Source: Eledone cirrhosa
Lineage: Eukaryota
Reading direction: 5' to 3'
Length of the DNA stretch: 64,000 nt
NCBI GenBank assembly: GCA_964016885.1
Contig: OZ024747.1
Span: 57,970,001-58,034,000 of the forward strand
Shown: positions 1-64,000 of the stretch, piece after piece
How the letters are laid out: the number at the start of each line of letters is the position of its first letter
Position numbering within the stretch: position 1 is the first letter of the stretch
Notes under the pieces: model-generated
Seen by the model: only the letters and a program-made list of their open reading frames with translations
Databases searched by the model: none
Told to the model about the DNA's origin: nothing
Program-made: the position numbers and the translations under genes

Positions 1-3000
1 CGTATCGGGTCATCCAGATCATATCTAGATAGAGTATTTTGTAGAGAAATAGATAGGTCTAGCATAGGCTGTCCACAATTCAAGATAGTCACCTACACGG
101 ACCACAAATTCGTGATCTGTGTACCTGACTTAGATAGGCTTCATAGACGAGGACCCGGCTACTGGAAGCTAAACGCGTCCTTAGCAGCGCGCAATGCCTA
201 CAGAGACCGGATTAGCGAACTAGTTAAGCGGGCGTTGACGGGGGCCATCGTCAACAACAAGTGGTGGTTTGCTCTGAAAAGAGCAATTAGAATAGAGTCC
301 ATTAGGTTTAGTAAGGCTTTAGCAATAGAGAAAAATAGAGCAGAGGGAGAATTAGTTAGAAAATTAGACGAGGCGCTTTGCAGGAGGCATCGCGACCGAC
401 GTACTTGCGGCGAAATTGGCCCTTGACCAATTCTTCAATGCAAAGCACGAAGGCTGCGTTGTCAGAGCGAAGGTGCGTGCTCTCAGACATGAGGAGACAA
501 AAGCCGTTCAATGGGCCCGAGTGGCGGAGGCGCGTCGTGGCAACAAAGCCACAATCCAGTCTTTGGTGGACCACCACGGGCAAATGTCTGAAGCTTTTCA
601 GCGACAATTCGCTCAACTGTTCGGGGGCAGCGGCGGGCCGGATCGAGGGATGGACTTTAGTGTCTACCTGGACGGACTGCCGCGTCTCTCGGCCACTGAG
701 GCGGAGTGTTGCGAAAAGCCGATAACAGCCGCTGAAGTACGGGTGGCAATAACTGGCTGCACAATGGGTAAATCGCCTGGTTTGGATGGTCTGCCCTATG
801 AACTTTACGTACAAATGCCAGACTTGTTCGGAGGCCTCTTAGCGGACGTCTACTGCAACTGGCAATAGAACGGGAGAATTCCCAGCTCTGTGAGCTGAGG
901 AGCGGTGGCGCTGATGAGAAAGGATCCGAACAAGGGGGATAACATAGATCATTTTAGGCCCATAACTCTGCTAAACACAGAGTTCAAGATTTTGGCCAAG
1001 GGGGTAGCAAAGAGGTTGGCGCTTGTCGTTGGTGGTCTGGTGGGAGAGGCTGCGCCATTCCCGACAGATCCATCCACGACAACCTCCACCTCATGCGATA
1101 CATCGTAGAGATGGTAGCTAGGGAACCTGGCACGGGTGGGTCTTTGATAGATTTAGATCAGTCGAAAGCTTTCGATAGGGTCGACCATCGTTTCCTAGCG
1201 GCAGTCCTGAGGGCGGATGGCTTTGGGCCCGTCTTCAGAGGCTGGATCGCTGCCATGTACAGTGACATCTGCTATGTGGTGAGAGTGAACGGTAACCTTT
1301 CGGAACGGTTCAAGATCATGCGCTCGGTCAGCCAAGGATGTCCCCTCTCGTCCCTCTTGTACGTATTGACTCTCGAGCCATTACTGCACAAACTGGAGAC
1401 GTTGAGGGGGGGTCATGTGCGAACTAGGATGCGGAAGATCCGTGTCAGCATATGCGGACGATGTCACCATAGTGGTATCGAAGTCCAAACACATCGAGGC
1501 GATCGGCACTACACTAAGAGAATACGAAGCATTGACAGGAGCAATGATCAACCAGTAAAAGTCAGTGGGCCTGCAGCTCGGCACCTGGAGAGGCAGGTCC
1601 ATGCCGTCCAACAGCGTCGTCGGGCGCTGGACGGACGGACCGGTTAAATTGCTAGCGGTCTGGTTCGGTCCGGACCTCCAGACGGACAAAAACTGGGACG
1701 AGGTGACGAGCAGGGTGGCTTCTCTCACCCAGAAATGGGCCGAGAGGAAGCTATCCCTGAAAGGTCGAGCGGAGGTGGCTAACGCGTACATCGCGTCCGT
1801 CATCTACTACCGCCTGACCGTCGTACCTTGTCCTAAACCCCGCCTGACTACGCTGGAACGTTTGCTCATTCGCTTTTCGTGGAAGGGACGCGCTCCGATG
1901 GTCAGGCGGTCCATCTTCTGTCAACACCCGCTACGTGGAGGGCTGGGCATGCCGTGGCTGATGATGCGCAGACACGCGCTCAGGCTACGACATCTCCACC
2001 TCTTCCTTGACGGTGATCAGGTGTGGTCTCCGTTTGCTAGACACGTCTTTCCCCAGCTCGTCTCCTTGACGGAGCTGCAGTCCTGGGTCAAGTGAAGACC
2101 GAGAAGGAGCTTGGAGACTGGAATGTCTTCAGGCGCTCACAGCCCTAGACTAATCGGGCAATGTGATCGGTGGAAACTCCACCTTGGCGTTCTAAAGATG
2201 ATTAGTGTGGGGGGAGGGAGCGACGACGTACTTGGGGAAATTCTAGGCGTCGACGAAAATCAACTAGCCAATCTCTTCGGAAGAACTTTCGGGCCGGGGC
2301 CTATGGAAAACTTCCAGAAATCCATGGCCTGGCAGTGCTAACGAGGAGCTTTGCCAGTTCGGGATAAACTCTACAAGCATGGAGGTGCCGTCAGCCGGGC
2401 ATGTCCGAGATGAGCGCAGGGCGACGAAACCGTCCTGCACGCACTCGTCCAGTGTCCGAGCATTGCTGACTTGTGGGTTTATGTCGAACACCTGCTGTCG
2501 CGTGTGGGACGGATCCAGCTATCAGCTGAGTCCATCGTGAGGATTGCCTCGCCCTCTTCCCTTAGCCGGGAAGGGCAGGCAGTATTTATCTGTCTGGTGG
2601 CCATGGCGAAAGAGATAGTATGGTGGACACGTTTGAAAGGGCTGAAGACGAGCACTTACCACTTCGGTGATGCCCTGATTAACTTTTTCAAATTTCATTT
2701 GAAAAGGAAAATCAGGGTAGAAAGGGAAGTGCTCTCTTCCCAGCATTTTGTTGAAAGATGGGTGGGAGAGGCAAGAATGGCCCGAGTGAATGGGCCTACT
2801 CTGAGTATGTGTCTGTAAATTAAAGGTGAAAAACTGGGAGAGGGCACTTGCCCTGGTGGTCAGGATCACTGTGGCTTTTTAATGGGCTTTCTCCACCAAT
2901 GTCCCTCGGAAGTCTACCCCTTATTGTGGAATTTTTTCATTGTTCTATTATTACCTCCTCTGTTTCTTGTTTTTTTTACACGCAGAAATGCCCATTTGTA

Positions 3001-3060
3001 CCGCCCTGTATTGTCCTTAATGTCTAATTTATGTAAACCTTGTGGTTAATAAAGAAATCA
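1..3060 (+). mobile_element. Decayed L1/Tx1-clade non-LTR retrotransposon (end of APE endonuclease, RT, C-terminal Zn knuckle, 3' UTR), runs off the window at the 5' end
   Basis: Frameshifted ORF pieces with L1-type motifs: YTDHK..GPGYWKLN, GKSPGLDGLPYELY, FRPITLLNTEFKILAK, LDQSKAFDRVDH, QGCPLS, AYADDVT (~1448-1468), LSLKGRAEVAN, GGLGMP, C..ETVLHALVQC (~2403-2455). Ends with aataaagaaa followed by (ATT)n(ATC)n. Confidence 0.93.
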
Positions 3061-3664
3061 TTATTATTATTATTATCATCATCATCATCATCATCACCCT
3101 AAAGTAATGGTCCTTGAGACGCATCTCTTCAATAGAGTATGTTTAATTGGATTTCATTTGTACTTTAAATAAAAGAAAGCAAAAATAGATTTATAGTGGC
3201 TGTAAGTTTATTAATATATTTGACAATAACATATAGTAAATAACATCTCATCGTTCCATCACAGTAAGTAATATATAATGTGTTATTATCTCCTCAATGT
3301 AATTAAAAAGTAGTGCAATTCACTTCTATCATAAAAACAATTTAATCCTGATATTTAAAATATACGAGATATTTATCGCCCACTAATAGAAGGATGTGAT
3401 ATCGTTATCTTATATTTATTAATTGATATGAATGGCTTCAATACAGTACTAATTCAACATGTTCACATATCGGAATTGTACATGTTTTCTCTCAGTTTCT
3501 ATGTCTATCCACATGATTTCTTAATGCAGTGTCCGCTGAAAAATTTATTCACGATAAAAATTGTAACTATTTGCACAAGGTGTTTTCCATTTTATAACAC
3601 ATACAGGGTGTCTCCCCAAATTGTATACACACATCAAAACCATTCTAATCAATGTTTTGGGACA

Positions 3665-3749
<85 letters not shown>

Positions 3750-3766
3750 ATATATATATATATTTT

Positions 3767-4110
3767 AAAATAACAGATTAAATTTTAAGCAAAGAATCGC
3801 TGCTTTCACTCTTAACGGGATCTTCTGAAACTAAAAAATTCAATCTGTGAATGCAGAAGTAAATATTTCGAAAAACGTTGCGACCGAAGGAAGACAAGAA
3901 GACGATAGTTTGGTTCGTGGAAACGGTCCCTGGCAAAGAACGGGAAAAGAAAGATAATACGTCATTATTTAGAGCGTGGAAAACAATTTCGGCTTGTAAA
4001 CATAAATTGCACAAAACTTTCCTGTATTACAGCCCCACATTATAACCTAACCGATAGTACGAACTATACGCGGATATTTTACGTCTTGATGTGGTAGCTA
4101 AGTATATGTT
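3767..4110 (-). mobile_element. Penelope-pLTR-like repeat, family C (HHR-like fold with CAGAAGA core)
   Basis: Homologous to 51870-52200 (+), 60680-60960 (-), 19906-20110 and 35853-35912; each copy abuts (TA)n. Confidence 0.65.
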
Positions 4111-4922
4111 ATGTTTATACCATTACTTATTTGTACAGGTGAGTATATATTACCTGTATGTTTTGTGAAGGTACGTATACTTTCTCGTACGTATATTTGC
4201 TTGTATATGTTATAGGCGTATATATTATATTATATATACTGCTACATGTGCATATGGTTATGTGTATACCTGAGTTTTGCGGGTTCGTACATATGTAGGG
4301 TGTGTGTAAGTGTGTACTTTGTGTTTTGGTTGACGTTCGTTTAGCGAACATATGTGTATTTACATGTAGGTATGTATGTGCGCGCGTTATATACGTATTT
4401 ATGTGTGTATATTTATATACACGCACATTTATATGTATACACGAACACACACATATATATATATATATATATATTTTAATATATATATTTATGTGTATTT
4501 GGTGTATACGTTCGTTTGTGAGCTGGTACAGGCATTGCGTGGGTTCTGTATGTGTGTGCGTCTTTTTTTGTGTACGTGATTGTATTTGCATACCCATGGC
4601 GGGTGTTTTCGCGTATGCATGTGTATGTACGTATAAGGATGCGTGTATGTATATATTTAATTTTTGTTGATTTAAATTACCTCTGTAATTTATTTACATT
4701 ATTCTTAACTCTGAGAAACAATCGTTTTCCTAATCATTCGTTTTTTGTTTTTTTTTTATTTTATTTTTTATATATATATATAAATATAAATGAAGGTAAT
4801 ATGCCCACGGGTACTAAGTACCCTGGAATAGGTCAAATTTTGGCCTCATTCGATCCTGTACTAGCTAGCAGATGGCAATATATTTTGCCGTTCCCGGGAC
4901 TTTTTGTCCTAGGAAAGGAAAA

Positions 4923-5005
4923 TGCTCTCTGATGATCTTCACTTTTCCATGAGAGGTCCCATGGATTTCTAATGTTTTGTGAAGTGAAACCGATCGGTAA
5001 AATCA
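4923..5005 (+). ncRNA. Type I hammerhead ribozyme fold (stem I partly decayed)
   Basis: CTGATGA (4929-35), stem II cttcac/gtgaag with an internal tccatg/catgga hairpin, GAAA (4986-89), palindromic stem III ACCGATCGGT, GUA cleavage triplet. Confidence 0.7.
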
Positions 5006-5086
5006 CAGGAGTAGGTAAATATTTAAATTATATTTTTTAATTTATTTTTAAAAAATGTTTGAATGTTGCTTGTTCTGCTTATCTCA

Positions 5087-5127
<41 letters not shown>

Positions 5128-5504
5128 TATATAAGTATGTACACGTACATACATATATGTGTACAGACGTCCAGTAGTATGTATATATACATACATGCAT
5201 ACATATCGAGTGGGTTAATCGGCCGGGTGCACCAAAAACGATAAACGGAAAAAATGAAACGAAATTTCATTTCCCACTCTTAGTACGGCTGTTACTTAAA
5301 TATAAGTATGTACACGTACATATATATATGGATACAGACGTACAGTAGTATGTATATATATATACATACATGCACACATATATATATGTACGTATGGATT
5401 CACCGAACCTTTATTATAATGCTCGGTGTGTTCGTAAACAAACATCCCGTATTAAGCCGTAGTGTCTAGCAACCATCGTTGCTCGTTTGTTCAACACTGA
5501 CAAA

Positions 5505-5555
5505 GGAACGCTGTACTAGTTTCAAGCTTATTAGTTATCGTCAGCAACGTATACC
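5505..5555 (-). ncRNA. Minimal type I hammerhead ribozyme, unit 1
   Basis: Minus strand: acgttg CTGACGA taac-taataa-gctt GAAA CTAG TA cagcgt. Stem I acgttg/cagcgt, palindromic stem III ACTAGT, GUA triplet. Confidence 0.8.
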
Positions 5556-5924
5556 TTCCTCCCAGATTGTTGAACGTATATACTTACCTTATGCATATTA
5601 ACGGCTGAGTAGCCCAATCTGCATATCGATTGGGTTAATCGGCCGGGTGCACCGAAAACGATAACGGAAAAAATGAAACGAAATTTCATTTCCCACTCTT
5701 AGTACGGCTGTTACTTAAATATAAGTATGTATACGTACATACATATATGTATACAGGCGTACAGTAGTATGTATATATATATACACATACATGCACACAT
5801 ATATATATGTACGTATGGATTCACCGAACATTTATTATAATGCTCGGTGTGTTTGTAAACAAACATCCGTATTAAGCCGTAGTGTCTAGCAACCATCGTT
5901 GCTCGTTTGTTCAACACTGACAAA

Positions 5925-5975
5925 GGAACGCTGTACTAGTTTCAAGCTTATTAGCTATCGTCAGCAACGTATACC
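5925..5975 (-). ncRNA. Minimal type I hammerhead ribozyme, unit 2
   Basis: Minus strand: acgttg CTGACGA t-agc-taataa-gct-t GAAA CTAG TA cagcgt; all three stems intact. Confidence 0.85.
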
Positions 5976-6193
5976 TTCCTGCCAGATTGTTGAACGTATA
6001 TACTTACCTTTTGCATATTAACGGCTGAGTAGCCCAATCTGCATATCGAGTGGGTTAATCGGCCGGGTGCACCGAAAACGATAAACGGAATTTCGTTTCA
6101 TTTTTTCCGTACACATATATATATATATACACACACATATAAACATATACAGACATATACATATACAGACACACATATATTATATATATATTT

Positions 6194-6234
<41 letters not shown>

Positions 6235-6367
6235 TGGCATAGATACAAATTTATAAACACACTAGTCTGCAAATACATATATACACAAACACACACACAC
6301 ACGCATATATATAAGTACATATACATACATATATACATACACATACACACACATACATTTATAAATG

Positions 6368-6465
<98 letters not shown>

Positions 6466-7455
6466 AATGCAACGGAAAATATAAAATAAAATAAAACGAA
6501 AATATAGAAAAGTGGTCGGACGAAACGATACTATGACATCACACACGTAATCGTAGATTTATACACACATACAATCACATACGCAAAACTACACATAGAT
6601 ACATGCATGTATATGTCCAGTGGAAGTATAAATACATTGAAACATGCAAAAATACAAATAAACACACACAGAAAAACCACACACATAAATAGATATATAT
6701 ATATACACACACACACACACACGCATACACATATATGTACAAATATATATATACCCACACACATACAAACACTCACACACACACACACATACATATATAC
6801 ATATTCCCATATATACATACATATATACATATATATATAAAACAATATGTGTTAGGTAAATAAATATACTTTGTTGTTGAAAGAATGTGATAAAGGCAAA
6901 GGAAAAACGAGTGCTCTATGTATAGAACAGAGCTATAAAAATATTTAGCTGTTGAAAGTATGTGATAAAGGCCCATGGTGGTAAAATAAGAAAAAATGTT
7001 CAGGAAAAAATGGAGTCAATAAGTGAAGAATATAAGTGTGAAATAAGTATAAAATAAAATATAAAATAAAATGTTGAATATGTAAAGTAAGAGAGATTGT
7101 TCAAGGTAAAATAAGGGAAAAGAAGAAATGAATAAAAATGTGTAATATAAAATAAAGTGTTGAATGTGTGATAAAGGTCTGTAGTATTAAAAGTAAAAGA
7201 GAGTGTTCAAGTTGTGATATAAGATGAATGAACTATATGTTGAATGTGTGAAAAGGAGAGAGTGTTCAAGGTGGGTAAGTGTACAAAATGGTGTTTTGAT
7301 GCCAAGAAAGGAGGTGAGCTCTTACCTAACATATATATATTTTAGGCAATTACCTAATACACACACACGCATATATATATATATATATATGTGTGTGTGT
7401 TTGTGTGTGTGTGTATGTGTGTGTCTGTGTGTGTGTGTGTGTTTTTGTATATATG

Positions 7456-7491
<36 letters not shown>

Positions 7492-7492
<1 letters not shown>

Positions 7493-7684
7493 TTGTTATA
7501 CTTTGGGAAGGTCATGTTGCCAATAAGAAACACACGCACCTATGCTTTCACTCCAATTTATTATAACTTAAAAAATATTAAGAAACATTTCTGAAAAATG
7601 TTTTTAATTTATAATAAATTGGAGTCCAAGCAACTGGTGCGTGTGTTTCCTATTGGCAACATGACCCTCCCAAAGTATAACAAT
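7492..7684. repeat. Imperfect inverted repeat (about 75-bp arms) next to a microsatellite
   Basis: ttgttatactttgggaaggtcatgttgccaata... pairs with ...tattggcaacatgaccctcccaaagtataacaa. Confidence 0.85.
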
Positions 7685-7984
7685 ATCGGTTTCAACACAC
7701 GTTTTCAGATAAAGAATCTTGCTAAACAAATTCAGAAACGATATATATATATATATACTATTCCTGGATATTGGCATTGGATTTATATGTGCTACAATCT
7801 TCTTTCATGACATTAATGTTGAGCATGACATTTTAACAAATTTTATATACGTACACACAATAAATCAGCTTGTATAGATTGCTGCATAATTCTTCAGAAA
7901 ACTATTTTCAACGCCTAACTATTTAAATAATTTCTTAAAAACACTCACCCGACAAGATTCCAGACATCATTCGCTTAATGACTG

Positions 7985-8196
7985 GTGTGGAGATCGTCAA
8001 ATCGTGCCGAGGAAACAATGCCTCCATTAATCTTTCCAATTGCCAATACTATCTACCAGTTACAAATCCAGGCAGAAGGGGCAACGTGAAATAAAGTTTC
8101 TTGCTCAAGGATATAACGCATTGCCCGGTCCGGGAATCGAACACCCAGCCCCACGATTGCGAATCCAATTATCTAACCACTCAGTCACGCGCTTTC
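7985..8196 (-). mobile_element. tRNA-derived SINE, family B
   Basis: Minus strand has an A box (gtgactgagtggttag), a B box (gttcgattccc) and the ccttgagcaagaaacttt core. Homologous to 20685-20905, 34905-35061 and 48205-48360. Confidence 0.75.
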
Positions 8197-10240
8197 ATTT
8201 TCCTTCTTAATGACTGTATTATTACAAGTAAATGCATAATGCCTGCCCACAAAATCGTTAAATGATGTATTTTTCAAATGAGTAGGCCGAATGGAAGGGT
8301 TGGTGTCTAAACATTAGGAGGACATTCTAGAGTGAATATGTTTAGCAGCTGTTAATTTTCTGTTTTACCATTTATAGCTAACTGTTTAGTTAAAGAGAAT
8401 CCCATCGTTCGTTTCTGTAGATGTGCTGTGTGAAGGATCAGGAAGTAGGTGTTTTGTGTATAGAAGAAACAACTTGAGAGATATAATGTTGTACATCATA
8501 GTTCAGAGCTCAGTCAACTTATCGCCTGTTGGAATTGATCGAAAAATAGAAATCTAATAATATGAAAACAAAGAGAAATGATGACGCTATATATAAGCTA
8601 CAAGAATAAGTTTTCAATACGCATCTAGTGAAGTGTTGCGTTGGAGAATTTTATGGAGTTGATATACATTATATTGTAGAGGCACTAGAAGGATTGGCTT
8701 TAATGTACGAAGCCAGCTACCTTGAATTCTATATTATACATGAATGCATTTTTTTCTTATTTTCTGACGGTTGTCTTGACTCATGATATATAATCTATAA
8801 TACAAACTATATATATGTGCATATCCGTTTTAAAAGTACGCAGCATGAACTAATCAATAGCTTTTATACAAATTTGTTTATTATTACACTCAATTGCATT
8901 TAGTTTTCAATTGAAACTAAACTAAATGTAATTCAGTGCATATATACGTAACATATATCAGGATCTCTCTACAACTACACATAGAACTGTATGCACGATA
9001 AATTATTTATTTCTACATGTATACGGCATCGTTTATGACAATAAAATATATTGAATTATGATAGCTTAAAAGAAGAAAAAATAAGTATCATTAACAAATC
9101 AATAATTTTCTGCTCAGTTTCATACTATCTGCCTGGATTTATATTTAATTATAAATTTCTATAGCTAAAGATGAATATTTTTTCAGACTACAAAACAAAT
9201 AAGAATTTATGTTATTTTAATAAAGAAAATGTTATTTACTGATTTACTCTTTTCAACGTTTCTATTTATAGCGACGTAAGTATTCCAGATTCTTCTAATA
9301 TTGGAAAGTAGCATGAGGTCGTTCGGTGTCTGTATTGATAGCAAACTAATTAAACCCTATTTTGAAAGAGATCGATAAATGCTAGAAATAACACGCTTCC
9401 ACTCGTAAGGAAGACGATGCAGCCTACTCGAGATGAACATTTCTTTCATAAGCATCTGATAGAGGTTAAAACGAAATGTTTCATTTATTTCTGCGTTTCT
9501 TTCTCTCTATAACGGAGTGTTACTGTTAAGTACATTGGGAAGGTTGATGTATTCGTGATAATTTAATTTGCAGAATCACTTATGGGGTGGGAGATATATT
9601 TTCTCGTTGTTGACTACAACCTGATAAATGAAACGCACTCTTAAGGAATGTAGGATGGTTTGAAGAGAGTGAAGTAAATTTAAACACAATTCTTAACCAT
9701 CACTGAAGAATAACAAAGTAGATACATGCAAACAAAAAATATCCTGTGGTATTCTGCTTCACCACGGTTTACGATTTAAGTTAGTAAAAAAAACGAACAA
9801 ATTATTGGGTTTAAATAAAATCAATGAATGTTTTTTTAATAAAGAATTAATTCAACATATTTATCTACTTAAATACTAAATAATTTCTCACTGTTTGTTT
9901 TCTTGATTTCTTGTTGAAATCAATCCGGTACCGCAATACGTGTTCTCGGATTAATGCTTTAAGCCAGTACATTATTAAATGGTTAAAACAATATTCAAGC
10001 TTACACAACACTGAAAACAATTAAAGGTATATCTCGGGTTTATATATGATATTAATTAGTTAGAATGAACATTGGGGTTTAGGGTTCTTTGTCATATCTA
10101 TTGTGTACAAATTAAGAGACCTTCTAATGTTCGGTATCTTGATCTCTGTCACGTTGACAAATGTTTATCAATTTCGATTTCTCTTGTTTTCATTGTTACT
10201 GTTGGTGGGATTTCGCCATCGTAGTTATTGTTAGCTGGAA

Positions 10241-10450
10241 GGGGGGTGGATTGGCAGTATCGGTAGAGTGCCAGATACTATGATTCACATAGTCATGGCC
10301 TTTTACGTGCTGAGTTAAAATCCCGCTCGGATTAGCTTTGTCTTTCATCCTTAAGGAGTCGATAAAATAAGTGACCAATAATGCACTAGGGTTTATTTAA
10401 TCGACTTTCCTCTCCCCTTCAAATTGCTGGTCGCGTGCTTAAAGTAGATA
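10241..10450 (+). mobile_element. tRNA-derived SINE, family A
   Basis: ggattggcagtatcggtagag ... gagttaaaatcccg ... ctttcatcct...gtcgataaaataag; multicopy in this window. Confidence 0.75.
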
Positions 10451-12119
10451 TTGTTATTATTATTGTTGTTAGTGTTGCTTATGTAACTGTTGTTCTTTAC
10501 TCGTTAGTATTATGGTTACAGGAGTTTCCTGTTGGTCATTGTTATTGTTGTTTAATTGTTATTTGGGATGGTGTTGTTGCTGATCATGTTACAGTTATAT
10601 TGAGGATAGCATTGCAATTATTGATACTGGATCAGATTGTACTAATAATGTTATTGTTGTTTCTTCTTGGCTTCTCTTCATTGTTATATTTATCCTGGTT
10701 GTCGGTAGGTAAAGGTGTGGGAAATGGATAGTGTCGGTAGAGTTATTGCGCTACGTGCATACATATTATTTCTAAGGCAGTTTTACTGTTAGCTGTTATC
10801 GAAACACACTTGCATGCTCATGTTGCAATGTGCTAGTCATAGAATATCAAAATTCGTTGGAATACCTCTGTTTCTTCGAGTAAATGCATATTTTTATCCC
10901 AAAGAATAGGATCGCCCAGGAACAATAAGCTCTTTGAAACGTCACTGCAGTTCTTGTTTGGTAATGTTTACGCAATTAAATTCTCACCGACACACTCAAA
11001 CAGTAAAAGTTGGCAAACTACAAAACATAGAAATTTTATGAACAACTGCTTGTGATATGAACATGTGGACATGAGTGGATGTGTCGTACGGAGCTATGTG
11101 TGAAAATGTATTTAGCAGTTTAATATATATATGTGTGTGTGTGTGTGTCTGTGTTTGTGTGTGTGTGTGCGTGCGTGTTTGTGCGTGTAACTATGTGTCT
11201 ATGAGGTTGTGTTGATGGTTATAACGTACATTGATATATATATACTAGAGCCTATGTATGGATCTCACGTGTACTTAAAGTACATGACATTTATGAGCAG
11301 GATAGGTGAGGGTGGTGGTTTACCTACGGCAAACTTGCTAGATATCTGTTTACACTTGAAGCAGACATAATGGTCAGAAAATGCTATAAAACTGTGTGAG
11401 GTATGTTTCAATGATTAGTAGAGCGTGGAATTAAAGTAGATTTGATTTTATAACAGAAGCATGAACACTTACCGTGTTGCATCCGCTATTTTATTGCCTC
11501 GTCTTATTTCCAGATATAGTAGTTAGGTGAAGAAATCTAGCGTAACACTCTTTCAAAGATTTTCCTCTAAGGAATTAATAAAACCAGCTATATCGATCTG
11601 TTATCAAAACTATACATTGTATAGGTATTCAAGAAGAAAACTTGAATGAACCCTAATTATGAACGGGAAAACATAAACATGTATATATGTAGTACAGAGG
11701 ACAGTAAAATGTCTATGGCGATGTTGTTATATATTTGTATAAACAATTTTTATCAGAGAGTATAAAATATATAGACAATTTCAATACCAAGGCACTCTAT
11801 TATATTTAATTTGATAAAATTGAATACAATAATTTGAGACCTCAGTCGTTTGCGACGATGCGTGATCAACTTCTCCGGCCAACAGAATAGTTTTTCCCAA
11901 TGAGTTGAAGTAGATGTGTTTTAAAATTCACTAGACACGTTAAATAAGATTCATGCACAAACACACTCACAAAACACACACATACACACACCCACACACA
12001 CACACGCACAGACACAGACACACACACACACGCACACACACACATATATGTACACAGTAGTAAAAGTCTGGTAGAAATATCCAAGGATAAGAGCAACTCA
12101 GTCCATAGGAGAAGTTAAG

Positions 12120-12271
12120 TATAATTAGTTACAACAGTGACATATAGGGGTACTTAAGTTTCGTTGGGTTATAAACATTAACTCATTCAACCTTCTTTTT
12201 ATAACAGGATCAACGATTTAGGTTGTATAACCCAACAAAACTTAATTACCTGTATATGTCACTATTTTAAC

Positions 12272-12280
<9 letters not shown>
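12120..12280. repeat. Inverted repeat containing the 3' half of an HHR (GAAA-CTTAAG-TA)
   Basis: Arms ~12120-12172 and ~12225-12280. The minus-strand arm reads cccaac GAAA CTTAAG TA cccc; the CUGANGA core is decayed. Confidence 0.65.
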
Positions 12281-12345
<65 letters not shown>

Positions 12346-12645
12346 TTAGAAAGTGAGGTTTTTTTTACAAAATGAAAAATAACCGAGGTGTCCTACACGA
12401 GTGAAAGTATAAAGAAAAAGAGATGAAATCGAAAATGCAACTGAAGTCTTATTTTTTTTAAAAATATATATATTTATTTGGTTCCTTTACCGGTTTCGCA
12501 GTTCTTCTGCTTTTCAACTGCTTTTCAACTGCTTTTCTTCTGCTTTTCAACTGCGAAACCGGTAAAGGAACCAAATAAATATATATATTTAAAAAAAAAA
12601 TAAGACTTCAGTTGCATTTTCGATTTCATCTCTTTTTCTTTATAT
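12346..12645. mobile_element. Fold-back fragment of the Penelope 3' pLTR with a truncated HHR, inside (TA)n
   Basis: 12346-12517 is the reverse complement of 18658-18830, and 12551-12645 is the same sequence in the plus orientation. The junction contains repeated ctgcttttcaa. Confidence 0.85.
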
Positions 12646-12646
12646 C

Positions 12647-12733
<87 letters not shown>

Positions 12734-13321
12734 TATATATATATATGTGTGTGTGTTAGTGTGTGTGTTTGTTTGTGTATATACTCGTATATGTATATAA
12801 TAATTGAATGTTCGTGTGTGTGTGTCTGTCAGTCTGATTGTGTTTATATGTACCTATATAATAGCTGAAATTAATGGCGGGCGAAGGCTACCGTAACAAA
12901 TATAAAATCTAGTGCAAATTGTGTGATATACTAAGCCGATCAGCTCAAGACACCAGACCTGTCAATTTCTCTCGTCGAATGGGGAGATCTCCCACTAACC
13001 ATTGGGTGGGTGAGAGATGTTTTCTTTTGTGAAAATGGGTATAGCTTTCATTATGTAAAATCTCCCCATTTTGGGGAATTTTTCTTCATCGTACTCCATT
13101 TTGGTTTTTAGGGGCTGGCAGTTATGTCACGCAAAACGATGGAATGAAGCTTTGTATCTAGTACACTACTCTAATCTATATACAATTGAACTGCATTAGA
13201 TTGTTTCTTTAGAAATTGATTCTAATATTCTGAATGGAATTGGAATTCAAAACACGAATAACCGGTATTCAAACCACAATATATCACGTAGGAAGCACAC
13301 ATAAATCAGTAATTTGCCATG

Positions 13322-13406
<85 letters not shown>

Positions 13407-13407
13407 C

Positions 13408-13447
<40 letters not shown>

Positions 13448-13448
<1 letters not shown>

Positions 13449-14035
13449 GTGTTATGGCTATGGTGGACCAGGTTAAAAGGGCTGAGGTCAGACACCTTTC
13501 TCTCCGGCCAGCAACTGATTCGTTTTTTCAAATATCATTTTGGAAGAAGAATCAGGTTGGAGAGAGAGGTGCTGTACCCCAGCAAATTTTATAAAAGGTG
13601 GGTGAATGTGGCAAAGATGGCCCGAGTAGTTGGGCCTTCTCTCTATATAAGCCTGTAGGTTGATGAAAAAGAGGAAGAGAGGAAGGGAGTACTCACTCTT
13701 GGTGCTCCTGGAGATGAGGGTTGTACATTTTTTCGGGGTGTGTACAACCCCTTTGTAACCCCCGCCCCCTATTAGGGATTTCAATTGTTATTTGTTATTG
13801 TATTAATAGTTTTATTTTCATATACCTGTATGTAAACTCCCCATTTGTATTTGTCCCCTTCTTTTGTGCCCTTGTGGCCAATAAAGAAATTTATTTATCT
13901 ATCTATCTATCTATCTATTTATCTATCTATCTATGTATCATTTGTGATAATATTTTACACGTTTTTATTGTATGTAAACTTCCCCCTTTGTATTTGTCCC
14001 CTTCTTTTGTGCCCCTGTGGCTAATAAAGAAATAT
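13448..14035 (+). mobile_element. 5'-truncated L1/Tx1 3' fragment in (CTAT)n, with a duplicated 3' terminus
   Basis: WWTRLKGLRSDTFLSGQQLIRFFKYH...LEREVL...RWVNVAKMARV aligns to the C-terminus at 2471-2818. The 3' end (tgtaaact...aataaagaaat) occurs at both ~13890 and ~14030. Confidence 0.85.
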
Positions 14036-14156
14036 ATCTAAGTATCTATCTATTTATCTATCCATCTATCTATCATTATTCATCTCTCTCTCTCTCCCCT
14101 CTCCCTTTCTCTCTCTCTCTCCCCTCTCCCTTTCTCTCTCTCTCTCTCTCTCACTC

Positions 14157-15400
<1,244 letters not shown>

Positions 15401-17538
15401 TATAGATGTCTATGTTTGTGTGTGGGTTCGTATATGTATAAAAATATACATACATACATAAATATACATAAATATATTAGAGAAAGAGAGAAATATAGAG
15501 CAAGAGGCCATGGGTCTGAGATAGGTTGGAAGTTGTCATACACAGAATAAAAATGAGAGGAGATATCTGTATTGTCTTGGACTGACAACCATGACTTCTC
15601 AAATGTTTCAAGTATTTCTTTAAATAGTAAATTGCATTAAGCGTCTGTAAACCGTCGTCGTCGTCTTTGTCGTCTTCACCACCACCGCCGCCCCCACCTC
15701 AGCAGCAGCAGTAGTAGTAGTAGCATTAATCTGCTTATTCAGAATAGAACGATAAATAATTACACTACATACATTCTCAGGATTCATTATCTTGCCAACA
15801 CGTCCTGTGCTAGAAATCATAGCTCAAATATAGAAGCCCAAATATATAACAAACATATTTTCCTACCTAGGCACAAGTACACAAATATCACAAGGAAGAA
15901 GTTAGAGGATCACATCTACATCAGTTCTTGGTTGAGACTTTATTTTCGTTGATTCCTGTAAGAAATAAATGCAAGGTTCTAAGAAAATAAAGAACGAGAA
16001 GAAAGTTTCTCTCCATCTACAGACCTATAGGTAATAACTGTTTCTAATTGTGTTCATAGTTCAGTAATTAGGAGCAGAGAGTTATGTCGACGAAATCAAC
16101 CCCAGCACTTGACTGGGCTTTTATTTTATGTAAAGAACCGGAACAAAACGCCATGAGACATTTTGTACGATGTTGAAACGATTCTATCAATAATCATATA
16201 AAACCTAGTTATATTGAGCAAATAGACCTCTAATCACATATTGCGATCCTACAAAATATTCACCTGACAGGTATTGCGGATGCACATACATCCACATACA
16301 CACGTATAACATGCTAAATATGCAAACTCATGTGACCTGTGGCCGTGCTTTATATAACGTTTGTTAATTACGATTTCACTTATGCATTTTGTATGTATGA
16401 CAACTTTAATGCCCTATGTGTGTCCTGTTTGCTTGAGAGATATTCCAAGATAATTGCAATAGGTTGGGTGGAACTTTAGAATATGATCCCTTAAATAGAT
16501 ATCAGATACTTAGTGATATATCAGCAGTATAATGTACGAACTAAATAAAGGACACAGTTTCTCCATGGAAAGAGCACATGATAAGCAGTAACACCTTCAG
16601 ACAACCACGTCAGCGCTAATAGGTTGTGCATAAATCTATCTTCTGTCGACCAGAAATATGAAAGTGGAATGTTATGCAGATCAGTTCATAGAGTTGAGAC
16701 CTTGGAAATATTTCGAATGACAGCAACTTGAATGTAGAATTAAGTTAATACATATTCATAATAGGAATTCACAACAGCTTTCAAGGAGAATATGGGAATT
16801 GATTAATCTTGTAATCATTATGCCAAGGGTAAACATTATTCAAAGCTGTATTTAAATATATTAATAGAATTGCCTACTAGATGGGGCCCGGCAATATGTG
16901 TTTAACATTGGTAGATTCATTTCAGAAACACACATCAAAATTCCAACAGAATAAAAAACAGTCTTCGAAAATGTTCTGATCCTTTAAAGCTTTCACTGAT
17001 CTATGTGTGAAGTGATAATCTCATTGTTATTGCTGTTATTGCTGAATCTTTGTCTGTTCCAAAGTGAAATTCACGTGCTAGAGACTGAACATTCCGAACA
17101 AACTTGTACCTTTATCTTAGTTCTCAGGGAAACTGTGACAATCTATAGCAAAGCAAACTATTTGAAATACAGGTACTAATTACTTTACCTCTGATTGGAC
17201 TATAACAACCAGAAATAAAGTGTCCTGCTTAAGGACACAACACGCTACCGGAAATTGAACAGACGACCATATATTTGTGAGCCAAGAGCCATTAAATGAT
17301 AAATTCGTAACCTATGGAGAAACGAAGGTTCTGACGTGAGTGACCTCGTCATACCTTGCCAAACTAACTTATCTAAAACCTCCACTGAATCTATATTTAT
17401 TAGTGACAGATTCAGTGCAAGAATATAAAAAATACGTTATTCTCGTGACAATAACTTTAATATCCTATATTTCAATGATTTTCAGCGCCATAGAATTTCT
17501 ACATTCAATTTCAGAATTAAATTATACATATATATATA

Positions 17539-18830
17539 TAACAATACAACAGAACAAATGCGAATAAATAAGGAAAATATGTTTATTCAAAAATATAGAC
17601 CAACATTAAATAAGGTTTAATATACATTATGTCAACACCACAATATGACATACACACACACACACATAACACCTTCTACTTTAGAAAATAAAAACCCGAA
17701 CTAAATAAACCTTAACATACGTTTGCACTGGCAATACAACAGCAAACACGAAAAAGTAAGGAAAATATGTTCATTCAAAAATATTCCTACTAAAGGAATC
17801 ACTTTCCTACACACACACATACACACACACACAATATATATATATATATATATATATATTCTCTTCATCTTAACATGCTAACCATACTCCCACACACATA
17901 ACACCCATACACACACATAACAACCCCCACACCTACAACTCCCTCCCCATTTCTACTAATAGAACCACTTTCCTACACACACATATATATATACACACAC
18001 ACAAAATATATATTCTCTCCATCTTAACATACTCGCACACACACACATAATACCCATATACACACACACACAACTCCCTCCCTCATCTCTACTAATAGAA
18101 TCATCTTCCAATACACACATACACACACACACACACAAGCACACAAATAAACATACATATCTTCAGTCTCAATAGAAAATCTGAACTCTGACACCCCGGC
18201 GAGCTGGCCATATTCACTGAACCAGAACATTTCTCCCAATCCCTTTTCTCTTGACCACTATCTCTCCATTGTCATAACATTCACTATAAAGACTACAGAA
18301 TAGTTTTCCAAATAAGGGCGCAAAAATGTAATGAAAACTTGTTCACGTGACAGCCAAATTTCATTTATAACCAACCAAAAAAAAAGCCTTCGTGAGCCTC
18401 CTTTTTTCAAGTAAAAAGAAATTCAAACACTCATATATGAAAAAACAACCTGTGACAACCCCCCCCCCCCACTTTCTTATTTGAAGAACTATTGTAACGC
18501 GAACTGGCGCGAAATTTATTATAATTATTGACAAACCAATCAAATTACTTCTCGAAAAACCTGGCATTTCGAGCCACTTTTTCCATATAAAACAAGTAAC
18601 ATTCTGAGACCAACCAGATGTGAGAAAAACCACAGACCCTCCATCTCAACTCACCTTTTGAAAAGCAGAAGAACTGCGAAACCGGTAAAGGAACCAAATA
18701 AATATATATATTTAAAAAAAAAATAAGACTTCAGTTGCATTTTCGATTTCATCTCTTTTTCTTTATACTTTTACTCGTGTAGGACACCTCGGTTATTTTT
18801 CATTTTGTAAAAAAAAACCTTACTTTCTAA
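17539..18830 (+). mobile_element. Penelope-like element 3' fragment (end of GIY-YIG, 3' UTR, pLTR with HHR)
   Basis: Matches 46160-47090 (KENMFIQKYRP.LN..*). Ends with the HHR at 18654-18691, then TA. TA-flanked on both sides. Confidence 0.85.
18654..18691 (+). ncRNA. Minimal type I hammerhead ribozyme with U3:A8 core
   Basis: cctt TTGAAAA GCAG-aagaa-CTGC GAAA CCGG TA aagg: perfect stems I and II, palindromic stem III ACCGGT, GUA triplet. Confidence 0.85.
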
Positions 18831-19393
18831 TATATATATATATAAATGAAATAGAAGGAAAGGAAATTTCATTTCTCACTCTTAGTACGGCAGTTACTTA
18901 AAAACTATATATATATATACATAAAGGAACGATCGACATTCGTCAAATCAAACCGAGGAAACAGTGCTTTCATTGGTCTTTCCAATTGCTAATACTATCT
19001 ATCGGTCGCAACTCCAGGTAGAATATATATATATGGGTCACATATTCAGGAAAATGTTTCTGAAGGTTATAGCCAGACAACATTGTTTTCAGGTAAATAA
19101 CACGATTACATTTTAAATTTTTGTTGACAGGAGATATTTGATATCACGTTGGAAATTACTTTGTAAATCGTACATAATAGCTGATGTAATCAATATAAAA
19201 CTACAATTGTAAATCTATAATGTGATCTCGAAAAGATACAGTTGTGATTTATATGTTAGTCTTGTCGTATTAGAGGAGGGCTCTGGTGTGAGAGATGAAT
19301 TACTTTCTACTATCAATCCCACAAAAGTAAATGAGGACCGTTAAACGTGCCATTCACTAATCCCCTTTTCACACTGATTAATTCACACTCATG

Positions 19394-19487
<94 letters not shown>

Positions 19488-19496
19488 CATATATTC

Positions 19497-19750
19497 ATAC
19501 AGTAATGTACTGGGTAATTGCTCGCCTTGTGCTGAAAGTAGAAACACTTATATAATAATATATGTATATATGTATGTATATACATATATTCATACATATA
19601 TACATACATACATATATACATATATTATTATATAATTGTTTCTACTTTCAGCACAAGGCGAGCAATTACCCAGTACATTACTGGTACTTTATTTTATTGA
19701 CCTCGTAAGGATGAAAGGCAAAGTTAACTTTGGCGGGAATTGAACTCAGA
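19497..19750. mobile_element. SINE family A 3' end in a fold-back arrangement around a TA-rich centre
   Basis: cagtaatgtactgggtaattgctcgccttgtgctgaaagtagaaaca (19500-19547) and its reverse complement (19637-19683), continuing into the SINE body on the minus strand. Confidence 0.8.
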
Positions 19751-19851
19751 TATTACTATAGAATGGTCAGTATATATACTTTGAGCTTGTTTAATTGCAG
19801 GGTATGTATCAATATGAGTTAATAACTCTGTATTTTATTTGTACATATACA

Positions 19852-19894
<43 letters not shown>

Positions 19895-19905
19895 TATATA
19901 TATAT

Positions 19906-20110
19906 TTATTAAAATAACAGATTAAAGTTTAAGCAAAGAATCGCTGCTTTCACCCTTAACGGGATCTTCTTAAGGGTGAAAGCAGCGATTCTTTGCTTAA
20001 ACCTTAATCTGTTATTTTAATAAATATTTGCTCTACGGTTCTTATATATCTGATATATATTTATCCTTATCGAGCCCTCTTTGGATTTTAGTCGTCGAAT
20101 TTATTATTAT
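19906..20110. mobile_element. Fold-back of family C pLTR-like repeat
   Basis: ttattaaaataacagattaaag...cacccttaacgggatcttct|taagggtgaaagcagcg...ctgttattttaataa; TA tracts on both sides. Confidence 0.8.
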
Positions 20111-20565
20111 TACTATATATATATATATATATATATATAAGCGTATGTGAGTACATGTGTGCGTGTGCTTGTGTGTAAGCATAATATGCTATATTATAAT
20201 ACGTATCTTGATGTAGATTTTGCTCGGAATAAGATATATAACAATTGTGCAGATAAAAAGCGAATAATTTTCTGTCATAATTTTACATACACATATACCC
20301 ACATACCCACACACACATCCCTCTACCCCTCTCATATATATTACGTTTAAATTATTGTAGATATATATCCAAATTAATAAGAACACTGCTGTTTATCCAG
20401 GAAATATGAAAATCGTATGATAAAGTATAATTTCGTTATGGGTCAAGGAATATGAATAGTAAATTAAGACCATCCGAGTGAAATACTATACTGTTTTGCG
20501 TAAGTAGTATATAGAAAATGATTTGAAAATACCGATTACTAATTATGTGAGTCAGTGTCGACCTA

Positions 20566-20660
<95 letters not shown>

Positions 20661-20684
20661 TTGTGTGTGTTTGTGTGTGTGCGT

Positions 20685-20903
20685 GTGAAGGTGCGTGCTT
20701 GAGTGGTAATAGAATTGTTTTCACAATCGTGAAGTTGTAAGATTGATTTCTGGACCGAATGATGCGTTATGTCCTTGAACAAGACACTTTATTTCGCATT
20801 GTTCCTTCTACCTGGAGATGCGACCGACAGATAGTATTAGCAATTGGAAAAACGAACGGAAACATTGTTTCCTCGGTCCGATTTGACGAAAGTCGATCGA
20901 CTA

Positions 20904-20905
<2 letters not shown>
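20685..20905 (+). mobile_element. tRNA-derived SINE family B with an HHR-like 3' end running into (TA)n
   Basis: gagtggtaataga...gtccttgaacaagacactt...cggtccgat TTGACGA aagtcgatcgactat GAAT atata. Confidence 0.7.
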
Positions 20906-20972
<67 letters not shown>

Positions 20973-22991
20973 GTATGTGTATATAGACGTATGAGATGAG
21001 ACATTTAGATAATGTATATTGTGTAGGGTTTGGGTGTGGTTTGTTAGACCTTCATCAGTTACAACTTAAGATTTCAAGAAACAGTCTGCTTGAGTAATGA
21101 ACGTACACGTTGCTCGCCATTTTACTACTTGGTGAGATTCGGCGTGAGGAAATGTGTGATACGACTTTCCTATTTTAATAACATGTATAGAGAGTTTTTG
21201 CTAGTCGGACTAGAGCACTGTGAAAATATGTGTCTGACTAAAGGACACAACACACCGCTGGAAGTCAAAATCCACAACATACGTTCACGAGGCGAGCACC
21301 CAAACGATTAGATCTCGTGACTTGACGATTGTGTATAATAAGGAGTTTGTAATAATGCGTTTATGATGAAGTATTTATCCTCGGCTTATTTCAATATATT
21401 ATTTCAAGACAGTGACAGACATTTACCAAACATCCACTAGAAAACAAAATATCCTAAATAATTTAGTCACCTTCATTCTTTTCTTCTTTGGTTGTTGTTG
21501 GATTTGATTTTTTCTCAATTAGAAACTATTCAGATGTAGAAAATATAAACAAAACGAAATATTGCTTTTCTGACACTAATATTTTCTCAAGCTATATGAG
21601 TTTATTGTTTGTTTATTTAATCTAATTATGAAGCCAATATGACAACATAAATACGAGATAATAAGGCTAAACAATTTTACCTGTTTATATTACAATTATG
21701 TTAAATCTAACATCTCGTGTTACTATTAAAACAAAGTGAATGACAACAAAATAAAATACCAAATAAATAAGCACAGTTTCTTCTGCTTAAATGTCCAATC
21801 ATATTATATGTCATGGTGGGAATCTTGATTTAGAAGTTACAAATGGATTGGGCTAATGTAAAATAACTATCTAATTTCCGGTTTCAATTTTGATCCTCAA
21901 CGTGGGTTTTAATCATTTTAATCATTTCTATAATACATGGTGTGATACACTATCTCTTAGACTGAAATCTATTTAATGAGACTTGATGTATGTTCAGATT
22001 TCTATTACTTCAATTTCTGAGGTAAATTCTTTTAAAGATATATACTGAATTGAAATATACATGTTGGTCTAATAGTACAAATATTTGGCAAACGTTTGTA
22101 AATAAATTATGATTAACTTCTGCTTAGTTGCCAGTTTAATTAACAGATATTGAGTATGACATTTTAATTTAGCAGTATCATTTGCTGGCAATATATTAGA
22201 CGTCCTGCATTAATTTCCAGAAACATTTTAAAGCAAAAGAAATTTAGAAGTTCACTTAAAACACAAGTAGATTCCGGTTCAATTCCACTTCTACGTGAGA
22301 CTTGGGTTGTCCGATGACTTGACAGGAAATTCGGAACAGAGAAATAATTGAATCCGCCAGCCCTTCTAAACCTCGGCGTACTTTTCATTACTGCTGTAGC
22401 CAGACTTACACGTTTGCAAGCCCACAGGATACGCCCTCAGCATGAAGGTTTCTACTCTGTCAGTAATATGTCTTGTTGCCTTCAAATACATGTTACAGAG
22501 GCTCAATAATACTTAATGTTCACTAGATGAACTGACTATATAACAAATACTACAAGGAAAAAATACCTCATAATAGAAGCGTATATATTATTCACAAAAA
22601 TGATAGAAACCCATTTAATATTTATAAACATAACAAACTATTACTCAGATAAGCCCGAAGCCAACAGACGAGTTATAGTTTTTGTTGTTAGAGGGTTTGG
22701 ATAGAACATGACGAAACATTTTGTTGTCAGTGTCAGTTGGGAAATACTAAATTCTAAGAAAGAAACATTGAAAAGATTTCAAGATAGAGCATTGGGAGAC
22801 AAAGCTGTATAAGACATGACATTTCGTCTGTAGATCCTATCACTCAACTAGAATTTTTGTTTCATAAATGACACTTATAAAATATGCTTCCCAAGAGCTT
22901 GAACACTACAGAACTGGATTTGGAAGCACCGATATCTTGCGTTGTCCTGATCTATAACAATTGATCTAATTCGTAGCCTTCTCTTCAGTGC

Positions 22992-23061
<70 letters not shown>

Positions 23062-23065
23062 TGAG

Positions 23066-23109
<44 letters not shown>

Positions 23110-23171
23110 ATATGTACATACATGTATATATATATATATGTATATATTTATATATATATATATACTATATG

Positions 23172-23226
<55 letters not shown>

Positions 23227-23703
23227 CCTAAATTCACCATAGACCAAAGAATGAAAACCAGCTTCCTTTGAATTGCAGATTACACCTGATAAATATAAAC
23301 ATTACACATGTCATATCTGATGCCAGTTTTGACAGAAGTCAGATACGAATAGAGAAAGAGAGGGAGTGACAGAGGGGGTCAATGAGGTGGAGTGTATAAA
23401 AAGGAGTTATAGACGCGCATAAAACACACACATACCGACATTTATTAGAGATGTACGTTTGTACCCATAATTTTGCGAGATTTTCCCTTCCTAACATTTT
23501 ATGAATATATATTATATTCAAACACACAGTTACACGCTTGAGTGTATGTGTAATAATGTGGGTAGGCCCGTGCCCATATATGTGTGCATCTGGGTGTATA
23601 TCTGTGTTTATACGTATAATGTTGTTTGTGTCATATTCATCTATCTATCTATACACACACATATATATATATAAATGTATATAAATAAATCATATATATA
23701 TAT

Positions 23704-23760
<57 letters not shown>

Positions 23761-23919
23761 TGTGTGTGTGTGCTCACGTGTGGGCATGTGCGTGTTTGTA
23801 TGGCTGCGTGTCTGCGTCCGTGCTTGCTTCCATGTTCGTTTGTGTATGTTTTCATGTGTTCGCCCAAAGTTGCCTGCGTGTGTGTTTATGCATTATTCAG
23901 TGTTTGTGTGTAATTTCTA

Positions 23920-24650
23920 AACGTCAATCAACATATGTTTTCATCTTCCCCACAGAATTTCCAACCCTGGTACACGTCAGTCATGAAGATTTATGATTTC
24001 CATCACATGTCATGGGTCCCATGAAAGTCAATATCAAAATATTTATGCCTATTACCCTATTTATGTCTTTCGATTCTTTCTCTTATTTTGCAGCTTCTGT
24101 GAGGATTTATTTTTTCTTTTCTGACAGACATATCTTTACCAAAATTCCTTCACCTTTACCCCATTCTGGATTGGTAAATACTAAAACGCTCCACAACATT
24201 ATTTTCGTTCTAATGTATACAAATTAGAATGCCGCCTGCCTTATCAGATATAACGCCATTACCATTAATCTCCCGTGATAATACCCTTTCGTGTCCCTTA
24301 CGTTAGACAACCATATATCTCATTTTCCCCGAAGAAAACTATAGTTTCACTTCGTATCACATATTTCATTAATGAATCTGTCACTACGAAAACCCAAGTC
24401 CCAATTTAAACATTTGACATCATATGTCAATTCTTCATCATACTAGATAGATAAAGAGCTTTTTACATTATTGCAAATATCTACTGATTTTTCGACGCCA
24501 TTGTAACGTCTTTCTACAATCCGTAACCTTTATTTAAGTCTCACCAATCCTTGTTAATCAATGTTTGCAGATTCCCCATTTACAAGTTAATAGGCTACCA
24601 AGATATATTTACGTGTCTAACGAGCTCCTATGTCAGCCAAAGAGCCAGGA
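23920..24650 (-). mobile_element. Very old RTE-like LINE C-terminal remnant (tentative)
   Basis: Weak minus-strand peptides LMKYVIRSET (cf. LLYGSETW) and LTFMGPM...VGNSVGR (cf. L.FFGH...G.R.RGR), with stops. Confidence 0.25.
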
Positions 24651-25004
24651 AAATGAAGGGAGACAAGTGATTATGTTAGGTCTACGTCTTTGTGTTAGTA
24701 TCTAAGTATTTAAGAAGGCGCGTGGCATAGTGGTTAGTGTGTTTGACTCAATTTCATAAGGTAAGGAATTTGATTCGCTCAGCTGACAGGGCATTGATCC
24801 AGTACGAAGCGGTAACAATGAGTTGTTCCAGTAATTCATAAACCCAGCTTTGTTACGTATTCTAGCGCTGATTCTCCCTCAGAATTACGTTAACGGCACC
24901 CGTGGCTGTGGAATACTCAGACACTTGCACATATCTATCATGAGCAAGTTATTTTGATGGAATAACTGAAACACATGTCGTTGGAACCAACGGATTTCCA
25001 TTAT

Positions 25005-25188
25005 TGGATTGGCAGTATCGGTAGAGGGTCGGACGCCATGCTTTCCAGCATAGTTACGTCCCTTTACGATCTGAGTTCAAATCCCGCCGAGGTTGACTTT
25101 GGCCTTTCATCCTTACGGGGTCGATAAAATAAAGTACCAGTAATGCACTGGGTAATTGCTGGCCTTGTGCCTAAAGTAGAAACAATTA
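25005..25188 (+). mobile_element. tRNA-derived SINE, family A (full length)
   Basis: A box tggcagtatcggtag, B box gagttcaaatccc, body ctttcatccttacggggtcgataaaataaagtaccag, tail tgtgcctaaagtagaaacaatta. Nearly identical to 40616-40804. Confidence 0.85.
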
Positions 25189-25717
25189 TATATGCCCCTA
25201 TATATATGGTCGTGCGTATATACGCGGGTAAATCAAACATTTTCTGCTCTTTCACCATAACATACCTTTTGGATTGTCAGACTAGTCTCTCTGCGTAGAT
25301 TTATGCGCATATTCAGGTAATGTTTCTAGTGTAATGCTTATGTGTAATGTGTATTGTACTCGGGTTGGTTAAATATACACATATCAAAATGAATAAGGTT
25401 ATAGCAGAAAGCCTAACATTTAAAATGTATATAATCAGGCTTGTTCAAATTCACAAATCATCTATATTGAATGATGATATTTCCTGTTACACTAAAGAAA
25501 ATATATATCTTAAACACGGAATACATCCTACATACGTGCGTATATCATATACGTATACACCATATAAAAAGTTATGAATAAATAAGTTCAATCTGTAGTT
25601 TGATATTCCGTGCAAGTTCCTCTAAATAATTCTCTTGAATGAAAATATTTGTCATCTAACTGTACGTCCTGTATTTACAGTTCTGGTGTGAACATTTCGA
25701 CTTGGTCTCGTTTAATA

Positions 25718-25903
25718 TAATTGTTTCTACTTTAGGCAAAAGGACAGCAATTACCAGTGCATTACTGGTACTTTATTTTATCGACCCTGTAAGGATGAAA
25801 GGCAAAGTTAACCTCGGCGAGATTAGAACTCAGAATGGCAAGGGCCGTAACTCTATGCATCAAAACATGGCGTCCGACTCTTCTACCGATACTGCAAATC
25901 CAC
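25718..25903 (-). mobile_element. SINE family A
   Basis: Reverse complement of the 25005-25188 consensus. Confidence 0.8.
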
Positions 25904-26519
25904 AATCATAGGAACACTGAGTCGAGGCTCACAATACACCACAACATATGTGTGATAGAGTCTATTGTTGGTCTCTCGAATTACAAAAATAGCAACCAAA
26001 TATTCACCAAACAAACAATCTCCTTACTCGAAATAAAAACAGATATTGAATAATATTGTTCCACTGGATCATGTCCGACAACAAAAGACATTGATCGATT
26101 CATTATTTTTCTCAACAGAATGAAATTGAGATTTTTCAAATCTGTACATTATTGGTGTGAAAAAATATATTTTTAATATGAGGAACTCTACTCAGTACAT
26201 AATCAATATCCTAATCAATATTTAATCAGTTGAGTATAGAAATCCAGAAATAGATCGCTGAGAGATTAAATTCATAGATAATTTAAGGCACTAGCATGCC
26301 ATATACAGAAGTCCACAACTCATTTTGTGCAAACGCAACTGTATACATTGGAAAATATTATAGACGTGGCAAATATACGAATGTTTGCGCATCATCTTAA
26401 TATGTTTCATTTAAAAATAACAGACAAAAAATAAATTAATATTAAATATTCGCACATATGATATAAATCCATTTTGTATTTCTTTCATTTACAGAGAATC
26501 AGAATAATTTCTTTGTCAG

Positions 26520-26677
26520 AGAACAATAATAACAACGGCAAAAACAACAACAACAACAACAACAAAACAACAACAACAACAACAGCAACAACACCAATAA
26601 TAATTATAATAACAATAATAATGATGATAATAATAATAATAATAATGATAATAATAATAGTAATAATAATAATAATA

Positions 26678-26711
<34 letters not shown>

Positions 26712-26712
26712 C
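26520..26712. repeat. (AAC)n/(AAT)n trinucleotide microsatellite
   Basis: Seen directly in the sequence. Confidence 0.95.
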
Positions 26713-29403
26713 ATAGATTGTTTAAAAAAACAATCAAAGGAAATCAAAATGATGCTGCGTTTCTATATTGAAATATGTTTCCTTGCTGCAGAAGTGATAT
26801 ATTTTCTTCATAATTATATTGAATAATTTGCTAGGAAATAACGTAGATATTTTAATGGTAATATATTTTCTACGTTTGTTTATTTTTCTGTAGTAATTCA
26901 ACATTTTGCAATATGATTAATAAATAATTGTGTAAAAACACGTGAAGTCATTTACTCACACGCTGGCATAGTAACTCTGTCCAACACGTGTGCGTGTGTG
27001 ATTGTGTGTATGGAAACACTCACAGATGTATGTTAACATCACGCACCCCTGCACCTGTAATTTTGTATTTTCATATACATGCACCTCATAGATATACATG
27101 ATATTTATATATATATACATATGTGTGTGTGTATGTGTGTGAGTGTAAGTGTGTGTGTGTGTGTGCATATATGCAAATATGTGTACGTATATATATGTAT
27201 ATATATATATATATGTTCATATATATATATATATATATATATAAATTATATATATGCAACAATATTTGTTTATATTTACGCATACACATATGTTATATAA
27301 TTCCCATGAGTGTCATTGAAACTATTATGCATTTATACACATGAATAAATATTTTGAAAACCGCTTTTTATTTCGTGCGCATATAAGAAGGAGAGAGATA
27401 ATGACAAGGAGACAGAAGCATATCATGTGTAGGGGTGGGGGCTGAAATATATGTGCAGAGAGAATGAGAGTTATAGAGAAGGTGAAAAGAGAGAGAGGGG
27501 GTGGGGGAGAGGGAGAGAAAGAGAGAGATAGAGTAAGAGAGATAGGGGAAAACACGAATAAATGTTTGTATATATACGTATGGATATTGAAACATTTATT
27601 TTGAAATCACAATTGCCTTGAATTAATGTTCAATGAAGAATAGTCATATGCATTGTCCTTATTACCATAAGTTTTGTTTTGAACCGAAAACAATTTAAAT
27701 ACAAATTCTCGATTTTCTGAATTCACATTTCTTACATGGTATCTAACATATCCTGAGGTTGACCTAAATCTCAAGAATGTAATTTGGTATTAGAAAACTG
27801 TGAGGAATTCTATTGAATAGTGTAGGCCTATTCTAGTGATACAAACCTAATATATCGCCCTGTTTAACACGACAATCTCTTTTATTGGAGCTCACATTTT
27901 ATTTCAAATTTTCAGACCATGTTTATTTAAAATCATGTTTCTTTTCCTAAACTGTAAGACAGAGAGCAATAGATAAGCGCCGGAAATTATGTTCTAAAGA
28001 TTTGGCTTCCACACAGTCTATTAAATATATTGCGTGGCACAACACACAACAGAACAAAATGTTATGCTTGTTAATTTTGAATTCTTGTGTAAAAAGTCTC
28101 ATACTTTAGGCCACGTATATGTCTTGACATATTTATCTACAACTAAGTGGTTTGCGCTAATACAAAATTACAAATCTTGCGTATCGAGGAAGATAGAGTA
28201 TCAGCAATAATAAACTAGTGGTTTCCATTGAGTGGTTCTGAGATATGAATCTGTTTTGATACTGTCATTCCTGCTCCCTGATAGAAATATAAGACCATAT
28301 TTCTTCTAATATATATTACAATAGATTTGATAACATCCATTTACCCCATCAGAACTGGATATCAGAACGTGATTATAACTATTGAAATTAATGAGGTAAA
28401 ATACTTATTCAATTGGCCTTGCGGTATTCTTAGTTTCAATTGCGGCTAACCTGGAAATGTATTCATTAAGATTGTGTGTGAAAAGCTTATAATATGCTGG
28501 CATATAAATCGCATACATTCTAATTACAGCCACGTGTATCAGAGGAGATATAATATGTAACATAAAATTAATGTAGATTCTAATTTACCCTACAGGAAAT
28601 AGACTAACCAGATTATAGACTGTGAAACATCTGAAGAATAGTTAGAAAGCAGTAATTTCGTGATCAAACTTTTCAGCAATAAAATAAAAAAGCAACTAAG
28701 AAAAGAAATATGTGACAAAGAGCACATATTTGTGGCAGAAGTGTAGAAAAACATTGTATTTCATTGTTGTTTAACTTCCTTGAATGTCAACTGAGACTGC
28801 GAATGAAACAAATGCTGACAATAAACACCGTGTTTAAATCATCATTGAGAGAAGTAGATAAGTTAAGAGAAATTTGTCGAACTGAGTAATAAAGCTGAAA
28901 ATTTCGTTTAAATATATTACCTACTTTACTTGTTTAGGCAATGAAAATAAACATGACATTCTATGAGACTTTACACGTTGTTTGATTAATAAAATGGTTT
29001 AAGGTAGCGAACAAAGTGAGAATAGAGGGATATACATCTAGATTTAGACTCATGTTACATCTTATTTATTTTAAACAGGCGCTAAAACTGTATCACACTA
29101 TCTACAGTTCAGGAAATATGTATATATATATTCCAAGTAATTGTCATTATATATTTTGCCTTTCATCCTTACCGGGTCGATAAAATAAAGTACCAGTGAG
29201 GAGCTGGAGGATTGCTGGCCTTGTGCCAAAGGTGGAAACACTTATATATAACACAGCACCAGTAACGTGGCCAGGTTTCAGTCGATGTCAATAGAGTATA
29301 GCTATATATCAACATTTTCTCACGAATTAATGAAATAAAAATGAAAAGAAAAAAAACTACCAGCAGTATCAACTCTGTACTGCAATTGCCAAGTGGAGAG
29401 AGA

Positions 29404-29491
<88 letters not shown>

Positions 29492-29691
29492 AGAAGAGGA
29501 GGAAAATACCTTCAACATTGACAACAGTGAAATATTGCTGTTAAGAATGATACAAGCATGTAGTGCCAAACTCAAACACACAACCGAAATTGCGTAGCTA
29601 TTTATTCATGTATGTATGTATGTATGTATGTATGTATGTATGTATGTATGTATGTATGTATGTATGTATGTATGCATGCATGTATGTGTAA

Positions 29692-30690
29692 GAGAAGGAA
29701 AACTCTAAAATAACACCTGCAACCCTGATGGTATCCAATGATGTTGACTTGTTCTTCTTTTTGGGAAATATCATCTTGGTTAAGAGAGTGGGACTGGCTT
29801 TGTGCAGTGCCTTTGCTCACTATAAAATCTTCACGGCACAGGCATTGCTTTATATCTGGAGATCTCTCTGCACTTGTCGTCACATGGTACCATGGGCCCA
29901 GCACTATGTGTCAATAATTGTCACAAGTGTAGTGTTTGTACCAGAGTTTTCAAGTCACTGGCTGGACTAAAAAGTCACACTCGTTCAGCGCATCGGTAGG
30001 GGTTCTCCTACGTGGATATAAAGTAGTGGCCGTACTCGAAAACGAGTTGGCAGCCACCATGTGTGTAATATATGTCAGATCACCAGTTGGTGCTATTGGT
30101 AACATGTATCCCAGTGCAACCTGTCCCATGGTCGAGTCGTTGGCGACTAAACTGGCAACCCCACCAAGGTTTCTTGGTGAGGAGGGTGACTTTGGACATC
30201 CTGCAGGACTAAAAACAAAACCTGTCAAAGGGAAAAGGAGCTCTTAAGAATCAATGGCCATCCAAAATCATCGGGAGAGATGACCCATTAGCCTTTGTCA
30301 AGGCAGAATTCTAGGAGAAGGAAAACTCTGATATAACTCCTGCAACCCTGATGGTATCCAATGATGTTGACTTGTTCTTCTTTTTGGTAAATATCATCTT
30401 GGTTAAGAGAGTGAGACTGGCTTTGTGCAGTGCCTTTGCTCACTATAAAATCTTCACGGCACAGGCATTGCTTTATATCTGCAGATCTCTCTGCACTTGT
30501 CGTCACATGGTACCATGGGCTCATCACTATGTGTCAGCAATTGTCACAAGTGTAGTGTTTGTACCAGAGTTTTCAAGTCGCTGGCTGGACTAAAAAGTCA
30601 CACTCGTTCAGCGCATCGGTAGGGGTTCTCCTACATGGATATAAAGTAATGGCCGTACTCGAAAACGAGTTGGCAGCCACCATGTGTGTA
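29692..30690 (+). repeat. 1.6-unit tandem of a 623-bp non-coding retroelement-like sequence (RTE 5'-UTR/SINE-like) within (TATG)n
   Basis: 29692-30067 repeats at 30315-30690 (offset 623); flanked by TATG microsatellite. Confidence 0.8.
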
Positions 30691-31150
30691 AATATGTATG
30701 TAAGTGTGTAAATATGTATGTATGTATGAGTCTGTGTTTATATGTATGCATGCATGTTTGTATATATGTATGTATGTGTGTGCGTGTGTGTATGCATGTA
30801 TATATGTACGTGTGTGTGTATATGTATGTATGTGTGTATGTATGCACAGGGATGGATGTGTTAAGGCGTTCACTTTACAAGCTCGGTTTCGCTTTTAATG
30901 CTTGGCACCTTGGCCCTGTATTTTCAAGCATTGCCTCTATGGCCAATGCTAATAGGAAAGTGCGCTGAATCTCATTAAACATGTACGCACGTACGCATGT
31001 ATGTATGTATGTATGTATGTATGTATGTATGTATGTATGTATGTATGTATGTATGTATGTATGTATGTATGTATTATGTATCCATGTATGTATGCATGTA
31101 TGTATGCATGTATATATGCATGTATGTATGCATGCGTGTATGCATGCATG

Positions 31151-31219
<69 letters not shown>

Positions 31220-33315
31220 ATGTATGCTTGCTCTTGAATCAGCTTAACAACCGGAGCTGTTCGCTTATGTTTGATAATTGCACAGTTCGAAAAAAAGTTA
31301 TTGATTAAATGGGTACCATATTTAAAATAATAAGTATTAGAGTGGGTATGGTCAACTGAAACATTAAATGCACTATCCCAGCATGTCCGCCGTTCAATGA
31401 TAGAAACAAGTAATACGTAAAAGAATACTTTTCATTACTCTTTTACTCTTTTACCTGTTCCAGCCACCCGGCTGAGGTGAGGATGAGGTACCACCCTTCA
31501 TTGTCTAATATTGTTACAAATTTTCTCTCTTCCTTCAAACATGAATTTCTTGTTGGTTTCACATAATGTTTTGTATCTTGCATTTAATGACAATATCCAA
31601 AACCAAGCCTTAAACATTACCTTATCATGGTAGAAACACGGGGAATGTCCTACAGAGAGATATTGCGCAATAGAGGAATGAGGGTACATTTACGAGGTAG
31701 ACGAGATCCCAGATTTTATCAGCTACATTATTTTATCAACCTCCATAGGATGAGAAGCAAAGCTGACCACAGCACGATCTGAATGCATAGTAATGAGAGC
31801 CTTAATAGGTACTGCAAATCATTATATCTGTCGTTCTAAAGACTATGTTATTTCATCGCCGAACAAAAGATATATCATCACATCGTTATTGGGCAATAAT
31901 TGCCCATTGAGTCGAAGGGGTACATTTGCGACCTACGGCATCGGTATTTAAACTTGGCAGTGCCTATCTATCTCCTCGTCCGAAACTAGCTTATTACTTC
32001 CAGAAATAATTTTACTTCATTGTATACTATAAACTCTAGAATGAATTATTGCATGGTTTCTTGCAATTGATATTGATACAATTGTTTATTAATGTCATTA
32101 TTAGAAGACCTAAAGCTACCAAATTATTGTGCTATTTCTAATTAATATTTAATATACATATTGGAGTTGTGATATTGTTTTCTATAGTATATTGTGACAG
32201 TATAATAAGTGTTTAAATGTTTAAAACATGATTTAATAACTATTTACGAAATGAAATGTGACAAAATCATTTTTCTTGGTGTCTTGGATTGTTTACCTGA
32301 TTCTGAATCGTTTCATACTACTGACTCCGAAAACACCATTCGTTTTGTTTCAGTTGCTCCCGTTATTGAAATATCGCATGGCATTACAGCATGGTATTAT
32401 GGCATGGTTGCTCCTAAATTCAAATTCATCTGTAGAATTAAAACTGCAGAAATGATATTTTCTGATATTTCGCTTATATTGTTGCTGTTATGTGTATTTG
32501 CATGTACATTATATGAATTATTTTCTCTTAAACGTATGACGTACACTCAATCTTTCAGATTTCACTTTGTTTTATTTGCGGAAATTACCTGTTCACTGAA
32601 CAGAGAAACTCTATCGGTAATGTTTTGAAAAGAACAGGATTTGCTGAGAGGACCAAGATAAGCTGTGGGCTTGTCACCTCATGTATGAAACGTGTATAGA
32701 TCAACTGTGGCAAAATATAATACGAACAGAAGGATGAGGGTGTCAGAAAATTGGTATACCAATAGACTGGAGAAAACAAAGAAAACAAAATAATGGCTTG
32801 TTTTTGTTTCATGAATACAACATATAAATATTCATTACATGTTTTCACAAACAAGGCATTTGCCATTAAATAAAAAAGAAAACTCTATTGTAGAAATACA
32901 AATTAATATTTAATGCAATATATAGCTCTATGTAATCTTGTATTTCACTGATAAGCCCTATAATATACATCTTTGAAAACATAGAACCATGGGGTTTGAA
33001 GGGAAAGTGAGAATTGTATTACGAATGACAAGTTGTTGCTTTAACATTTCTGTATTATTAAAGTTGCCAGTGATAGACAGATGTATTGCACAGACTGAAT
33101 CTTACATTGGTGTTCACAGCAACAATCGGCTTGTATTAATATCTTGAAATGGATACAGGATTAAAGGCTAATGACTATACATCTATGCTTAGACACACAC
33201 ACACACAAACACACATACCCACACACACAACCCCCCCCCCCACACACATACACACACATATATATATATATATATATGGGGAAAAGAAACTTAAAATGCA
33301 AATGGAGACTATTTA

Positions 33316-33357
33316 TTACTTTACCGGTTTCACAGTTCTTGTGATTTTCAAAAGTAA
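33316..33357 (-). ncRNA. Type I hammerhead ribozyme with U3:A8 core
   Basis: Minus strand: ttactt TTGAAAA tcac-aagaa-ctgt GAAA CCGG TA aagtaa. Stem I covaries relative to 18654 (ttactt/aagtaa vs cctt/aagg). Confidence 0.75.
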
Positions 33358-33473
33358 CATTGAGATGGAGGGTTTCGTTTTCTGTTGTGGTTTGTCACGA
33401 GAGAAGGAAATAAAATAATAATAAAATAAGAATAAAAATAAAAATAAATAAATGAATAATGTATATATATATT

Positions 33474-33596
<123 letters not shown>

Positions 33597-33683
33597 CGAA
33601 GGAGTTGTCGTAAGGAACGAGATGGACCATGACGCACCAAAGTACTTAATACTTAGGGTAGTAGAGTGGGTAATAGGAGAACG

Positions 33684-33790
33684 TATACCCCCGACGGCTA
33701 AGCTCAAGCCGTTTCGACGGCTATTTCTGGACTAAAGTAAGTATTTTTTTTAGTCTGGTAAATAAATAGCCGAACTTTTCAAGGGGTACT
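33684..33790 (-). ncRNA. Type I HHR, U3:A8 core, extended stem II
   Basis: Minus strand: gtacccc TTGAAAA Gttcggctat...cagactaaa..tttagtccag..atagccgtC GAAA CGGCT-tgagctt-AGCCG TC gggggtat. Confidence 0.75.
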
Positions 33791-34310
33791 TCCTTATATG
33801 GGAAGATTGTAGTTGTCAAGAGGATTGGTCAAAATGTGTAGCAGACAAAGAAAAGTCTATCATGGCATTGGGTGCGAGGTGGGGATGGCTGAACGTGCCT
33901 GTAGAACGATAGAGGAGTGGGTATAGCCGGTCAAGCGTAGAAGGTGAAATCCACACGGAAAAATCTAAGGAATGTGTATGAAAGTAGGCCAGTGGAGGTT
34001 GACGAAAAAAAGGTTTCTTTAGAAAATGGAGGAGGGACGTTATAGCAATAGTAAATCAAATGCGATTAGGGGACAATGAAAAAATAAAATAAAAGAGAGT
34101 ATAATAAAAATGAGAGAAGGATTTATCAGAATGTAAGATTGGAAAGTTAGATTTCACCTTCTACGCTTGACCGGCCTGCCCACTCCCCTATCGTTCTACA
34201 GGCAAGTTCAGCTATCCCAACCCCGCACCCACTGCCATGATAGACTTTTCTGTGTGTGCTTCAAATTTTGACCAATGCTCTTGACAACTACAATCTTCCT
34301 ATATAAGGAA

Positions 34311-34416
34311 GTACCCCTTGAAAAGTTCGGCTATATATTCACCAGACTAAAAGAACTCTTACTTTAGTCCAGAAATAGCCTTCGAAACGGCTTGATCTCT
34401 GCCGTCGGGGTCATAC
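34311..34416 (+). ncRNA. Type I HHR, U3:A8 core, extended stem II
   Basis: gtacccc TTGAAAA (34318-24) G..ggctat...atagcc..C GAAA (34384-87) cggc..gccg TC ggggt; GUC triplet at 34404-06. Confidence 0.75.
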
Positions 34417-34421
34417 TTTCT

Positions 34422-34462
<41 letters not shown>

Positions 34463-34722
34463 CAGGAAATGTCAATTTTTGAGGGACATCGTATATATAT
34501 ATACAACATTAATAAATGGAAACTATATTTATAAACCATATTTATTTCATTATATATATTTCAAGGATACCAAGTTAAATATATATAATGAAATAAATAT
34601 GGTTTATAAATATAGTTTCCATTTATTAATATTGTATATCTACTCCAAATATTTGTCGAGTGCTTTATATCAGTTATAATAATATTTGCTTGTTGTATCC
34701 CAACAATTTCAATTAGAACTTT

Positions 34723-34762
<40 letters not shown>

Positions 34763-34773
34763 TGCAAAAGTTC

Positions 34774-35061
34774 TAGAGCAACGTGAAATAAAGTGTCTTG
34801 CTCAAGGACATAACGCATCGCCCGGTCTAGGAATCGAACTCACAACCTCACGATTGCGAATCCAGTTCTCTAACCACTCAGCCACACGCCTTCATATATA
34901 TATAGGCGTGTGGCTGTGTGGTTAGAGAACTAGATTCGCAATCGTGAGGTTGTGAGTTCGATTCCTAGACCGGGCGATGCGTTATGTCCTTGAGCAAGAC
35001 ACTTTATTTCACGTTGCTCTATCTACCTGGAATTGCGACCGACAGATAGTATTAGCAATTA
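34774..35061. mobile_element. Head-to-head fold-back of SINE family B around a short TA tract
   Basis: 34774-34890 is a near-perfect reverse complement of 34905-35021. Confidence 0.85.
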
Positions 35062-35222
35062 TTTTTCTTTCTCTATAACCCAACGGCTTATTTTAAAAAT
35101 AAAAATATCCAATACTAATAATAATATAAGTAAACAACTCCACTATCCGGGAGCTTCCAACAGTAATGGTTGCATTTTTTTAAGGGTAGGTCAATATTTA
35201 TTCATAAAACTGATCTATATTA

Positions 35223-35287
35223 TATTTTGTCTGATGAAAGCACACCATAATTTAACTTGGTGTCCTTGAAATATGTATAATGAAATA
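35223..35287 (+). ncRNA. Type I hammerhead ribozyme (family E)
   Basis: tattttgt CTGATGA aagcacacca-taatttaact-tggtgtcctt GAAA tatgta TA atgaaata; AUA triplet. Related fragments at 34505-34727 and 35472-35562. Confidence 0.75.
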
Positions 35288-35414
35288 AATATGGTTTTAT
35301 AAATATAGTTTCCATTTGTTAATATCGTATATTTACTCCAAATACTTGTTGAGTACTTTATATCAGTTATAAAAATATTTGCTTGTTGTATCTCAACAAT
35401 TTAAATAGAACTTT

Positions 35415-35458
<44 letters not shown>

Positions 35459-35561
35459 AACGTTCTATTTAAAAGCACACCATAATTTAACTTGGTATCC
35501 TTGAAATATGTATAATGAAATAAATATGGTTTTATAAATATAGTTTCCATTTGTTAATATC

Positions 35562-35598
<37 letters not shown>

Positions 35599-35699
35599 TA
35601 TATAAATATACACATATGGATTTACGAAGCTAACCGAATGATATATATATTAATATTTGAATATGTCTGTGTATATATATAAATATATATATGTATATA

Positions 35700-35795
<96 letters not shown>

Positions 35796-35910
35796 AATAT
35801 CTATATATATATGTTTATTTATATAAATATATGTATATATATATATATATATAGCGTTAAGAGTGAAAGCAGCGATTCTTTGCTTAAACTTTAATCTGTT
35901 ATTTTAATAA

Positions 35911-35974
<64 letters not shown>

Positions 35975-35976
<2 letters not shown>

Positions 35977-36162
35977 CGAAGGAAATGTGGTACGGAACCA
36001 GATGGACCATAAGGCACCAAAGTACTCAATACTTAGGGTAGTAGAGTGGGTAATAGGAACGAGTAGGACTCCGACGGCTGAGCTCAAGCCGTTTCGACGG
36101 CTAGTCCAGAATTAGCCGTCGAAACGGCTTGAGCTCAGTTGTCGCGGTCCTACTCGTTCCTA
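35975..36162. mobile_element. Family D pLTR end with a terminal fold-back
   Basis: taacgaaggaaatgtggta... then a hairpin (36055-36162) turning in HHR stem II; TA-flanked. Confidence 0.8.
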
Positions 36163-36638
36163 TATATATATATATATATATATGTGGTGGGTGGATGCGT
36201 GTGTAATAATATGCTTATGTAATTTTGAAAACGATGATTCAGCAATTTCCACATTAACATATACATAGATATTTCAAATATAGAGAAAAAAATAATCTTA
36301 AGCTACACAACAAACATTTAACTTTACCAAATTCATGTGTTCGATATGATAAACATTATGCATTTCTGTACTTACCATGAATATAACAAAATTACATTAT
36401 ACTAGGAATGCCGGAAGCTACATCGAATTTCAATCGTCTTAAATATAGATGCGTATTGCAGGAGAGAAGCCGTTCCTTATTTTGTGTTTATATTATGCTC
36501 TTGGAAAGATTCTTCAAAATAGCAAACGTTTCATTTCCATTTTATATATTACATTCATTAAATTGCTATTATCAAAAGTAGTTCGTATGTGCCTTTATAT
36601 ATACTACCGTATGCATGACGTTATATATATATATATGT

Positions 36639-36696
<58 letters not shown>

Positions 36697-36932
36697 AAAT
36701 ATATATATATATAAGAATATAAGAGAGAGATAGAGAAAGAGAGAGTTAGGGAGTGTGAGAAATTGTGTGTGAGTGTGTTGGTATGTGTGTGGGCATATGC
36801 TTGTGTGCTTAACCCTTTTCCTGTATTCGCCCAAATGTTATATTCATTAATATGTTGCAAGCCACGTGGGACTCTCTCTTTTCAATGTATATACATATAT
36901 ATATATATATTTATATATATATATATATATAT

Positions 36933-37063
36933 ACGTAGGTCCCGGGTTGAGTCGGGGATAACCACAGTTAGTAAGGTACTCAATACATGGCAGAGTAACA
37001 TTTTTTTATTTTATAGAAGGAGCTTCTACAGGACTCTTGTAGTCCTGTAGAAGCTCCTTCTAT

Positions 37064-37129
<66 letters not shown>

Positions 37130-37328
37130 AAAATGTTTCACCTCGACGGCAGAGCTCAAGCCGTTTCGACGGCTATTTCTGGACCCTAGCCCAGAAATAG
37201 CTGTCGAAACGGCCTGAGCTCTGCCGTCGGTGTTAAACATTTTCCTACTACCCACTCTACTACCCTAAGTATTGATTACTCTGGTGCGTTATGGTCCATC
37301 TGGTTCCTTACCACACCTCCTTCGTTAT
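36933..37328. mobile_element. Two fold-back pLTR fragments (family F 36933-37068; family D 37127-37328) in (TA)n
   Basis: ttttatagaaggagcttctacaggact/agtcctgtagaagctccttctataaaa hairpin, homologous to 61370-61500. Second hairpin taggaaaatgttt...aaacattttccta. Confidence 0.8.
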
Positions 37329-37351
37329 ATATATATACATATATATGTTTA

Positions 37352-37403
<52 letters not shown>

Positions 37404-37699
37404 GTTTGTCTATTTGTGTGTGTATGCGTGCATATGTATGGAGTGTGTGTACGTAAAAGTTTATATAATCTTCGTGTAAATCAATGCTTTCCTTCGTCTG
37501 GTTAGGGCTACGGAAACAACACCGTTTATGAACCATTCAACCTCCTCCTATTTACACCAAATTTTTGACTATTGCAATAGTCTAATCAATGCTTCTTCTG
37601 TCCCCAAGGAAGTTCAGCAATGCTTTATACATATATATTGCTTCAAACGGGCCACGTAAAATGATATGTTGCTGTCCGCTACTACGTCTCCGTCATGAT

Positions 37700-38230
37700 A
37701 TTTGCAAATTCACTTCACAAACAGCTCTGCACCAAACAGGTGCTACTCAGGGCTAGCGTCATTTGGCGAGCTCGTCACACAAGAAAGCATTGGACATGTG
37801 GCCATCATCAACGTGATAGTTATGACCAAGCGAGTGCAGTCGTCATTGTACGAGATGGAAATGGAATGCTAAATATCGAAGGCAAATTCGGTACATATTG
37901 ATGAGAGTTAGTCTCTTCATTTAGATATCTTGTTATTAATACTCCTAATCACCCTTATCGTCCTTAGAGTAATTTTCCTCACTATAATATTGGTTGCTCA
38001 GCAGGAAATGAAAGAGCCCATGTCCACTTTCGCTCCGACTCATATGTTGGATAAGAAAAGAATGTATCCACAACCAAAATTTGACCTGAATATCTGACAC
38101 GGAGAGGACTCAGTTGAAGGAACCCAATATCTAGGTCAGGTAATCTGTTTACCAGATTAAGGTTATTACTGAAGTAGGGCACAGCAGGATCTGAACAACT
38201 AACACTAATACCGCACTGCATTTTGCCTTA
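37700..38230 (-). pseudogene. Possible decayed Mab-21/cGAS-like nucleotidyltransferase fragment
   Basis: Motifs in the expected order, with stops and frameshifts: ISVSCSDPAVP (cf. DLVPA), ILVV, WALSFPAEQPIL (cf. WRLSFS.AE..L), LRTIRVI, *RLHSLG, PE*HLF (cf. P..NLF). Confidence 0.4.
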
Positions 38231-39095
38231 CTCTCCAACGATTCTGCGAGTATGCACAAGCTGTTTCTTTAAAACTTTTATTATATCATATATATTTAGA
38301 ATATTTGTAGGAAAATATATCAATTGTTGTTAGTTATTGTATTGCTAAGTAGGGAGACTTCACAGAAACATTATCTTAGAGTGTCATTTTCAACTATAGA
38401 TTAATTTATTGCATTGTCGATGTTTCCCCTCTTTCAAAATTCTGTAGCATTTCTCATATTTGCGGTACTATTTCTATATTCACTCTAACCTAAAAGAGAA
38501 ACATGGTTGACATTAAGATATATTTCTGCTGGGCATTATACTCCATTTATAAACAAGAATATGCCATAAGCATTAAACAGATTACCATGTCGTAGTAAAG
38601 AGAAAGATATAGTAACAGAACAATGCATCAGAAATGGCAGAATAACTAACATGCGCACTTAACGGAGCATTTACGTAGTCACAGAAATTGCCAGAAAGAG
38701 CAACGGGACATCTTTGAAATCATAACTTAGCCTTTAATATTTTAGATATTGATATCATTACGCTGTATACACTATAGCAGTAGAAAAAGAGCATAGAATG
38801 GCCGATTTCTAAAACCTTTCGTTACTGGACTGCAATTAGAAGATCTATCCTTATTCAATGTTGCTACACTGATCTTCCTTGTTAATTATGTTAACTTTAT
38901 AGTGACAGTGGAATTCTCACACAATAATACAATGTGATACCAGCCTCACCAGCTGGAATGGCATCTCTAACGCGTCTCCCTCACAATCCTCCGGTGAAAA
39001 AAATACATATTTCATATAATTTAGCATGCATCATTTAAGCATAGTGCAAAATAATTTCCGGAAGATTCTTTACGTTCATTACGTTAGTATAACGT

Positions 39096-39287
39096 GGGTG
39101 GTGGATGGTCAGTAATCGGTAGAGTGTCCGACAACATGATTTGCGGCATATGGTTACTGCCTTTTAAGTTTTGAGTTCAAATCCCGCCGAGATTAGGTTT
39201 GCCTTTCATCTTTACGAGGTCGATAAAATAATGTACCAGTAATATACTGGGATAATTGCTGCTCTTGTGCTAAAGTAGAAACAATTA
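39096..39287 (+). mobile_element. SINE family A
   Basis: Same head, body and tail as 25005-25188. Confidence 0.8.
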
Positions 39288-39843
39288 TTACTACGATTGT
39301 TGTTCTGAAGTTGCTTCCTCTACGAATATCCTCAACCGGTATCTCTAACATCGTATTATCGTAATTGAGACCTGATATTTAGGTACGCAATCTATTCAAA
39401 TTTAAAATCTATTCTCAAAACATCATCTCTAAACGAACATAAACCCAAATTACATCCCTGTTGAGTTCAAATCCCGCCGAGATCAACTTTGTATTTGATC
39501 GTTCCAATGAGAGTAAATAAAAACACTCGTAAAAAAATGAATTTTCCGATGCCACCATCATTGTTTGTGCCTATGGTAGAAGCAAGTAATATTCAGTAAT
39601 CATATTCGCATGTTAGGCTTTTACAACTTCACAATTCTGTGTTTTGTGTCAGGATCATCCAGATTGTTTGTTTCATTTTATGCGGTATATGTGCTGTGAA
39701 TAACAAAGCTAATTTCTGTATGTTGTGCATGTTTAAAGACTAGAAGTGTGTACGTCTACATACATTTTAGTAATTCTCAAGTTACGTATTATTATAGGAA
39801 TAGTTTCAGGTTTCATTTCTAAATATTCTGCCGAGATCTATTT

Positions 39844-39919
<76 letters not shown>

Positions 39920-40074
39920 CATTAATTCTATATTCATACAATGCACGACATTAAACCAGTCACAAACATATATATTCATAAATATATTCAAACACATACA
40001 TACACACATAGAAACATACATATATGAATATACATATATATAATATAATTATATAATTTGTAATACATAATACG

Positions 40075-40244
<170 letters not shown>

Positions 40245-40615
40245 TATATATATATGCATGTATGTAACTATATGCACGTATATATACATATTCGGATATA
40301 TTGTAGCTTTATATAAAGTAAGATATCAATTTACAAATGCATTTCATTAATTGCCTGTCCAATCTGACAAGTTTGAAATATTTAGTAAAATGGAAGTTGT
40401 AGGAGGGACTTGGCGTAAGACATACGATGCAGATGAACCAACTATGGAATTGAAATTGGAGTATGAAAATGGATATTGGTAATATTATGATGAAGAACAG
40501 TATAATGGTCAGAAAGATGTTGATAATGTAACAGAGTCATTGTTTATATGTAACAATAAACAGAATAACGGTAGCGAGAATATTGATAAGAAATGTTATT
40601 ATTATTGTTGTTAAA

Positions 40616-41040
40616 GGGCGGTGGATTGGCAGTATCGGTAGAGAGTCGGACGCCATGCTTTCCAGCATAGTTACGTCCCTTTACGATCTGAGTTCAAATC
40701 CCGCCGAGGTTGACTTTGCATGTCATCCTTACGGGGTCGATAACATAAAGTACCAGTAATGCACTGGACAATTGCTGGTCTTGTGCCTAAAGTAGAAACA
40801 ATTATTGTTGTTATTATAAAATAGGTTTGTACGGCGGTGGATTGGCGATATCGGTAGATACAACATGCTTCGTGACATAGTGGTACGGCTCTTTACGTTA
40901 TGAGTTAGCTTTGCCCTTCATCCTCAGGTTTTGAGTTCAAATCCCGCCGAGATTTGCTTTGAATTTCATCCTTCCGGGATTGTTAATATAAATTACCAGT
41001 AACCCGCTGGAGTCTATTTAATCAACTTCCTACAATCTAA
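40616..41040 (+). mobile_element. Two adjacent SINE family A copies (40616-40804; 40832-41040 with an internal duplication)
   Basis: Two ggcggtggattggc heads with B boxes gagttcaaatcccgccgag. Confidence 0.8.
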
Positions 41041-42469
41041 AATTACATAGGTTTGTAATAAAATCTAACGGAAGAAATCACTATAACATAGGTTTGGGAA
41101 TATCATTTATATTGAAGAAATACTTATCATTCGATGAATTATCATTGCATTCTCGAAATACGATGGCTGTCCAACAGTGTGTAAATTAAGTCAGTCTAGT
41201 CCCAACGGTAGACTCGGCCCTTTCAATATGAGTTCCACCGGTGGAACTAGCCTTGGTATGACTGAGATTTTGTTGGAGACAATACCTCTTTACTATATGT
41301 TTGAATCGATATAGAACAAATGCGAAAAAGCAAAGCTTGAGAGGGAAATTTATATAAACAATGAATTTTTCAATACGCTGACCCGTGTGTATACATGTGT
41401 GTGCGTGTGCATATGCATATATTTATATTGTTATACTTGGTGAGAGTAGCAAAACAAATTCAAATATTTATATGTATGAGTATATAAATATAAACGTGAA
41501 AACTGGAACGCCAGTCGTTGTTTCGCTATAGTTTGTTCGCCATCCCATTCCATCCCTTTACACATTTACACATTCACACAAACACACATATGGTTTGACG
41601 GACTGACGAAAGTCATTCAAATTTATATATAGATCGCCTTATGCATTGCATTGCATTATTTTTCTTCCAAAATATATATTGCCCATTTCTCAATAGATGT
41701 AAGCTTAGAACACACTAGATATCTCAGACAGGAATAATTTTAGTTGGCAATTATGGAACTAAAACAAGGACGCCATTAAATCTTCTGATATATGTTTAAT
41801 GAACATCGTTTACGGTTGGAGAAATATTTAACCCTGGTATGACTAATCATATTTGGCACAAGACTGAACATAATCGAGCATCATGGAATTAAATTTCCAT
41901 AATTCGTAGGGGACTTCAGTGAAATTCTAGAAATATCCTGAAGGTGCGCATGTAGAGCTTTCTGAAACCCCATAACAATAAGATCTGACACGGAGCTGGT
42001 GAAAAAACATTGTTGAAGCGTAAATAGAAATTATAAACTTAATAAACGGAGTTGTTTAATCGTCGAAAAAGAAAACTGCTTAAATTAATCAATACAAAAC
42101 ATAAAAAAGGTAATTAATCGTTGAAAAATAATCAAAAACAGGAATTTTATTTTCTTAAAACCCTAATAGCTTTTCTCAGAAACATAGACCATATACCCGA
42201 AGCCAAGATGATAATCAATGCATTAAAAAAGCAATATATATCGGGTAGATTCAAAGTTTGAAAACATACAGAAACATACAGACAAATATGAATTCAATTG
42301 AAAGAAAGATCAGTTGATAGGAAAAATAATTCAAAGAATTTGCGAGGGAAGGGAACAGAGGGAAACACTCTTTCGCAATATGATAGAAAAACAGAGACAT
42401 AGCTTTATACAATTTTTAAATGATGTTTTCAAAAAGAAAATATATTAATACTGTTAAAATCAGTCATAC

Positions 42470-42768
<299 letters not shown>

Positions 42769-43999
42769 AAAACGTAAGATAATGAATCATTAAATATAAA
42801 GCGATGTGTATGTGTATGAATTTTGCGAATATATATATATATGTATGAATATACAACGAATATATATATGTATAAACATTATTTGTAATCCTGCGTTTCT
42901 TTATGAATATTTAAATTTGATGGAAATTATTCTATCGACTGAATCTAGTTCATAAGAGGTTTTTTTAATGATAAAATATTACGCCATAAAATTAAAATGT
43001 GTTAATTTGTTGACGTTAATGAATGCTACAAATTACTGAAATTCTTTTGAGCGTTTATTAAGTTTACACCAATTACCATATTCAATATAGGCGATAATGT
43101 ATTACATAATTTTAAGGCTGACGTATCCTTTGAAGAAGTATATGCAATACGTATTTGTTGATCTATCTATCATGGTTTCATCAACCGGGGTTTAAATTTT
43201 CAAAGGATTTTATTTGCCAATAGTGTTGTAGTTTTGGTGGTGTGTGGATACATATACTTATCGACGCACACATATATATGTATATATATATGTGTGTATT
43301 GGTGTGTGTGTGTGTGTGTGTGTTTATATCTATCTCAATATATATGTATAGATATGTATGTATGTAAATATTTAAATATATTTACATACACACGAAGACA
43401 AATACAGACACATACATACACACACACACACATACAGACACATATATATAAATATTTATAGAGGGGGTGAGAGAGAAGATTGTGGGAGAGAGGTATATCT
43501 TAAAAAGAAATAAGAAAATTGGTTAATTCTATTTTATTCGTAATACATATATCATTTGCACGAAAGAGAAAACATGAAACAGTGCGAAATACTTATACGT
43601 GATAGGCAGATCATTCGAAACGTAATTTAAAACTTGTTATAACTACGAATTCCAGAATGTTAGTTACGAATTAAATTTCTTATTCATAGCCTAATTATAT
43701 TACGTTGGAATTTCGGAATGTTATATCAAGTATTATTCTCATGACACACTTGATGTCATTAGATTCAGGTTTCAGATATAAGGTTTTATACATAATACAG
43801 ATTCATATCAGAGCAATTGTGATTTAACAAAAAAGAATAATCATTATTTATCTAATAAATGTTTACTTTTATTTCGATGGGATTGAGGGAATTGTATCTA
43901 TACAGCAATTAATTTTGAACACGTTAGGTTTAAACTCTCCCCCTCCCTTGTCTCATTCTCTCTCTCTCTCTCTCTCTCTCGCTCTCTCTCTCTCGCTCC

Positions 44000-44033
<34 letters not shown>

Positions 44034-44232
44034 TCCTATATATATATATATAAGATAAAGAGGAAGAAAGATCCGCTTCGATCACAGATGACCATGGGAT
44101 TTGCACGTACAAAGTTTTGCCCCCGGTCAAGTTTATTTTTAGGAGATCAGGAGTCAGCCATTCGTACCAGTCTCCTTTCTCCACACCACCGATGTTGTTC
44201 TAGGGAAAGGCAAATGCTTTCAATGGCCCCGG

Positions 44233-44315
<83 letters not shown>

Positions 44316-44318
<3 letters not shown>

Positions 44319-44454
44319 CGAAGGTAGTGTGGTAAGGAACCAGGTGGACCATAATGCACCAGAGTGAGTACGCAATACTTAAGGTAGAAGGAAAATGTTC
44401 AAGACCCCGACGGCAGAGCTCAAGCCGTTTCGACGTCTATTTCTGGGGGCCCAC
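44316..44454 (-). mobile_element. Family D pLTR end (3' half of HHR), inverted upstream of the Penelope ORF
   Basis: Homologous to 33595-33730 and 35975-36102; abuts (TA)n. Confidence 0.8.
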
Positions 44455-47660
<3,206 letters not shown>

Positions 47661-48048
47661 GTTTCAATAGAGATGTCAGTCATATTTCTGATTTCTTTAG
47701 GTTGACATTTCAAAATTTGAGAAACCCTGAAATATCAGACTGATACATTAACGTGTATTTGCTCATGATCATAAAGGTGGTACATTCAGAACCTGGTGAC
47801 ATCGTGCAATGTTTGGAATATGACCATCACGAAACTCCAATACTACTCTCTTGACATATATCTCTAGTCACTTGACTTCTCTCATCGTTCAAGACTTGAC
47901 TTCTCTCAGAAATTCCCACTATTTAAGGTATCTGACCGAGATATTTTATTAGTTTCCTCCAACGCTTCAATTTCATGTATAAGACCACAATAGAAATTAA
48001 AATTGGCATTCTCCAAGTTTCCTGTGATAGCACCACACACACAGACAC

Positions 48049-48110
<62 letters not shown>

Positions 48111-48169
48111 ACACACACACACACACACAGAGACACACACACACACACAAACACATGCACCCCCCCACA

Positions 48170-48360
48170 TATATATATATATCGACAGTCGATCGACTTT
48201 CGTAGAGGCGCGTGGCTGAGTGGTTAGAGAACTGGATTCACAATCGTGAGATTGGGAGTTCGATTCCCGAACCGTTGCTCCTTCTACCTGGAGTTGCGAC
48301 GGATAGATAGTATTAGCAATTGGAAATACCAACGGAAACATTGTTTCTTCGGTCCGATTT
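48170..48360 (+). mobile_element. SINE family B preceded by an inverted copy of its own 3' end
   Basis: tatatcgacagtcgatcgactttcgt (reverse complement of the 20886-20905-type tail) is joined to the head aggcgcgtggctgagtggttag...gttcgattccc. Confidence 0.7.
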
Positions 48361-49105
48361 TTTTTTTTGTTCTATATATATGTATATAGTTAGTTCAAGG
48401 AGACAAAAAGGAGAGGTACAAATTGCCTTATTAGTTTGACGCCTTATATTGGAAAGAGGAAAGAAGGTTCGAGGTGCCGGGATTAAGTCCTTGTTCAGGA
48501 ATACAAAATAGAGACCGGATCACAGAGGAGAAACAATTCGAAAATGAAGACAACATGTTTAGAAGACGGAATTTGAGTTTGGGAATTGAAGAGAATTAAT
48601 AACATTTGCACTATATTTTACTACAGAAAATGGTATAATAATACCCGACAGAAAAGAACATTGGATACCAACATGCGGGGGAATGAAACATATACATCCT
48701 CAAGAAAAATGTGCTAATGTGCTGGCCGAAGATTCGTGTAATCATCTAGCAAACCTATTCGGCACACACTTACTAATAGCATCTGCAAATATACTCAATT
48801 ACATATGAATATACATATATAATCAGAGATAAAATATAATCAGCCACACGTACACTCACGAAAGGGACTCCATCTGCACACACATAGCAGTGCCAAAGGC
48901 AATCTCGTGCTCACTGGCTCAGCACCCTACGCAACATGTTGAACTACTTGCCCAAGCAACTCAACCACCCTCATAAAACTTTTTTACGTTAAACTTTACA
49001 CCTTCTTTTCACGCGAAATTTCCAGTTTCTTTTACAACAAGCGTGATACTTATACGATTTTGTTATTGTAGTCTTGTGTTCATATTGTTTATATGTAACT
49101 ATGTG

Positions 49106-49155
<50 letters not shown>

Positions 49156-49157
49156 GA

Positions 49158-49232
<75 letters not shown>

Positions 49233-49259
49233 ACATATGTATATATGTATATGTTTATG

Positions 49260-49292
<33 letters not shown>

Positions 49293-49297
49293 GAGTC

Positions 49298-49350
<53 letters not shown>

Positions 49351-49529
49351 AAGTATATATCCCTACACGCAAAAAGCGTCCAGGGACACATGTATTGTCC
49401 AACCATATGCCAATGTGGTTCAATGGCAGGTTAATAAATTAACGAGCCAGAACATATATAATCAAGGTTTAGCAAATAAGAAAAAGTTTGAAAATAAATT
49501 TCAAAAAATTCACTGTACTCACTATGGTT

Positions 49530-49616
49530 ACCTTTACCGAATCGATTTCGAGTCTCAAAAATAAATGGACAGTCCTTGCAGGCTTCCATTGAAAAGATAA
49601 ACTCTCGTCAGAAGGT
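49530..49616 (-). ncRNA. Type I hammerhead ribozyme, extended stem II
   Basis: Minus strand: acctt CTGACGA GAGT...aatgga..tccatt...ACTC GAAA tcga-t-tcgg TA aaggt; GUA triplet. The host repeat (~49350-49680) ends in (TA)n. Confidence 0.8.
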
Positions 49617-50359
49617 TCTTTTCACTCGGAGAATATAAAATTCCCGAGTTCAAATTACGAACTGGCGCTATTCAAAAAGGTGTGTATGTGTGTATGTATG
49701 TGTACGTGTGTGTGTGAAGTATGCGTGTGTATGTGTAAGTGGCTGCACAATATTATCCTATTGTTCTCAATTCAAATTATCCCCCATACTCTATCTCTCC
49801 TCCTCACTATCATTTCCTTCTCTCACTTTTTCTCCCATCACTCAACTTACTATATGCCCCCTCACTCTCTTTCTCTCTCACACTCTCTATCTACCATATT
49901 AATTACATTTCCCTTCAAATTTCCTCTTGTTTTATTTCTCTATAGTATTCATATTTTAAACAATAGCGGCTTTTGTTTTCTGCAGTTGATTCTTAAGACG
50001 CTAATTGAAAACTGTAATATATCCGGTGTTAAACAATTGGAATGGCAGGCATGAGACAAACAAGTGGTATGTACCGGTATGTACGGCAGGAAAGTTTGAA
50101 GCAACGATGAATGCAACATTATTGGAACAATATTCACAATGAATCTCAGTTTTATAATTTACTTTCTCTCGCCATAGACACCTCTAACCTTCACCAGTCT
50201 CCTTTATCTTAGCCGTGGGACTTACTGAAGTTTGATTTATTTCATTCCTGATATTTTATTATTTCATTCCTGATATTTTGTTACTTCATCTCCGTACAAA
50301 CAAAATATTATCAATAAGTGCCTGTACATGAGTATATATGTATATACATATAATAATGT

Positions 50360-50442
<83 letters not shown>

Positions 50443-50452
50443 AATGTATATG

Positions 50453-50483
<31 letters not shown>

Positions 50484-50693
50484 TTAAGTCGTTTGGAAGC
50501 CTCGACAATGCAAATGGGTAAATCTCCGGGTAACAAGATCCGGTGGTGGAGAGAGAGATGTAAGTGGGTGTACGTTGAGATGCGTGGTGTGTAAAGATGT
50601 GTAAATGTTTAGAAGAAAGCAGGGAAGAGTATAAAGGATAAAATAAAAAGTATATATATATATACTGTATATGTATATACATATACATTATTA

Positions 50694-50729
<36 letters not shown>

Positions 50730-50762
50730 GTATATGTATATATATATACACGTGTTTGTGTT

Positions 50763-50793
<31 letters not shown>

Positions 50794-51307
50794 GTATATT
50801 CATATCTGTACAGAGTATATACGTGAGTAAATTGTACACGTTGCACTATTGTTTCTTTATTTCTTTATATACATAACGTAGTGTAGAGGCCAACAGTTCA
50901 TTTCAGTACAATACTTGTGCACCTGGTATCTTACACAATAGAATATCGTGTCATTATTTAATATTAATTTCGTCTGTAGCATTTCAACGGATGTTTCATA
51001 TGATGTATTTTACCACAATAATTGAAGAGAATGTTTGTTTTATATAATTACTCCAAGTTCCCTAGGAAGTAAAGGACCATTTCATGTAGTTACACCAGAT
51101 ACATTATAAGAAGTTTTCGCCTTTTGTAATTAAAAGAAACCGCATTCGTTGTTGATTCACCTTTTGTAGTTAACGTATCTACATTTAGTGGTTGTTTAGT
51201 TCTAAGTAGTTGAACCAAGTACTTTACGTACTGGGTTCAAAGCTTGATGTTATGTCAAATACGTACGATAAATACATGATCGCCTATAGATAAATCAAAG
51301 GAAAGAT

Positions 51308-51637
51308 TAATTTTTATATATATATATATATTAATTTATATATATATATATATATTAATTTATATATATATATATATATTAATTTATATATATATATATA
51401 TATTAATTTTTATATATATATATATATTAATTTATATATATATATATTAATTTATATATATATATATATATTAAGTTATATATATATATATTAATTTATA
51501 TATATATATATATATTAATTTATATATATATATTAATTTATATATATATATATATTAATTTATATATATATATATATATTAATTTCTATATATATATTAA
51601 TTTATATATATATATATTAATTTATATATATATATAT
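51308..51637. repeat. Minisatellite of TTAATT + (TA)n units
   Basis: About 15 variable-length units of ttaatttatatatata. Confidence 0.9.
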
Positions 51638-51869
51638 GTATAAACATAACGCACCAGCGTACTCGATATTCATGGTAGTAGAGTTGGTAATAGGAATCGA
51701 GTCAGGAACCCGACGGCTGAGCGTCGACCGTTTCCACAGCTACATCTAAAAAAAACCTAGTAGTGTGGGTTAGTTCAGATCTAGCTGTCGATACGGGCAT
51801 CGGGGTCTTGATTATTTTCCTATATATATATATATTTGCATGCATTTTTATATATTTTCCTATATATGT

Positions 51870-52200
51870 ATATTTGCGTTCTCCAAGATCCACATAACGA
51901 CGTATTATCTACGCTTTTTTCCGGTCATTGACAGGGAACGTCTTCATGAACCAAAGTATCGTCTTCCTGTTTTCCCTCGATTGCAATGATTTTGGAAATA
52001 TTTACTTCTGCCTTCACAGATTGAATTTTTTTTTTAGTTTCAGAAGATCCCGTTAAGGGTGGAAGCAGCAATTCTTTGCTTAAACTTTAATCTGTTATTT
52101 TAATAAATATTTACTTTAGGGTTTTTATATAATTGATATATATTTATCCGTATCGTGTCCTCTTTAGATGATAGTCTTCATATTTAATATTATTATTATT
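51870..52200 (+). mobile_element. Family C pLTR-like repeat
   Basis: agttt CAGAAGA tccc-gttaa-gggt GGAA gcagcaattctttgc TT aaact at 52036-52086; reverse complement of 3767-3990. Confidence 0.7.
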
Positions 52201-52229
52201 ACTATATATATATACATACATACATATAT

Positions 52230-52300
<71 letters not shown>

Positions 52301-52404
52301 TTTACACATACACCAATTAAACAAAGTCACAGTATATATGTATTTTTGCAACTTTTCACGATGTGGCTCAATGGAGAATTAATAAATTTATCAGAACGAA
52401 ATAC

Positions 52405-53099
52405 TATAGAGTAAAGCATGTCCAGAGAATTATTTGATAATATATATATATATATATACATCATCTCTACTCCCAATCAGCGTAATTAACCACACAAAAA
52501 AATCAATTTGACCAGGCTATAAGAATAAAATGCATCTATGAAGAAACAGTAAATAAATACTCCATCGTGGCGTCTTCGCGTGGAACCGCTATAGAATATT
52601 TACCCAACATTTCGACAGCACGTGGAAATTAATTAAATACACGGTCAACCATACATAATTAGGTAAATCACATACCAGGACTAAATCACTAAATCCCGAC
52701 CCTTTGGTTTCGCTCACTTTTGAGATACCTTATTTAAGGATCATACTCGAGTTGTAGAGCGATATTGGGCTGCGCTTTCTAGCAACCAACCCACTCGCCG
52801 TAAGCAACCGATAACACCCTTCCTGACTTGACCACTGCCAGGTCACAATTCTCAACCATTTTGAATTCGTGTTTGGCGGGGGCCACTTCAGAAAATAGGG
52901 AGTTTATCCCCTGAAGAGCTCTAAAACTCGAGTATGAACCTTAAATAAGACGCCACGATGGAGTATTTATTTACTGTTTCTTTATAGATGCCTTTTATTC
53001 TTATAGCCTCGTCTAATTGTGTGGTTAATTATGGTGATTGGGAGTAGAGATGATGTATATATATTATCAAATAATTCTCTGTACATGCTTTACTCTATA
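52405..53099. repeat. Element with ~160-bp inverted arms and a nested internal inverted repeat
   Basis: 52405-52576 vs 52948-53099; inner pair 52730-52760 vs 52918-52948. Confidence 0.85.
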
Positions 53100-53130
<31 letters not shown>

Positions 53131-53175
53131 ATCAATGATATTAATAAATGGAAACTATATTTATAAAACCATATT

Positions 53176-53236
53176 TATTCTATTATATTTATTTCAAGGG
53201 TACCAACTCTTTGGTACGCCCTCATCAGATAAAATA
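53176..53236 (-). ncRNA. Type I hammerhead ribozyme (family E), left arm
   Basis: Minus strand: tattttat CTGATGA gggcgtacc-aaagagtt-ggtaccctt GAAA taaata TA atagaata. Confidence 0.75.
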
Positions 53237-53356
53237 ACAGAGCTTGTTTTATAAATATTGACATATCCAGGAATGAGACCTTAACGGTTCAAGTTTTAGC
53301 TGGATAGTAAAACTTGAACCGTTAAGGATATGTCAATATTTATAAAACAAGCTCTG

Positions 53357-53417
53357 TATTTTATCTGATGAGAGTGTACCAAAGTTTTGGTACCCTTGAA
53401 ATACATATAATAGAATA
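53357..53417 (+). ncRNA. Type I hammerhead ribozyme (family E), right arm of the fold-back at 53139-53455
   Basis: tattttat CTGATGA gagtgtacc-aaagtttt-ggtaccctt GAAA tacata TA atagaata. Confidence 0.78.
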
Positions 53418-53537
53418 AATTTGGTTTTATAAATATAGTTTCCATTTATTAATATCATTAATATCATTGTCGAGTGCTTCGAATCTGTTATAAATGTATA
53501 TATTTGTTGAATTACCAACAAATTAAATATCCCTTTG

Positions 53538-53689
<152 letters not shown>

Positions 53690-54693
53690 TAGTGAATTTC
53701 CAACCTTTTATATGTAAGCGAAGTATACCCATGTGTGTTTGATCATGATATTAAACCAAAATAATTTAAGGTTTCATCTGTGGGAGTTAGTTCTTGGGTT
53801 GAATACATCAACGAAGCCCAAGAACGTATTTTGACTTTCCTTTTCTGTATTTTATACCTTAATGAAATAATTTCTTCTATTTTGTTAATTCAAGTATTTT
53901 AATGAAGGTTTAAAATATTTTAGTGAAATGAAATATCAAATATCTACGAGGATGTATTCATTTCGTTTAGTTAACTCAGGATTTTAAGGCAGCTTCATAT
54001 CACGTACTTTATGTGATATATCCTGTGGAGTGATTCTCTGATCTACGAGCTACACACTCTATCGAGTAACGTTATTCCAAATACCCTTCGGAGGATAACT
54101 ATCTCAGCCGATTTTATTCGCCATCGTATCGTTTCGTTCATATCTCAAGATTCATGACTAAAGGTAAGGGCTGCCCCGAACATCGAATTGATACCATAGC
54201 CGGGTTTGAAGTGGAATCATAATTGGTGGATGAAAAATCAGTCGGCAGGAATGTGCAGACTAGAAAATACATTATACAAACAATTTGAACCAAAACTCAC
54301 ACTTGAAAATATAAAATATAATCTGTGAAAGAAGATATATTTTCACTAGTACGTTGTATGTAATTATATTGTATTGCTGGTTATGAATTAAAAATAAATA
54401 TTTCAAAAGAATATCAATAATAACGAGTCGTTTCTAAAATTGTAACATAATAATTTCGGATGATAATATTCTAGATACTAATACTAAACTTACTACTTTA
54501 ATATTAGTACAAAGACTATAATAATAGACTAGTCTGATGTATATTCAGAATTTACTTGAAGAAAAAAAAGGTTGGCTGTTAGAAAATATCTTGTAAAAGT
54601 ATATATAACACCGTCTATAATTCCTTTTAGAATATGGAAATGAAAAGTATTATTATATCTGACTACATACATTTCCAATCACTTCGTGTATCT

Positions 54694-54752
<59 letters not shown>

Positions 54753-54767
54753 CCGTCTTACATGCAA

Positions 54768-54815
<48 letters not shown>

Positions 54816-54966
54816 ACACACACACAACCCATATGCATAAAATATGCAGTCTATTTTTTAAACATAAAGTTCACGTCTACAGCACATATCTTTGACTATA
54901 TAATATAGGCTAATAAGATAGAGATTTACTTAAATTAAGTTTCGTTATCGAGTTCTCATTAGTTTA

Positions 54967-55152
54967 TAATTGTTTCTACTATTGGCACAAGGCCAGCAAT
55001 TACCCAGTACATTACTGGTACTTTATTTTATCGACCCCGTAAGGATGAAAAGCAAAGTTAACCTCGGCGCGGGATTTGAACTCAGAATGTCAAGGGCCGT
55101 AACTCTATGCGTCAAAGCATTGTGTCCGACCCTCTACCGATACTGCCAATTC
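54967..55152 (-). mobile_element. SINE family A
   Basis: Reverse complement of the family A consensus. Confidence 0.8.
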
Positions 55153-56015
55153 ATTATAATGCCATATATTTAGGCAATGTTTATAGACCATATATATGAT
55201 AGTTTATAGGCTAAATTAAGTGACACCTTTCCCTAGCATGTGTATTTTCCTAAACTTACAAATGAATGCTGAACTATTAAACTAGGCCAATGTTTTATTG
55301 GGAAACCTGGCGTAAAATGTCCATGCCCATTCTGTAGCATTATACTTTAGAGAGTTTAATGTAATGGCTATCAGAGATTTCACAGGAAAGAGAAACAAAT
55401 TCTCGGATTATTATCGCTAGTAGCTTACGCTACGCGGTTTGGTGCCAACTAAGAATATTTCAAACAATGTACTGCTTCCATAAATACCTATTGCTTTCGA
55501 ACTCTATAGCAAATTAATCTATCTCTCACTATAATAGATATTGGTTGTTAAGTAATATTTAAATTTGGACCCAATTTAAACCGAAAATTGCTTTTGATTA
55601 ACGGAATACTCGGTCTAAAATAGTAATGTTACTTTTGGAATGCCTCCAGTTCAGATCAACTTGGGATTCTGAAATTCCTTCCAATGCTAAATAGAAATCT
55701 GGCGTTATTCCATAGAATCATCACCAAGAAAATATTTCCAACGAAGAAAGCAAATAATAGAAAAACACATCATTACTGGAAACTGACTACTCCACAGCAT
55801 GAAAATACACGGAAAAATTCAGTAAATATGGTGGTATATTTTCTAGCAATTAACTCTACGTAATTTGTTGTATACGGATGAAGTTGTCTTGACCATTTCC
55901 GTTCGCAACCGTCTTAGCTTGCTGGAATTCATTCTCATATTTCTTATAATGGTAATCACACGGTCCCGAAGGGGAACATACTAAAATGTTTGTAAGAACA
56001 GGATAGCAAGAACAA

Positions 56016-56112
<97 letters not shown>

Positions 56113-57342
56113 AATCAAATGCATCTGTTTATTTCCATATAGACAGTAATAACAATGATTGATTGTTATAGGCTGCAAAGATGATATATAATAAATACCT
56201 TCGATTTTCTTAGTGCCCATCTACTTTACTAATCTTAGCTAAACTTTCTCTTTCTCTCAGTACATTTCACTCTCTCTTTCTCTATGCATATATATTTGTT
56301 CGCGCGTGTGTGTTGTTTATGTAAGTGTTTGTGTGTATGTATGCATATCTACGCTCAGATATCACATATAGTTATATACTGCATGTACACAAAGAAATAT
56401 GTCTATTTTTGCGTGCCTGTACATATAATTGCTTTTGTTGTAACGATGCCATCTTTATCAGCCTACCATAAGTTCGACAGTGACAAGCCTGGAACTAGGT
56501 AATATGAAGACGGCAGATAATTTCCAAGTCAGTCTAATGACGAATAATTTGATGAAATTACTTTCCAATTATTAATGATTCGTTAATTATACAAAGAGAA
56601 ACCTCATTGAAATAAACTGAAACAGAAAAGATGATAGAAAAAATAACGAAAAAAATTATATAAAATAGATTTAAAATTAGTATGGCAAATCTCACTTCCC
56701 CTCAACCATTTTATTTCGATATTATAGTTTATTTAAAGACCACGATGATAAGATATTTGTATGTAAAGTGAATTAGAGATCAATAATAATCAAAATAGCT
56801 TGCCTATTAATATATCTGTACATATATGAATATATAGCTTCTTCTGCGATTATCTCAAGATTGATGCTTGCGTGTCTTTTTATCCATATTTTAAATATTT
56901 ATTGCTTTTGTTTCTATTTTACTTTGCTTTATGTTAATAAATACTTGAGTTCACTTTTAATGCACTTCCTTATGCAGAGGAGGGAGACTGTTTTAAATTA
57001 GGCAATATTTTAAACTGCCAACGATAAATTTGAATGCGATACCGCCGAAAGCCTATATTTCATAATGACGGTTGTGATCATGAAAATTACTTTGATGATA
57101 ATGATGGTGGAGGTAGTAGTGGCGGTGGTGGTGGTGGCGGCTGTGGTGGTGGTGGTGGTGGTGGTAGCAGTGTCAGTTGTATTAGCGATAGTAGTAGAGC
57201 TGTTAATGTTGATGATAGCTAAGATGGTATCGTTATGATTGTGATAGTGATGACGGTGCTACTCCTACTGATCTATTACATTGTTGATGCTCTAAAATTA
57301 TGGTGTAAGCGGCTGAGCATTCCACAGACACGTGCACCCTTA

Positions 57343-58140
57343 ACGTAGTGACGGACGCAGGTAGAACTCAGTTTTGTTAGCTGAGTGGCCACTAGAATCG
57401 AACTTACGCCCTTACAATCGTAAGCCAAATACCTTAACCTCTAATCCACGAGAATTCACACACACATACATCCATATATATATAAGTGAACACACATACA
57501 CAAACACACATACACACACATACACATATGGTGTTCGTTTGATAGGATTCTATATTATATATCTGTTTATGTGTTTGTGGTTTTGTAACTCTAGTCGTAC
57601 ATAACTTCTTGTAGCTAAAGTAATATAACAGCGGTAATATCATCATCAACACATCATCACCATCATTATTTCCCGTCGTTTTACGTGATCATTCCTGTAC
57701 ATTATCTTAGCTGTTTTCGTTTGTCAAGTTAATGAAACGTTCTTTAGTTTTCTGTATATCGTCACTCGCCTCAGGACTTAGCTGAATTCAGGTTATTTTT
57801 GTTCTCTTTTTATCTGAAAGATTAAGAAGTAAAAGGAAACAACCTCTTTCAATGTAACATTCAAAATATAAATAAACATACATATCTGATAAAATAAATA
57901 TAAATTAATGTAACAAATAGTAAACAGTGAAAGGAGATTTTACCTGATTCAAAGTAAGAAAGAAACAAACACAGCTATAACGAAGAAACTGGAATTTACA
58001 GAACGTAGTGACGCAGGTAGAACTCATTTTTGTTAGCTGAGTGGCCACGAGAATCGAACTCACGCCTTTACAATCGTAAGCCAAATACCTTAACCTCTAA
58101 GCCACGAGAATTCACACACACATACATCCATATATATAAG
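57343..58140. repeat. ~140-bp direct duplication of a minus-strand SINE head (57343-57487 and 58003-58140)
   Basis: cgcaggtagaactca.ttttgttagctgagtggccac.agaatcgaact...cacacacatacatccatatata is present twice. Confidence 0.8.
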
Positions 58141-58161
58141 TTGCACGGGATAAGGTATTTT

Positions 58162-58598
58162 GACTGTCACTACTCTAAAACAATAGCGTAAGGGCTTCGA
58201 AATGCTTTTAATTAAGCATACACTATATATACATTCATATATATATCGCTATTTCAGAGCACCAATTCTAATTTTCAATTTCTGCTTGACCGGCAACCGC
58301 TCTGTATAATCAGTTTCTGATTATTACTGGAATTCTATAAGAATCAAACATTCATAATTTTCAGCAAACAGGTGGAGTAGTTAGCTTTGATAAGCACTAA
58401 AAAGTGCGAAACAGAGCTCTGTCAGCTTTATCTCCCCTGTTTGCTGAAAATTGAAGTAAGTGAGACTGTCACTACTCAAAAACAATAGCGTAACGTCTTC
58501 GAAATGGGTTTACTTAAGCATACAGTGTATTGCAAAATACACTATATATACATTCATATATATATTGCTATTTCAGAGCACCAATTCTAATTTTCAAT
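58162..58598 (+). mobile_element. 1.4-unit tandem of a 302-bp HHR-containing repeat (retrozyme-like)
   Basis: gactgtcactactc...accaattctaattttcaat occurs at 58162 and 58464; the HHR lies between them, and the array ends at TA. Confidence 0.78.
58356..58452 (+). ncRNA. Type I hammerhead ribozyme, U3:A8 core, long extended stem I
   Basis: aattttcagcaaacagg-tggag-tagtt-agct TTGATAA GCACT-aaaa-AGTGC GAAA CAGAGCTCTG TC agct-ttat-ctcc-cctgtttgctgaaaatt; GUC triplet at 58421-23. Confidence 0.88.
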
Positions 58599-58614
58599 AT
58601 ATATATATACATGA

Positions 58615-58652
<38 letters not shown>

Positions 58653-59013
58653 GTAGGTGTGTGTGTGTGCATATATATATAGTGTTTGTGAGTGTGCGTG
58701 TGAATGACTAGCTATGTGACTCACTATGGCGTGCACGAGTAAATGCGTTTGGAAACGGCAATTGAGTGAATCAGGTAAAATACCACTAGAGAAGGTGAAG
58801 TGGGAAGATATGGCGGACAGGAATGGAATAAAACGTGTCACACGTGTACACAGGCACACCCATATTATCACATGATATATACGTATATACCGCTTCCATA
58901 CAAACAACAAATACACACGTTACATCATGGATTACATAAAGGAACCGTTGAAATATATATATGTGTATGTGTGTCTATGTATATATGCGTATATATATAT
59001 ATATATATAAATA

Positions 59014-59152
59014 TAACGAAGGAAATGTGGTAAGGAACCAGGTGGACCATAACGCACCAAAGTACTCAATACTTGGGGTAGTAGAGTGGGTAATAGGAAC
59101 CAGTAAGACCCCAACGGCTTGAGCTCAGCTGTCGGGGTCTTACTGGTTCCTA
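59014..59152. mobile_element. Family D pLTR end with a terminal fold-back
   Basis: taggaaccagtaagacccc...ggggtcttactggttccta hairpin turning in HHR stem III. Further copies at 51650-51820, 59997-60125 and 63553-63734. Confidence 0.8.
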
Positions 59153-59188
59153 TATATAAATATATATATATATATAAGTATGGATGGA

Positions 59189-59304
<116 letters not shown>

Positions 59305-59940
59305 TGTGTGTGTGTATGCGTGTATATAATAATCTGCGTAGATAGACATCAAAGGTTTTTCTTCTACTGATCTACACACAAATTAAATGCAATGCTAACG
59401 ATACTATAATTAAATCTCTTGTTGGAATTATTGTGATTGTGCTTCACATCTAATGCATGGTTCTTATTGGATATTGTTTTGCAGGTGAAGATTTGAGGAG
59501 CCTATTGGCTGTTTGATTGTGTTAGTGGAAAAAGAAAATATATATATATATATTTGCATATACATATATATACAAATGAGAGAGAGAGAGAGAGGATAGA
59601 TGAAATTGAGAGAGTAGCCGCCCCCAGTCGAAAAAAATCTGGGATGCATCAAATGTAAAAAAAAATACGGAAACAGCGTTTATTAGATAAACTGTTAAAA
59701 GCATTGCAATCCTGTGAACAGTAGAAGAGAAAAATAATACAAATATATATATATACAAATATACGACATAAGCAATGGTATTGTCATTTGCATGGATAGC
59801 ATTTGCATGTTGACCGGAGAGAGATAGACCTAACCTAGCAGTTGCAGGAATGACATACACAAGAGAAACACTGTTGTGGGTAGCAATAGCTTGTATAGGG
59901 TTTTACACTTTGCATGGTGATGGACATATATATATATATT

Positions 59941-59999
<59 letters not shown>

Positions 60000-60143
60000 C
60001 AAAGTAAGTGTGGTAAGAAACCAGGTGGACCATGATGCGCCAGAGTACTCGTCAATAATTAGGGTAGAGTAGGTAATAGGAAAAGAGTCAGGACCCCGAC
60101 GGCTGTGCTCCGGCCGTTACGACAGCCAGTTCCGTCTGTGTAT

Positions 60144-60177
<34 letters not shown>

Positions 60178-60596
60178 CTGTGTGTGTGTGTGTGTGCGAG
60201 AGGCAAGGCGATATTCAAATTATTCGTCATAATCTCTCTCTCCTTCTCACTACCACTTCCGTCTCACGCTTTTTCTCCCATCACTCAACTTACTATATGT
60301 CCCACTTACTCTCTAACAGTTTGTGAGTTTATGAATGTGTGTGTATTTCTCCATCGTTAAAAAAACAGTATTTTATAGTTTCAGTTTTTTATTAGGTCCT
60401 AGCTTGATTTGTTTACCAAGATCTCTACAATTTGTTTGCAGCGATACGTTTGCTAAGTCACGGATGTAATCAACATTCTTTCGTCGTATTTTTGACTAAA
60501 GAAATGTTAACCCAATAATGGGGTTTAGGACCCTCTAAGAAATGGAAAAGATGAGTATTAACATACATGTACTCTACTTTCTCTTCTATTTTTAAT

Positions 60597-60630
<34 letters not shown>

Positions 60631-60636
60631 CCCCCC

Positions 60637-60683
<47 letters not shown>

Positions 60684-60699
60684 TAAAATAACAGATTAA

Positions 60700-60750
60700 A
60701 GTTTAAGCAAAGAATCGCTGCTTTCACCCTTAACGGGATCTTCTGAAACT
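60700..60750 (-). ncRNA. Variant HHR fold (U4A core), family C
   Basis: Minus strand: agttt CAGAAGA t-ccc-gttaa-ggg-t GAAA gcag-cgattct-ttgc TT aaact. Confidence 0.55.
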
Positions 60751-60973
60751 AACAAAGTCAATCTGTAAACGCAGAAGTGAATATTTCAAAAAATGTTGCA
60801 ACCGGAGGAAGAAAGGAAGACGATACTTTGGTTCGTGGAAACGTTCCCTAGCAAAGAACGGGAACAAACGAATATAATACGTCAGTATTTGGAGCGGTGA
60901 AAAACAATTAGACGCAAAGACAAAACCACGTTTATGGTATAATATATATATGGATTTTATTCTTCAAATGTAT

Positions 60974-61061
<88 letters not shown>

Positions 61062-61154
61062 GGAACATTGGAAGGTAATATCCGTAGTGGTAGAGCACTC
61101 AGTCGTTGGGACGAGTTAGATATAAGTGTTTACTCAACAGTTAGTTCACCATAT

Positions 61155-61192
61155 CGAGAACAATTGTTTCACCATAGCGGTTCTTCAGCTCG
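61155..61192 (-). ncRNA. Minimal type I hammerhead ribozyme
   Basis: Minus strand: cgag CTGAAGA acc-gctat-ggt GAAA CAATTG TT ctcg; palindromic stem III ACAATTGT. Confidence 0.82.
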
Positions 61193-61228
61193 TAATGGAC
61201 ATTGTTATACGGAAAACCATGTCCATTA

Positions 61229-61266
61229 CGAGATGAAGATCCGCTAAGGTGAAACAATTGTTCTCG
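61229..61266 (+). ncRNA. Inverted partner HHR copy (C3 mutated to A)
   Basis: cgag ATGAAGA tcc-gctaa-ggt GAAA CAATTG TT ctcg; part of the inverted repeat 61132-61289. Confidence 0.65.
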
Positions 61267-61299
61267 ATATGGTGAACTAACTGTTGAGTTACCATTTCT

Positions 61300-61364
<65 letters not shown>

Positions 61365-61448
61365 CGTTTATACCGGGTTCAATCTGGGGTATCCACAGTA
61401 AGTAAGGTACTCAATACATAGCAGAGTATACATATTTAATATAGAAAT

Positions 61449-61499
61449 GGCTTCTACCGGAGTAGAACTGTTTCATTCGGGAGAAATCATCAAGAAGCC
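61449..61499 (-). ncRNA. Type I hammerhead fold (family F)
   Basis: Minus strand: ggcttc TTGATGA t-ttc-tccc-gaa-t GAAA cagttctactccgg TA gaagcc. Confidence 0.65.
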
Positions 61500-61811
61500 G
61501 ACTGTCTACGTAATATGGTAGTATTTATATCTTTTCTGGTATATGAATATATAAATAAATATATATGTATGTATGTGTGTGTGTGAAAATGACTGTGCTC
61601 ACGCATAGACACAACCGCTTTATGTAATTATTTACAATGGTTGTTTACCACATTATGTCTATATGCAAAACGATCGACATTGAATCTAATTTGTATGTAT
61701 TCAAAGCAAATAAGCCAGACATCAGTCGGACGAGACACTAGTCAAAATGAAGTACATATGCATATAATATGATTGTTAGAATCACTGTTCATTTATGTAT
61801 ATGGACATGCA

Positions 61812-61901
<90 letters not shown>

Positions 61902-61947
61902 GAGAGAAAGCAAGACATACACACAAATACACATACACAGACATATT

Positions 61948-62066
<119 letters not shown>

Positions 62067-63790
62067 ATACGCACAATAATAACGATAATTCAATAAAAAG
62101 GAATATTGCAAATTGAGTAAACGGGGGCTATAAATCACCATGAAATGAGTTACATTAAATATCTATAAATTTGACAACATCACTAAGGTTACTTAGCATA
62201 TTGAGAGATCGAGTGAAAAATTTTAATATTATGGACAAACTAAATTCATTTACAAAGCAATTCTAAGCTTAGCATTAATGTCTCTCGATAGAATATGTTG
62301 CTTATGGTAATTCCTGACTTAATGCAATGTTACACTACAATTTTATTTTCTTCCTTCCAGTAAGTATCTGCAGGGTATTTGCATTGGAATATAGCTGCAT
62401 AATTCCATATCGTTTGTACAGAGGCTCTAGAAAATAATTGCACTGGCTTACGCACACATGGTTTTATACCGGCGCGAGAAATATTATCACGCCATCCAAG
62501 ACAGTTATGGCATTATTGAAAATCGTAAAGAAAGAACCTTAACTTTGGTGTTTCACTTTGTTACTTCATCCACCCTGTCTTCGTTAATCCATTAAACAAT
62601 TTATTTACTGAATTCACAATATGGTGAATTTGCAGTGATATGGCAAAATGGGGAAGTGTATCGGATAGAATGTATGTTGTTCTGAGTTCTCACTCTCTGC
62701 TCTTCTGTTTTATGTCCTTTTGATTTTTATGAATTAAGGGTCGATGAAATGGTGTCATAGTGTTATCTTTTTTCGACAGATTGTTGCCTGTGTTTCTAAA
62801 CCTCCTAGAGATCCAAATCCCTACGATGGCCCAAACTACTGTTCTTGAGCACTGGATCAGATTTTTTATAATGTTTGCGATAAATGATCGTCCGATACAG
62901 CAGTCGAACGATGACAAGGATAATAATGATAACGACGATAATTATCGATAATTAGAGAAAAAAGGAGAGGGTAAACAGTTGGATAGCGTATTGTAGCATT
63001 GTCCCACGAATAACACGATAAAAGTGTTGCTGTCAATAAGAATTTTTCAGTCTCCGGCCACAGGCTCATTAAAACAACGATAAAATAATCTCATTATAAT
63101 GAAATTCATTAAAACGAACGAAAATTGAACGCAAAGCAGCCAAAATTCCTCGCTCCAACGAAGAAAATTTTTTTTCCACACGCTCCTTCTTGCAACGATG
63201 TGTGCTAGTGTGTATTTTGTGTGAGTGTTGTGTATTTATTTTTATATATTCATACATATAAATGTATACATAGTCATATACACGTACACACACAATTGAA
63301 ATGAATTATCGAAATTAAGAATTTTACAGAAAGTTGCGACAAGTCTTAAAGGCAGCAGTCACAACATGTATTATATAACACTGTGTGTTCTCAAACACTA
63401 TTTATTAGTTTCCCGGATCCCGGGTAGAGTTGTCTCCCTTCAGGGTTGGGTTTATCGACTACGAAACTTATTCGAAAATTATTTAAAGGAGCATTTCTGA
63501 AAGGCATACTCACATACATCAATAGATACATGTATATATATATATATATATATAACAAAAAAGGGTGTGGTAAGAAGATACCAGGTGGTCCATGACACAT
63601 CAGGGTGCTCGGTTCTTGGGGTAGAGGAAAAGATTCAGGATTCCGACGGCTGAGCTCCGACCGTATCGACAGCTTGATCCGACCTCTCCCAGGAGTCAGT
63701 TCGGATCTAGCCGTCGGAGTCCTGAATCTTTTCATATCTATATCTATATCTTTCTATCTATCTGTCTATATATATATATTATATATATAT

Positions 63791-63873
63791 ATTATGAATT
63801 TCCATGATATCCTTCAAAAACTTATATATATATATATATAAGTTTTTGAAAGATATCATGGAAATTCATAATA
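63791..63873. repeat. Near-perfect hairpin centred on (TA)n
   Basis: attatgaatttccatgatatccttcaaaaactt-(at)n-aagtttttgaaagatatcatggaaattcataat. Confidence 0.9.
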
Positions 63874-63919
63874 TGACAGAAAACAAACGAAGGTAACATA
63901 TTTGAACATATTTGAAATA

Positions 63920-64000
63920 CAGTTGTCCCCCGTTATTCGCGGGGTATACGATCCTAGAACACCCGCGAAGATGGAAAAATCGAGAATATCGGACATCTAT
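63920..64000 (+). mobile_element. Tigger/pogo-like DNA transposon left end (truncated by the window)
   Basis: TA followed by CAGTTGTCCCCCGTTATTCGCGGGG...CCCGCG, resembling Tigger-type TIRs. Confidence 0.55.

Follow-up and report, generated by a model that had tools for sequence, protein, structure and literature searches.

A short tandem repeat bearing hammerhead ribozyme motifs lies between two microsatellites in the genome of the cephalopod Eledone cirrhosa (GCA_964016885.1, contig OZ024747.1), which raises the question of what kind of element it is and how it came to be inserted there. The initial annotation had likened it to a non-LTR retrozyme. This class has been published for corals, mussels, insects, fish, and amphibians, and its animal members have units of 150–450 bp and RNAs of 170–400 nt (PMC7229834). 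Prior papers, citing co-occurrence and similarity to pseudo-LTRs, propose a Penelope-like partner for these elements while leaving the mechanism open, and animal retrozymes show no motif that points to a partner (PMC7761336). In a partial literature search that excluded the supplements of PMC7229834 and bioRxiv 10.64898/2026.07.22.740005, we found neither a cephalopod retrozyme nor this family described, nor any account of tails and inversions at the ends of retrozymes. The window that we analysed is a stretch of 64,000 nucleotides (57,970,001 to 58,034,000 of the contig), and all positions below are counted from its first letter.

Architecture of the array

Tandem Repeats Finder (TRF) and self-alignment resolve the array into two full units and further partial units (Table 1), as the initial annotation had described. 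The exact 420-nt period that had been claimed holds as a net value; locally the offset varies between 419 and 421, and the two full units, identical at 407 of 422 aligned columns, are separated by 11 substitutions and 4 gap columns. Because the units differ at 15 columns, one sequence assembled twice is ruled out. The left partial unit matches 5300–5381 and 5719–5792 at 89–91% by blastn, and alignment to 5300–5381 and 5719–5802 gives 73 of 82 and 73 of 84 identical columns. It is joined to the first full unit at CATAT microhomology, where about 240 nt of the unit, hammerhead included, are absent; alignment rules out a GT-AG intron at this junction on both strands. The longest ATG-initiated ORF of the unit, read as a line or as a circle, has 61 codons, which bears out the lack of coding capacity reported earlier, and no ORF for reverse transcriptase (RT) plus GIY-YIG lies inside or beside 5128–6110.

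Both full units carry a C at 5619/6039 where 95–100% of the family depth in related samples has T, and they appear for that reason to derive from one template. The left partial unit and its two counterpart copies have 3, 2, and 2 private substitutions, respectively, and the array seems to have decayed by about 2% per unit since its insertion. The surrounding window is AT-rich, with 120 tandem-repeat rows (mostly microsatellites) and broken retroelement frames, and ARAGORN calls no tRNA genes within it.

Table 1 Features of the array and of a related fragment in the window
Feature	Position	Strand	Basis	Remarks
(TA)n microsatellite, left flank	5087–5133		TRF	likely target; last 5 bases also fit the unit
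Partial unit (sense 3′ end, TA/CA-rich hairpin segment)	5129–5206	−	blastn	
CATAT microhomology at internal deletion junction	5202–5206			
Tandem array	5202–6090		TRF	period 420, 2.1 copies, 96% matches
Full unit 1 (TRF phase)	5202–5621	−	TRF and self-alignment	
Type I hammerhead with intact core and broken helix II (5535)	5508–5550	−		predicted cut 5514/5513
Predicted 420-nt monomer between both cut sites	5514–5933	−		37.4% GC; 69% paired as circle
Full unit 2 (TRF phase)	5622–6041	−	TRF and self-alignment	
Candidate Penelope-type tail	5664–5719, also 5245–5299	−		between two putative RT starts
Long TA/CA-rich hairpin	5721–5810	−		25-bp outer stem in fold; just upstream (sense) of left-end position
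Type I hammerhead, intact	5928–5970	−		predicted cut 5934/5933
Partial third unit, cut off at sense 5′ side	6042–6089	−		
Inverted 21-nt piece	6090–6110	+		own 3′ end faces the flank
TA/CA microsatellite, right flank	6111–6229		TRF	
Dispersed family fragment of about 60 bp, between two TA runs	18842–18902	−		matches 5661–5719

A canonical type I hammerhead in each full unit

Scanning the window for the motif on both strands gives six matches; two of them fall within the array, on the minus strand at 5964 and 5544. The hammerhead that had been assigned to every unit is thus present in both full units and missing from the left partial unit, where the ribozyme region has been deleted. In both copies the order of the motif is helix I (6 bp, one U-G), CUGACGA, helix II, GAAA, CUAG, and UA, with CUGACGA starting at 5964 and 5544 and followed by GAAACUAGUA, and the two predicted cuts are spaced 420 nt apart. 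The intact copy combines a 4-bp helix II over a U·U pair with a helix III of 1–2 bp formed by ACUAGU, the palindromic stem III that the initial annotation had read as ACTAGT. Helix I is extended by a 6-nt bulge and a distal helix, and the U·U pair occupies position 10.1–11.1, in place of the usual G-C. Helix II of the 5544 copy has an A·C mismatch, caused by a G-to-A change at 5535; the energy of the helix II hairpin is 0.0 kcal/mol in this copy versus −2.5 kcal/mol in the intact one, and the helix II pair probabilities are 0.00–0.21 versus 0.90–1.00.

The motif had been called minimal, a label that its helices contradict. Canonical animal hammerheads have a helix I of 6 bp, a helix II of 4 bp, and a helix III of 1–2 bp with a palindromic loop of 2–4 nt, whereas minimal hammerheads have a helix II of 7–8 bp, a helix I of 4–5 bp, little or no helix III, an extra base after position 9, and G10.1-C11.1 (PMC4209133). 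Since the 6-bp helix I, the 4-bp helix II, and the palindromic helix III fit the canonical definition in the cited part of that paper, the array motif is by its sequence a canonical metazoan type I hammerhead and not the minimal form of Penelope-like elements.

Dinucleotide shuffling of the unit, repeated 20,000 times, never produces even a loose hammerhead on either strand. Rfam returns no hammerhead at gathering score over the window and none among 104 matches (E up to 10) over 5000–6300, and with Rfam silent our call rests on the motif scan and on conservation. The mir-297-type Rfam matches correspond to the TA-rich hairpin, are all under the gathering score, and were set aside. Hammerhead pattern scans gave no matches in viral contigs, metagenome contigs, or prokaryote genomes.

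The perfect splice-donor word AGGTAAGT occurs at 6009 and 5589 (6001–6009 and 5581–5589, minus strand), its only two instances in the window, about 40 nt upstream of each hammerhead; a perfect donor arises in 144 of 20,000 shuffles. We dropped it as a family feature, as the commonest loose-end consensus at 5997 has no GT. The hammerhead strand of the unit contains no Pol III A or B box, and A-like and B-like matches on the opposite strand stand in the wrong order within 130 nt or in the right order about 300 nt apart.

Folding and predicted monomer release

The predicted 420-nt monomer folds at −143 kcal/mol (z −9.30; 0 of 100 shuffles). By segment, z is −4.8 for 5822–6089, from which the TA-rich hairpin is excluded, −3.6 for the hairpin stretch 5717–5821, and −0.4 for 5622–5716.

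The palindromic helix III makes dimeric cleavage between adjacent units plausible as a structural model. For the 983-nt transcript, the free ensemble has an energy of −358.8 kcal/mol, compared to −342.6 kcal/mol with the dimer forced and −340.2 kcal/mol with two monomers forced; the forced dimer is favoured by 2.4 kcal/mol, the crossed dimer pairs have a probability of 0.0 in the free ensemble, and the active folds lie 8–19 kcal/mol above it, in a program that ignores the tertiary energy of the hammerhead core and by which dimer cleavage is neither shown nor excluded. In vitro, one of nine predicted dimers cleaved (bioRxiv 10.64898/2026.07.22.740005). Whichever topology applies, one of the two predicted cuts would involve the broken helix II. 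Because both cuts are needed, this particular locus is doubtful as a source of the 420-nt monomer, even if such release is true of the family; the aged copy probably releases monomer poorly.

Family members in sequencing runs of related samples

A run search with the array stretch listed 24 runs, of which 17 held part of it, none held half of its words, and none was on record as RNA. Four runs (X1, X4, X6, and X23) were mapped on 5600–6019 at 80% likeness, with 5721–5823 left out, and the runs with small shares were set aside as evidence. Contigs that map to the unit number 7,654 in X1 (1,948 of them at 99% or more), 2 in X4, and 45 in X6, and 45,243 of 12,467,656 RAD reads in X23 do so (0.36%). 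The family is abundant, by counts that come from related samples and not from the genome of the window.

Variation listed for these runs spares the constrained part of the ribozyme: none of the 36 variant sites listed (40 of 65 variant rows) falls among 26 constrained hammerhead positions. The four listed variants inside the motif are at position 7, in loop II, and at 5931 and 5967, which form the two sides of one helix I pair and vary at 65% and 64% in the raw reads of X23, with a less even match in the contig depth of X6 (79% vs 40%). Record 10 of X4, a 335-nt contig, has 10 differences over 5906–5997, all outside the 26 constrained positions, and turns the U-G of the helix I pair into G-U. 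The P values for this pattern (0.038 for the listed sites over 317 scored positions, 0.029 for record 10) are both modest, and mapping at 80% likeness favours conserved stretches. The same contig carries 5676–5720, joined to the hammerhead region by 111 nt of its own sequence, and because both are present in it, a diverged subfamily retains the ribozyme together with this segment.

The most common continuation upstream of 5997 leads back into the unit. The 6019-to-5600 joint is present in all four runs; we dropped it as proof of a tandem arrangement, as what it shows is continuity of the unit. Depth over 5684–5697 exceeds that over 5628–5669 by 4.8-fold in X1, 4.6-fold in X6, and 3.0-fold in X23, a step in summed depth rather than copy number that coincides in X23 with an AATT site. 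AATT is a common RAD enzyme site. It occurs at 5682, and at 5616 once the family T at 5619 is counted; the X23 read-end pile-ups at 5616/5618 and 5682/5685 sit on it and were ruled out as element ends. Opposite-strand joints in X23 (1–5 starts each) fit inversions and may be library chimeras, and were excluded from the evidence.

Ends of the array and marks of insertion

The left microsatellite directly abuts the element, at a distance of 0. The inverted terminus that had been reported at 6089–6110 exists, with corrected limits: the exact piece is 6090–6110, the reverse complement of 5664–5684 and 5245–5265, and it sits at the sense 5′ end of the array. The dispersed fragment resembles the unit at 86.9% over 61 nt (E 1.7e-14). 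All four ends, those of the array and those of this fragment, lie at most 5 nt from a (TA)5+ run. Across the window, 11.7% of positions are no more than 10 nt from such a run. A 13-nt repeat, in which 6113–6125 repeats 5121–5133, is a weak candidate for a target-site duplication and was discounted for its low complexity.

In unit coordinates, the hammerhead-sense 3′ end of the array corresponds to 5719–5724, the inverted piece ends at the equivalent of 5664, and the dispersed fragment ends near that of 5670. From these three ends in one window and the depth step, we infer two RT start sites 49–55 nt apart, which would bound a tail longer than the 30–40 bp reported for Penelope-like elements (PMC8557442). 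Neither end of the array coincides with a ribozyme cut, and both cut sites have been copied intact; for these reasons the template would have been an uncut multimer or a circle traversed more than two times, and the sequence fits either.

These features resemble the products of Penelope-like elements, which show 5′ truncation, partial tandems, adjacent inverted 5′-truncated copies, and (TA)n targets (PMC8557442). In vitro, a Penelope-like enzyme cuts both strands of AT-rich DNA and initiates reverse transcription internally on the RNA, at two positions that delimit the tail, with hammerhead cleavage not required (PMC11167929). Of such marks, which the initial annotation had not recognised as Penelope-type, the array has the inverted 5′-truncated piece and the microsatellite flanks. 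We tentatively suggest that this retrozyme family records its insertion, with two fixed end sites about 50 nt apart, head-to-head inversions, and TA microsatellites possibly representing a footprint of Penelope-type internal priming.

Other mobile sequences in the window

Pieces of RT plus GIY-YIG are found in 44474–46188 (RVT_1, E 4.6e-05, below the Pfam cut-off; GIY-YIG, E 1.7e-06), with a C-x4-C-x2-C motif between them similar to the linker described for the Neptune and Nematis clades (PMC8557442). On this evidence, 44318–46441 is a decayed Penelope-like element that follows a (TA)n run and has several frameshifts. A further copy of its 3′ part lies at 17541–17808, and the piece 44318–44446 belongs to a family with window copies at 33596, 35976, 37187, 51645, 59016, and 59999. 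No sequence shared between the element at 44474–46200 and the 420-nt unit was found, nor, within the window, a pseudo-LTR homologous to the unit or an autonomous partner of the array.

Two further sets of hammerhead-like motifs are present. A second family, at 35182–35417, 53137–53540, and 34480–34726, has one motif on the plus strand at 35231 and a head-to-head pair at 53365 (+) and 53228 (−); its copies end at a fixed sequence before (TA)n. Its helix II is longer, and it likely consists of pseudo-LTR fragments. A 180-bp palindrome (89%) at 61121–61300 includes a third hammerhead-like motif at 61188 (−), with the helix III word ACAATTGT.

Comparison of the window with itself shows head-to-head inverted insertions at 7493–7683, 12120–12279, 12408–12644, 29692–30697, 34774–35021, 36053–36163, 37008–37068, and 59093–59153, the largest with 384-bp arms at 96%. 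With so many in one window, this style of insertion appears to be common in the genome. At 34774–35021, two copies of a tRNA-like short repeat face each other as a palindrome across a TA spacer (97% over 248 bp); additional copies of the repeat lie at 7994–8197, 20686–20889, and 48203–48360, with no tRNA called by ARAGORN. A broken non-LTR retrotransposon occupies 360–2842 (RVT_1, E 1.1e-12), and its 3′ end recurs at 13459–13679.

Alternative origins of the array

It seems unlikely to us that the units derive from the pseudo-LTRs of an autonomous Penelope-like element, left as a partial, 5′-truncated remnant tandem with no independent non-autonomous family behind them. Pseudo-LTRs do bear hammerheads of type I, in some cases with a helix III that is small and palindromic, and mostly survive as truncated dispersed copies (PMC4209133); the X1 depth over 5628–5669, about a quarter of the hammerhead depth, leaves room for copies that continue into other sequence. 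Against this stand the absence of an ORF between the two hammerheads and beside the array, the predominant return to the unit upstream of 5997, the mere 111 nt by which X4 record 10 joins tail to hammerhead, and the canonical rather than minimal motif. Equally improbable, in our judgement, is a single insertion of little over one unit followed by local duplication through unequal crossover, as in a minisatellite, in which no multimeric or circular RNA would have been copied. Unequal crossover from a solo pseudo-LTR has been proposed as a route (bioRxiv 10.64898/2026.07.22.740005), the rare C shared by the units is just as compatible with local duplication, and the microhomology deletion indicates that DNA-level rearrangement is possible at the locus. 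The candidate tail segment, however, occurs between the units but is missing from the left end, which implies that more than one unit length was inserted from the outset, and the private substitutions of the left partial unit and its counterparts better fit an origin at a single time than stepwise growth.

An ordinary satellite or an assembly artefact with a chance resemblance to a hammerhead could explain the silence of Rfam and the U·U pair at position 10.1–11.1, where G-C is usual, but we regard it as very improbable: the shuffles yield no hammerhead, the listed family variation spares the core, and a U·U pair at the base of helix II also occurs in HHR_Amex2, which cleaves (PMC7229834).

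Discussion

The array is probably an aged, non-coding tandem of 420-base units belonging to a non-LTR retrozyme. The RT and endonuclease of a Penelope-like element likely placed it, already multimeric, in a TA microsatellite. The likeness to retrozymes drawn by the initial annotation is upheld by the tandem non-coding unit, the type I core in two consecutive units, a GC content of 37%, the self-paired monomer with its z of −9.3, the abundance of the family in related samples, and a Penelope-like element in the same window; the incomplete second ribozyme is the one departure among the retrozyme features examined from sequence. Animal non-LTR retrozymes share this combination, with GC under 45%, high copy number, and Penelope-like elements alongside (PMC7229834). 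The weak palindromic helix III recalls the axolotl HHR_Amex1, and the U·U pair below helix II is reminiscent of HHR_Amex2; of the two axolotl families, one has a palindromic tetraloop and the other the U·U pair, and both work more efficiently as dimers (PMC7229834). Most invertebrate retrozyme hammerheads, in contrast, are efficient as monomers (PMC7229834), whereas that of the array has a weak helix III. At 420 nt, the unit lies at the top of the published range for units and above that for RNAs, and inverted ends, tails, and microsatellite targets are not described in the cited excerpts of PMC7229834.

In outline the array also fits the screen of Li, Clavereau, and Pollet (2026; bioRxiv 10.64898/2026.07.22.740005), with a TRF tandem, a type I motif in two consecutive units, a length within the surveyed range of 51–972 bp, and an RT plus GIY-YIG element alongside. 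The support in that survey comes from co-occurrence and from pseudo-LTR homology in frogs, whereas that of the array comes from insertion anatomy; in the main text of the survey, the word "tail" occurs 0 times and "inverted" once, in a reference. Like the pseudo-LTRs and tails of Penelope-like elements, the array combines a hammerhead with sense 5′ truncation, an adjacent inverted 5′-truncated piece, an AT-rich target, ends downstream of the ribozyme instead of at its cut site, and a candidate tail at one end only (PMC8557442, PMC11167929, and PMC4209133). Unlike them, it has no ORF, a canonical instead of minimal hammerhead, and a candidate tail of about 50 nt compared to 30–40. MRC1 and other non-autonomous Chlamys elements likewise form Penelope-type, head-to-tail multicopy insertions; in the cited part of PMC8557442, however, their clade has no canonical hammerheads and generally shares 3′ sequence with an autonomous partner, whereas the array has a canonical hammerhead and no partner match in the window.

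Under the favoured reading, intact family members would be transcribed on the hammerhead strand, and adjacent ribozymes would pair via the palindromic helix III and cut out the 420-nt monomer, which a host ligase may then circularise (PMC7229834). A Penelope-like enzyme would nick AT-rich DNA and begin reverse transcription inside the RNA at one or the other edge of the ~50-nt candidate tail, which places the start about 210–270 nt downstream of the cut; its template, a circle or an uncut multimer, would be copied over more than two unit lengths.

As a member of its class, this non-LTR retrozyme is ordinary; the pair of ends is what adds value. At this locus a retrozyme bears insertion marks of the Penelope type, and they point to a specific region for priming, testable with the existing in vitro Penelope assay, in which the TA/CA hairpin and the tail, if the tentative footprint is real, would be the RNA element for distinguishing a circular template from an uncut multimer. 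The ends would then also count as direct structural evidence for the mobilisation of retrozymes in trans by a Penelope-like enzyme.

Follow-up and report, generated by a model that had tools for sequence, protein, structure and literature searches.

The systems closest to the locus described here are the animal non-LTR retrozymes (Cervera and de la Pena 2020, PMC7229834; Li, Clavereau and Pollet 2026, 10.64898/2026.07.22.740005), the pseudo-LTR minimal hammerheads (Cervera and de la Pena 2014, PMC4209133), and the satellite hammerheads of the newt and axolotl (PMC7229834, PMC3088659). In the accounts that these papers give, non-LTR retrozymes are short, AT-rich, non-coding, structured and multi-copy units, which carry a type I hammerhead with an internal loop in stem I, coexist with Penelope-like elements, and are common as solo copies. 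Pseudo-LTR minimal hammerheads have almost no helix III, a helix II of 7-8 bp with an extra 5' base, and a flanking ORF. The newt and axolotl hammerheads lie in units of approximately 330 nt and have a palindromic stem-loop III that allows a double hammerhead; the monomer is weak there owing to the shortness of helix III. No literature description of a cephalopod or octopus hammerhead, retrozyme or Penelope family like the unit analyzed here was found, although the supplements of PMC7229834 and 10.64898/2026.07.22.740005 may list one; the giant squid genome paper (PMC6962438) gives 235 hammerhead matches in its text, without detail.

The window, that is, the whole stretch of 64 kb that was analyzed, contains an insertion built from a 319-nt unit with a single hammerhead. 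This unit shares all of the retrozyme features listed above, whereas its U3-A8 core and 12-nt palindromic stem-loop III (1-2 bp in the described retrozymes) set it apart. A self-blocking helix is predicted here, whereas most animal retrozyme circles are described as leaving the ribozyme free, some mussel ones excepted; the 319-nt family is known here from DNA copies, none of those listed spanning two ribozymes. With the pseudo-LTR minimal hammerheads it has in common the type I topology, a palindromic helix III suited to dimers, the U3-A8 variant (described in Schistosoma) and insertion as partial tandems; unlike them, it has a 4-bp helix III, a helix II that follows A9 directly, and no ORF. 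Judged by these sequence features, the 319-nt family is not a minimal pseudo-LTR hammerhead. The unit length and the palindromic stem-loop III resemble those of the newt and axolotl satellites, whereas helix III is stable here and a rival helix is what is predicted to trap the monomer.

Hammerhead Motif

A type I hammerhead motif with an extended stem I was identified on the forward strand at 58356-58452 by a structural descriptor, the fold z-score, a sub-threshold Rfam match and folding. In hammerhead numbering, the core consensus is CUGANGA (CTGATGA in DNA); the core box found here, TTGATAA (58387-58393), is its U3-A8 covariant. The box is followed on the same strand by stem-loop II (58394-58407), whose 5-bp stem (58394-58398 with 58403-58407) was recognized from the sequence and from read variants, by GAAA (58408-58411), and by stem-loop III (58411-58422), a perfect 12-nt palindrome in which 58411-58414 pair with 58419-58422. 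In folding, this element forms 4 bp closed by a tetraloop in the monomer and 12 bp in a double hammerhead. The GUC triplet (58421-58423) places C17 at C58423, and by the hammerhead consensus the cut is predicted 3' of this nucleotide. Stem I has a distal part of 17 consecutive Watson-Crick pairs (58356-58372 with 58436-58452), followed inward by a bulged T, a 4-bp helix (58374-58377 with 58432-58435), an internal loop in which TAGTT (58378-58382) faces TTAT (58428-58431), and a proximal helix of 4 bp (58383-58386 with 58424-58427). The stems accordingly measure 4 + 4 + 17 bp (I), 5 bp (II) and 4 bp (III). The perfect 17-bp distal stem, the GUC site and the internal loop had been described in an initial annotation made from the sequence, and all three were recovered at these positions. 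Its further statement that all helices are intact holds in that each of them can form; in the predicted ensemble, however, a rival helix is preferred, and the pair probability of proximal stem I and stem III is close to 0.

All core positions (the 3-9 box, G10.1-C11.1, GAA, A15.1-U16.1 and H17) fit the hammerhead, with a U-A pair at 3-8. This covariant is natural and active in vitro according to PMC3088659, and U3-A8 cores are present in Schistosoma Penelope-like elements according to PMC4209133. The stem I loop holds a U and loop II an A, which are the residue types of the loop I-loop II contact, as far as the sequence goes; in solved structures, the last A of loop II is reported to form a conserved Hoogsteen pair with stem I (PMC2553840).

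When a strict type I descriptor (stems of 4/4/4 bp) was run on the window and on 150 dinucleotide shuffles, the 58356-58452 site was the only match in the window, and the shuffles gave none. The fold z-score of 58345-58465 was -6.8, with 0 of 200 shuffles as good. A chance origin of the motif was rejected on these two grounds. The Rfam model Hammerhead_HH9 scored 22 bits (E = 0.02), below its gathering score of 52, and no Rfam match at the locus reached gathering level; numerous Rfam microRNA matches near the locus were dismissed as microsatellite artefacts. The 58356-58452 segment is a genuine type I hammerhead motif, whose cleavage is predicted.

Architecture of the Insertion

The whole insertion (58162-58598, forward strand; 437 nt, 33% GC), delimited by alignment and by a depth step in sequencing run X1, comprises 1.4 units. 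It consists of a left partial copy (58162-58279), namely, 118 nt of the 3' part of the unit minus a 17-nt hairpin piece, and a full unit of 319 nt (58280-58598), whose repeated part (58464-58598, 135 nt) forms the right copy and adjoins an (AT)n/(CA)n tract. The right copy contains an 8-bp hairpin with a GCAA loop (58524-58543). Alignment of the two copies revealed seven substitutions over 118 nt and one 17-nt indel; five of the seven differences crowd into 36 nt of the right copy. The repeat coordinates and the 1.4 units given earlier proved exact, whereas the period of 302 given with them applies at the start of the repeat and becomes 319 once the 17-nt deletion of the left copy has been passed, so that the full unit is 319 nt long. 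The repeated 118/135 nt exclude the ribozyme, and the insertion therefore contains a single hammerhead.

The full unit is strongly structured (z = -5.6, 0 of 100 shuffles as good), has 34.5% GC, and is considered non-coding, as its longest Met-started frame has 35 codons; no coding ORF was found at 58162-58598. Non-LTR retrozymes are described as devoid of LTRs, primer-binding sites and polypurine tracts; in the present insertion, the repeated termini represent a permuted form of the unit and lack TG..CA ends. The right end of the insertion lies directly against (AT)n, the left end has no direct contact with such a tract, and both flanks are unrelated to the unit. Where non-LTR retrozymes have target-site duplications, these exceed 4 bp; here, no such duplication was found at the junctions, the only shared sequence being a 12-nt microsatellite word away from them. 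Tandem Repeats Finder did not report the 1.4-unit repeat. Further copies of the family were absent from the 64-kb window, which is AT-rich, microsatellite-dense animal DNA; one weak match (50770-50854) is TA-rich. A bacterial promoter scan, not relevant to animal DNA, gave one site versus 3.1 expected. Just upstream of the insertion, a tRNA-like repeat occurs in two copies (58010-58112 and 57354-57456) that are 95% identical, with a weak Rfam tRNA match on the minus strand at 58047-58104.

Copies of the Family in Sequencing Runs

Four of eight public sequencing runs (X1, X4, X5 and X6) were aligned to 58112-58612; X1 may come from the same source as the window, X4 carries an organism label distinct from that of X1, and X6 consists of RAD reads, in which a few loci may dominate the counts. 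The unit was matched by 5179 contigs of X1, 47 of X4, 81 of X5 and 10164 reads of X6. Summed depth in X1, which is not a copy number, increased within the insertion to 16,000-768,000, as against 628-1398 for the left flank. It was uneven, with minima at the ribozyme core and in one bin of the right repeat, which a simple model of 5' truncation fails to explain.

Eight X1 contigs and one X4 contig run from 58598 on into the sequence of 58280. Joints 58436>58163 and 58437>58164 (X1) and 58447>58165 (X4), with letters of the ribozyme 3' arm between, were also found. Thus, the other genomic copies with other end points that had been anticipated do exist: among the 5179 X1 contigs, copies pass 58598 into the middle of the unit, and the ribozyme 3' arm into 58163. 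Among the 24 records listed (5362 further), none spanned two ribozymes. Thirty X1 contigs exit at 58272 into (AT)n, short deletions are concentrated at 58581-58595, and strand inversions account for 6 of the 15 joints listed (28 in all). In X6, 652 of 735 molecules cease aligning at 58213, and hence the 17-nt hairpin is kept in most copies. Among 24 of the 539 loose ends, those listed, the positions of both locus ends lead in other copies into the unit or (AT)n and not into an ORF. The unit is a ring-closing, high-copy family that often ends in (AT)n.

A pattern specific to the family ribozyme had no matches in metagenome contigs. A 21-nt word was found at nine metagenome loci, where the match extended over 24 nt only and was treated as chance; the same word gave no matches in the prokaryote and viral collections. 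A diverged subfamily in X4, X5 and X6 shares 58223-58319 and differs on both sides, and one X4 contig returns from 58319 to 58223.

Sequence Variation and State of the Copy

At 58395, C is replaced by T in 780 of 1157 X6 reads, and at its stem II partner, 58406, G is replaced by A in 809 of 1197; that is, the C58395-G58406 pair is T-A in approximately two thirds of the X6 reads, and one X5 contig (depth 398) apparently carries both changes together. Pairing is retained as G-U with the variants at 58383 (A>G) and 58407 (C>T), and those at 58380 and 58401 are located in loops, whereas stem I loses its last pair in 240 of 413 X6 reads, which have A for T at 58452. No variants inside the core were present among the 40 rows listed of 143, which suggests that the U3-A8 core is common to the whole family. 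In the diverged subfamily, the 58524-58543 hairpin is preserved through compensatory changes in two pairs and has TTCG as its loop, as read from loose ends before 58223 in X5 (one contig) and X6 (2443 RAD reads, possibly from few loci). Such structure-preserving changes point to selection acting on the RNA.

Eight positions (58194, 58316, 58356, 58398, 58478, 58494, 58508 and 58513, among the 40 of 143 rows listed) differ from the present copy in more than three quarters of the X1 depth and of the X6 reads. One of them, 58398, is U here and C in 1094 of 1158 X6 reads; U58398 can pair with A58403, the last A of loop II, which reduces this loop from six bases to four. Of the seven positions at which the repeats differ, six are best read as decay after insertion, and the 58162-58598 copy appears slightly worn, with approximately 2% private changes since it was inserted.

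Penelope-Like Elements and Other Repeats in the Window

A decayed Penelope-like ORF (44474-46240) encodes a reverse transcriptase (RT), a four-cysteine finger and then a GIY-YIG remnant. The RT matched Pfam RVT_1 under its curated cut-off (E = 4.6e-05), and the five best matches of the ORF were octopod proteins, the top one from Octopus bimaculoides (69% identity), which makes an octopod host likely. By its domain order, the ORF is Neptune/Nematis-like; its 3' end is repeated at 17539-17784 and 46353-46417. Penelope-type tails with minimal hammerheads were found at 34496-34728, 35170-35570 and 53131-53529, several of them as inverted pairs and with (TA)n ends; motif search placed the minimal-hammerhead cores at 35231 and 53365 on the plus strand and at 53228 on the minus strand. 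Neither the Penelope-like ORF nor these tails showed sequence similarity to the 319-nt unit.

On the minus strand, a 420-bp tandem (5202-6090; 2.1 copies, 96% alike) has a type I hammerhead core in each unit (5964 and 5544). Stem III is a palindrome of 6 nt, and a U-U mismatch lies at the foot of stem II, a stem that is damaged in the 5544 copy. The sequence of this tandem suggests a second retrozyme-like family with two ribozymes in tandem, which has no similarity to the 319-nt unit beyond TA hairpins. A CTGACGA core is also present in another minus-strand segment, 49535-49611, in which stem II has a long insert and stems I and III are possible. Next to (TA)n tracts (33689, 34412, 36067-36149, 37140-37233, 59113-59141 and 60089), there are short repeats, often palindromes, that resemble the sequence just upstream of the 44474-46240 ORF. 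The region 1-2820, GC-rich relative to the rest of the window, holds the broken ORF of a non-LTR retrotransposon, whose RT domain matched Pfam RVT_1 (E = 1.1e-12).

Predicted Folding of the Ribozyme

Folding was predicted with a nearest-neighbour model, which ignores Mg2+ and tertiary contacts. The minimum-energy fold of the monomer was an "off" helix (58383-58418, forward strand), in which 58383-58389 pair with 58412-58418 and hide U3-U4-G5; the hammerhead lay 3.5 kcal/mol above it at 37 °C and 4.7 kcal/mol at 15 °C, and the off helix was the predicted minimum across 15-37 °C. It is predicted to be complete once 58418 has been transcribed, ahead of the closure of stems I and III. Proximal stem I and the beginning of the core have their complement in loop III. 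When proximal stem I and the palindrome were randomized, an equally large gap was obtained in 2.7% of 3000 designs, a figure that refers to one post hoc case. For two molecules, the joint minimum was the exact double hammerhead (-101.1 versus -91.6 kcal/mol for two off monomers); a dimer route would require exchange of the 25-bp stem I, a kinetically difficult step. The model thus predicts that a lone unit folds off and that two units pair as a double hammerhead via the palindromic stem III.

In the loose ends of two X1 contigs and one X4 contig, stem III has a variant form with GGCC as its loop, in which the palindrome is preserved. With their phase assumed, the sparse variants hint at joint change in stem I, position 58383 and loop III (AGCU to GGCC) that keeps both the palindrome and the off helix. 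From the folding model, it may be proposed that the hammerhead of this cephalopod family is a conformational switch, off in the lone unit or circle and active as a double hammerhead in units paired through the palindrome; we put this forward as a speculative possibility, itself rather doubtful.

Discussion

The insertion is probably a solo 1.4-unit copy of a high-copy, non-coding 319-nt family, most likely a non-LTR retrozyme copied in by a Penelope-like RT/endonuclease. Its unit length falls within the retrozyme range of approximately 150-450 nt, GC is below 50% and the unit is non-coding, all in agreement with PMC7229834; copies are many, and Penelope-like elements coexist with it. We infer from PMC7229834 and PMC11167929 that tandem copies elsewhere would be transcribed, and that their RNA would be cut at GUC and ligated to circles; expression as linear or circular RNA, cleavage and circularization would then follow the course described for related elements. 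A Penelope-like protein, the presumed helper, would nick AT-rich DNA, and reverse transcription would begin internally near 58598, approximately 170 nt past the cut, and run 1.4 times through the unit. Since the inserted sequence continues across the cut site and beyond the point where copying began, the template would have been a circle or an uncut multimer; the 1.4-unit shape fits both alike, and the data do not separate them. An origin by reverse transcription of circular or multimeric RNA, as the initial annotation had proposed, is supported by the other copies and their other end points. PMC8557442 names insertion at (TA)n, strand inversion and partial tandems as Penelope-like traits, and PMC11167929 describes an anole Penelope-like element with an internal RT start and AT-rich targets, which prefers uncut RNA in vitro. 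Microhomology was considered as a means of priming at the 3' end; according to the same paper, the anole element initiates in the absence of homology. For the 3' ends, the claim made here is restricted to fixed internal ends beside (AT)n.

The same Penelope-like hallmarks (partial tandems, inversions and (TA)n targets; PMC8557442), together with the U3-A8 cores of Schistosoma Penelope-like elements (PMC4209133) and the reported resemblance of Xenopus retrozymes to pseudo-LTRs, would also suit a different origin, in which 58162-58598 derives from the terminal repeat (pseudo-LTR) of an autonomous Penelope-like element, as a partial tandem truncated at its 5' end. This is unlikely: among the 24 of 539 loose ends listed, the locus ends return in other copies into the unit and not into an ORF, the motif has a 4-bp stem III, an internal loop in stem I and a stem II of 4-5 bp that lacks an extra base at 9/10.1, and minimal hammerheads occur separately in the window (35231, 53228 and 53365). 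Less probable still is that the 1.4 units were left by a satellite-type array, or arose by local DNA duplication, with unequal crossover rather than reverse transcription at this site as the shaping process. Retrozyme arrays are thought to expand also by DNA-level mechanisms, and the crowding of five of the seven inter-repeat differences into 36 nt of the right copy would agree with this; however, the right end coincides with the ends of many other copies and lies against (AT)n, the flanks are unrelated to the unit, and the structure-preserving changes indicate selection at the RNA level.

This copy could be regarded as a fast ribozyme that is active at present as a monomer and gives rise to circular RNA, since all helices can form, its 4-bp stem III exceeds that reported for monomer-cleaving invertebrate retrozymes, U3-A8 variants are reported as active (PMC3088659), and tertiary contacts could offset the gap of 3.5 kcal/mol. 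Such activity is improbable. A single ribozyme cannot excise a monomer, so that the locus would release none and could be cut at most once; the off helix is the predicted minimum across 15-37 °C and is complete by 58418; U58398 narrows loop II relative to the C of the family; and the copy bears at least eight near-private substitutions and the 17-nt deletion. The "active" class of Li et al. (2026), as defined there, has two ribozymes, whereas this locus, with one hammerhead only, fits their "monomer" class. Its earlier designation as the best candidate for a currently active ribozyme is therefore not upheld, given the single ribozyme, the predicted misfolding of the monomer and U58398; the 420-bp dimer at 5202-6090 has two tandem cores. 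It should be noted that eight of nine Xenopus retrozyme dimers are reported without in vitro cleavage, and hence a good-looking motif may be inactive.

As a probable non-LTR retrozyme, the 319-nt family extends these elements to a likely octopod genome and adds to them a family with a U3-A8 core, which is useful and unsurprising. How animal retrozyme circles with a free ribozyme stay uncut is treated as an open question in PMC7229834 (Cervera and de la Pena). If the proposed switch were true, it would provide, for the 319-nt family, a protein-free explanation of how circles escape self-cutting. The wider interest lies in the predicted fold, monomer-off and dimer-on, which would make this a short RNA suited to testing self-blocking.
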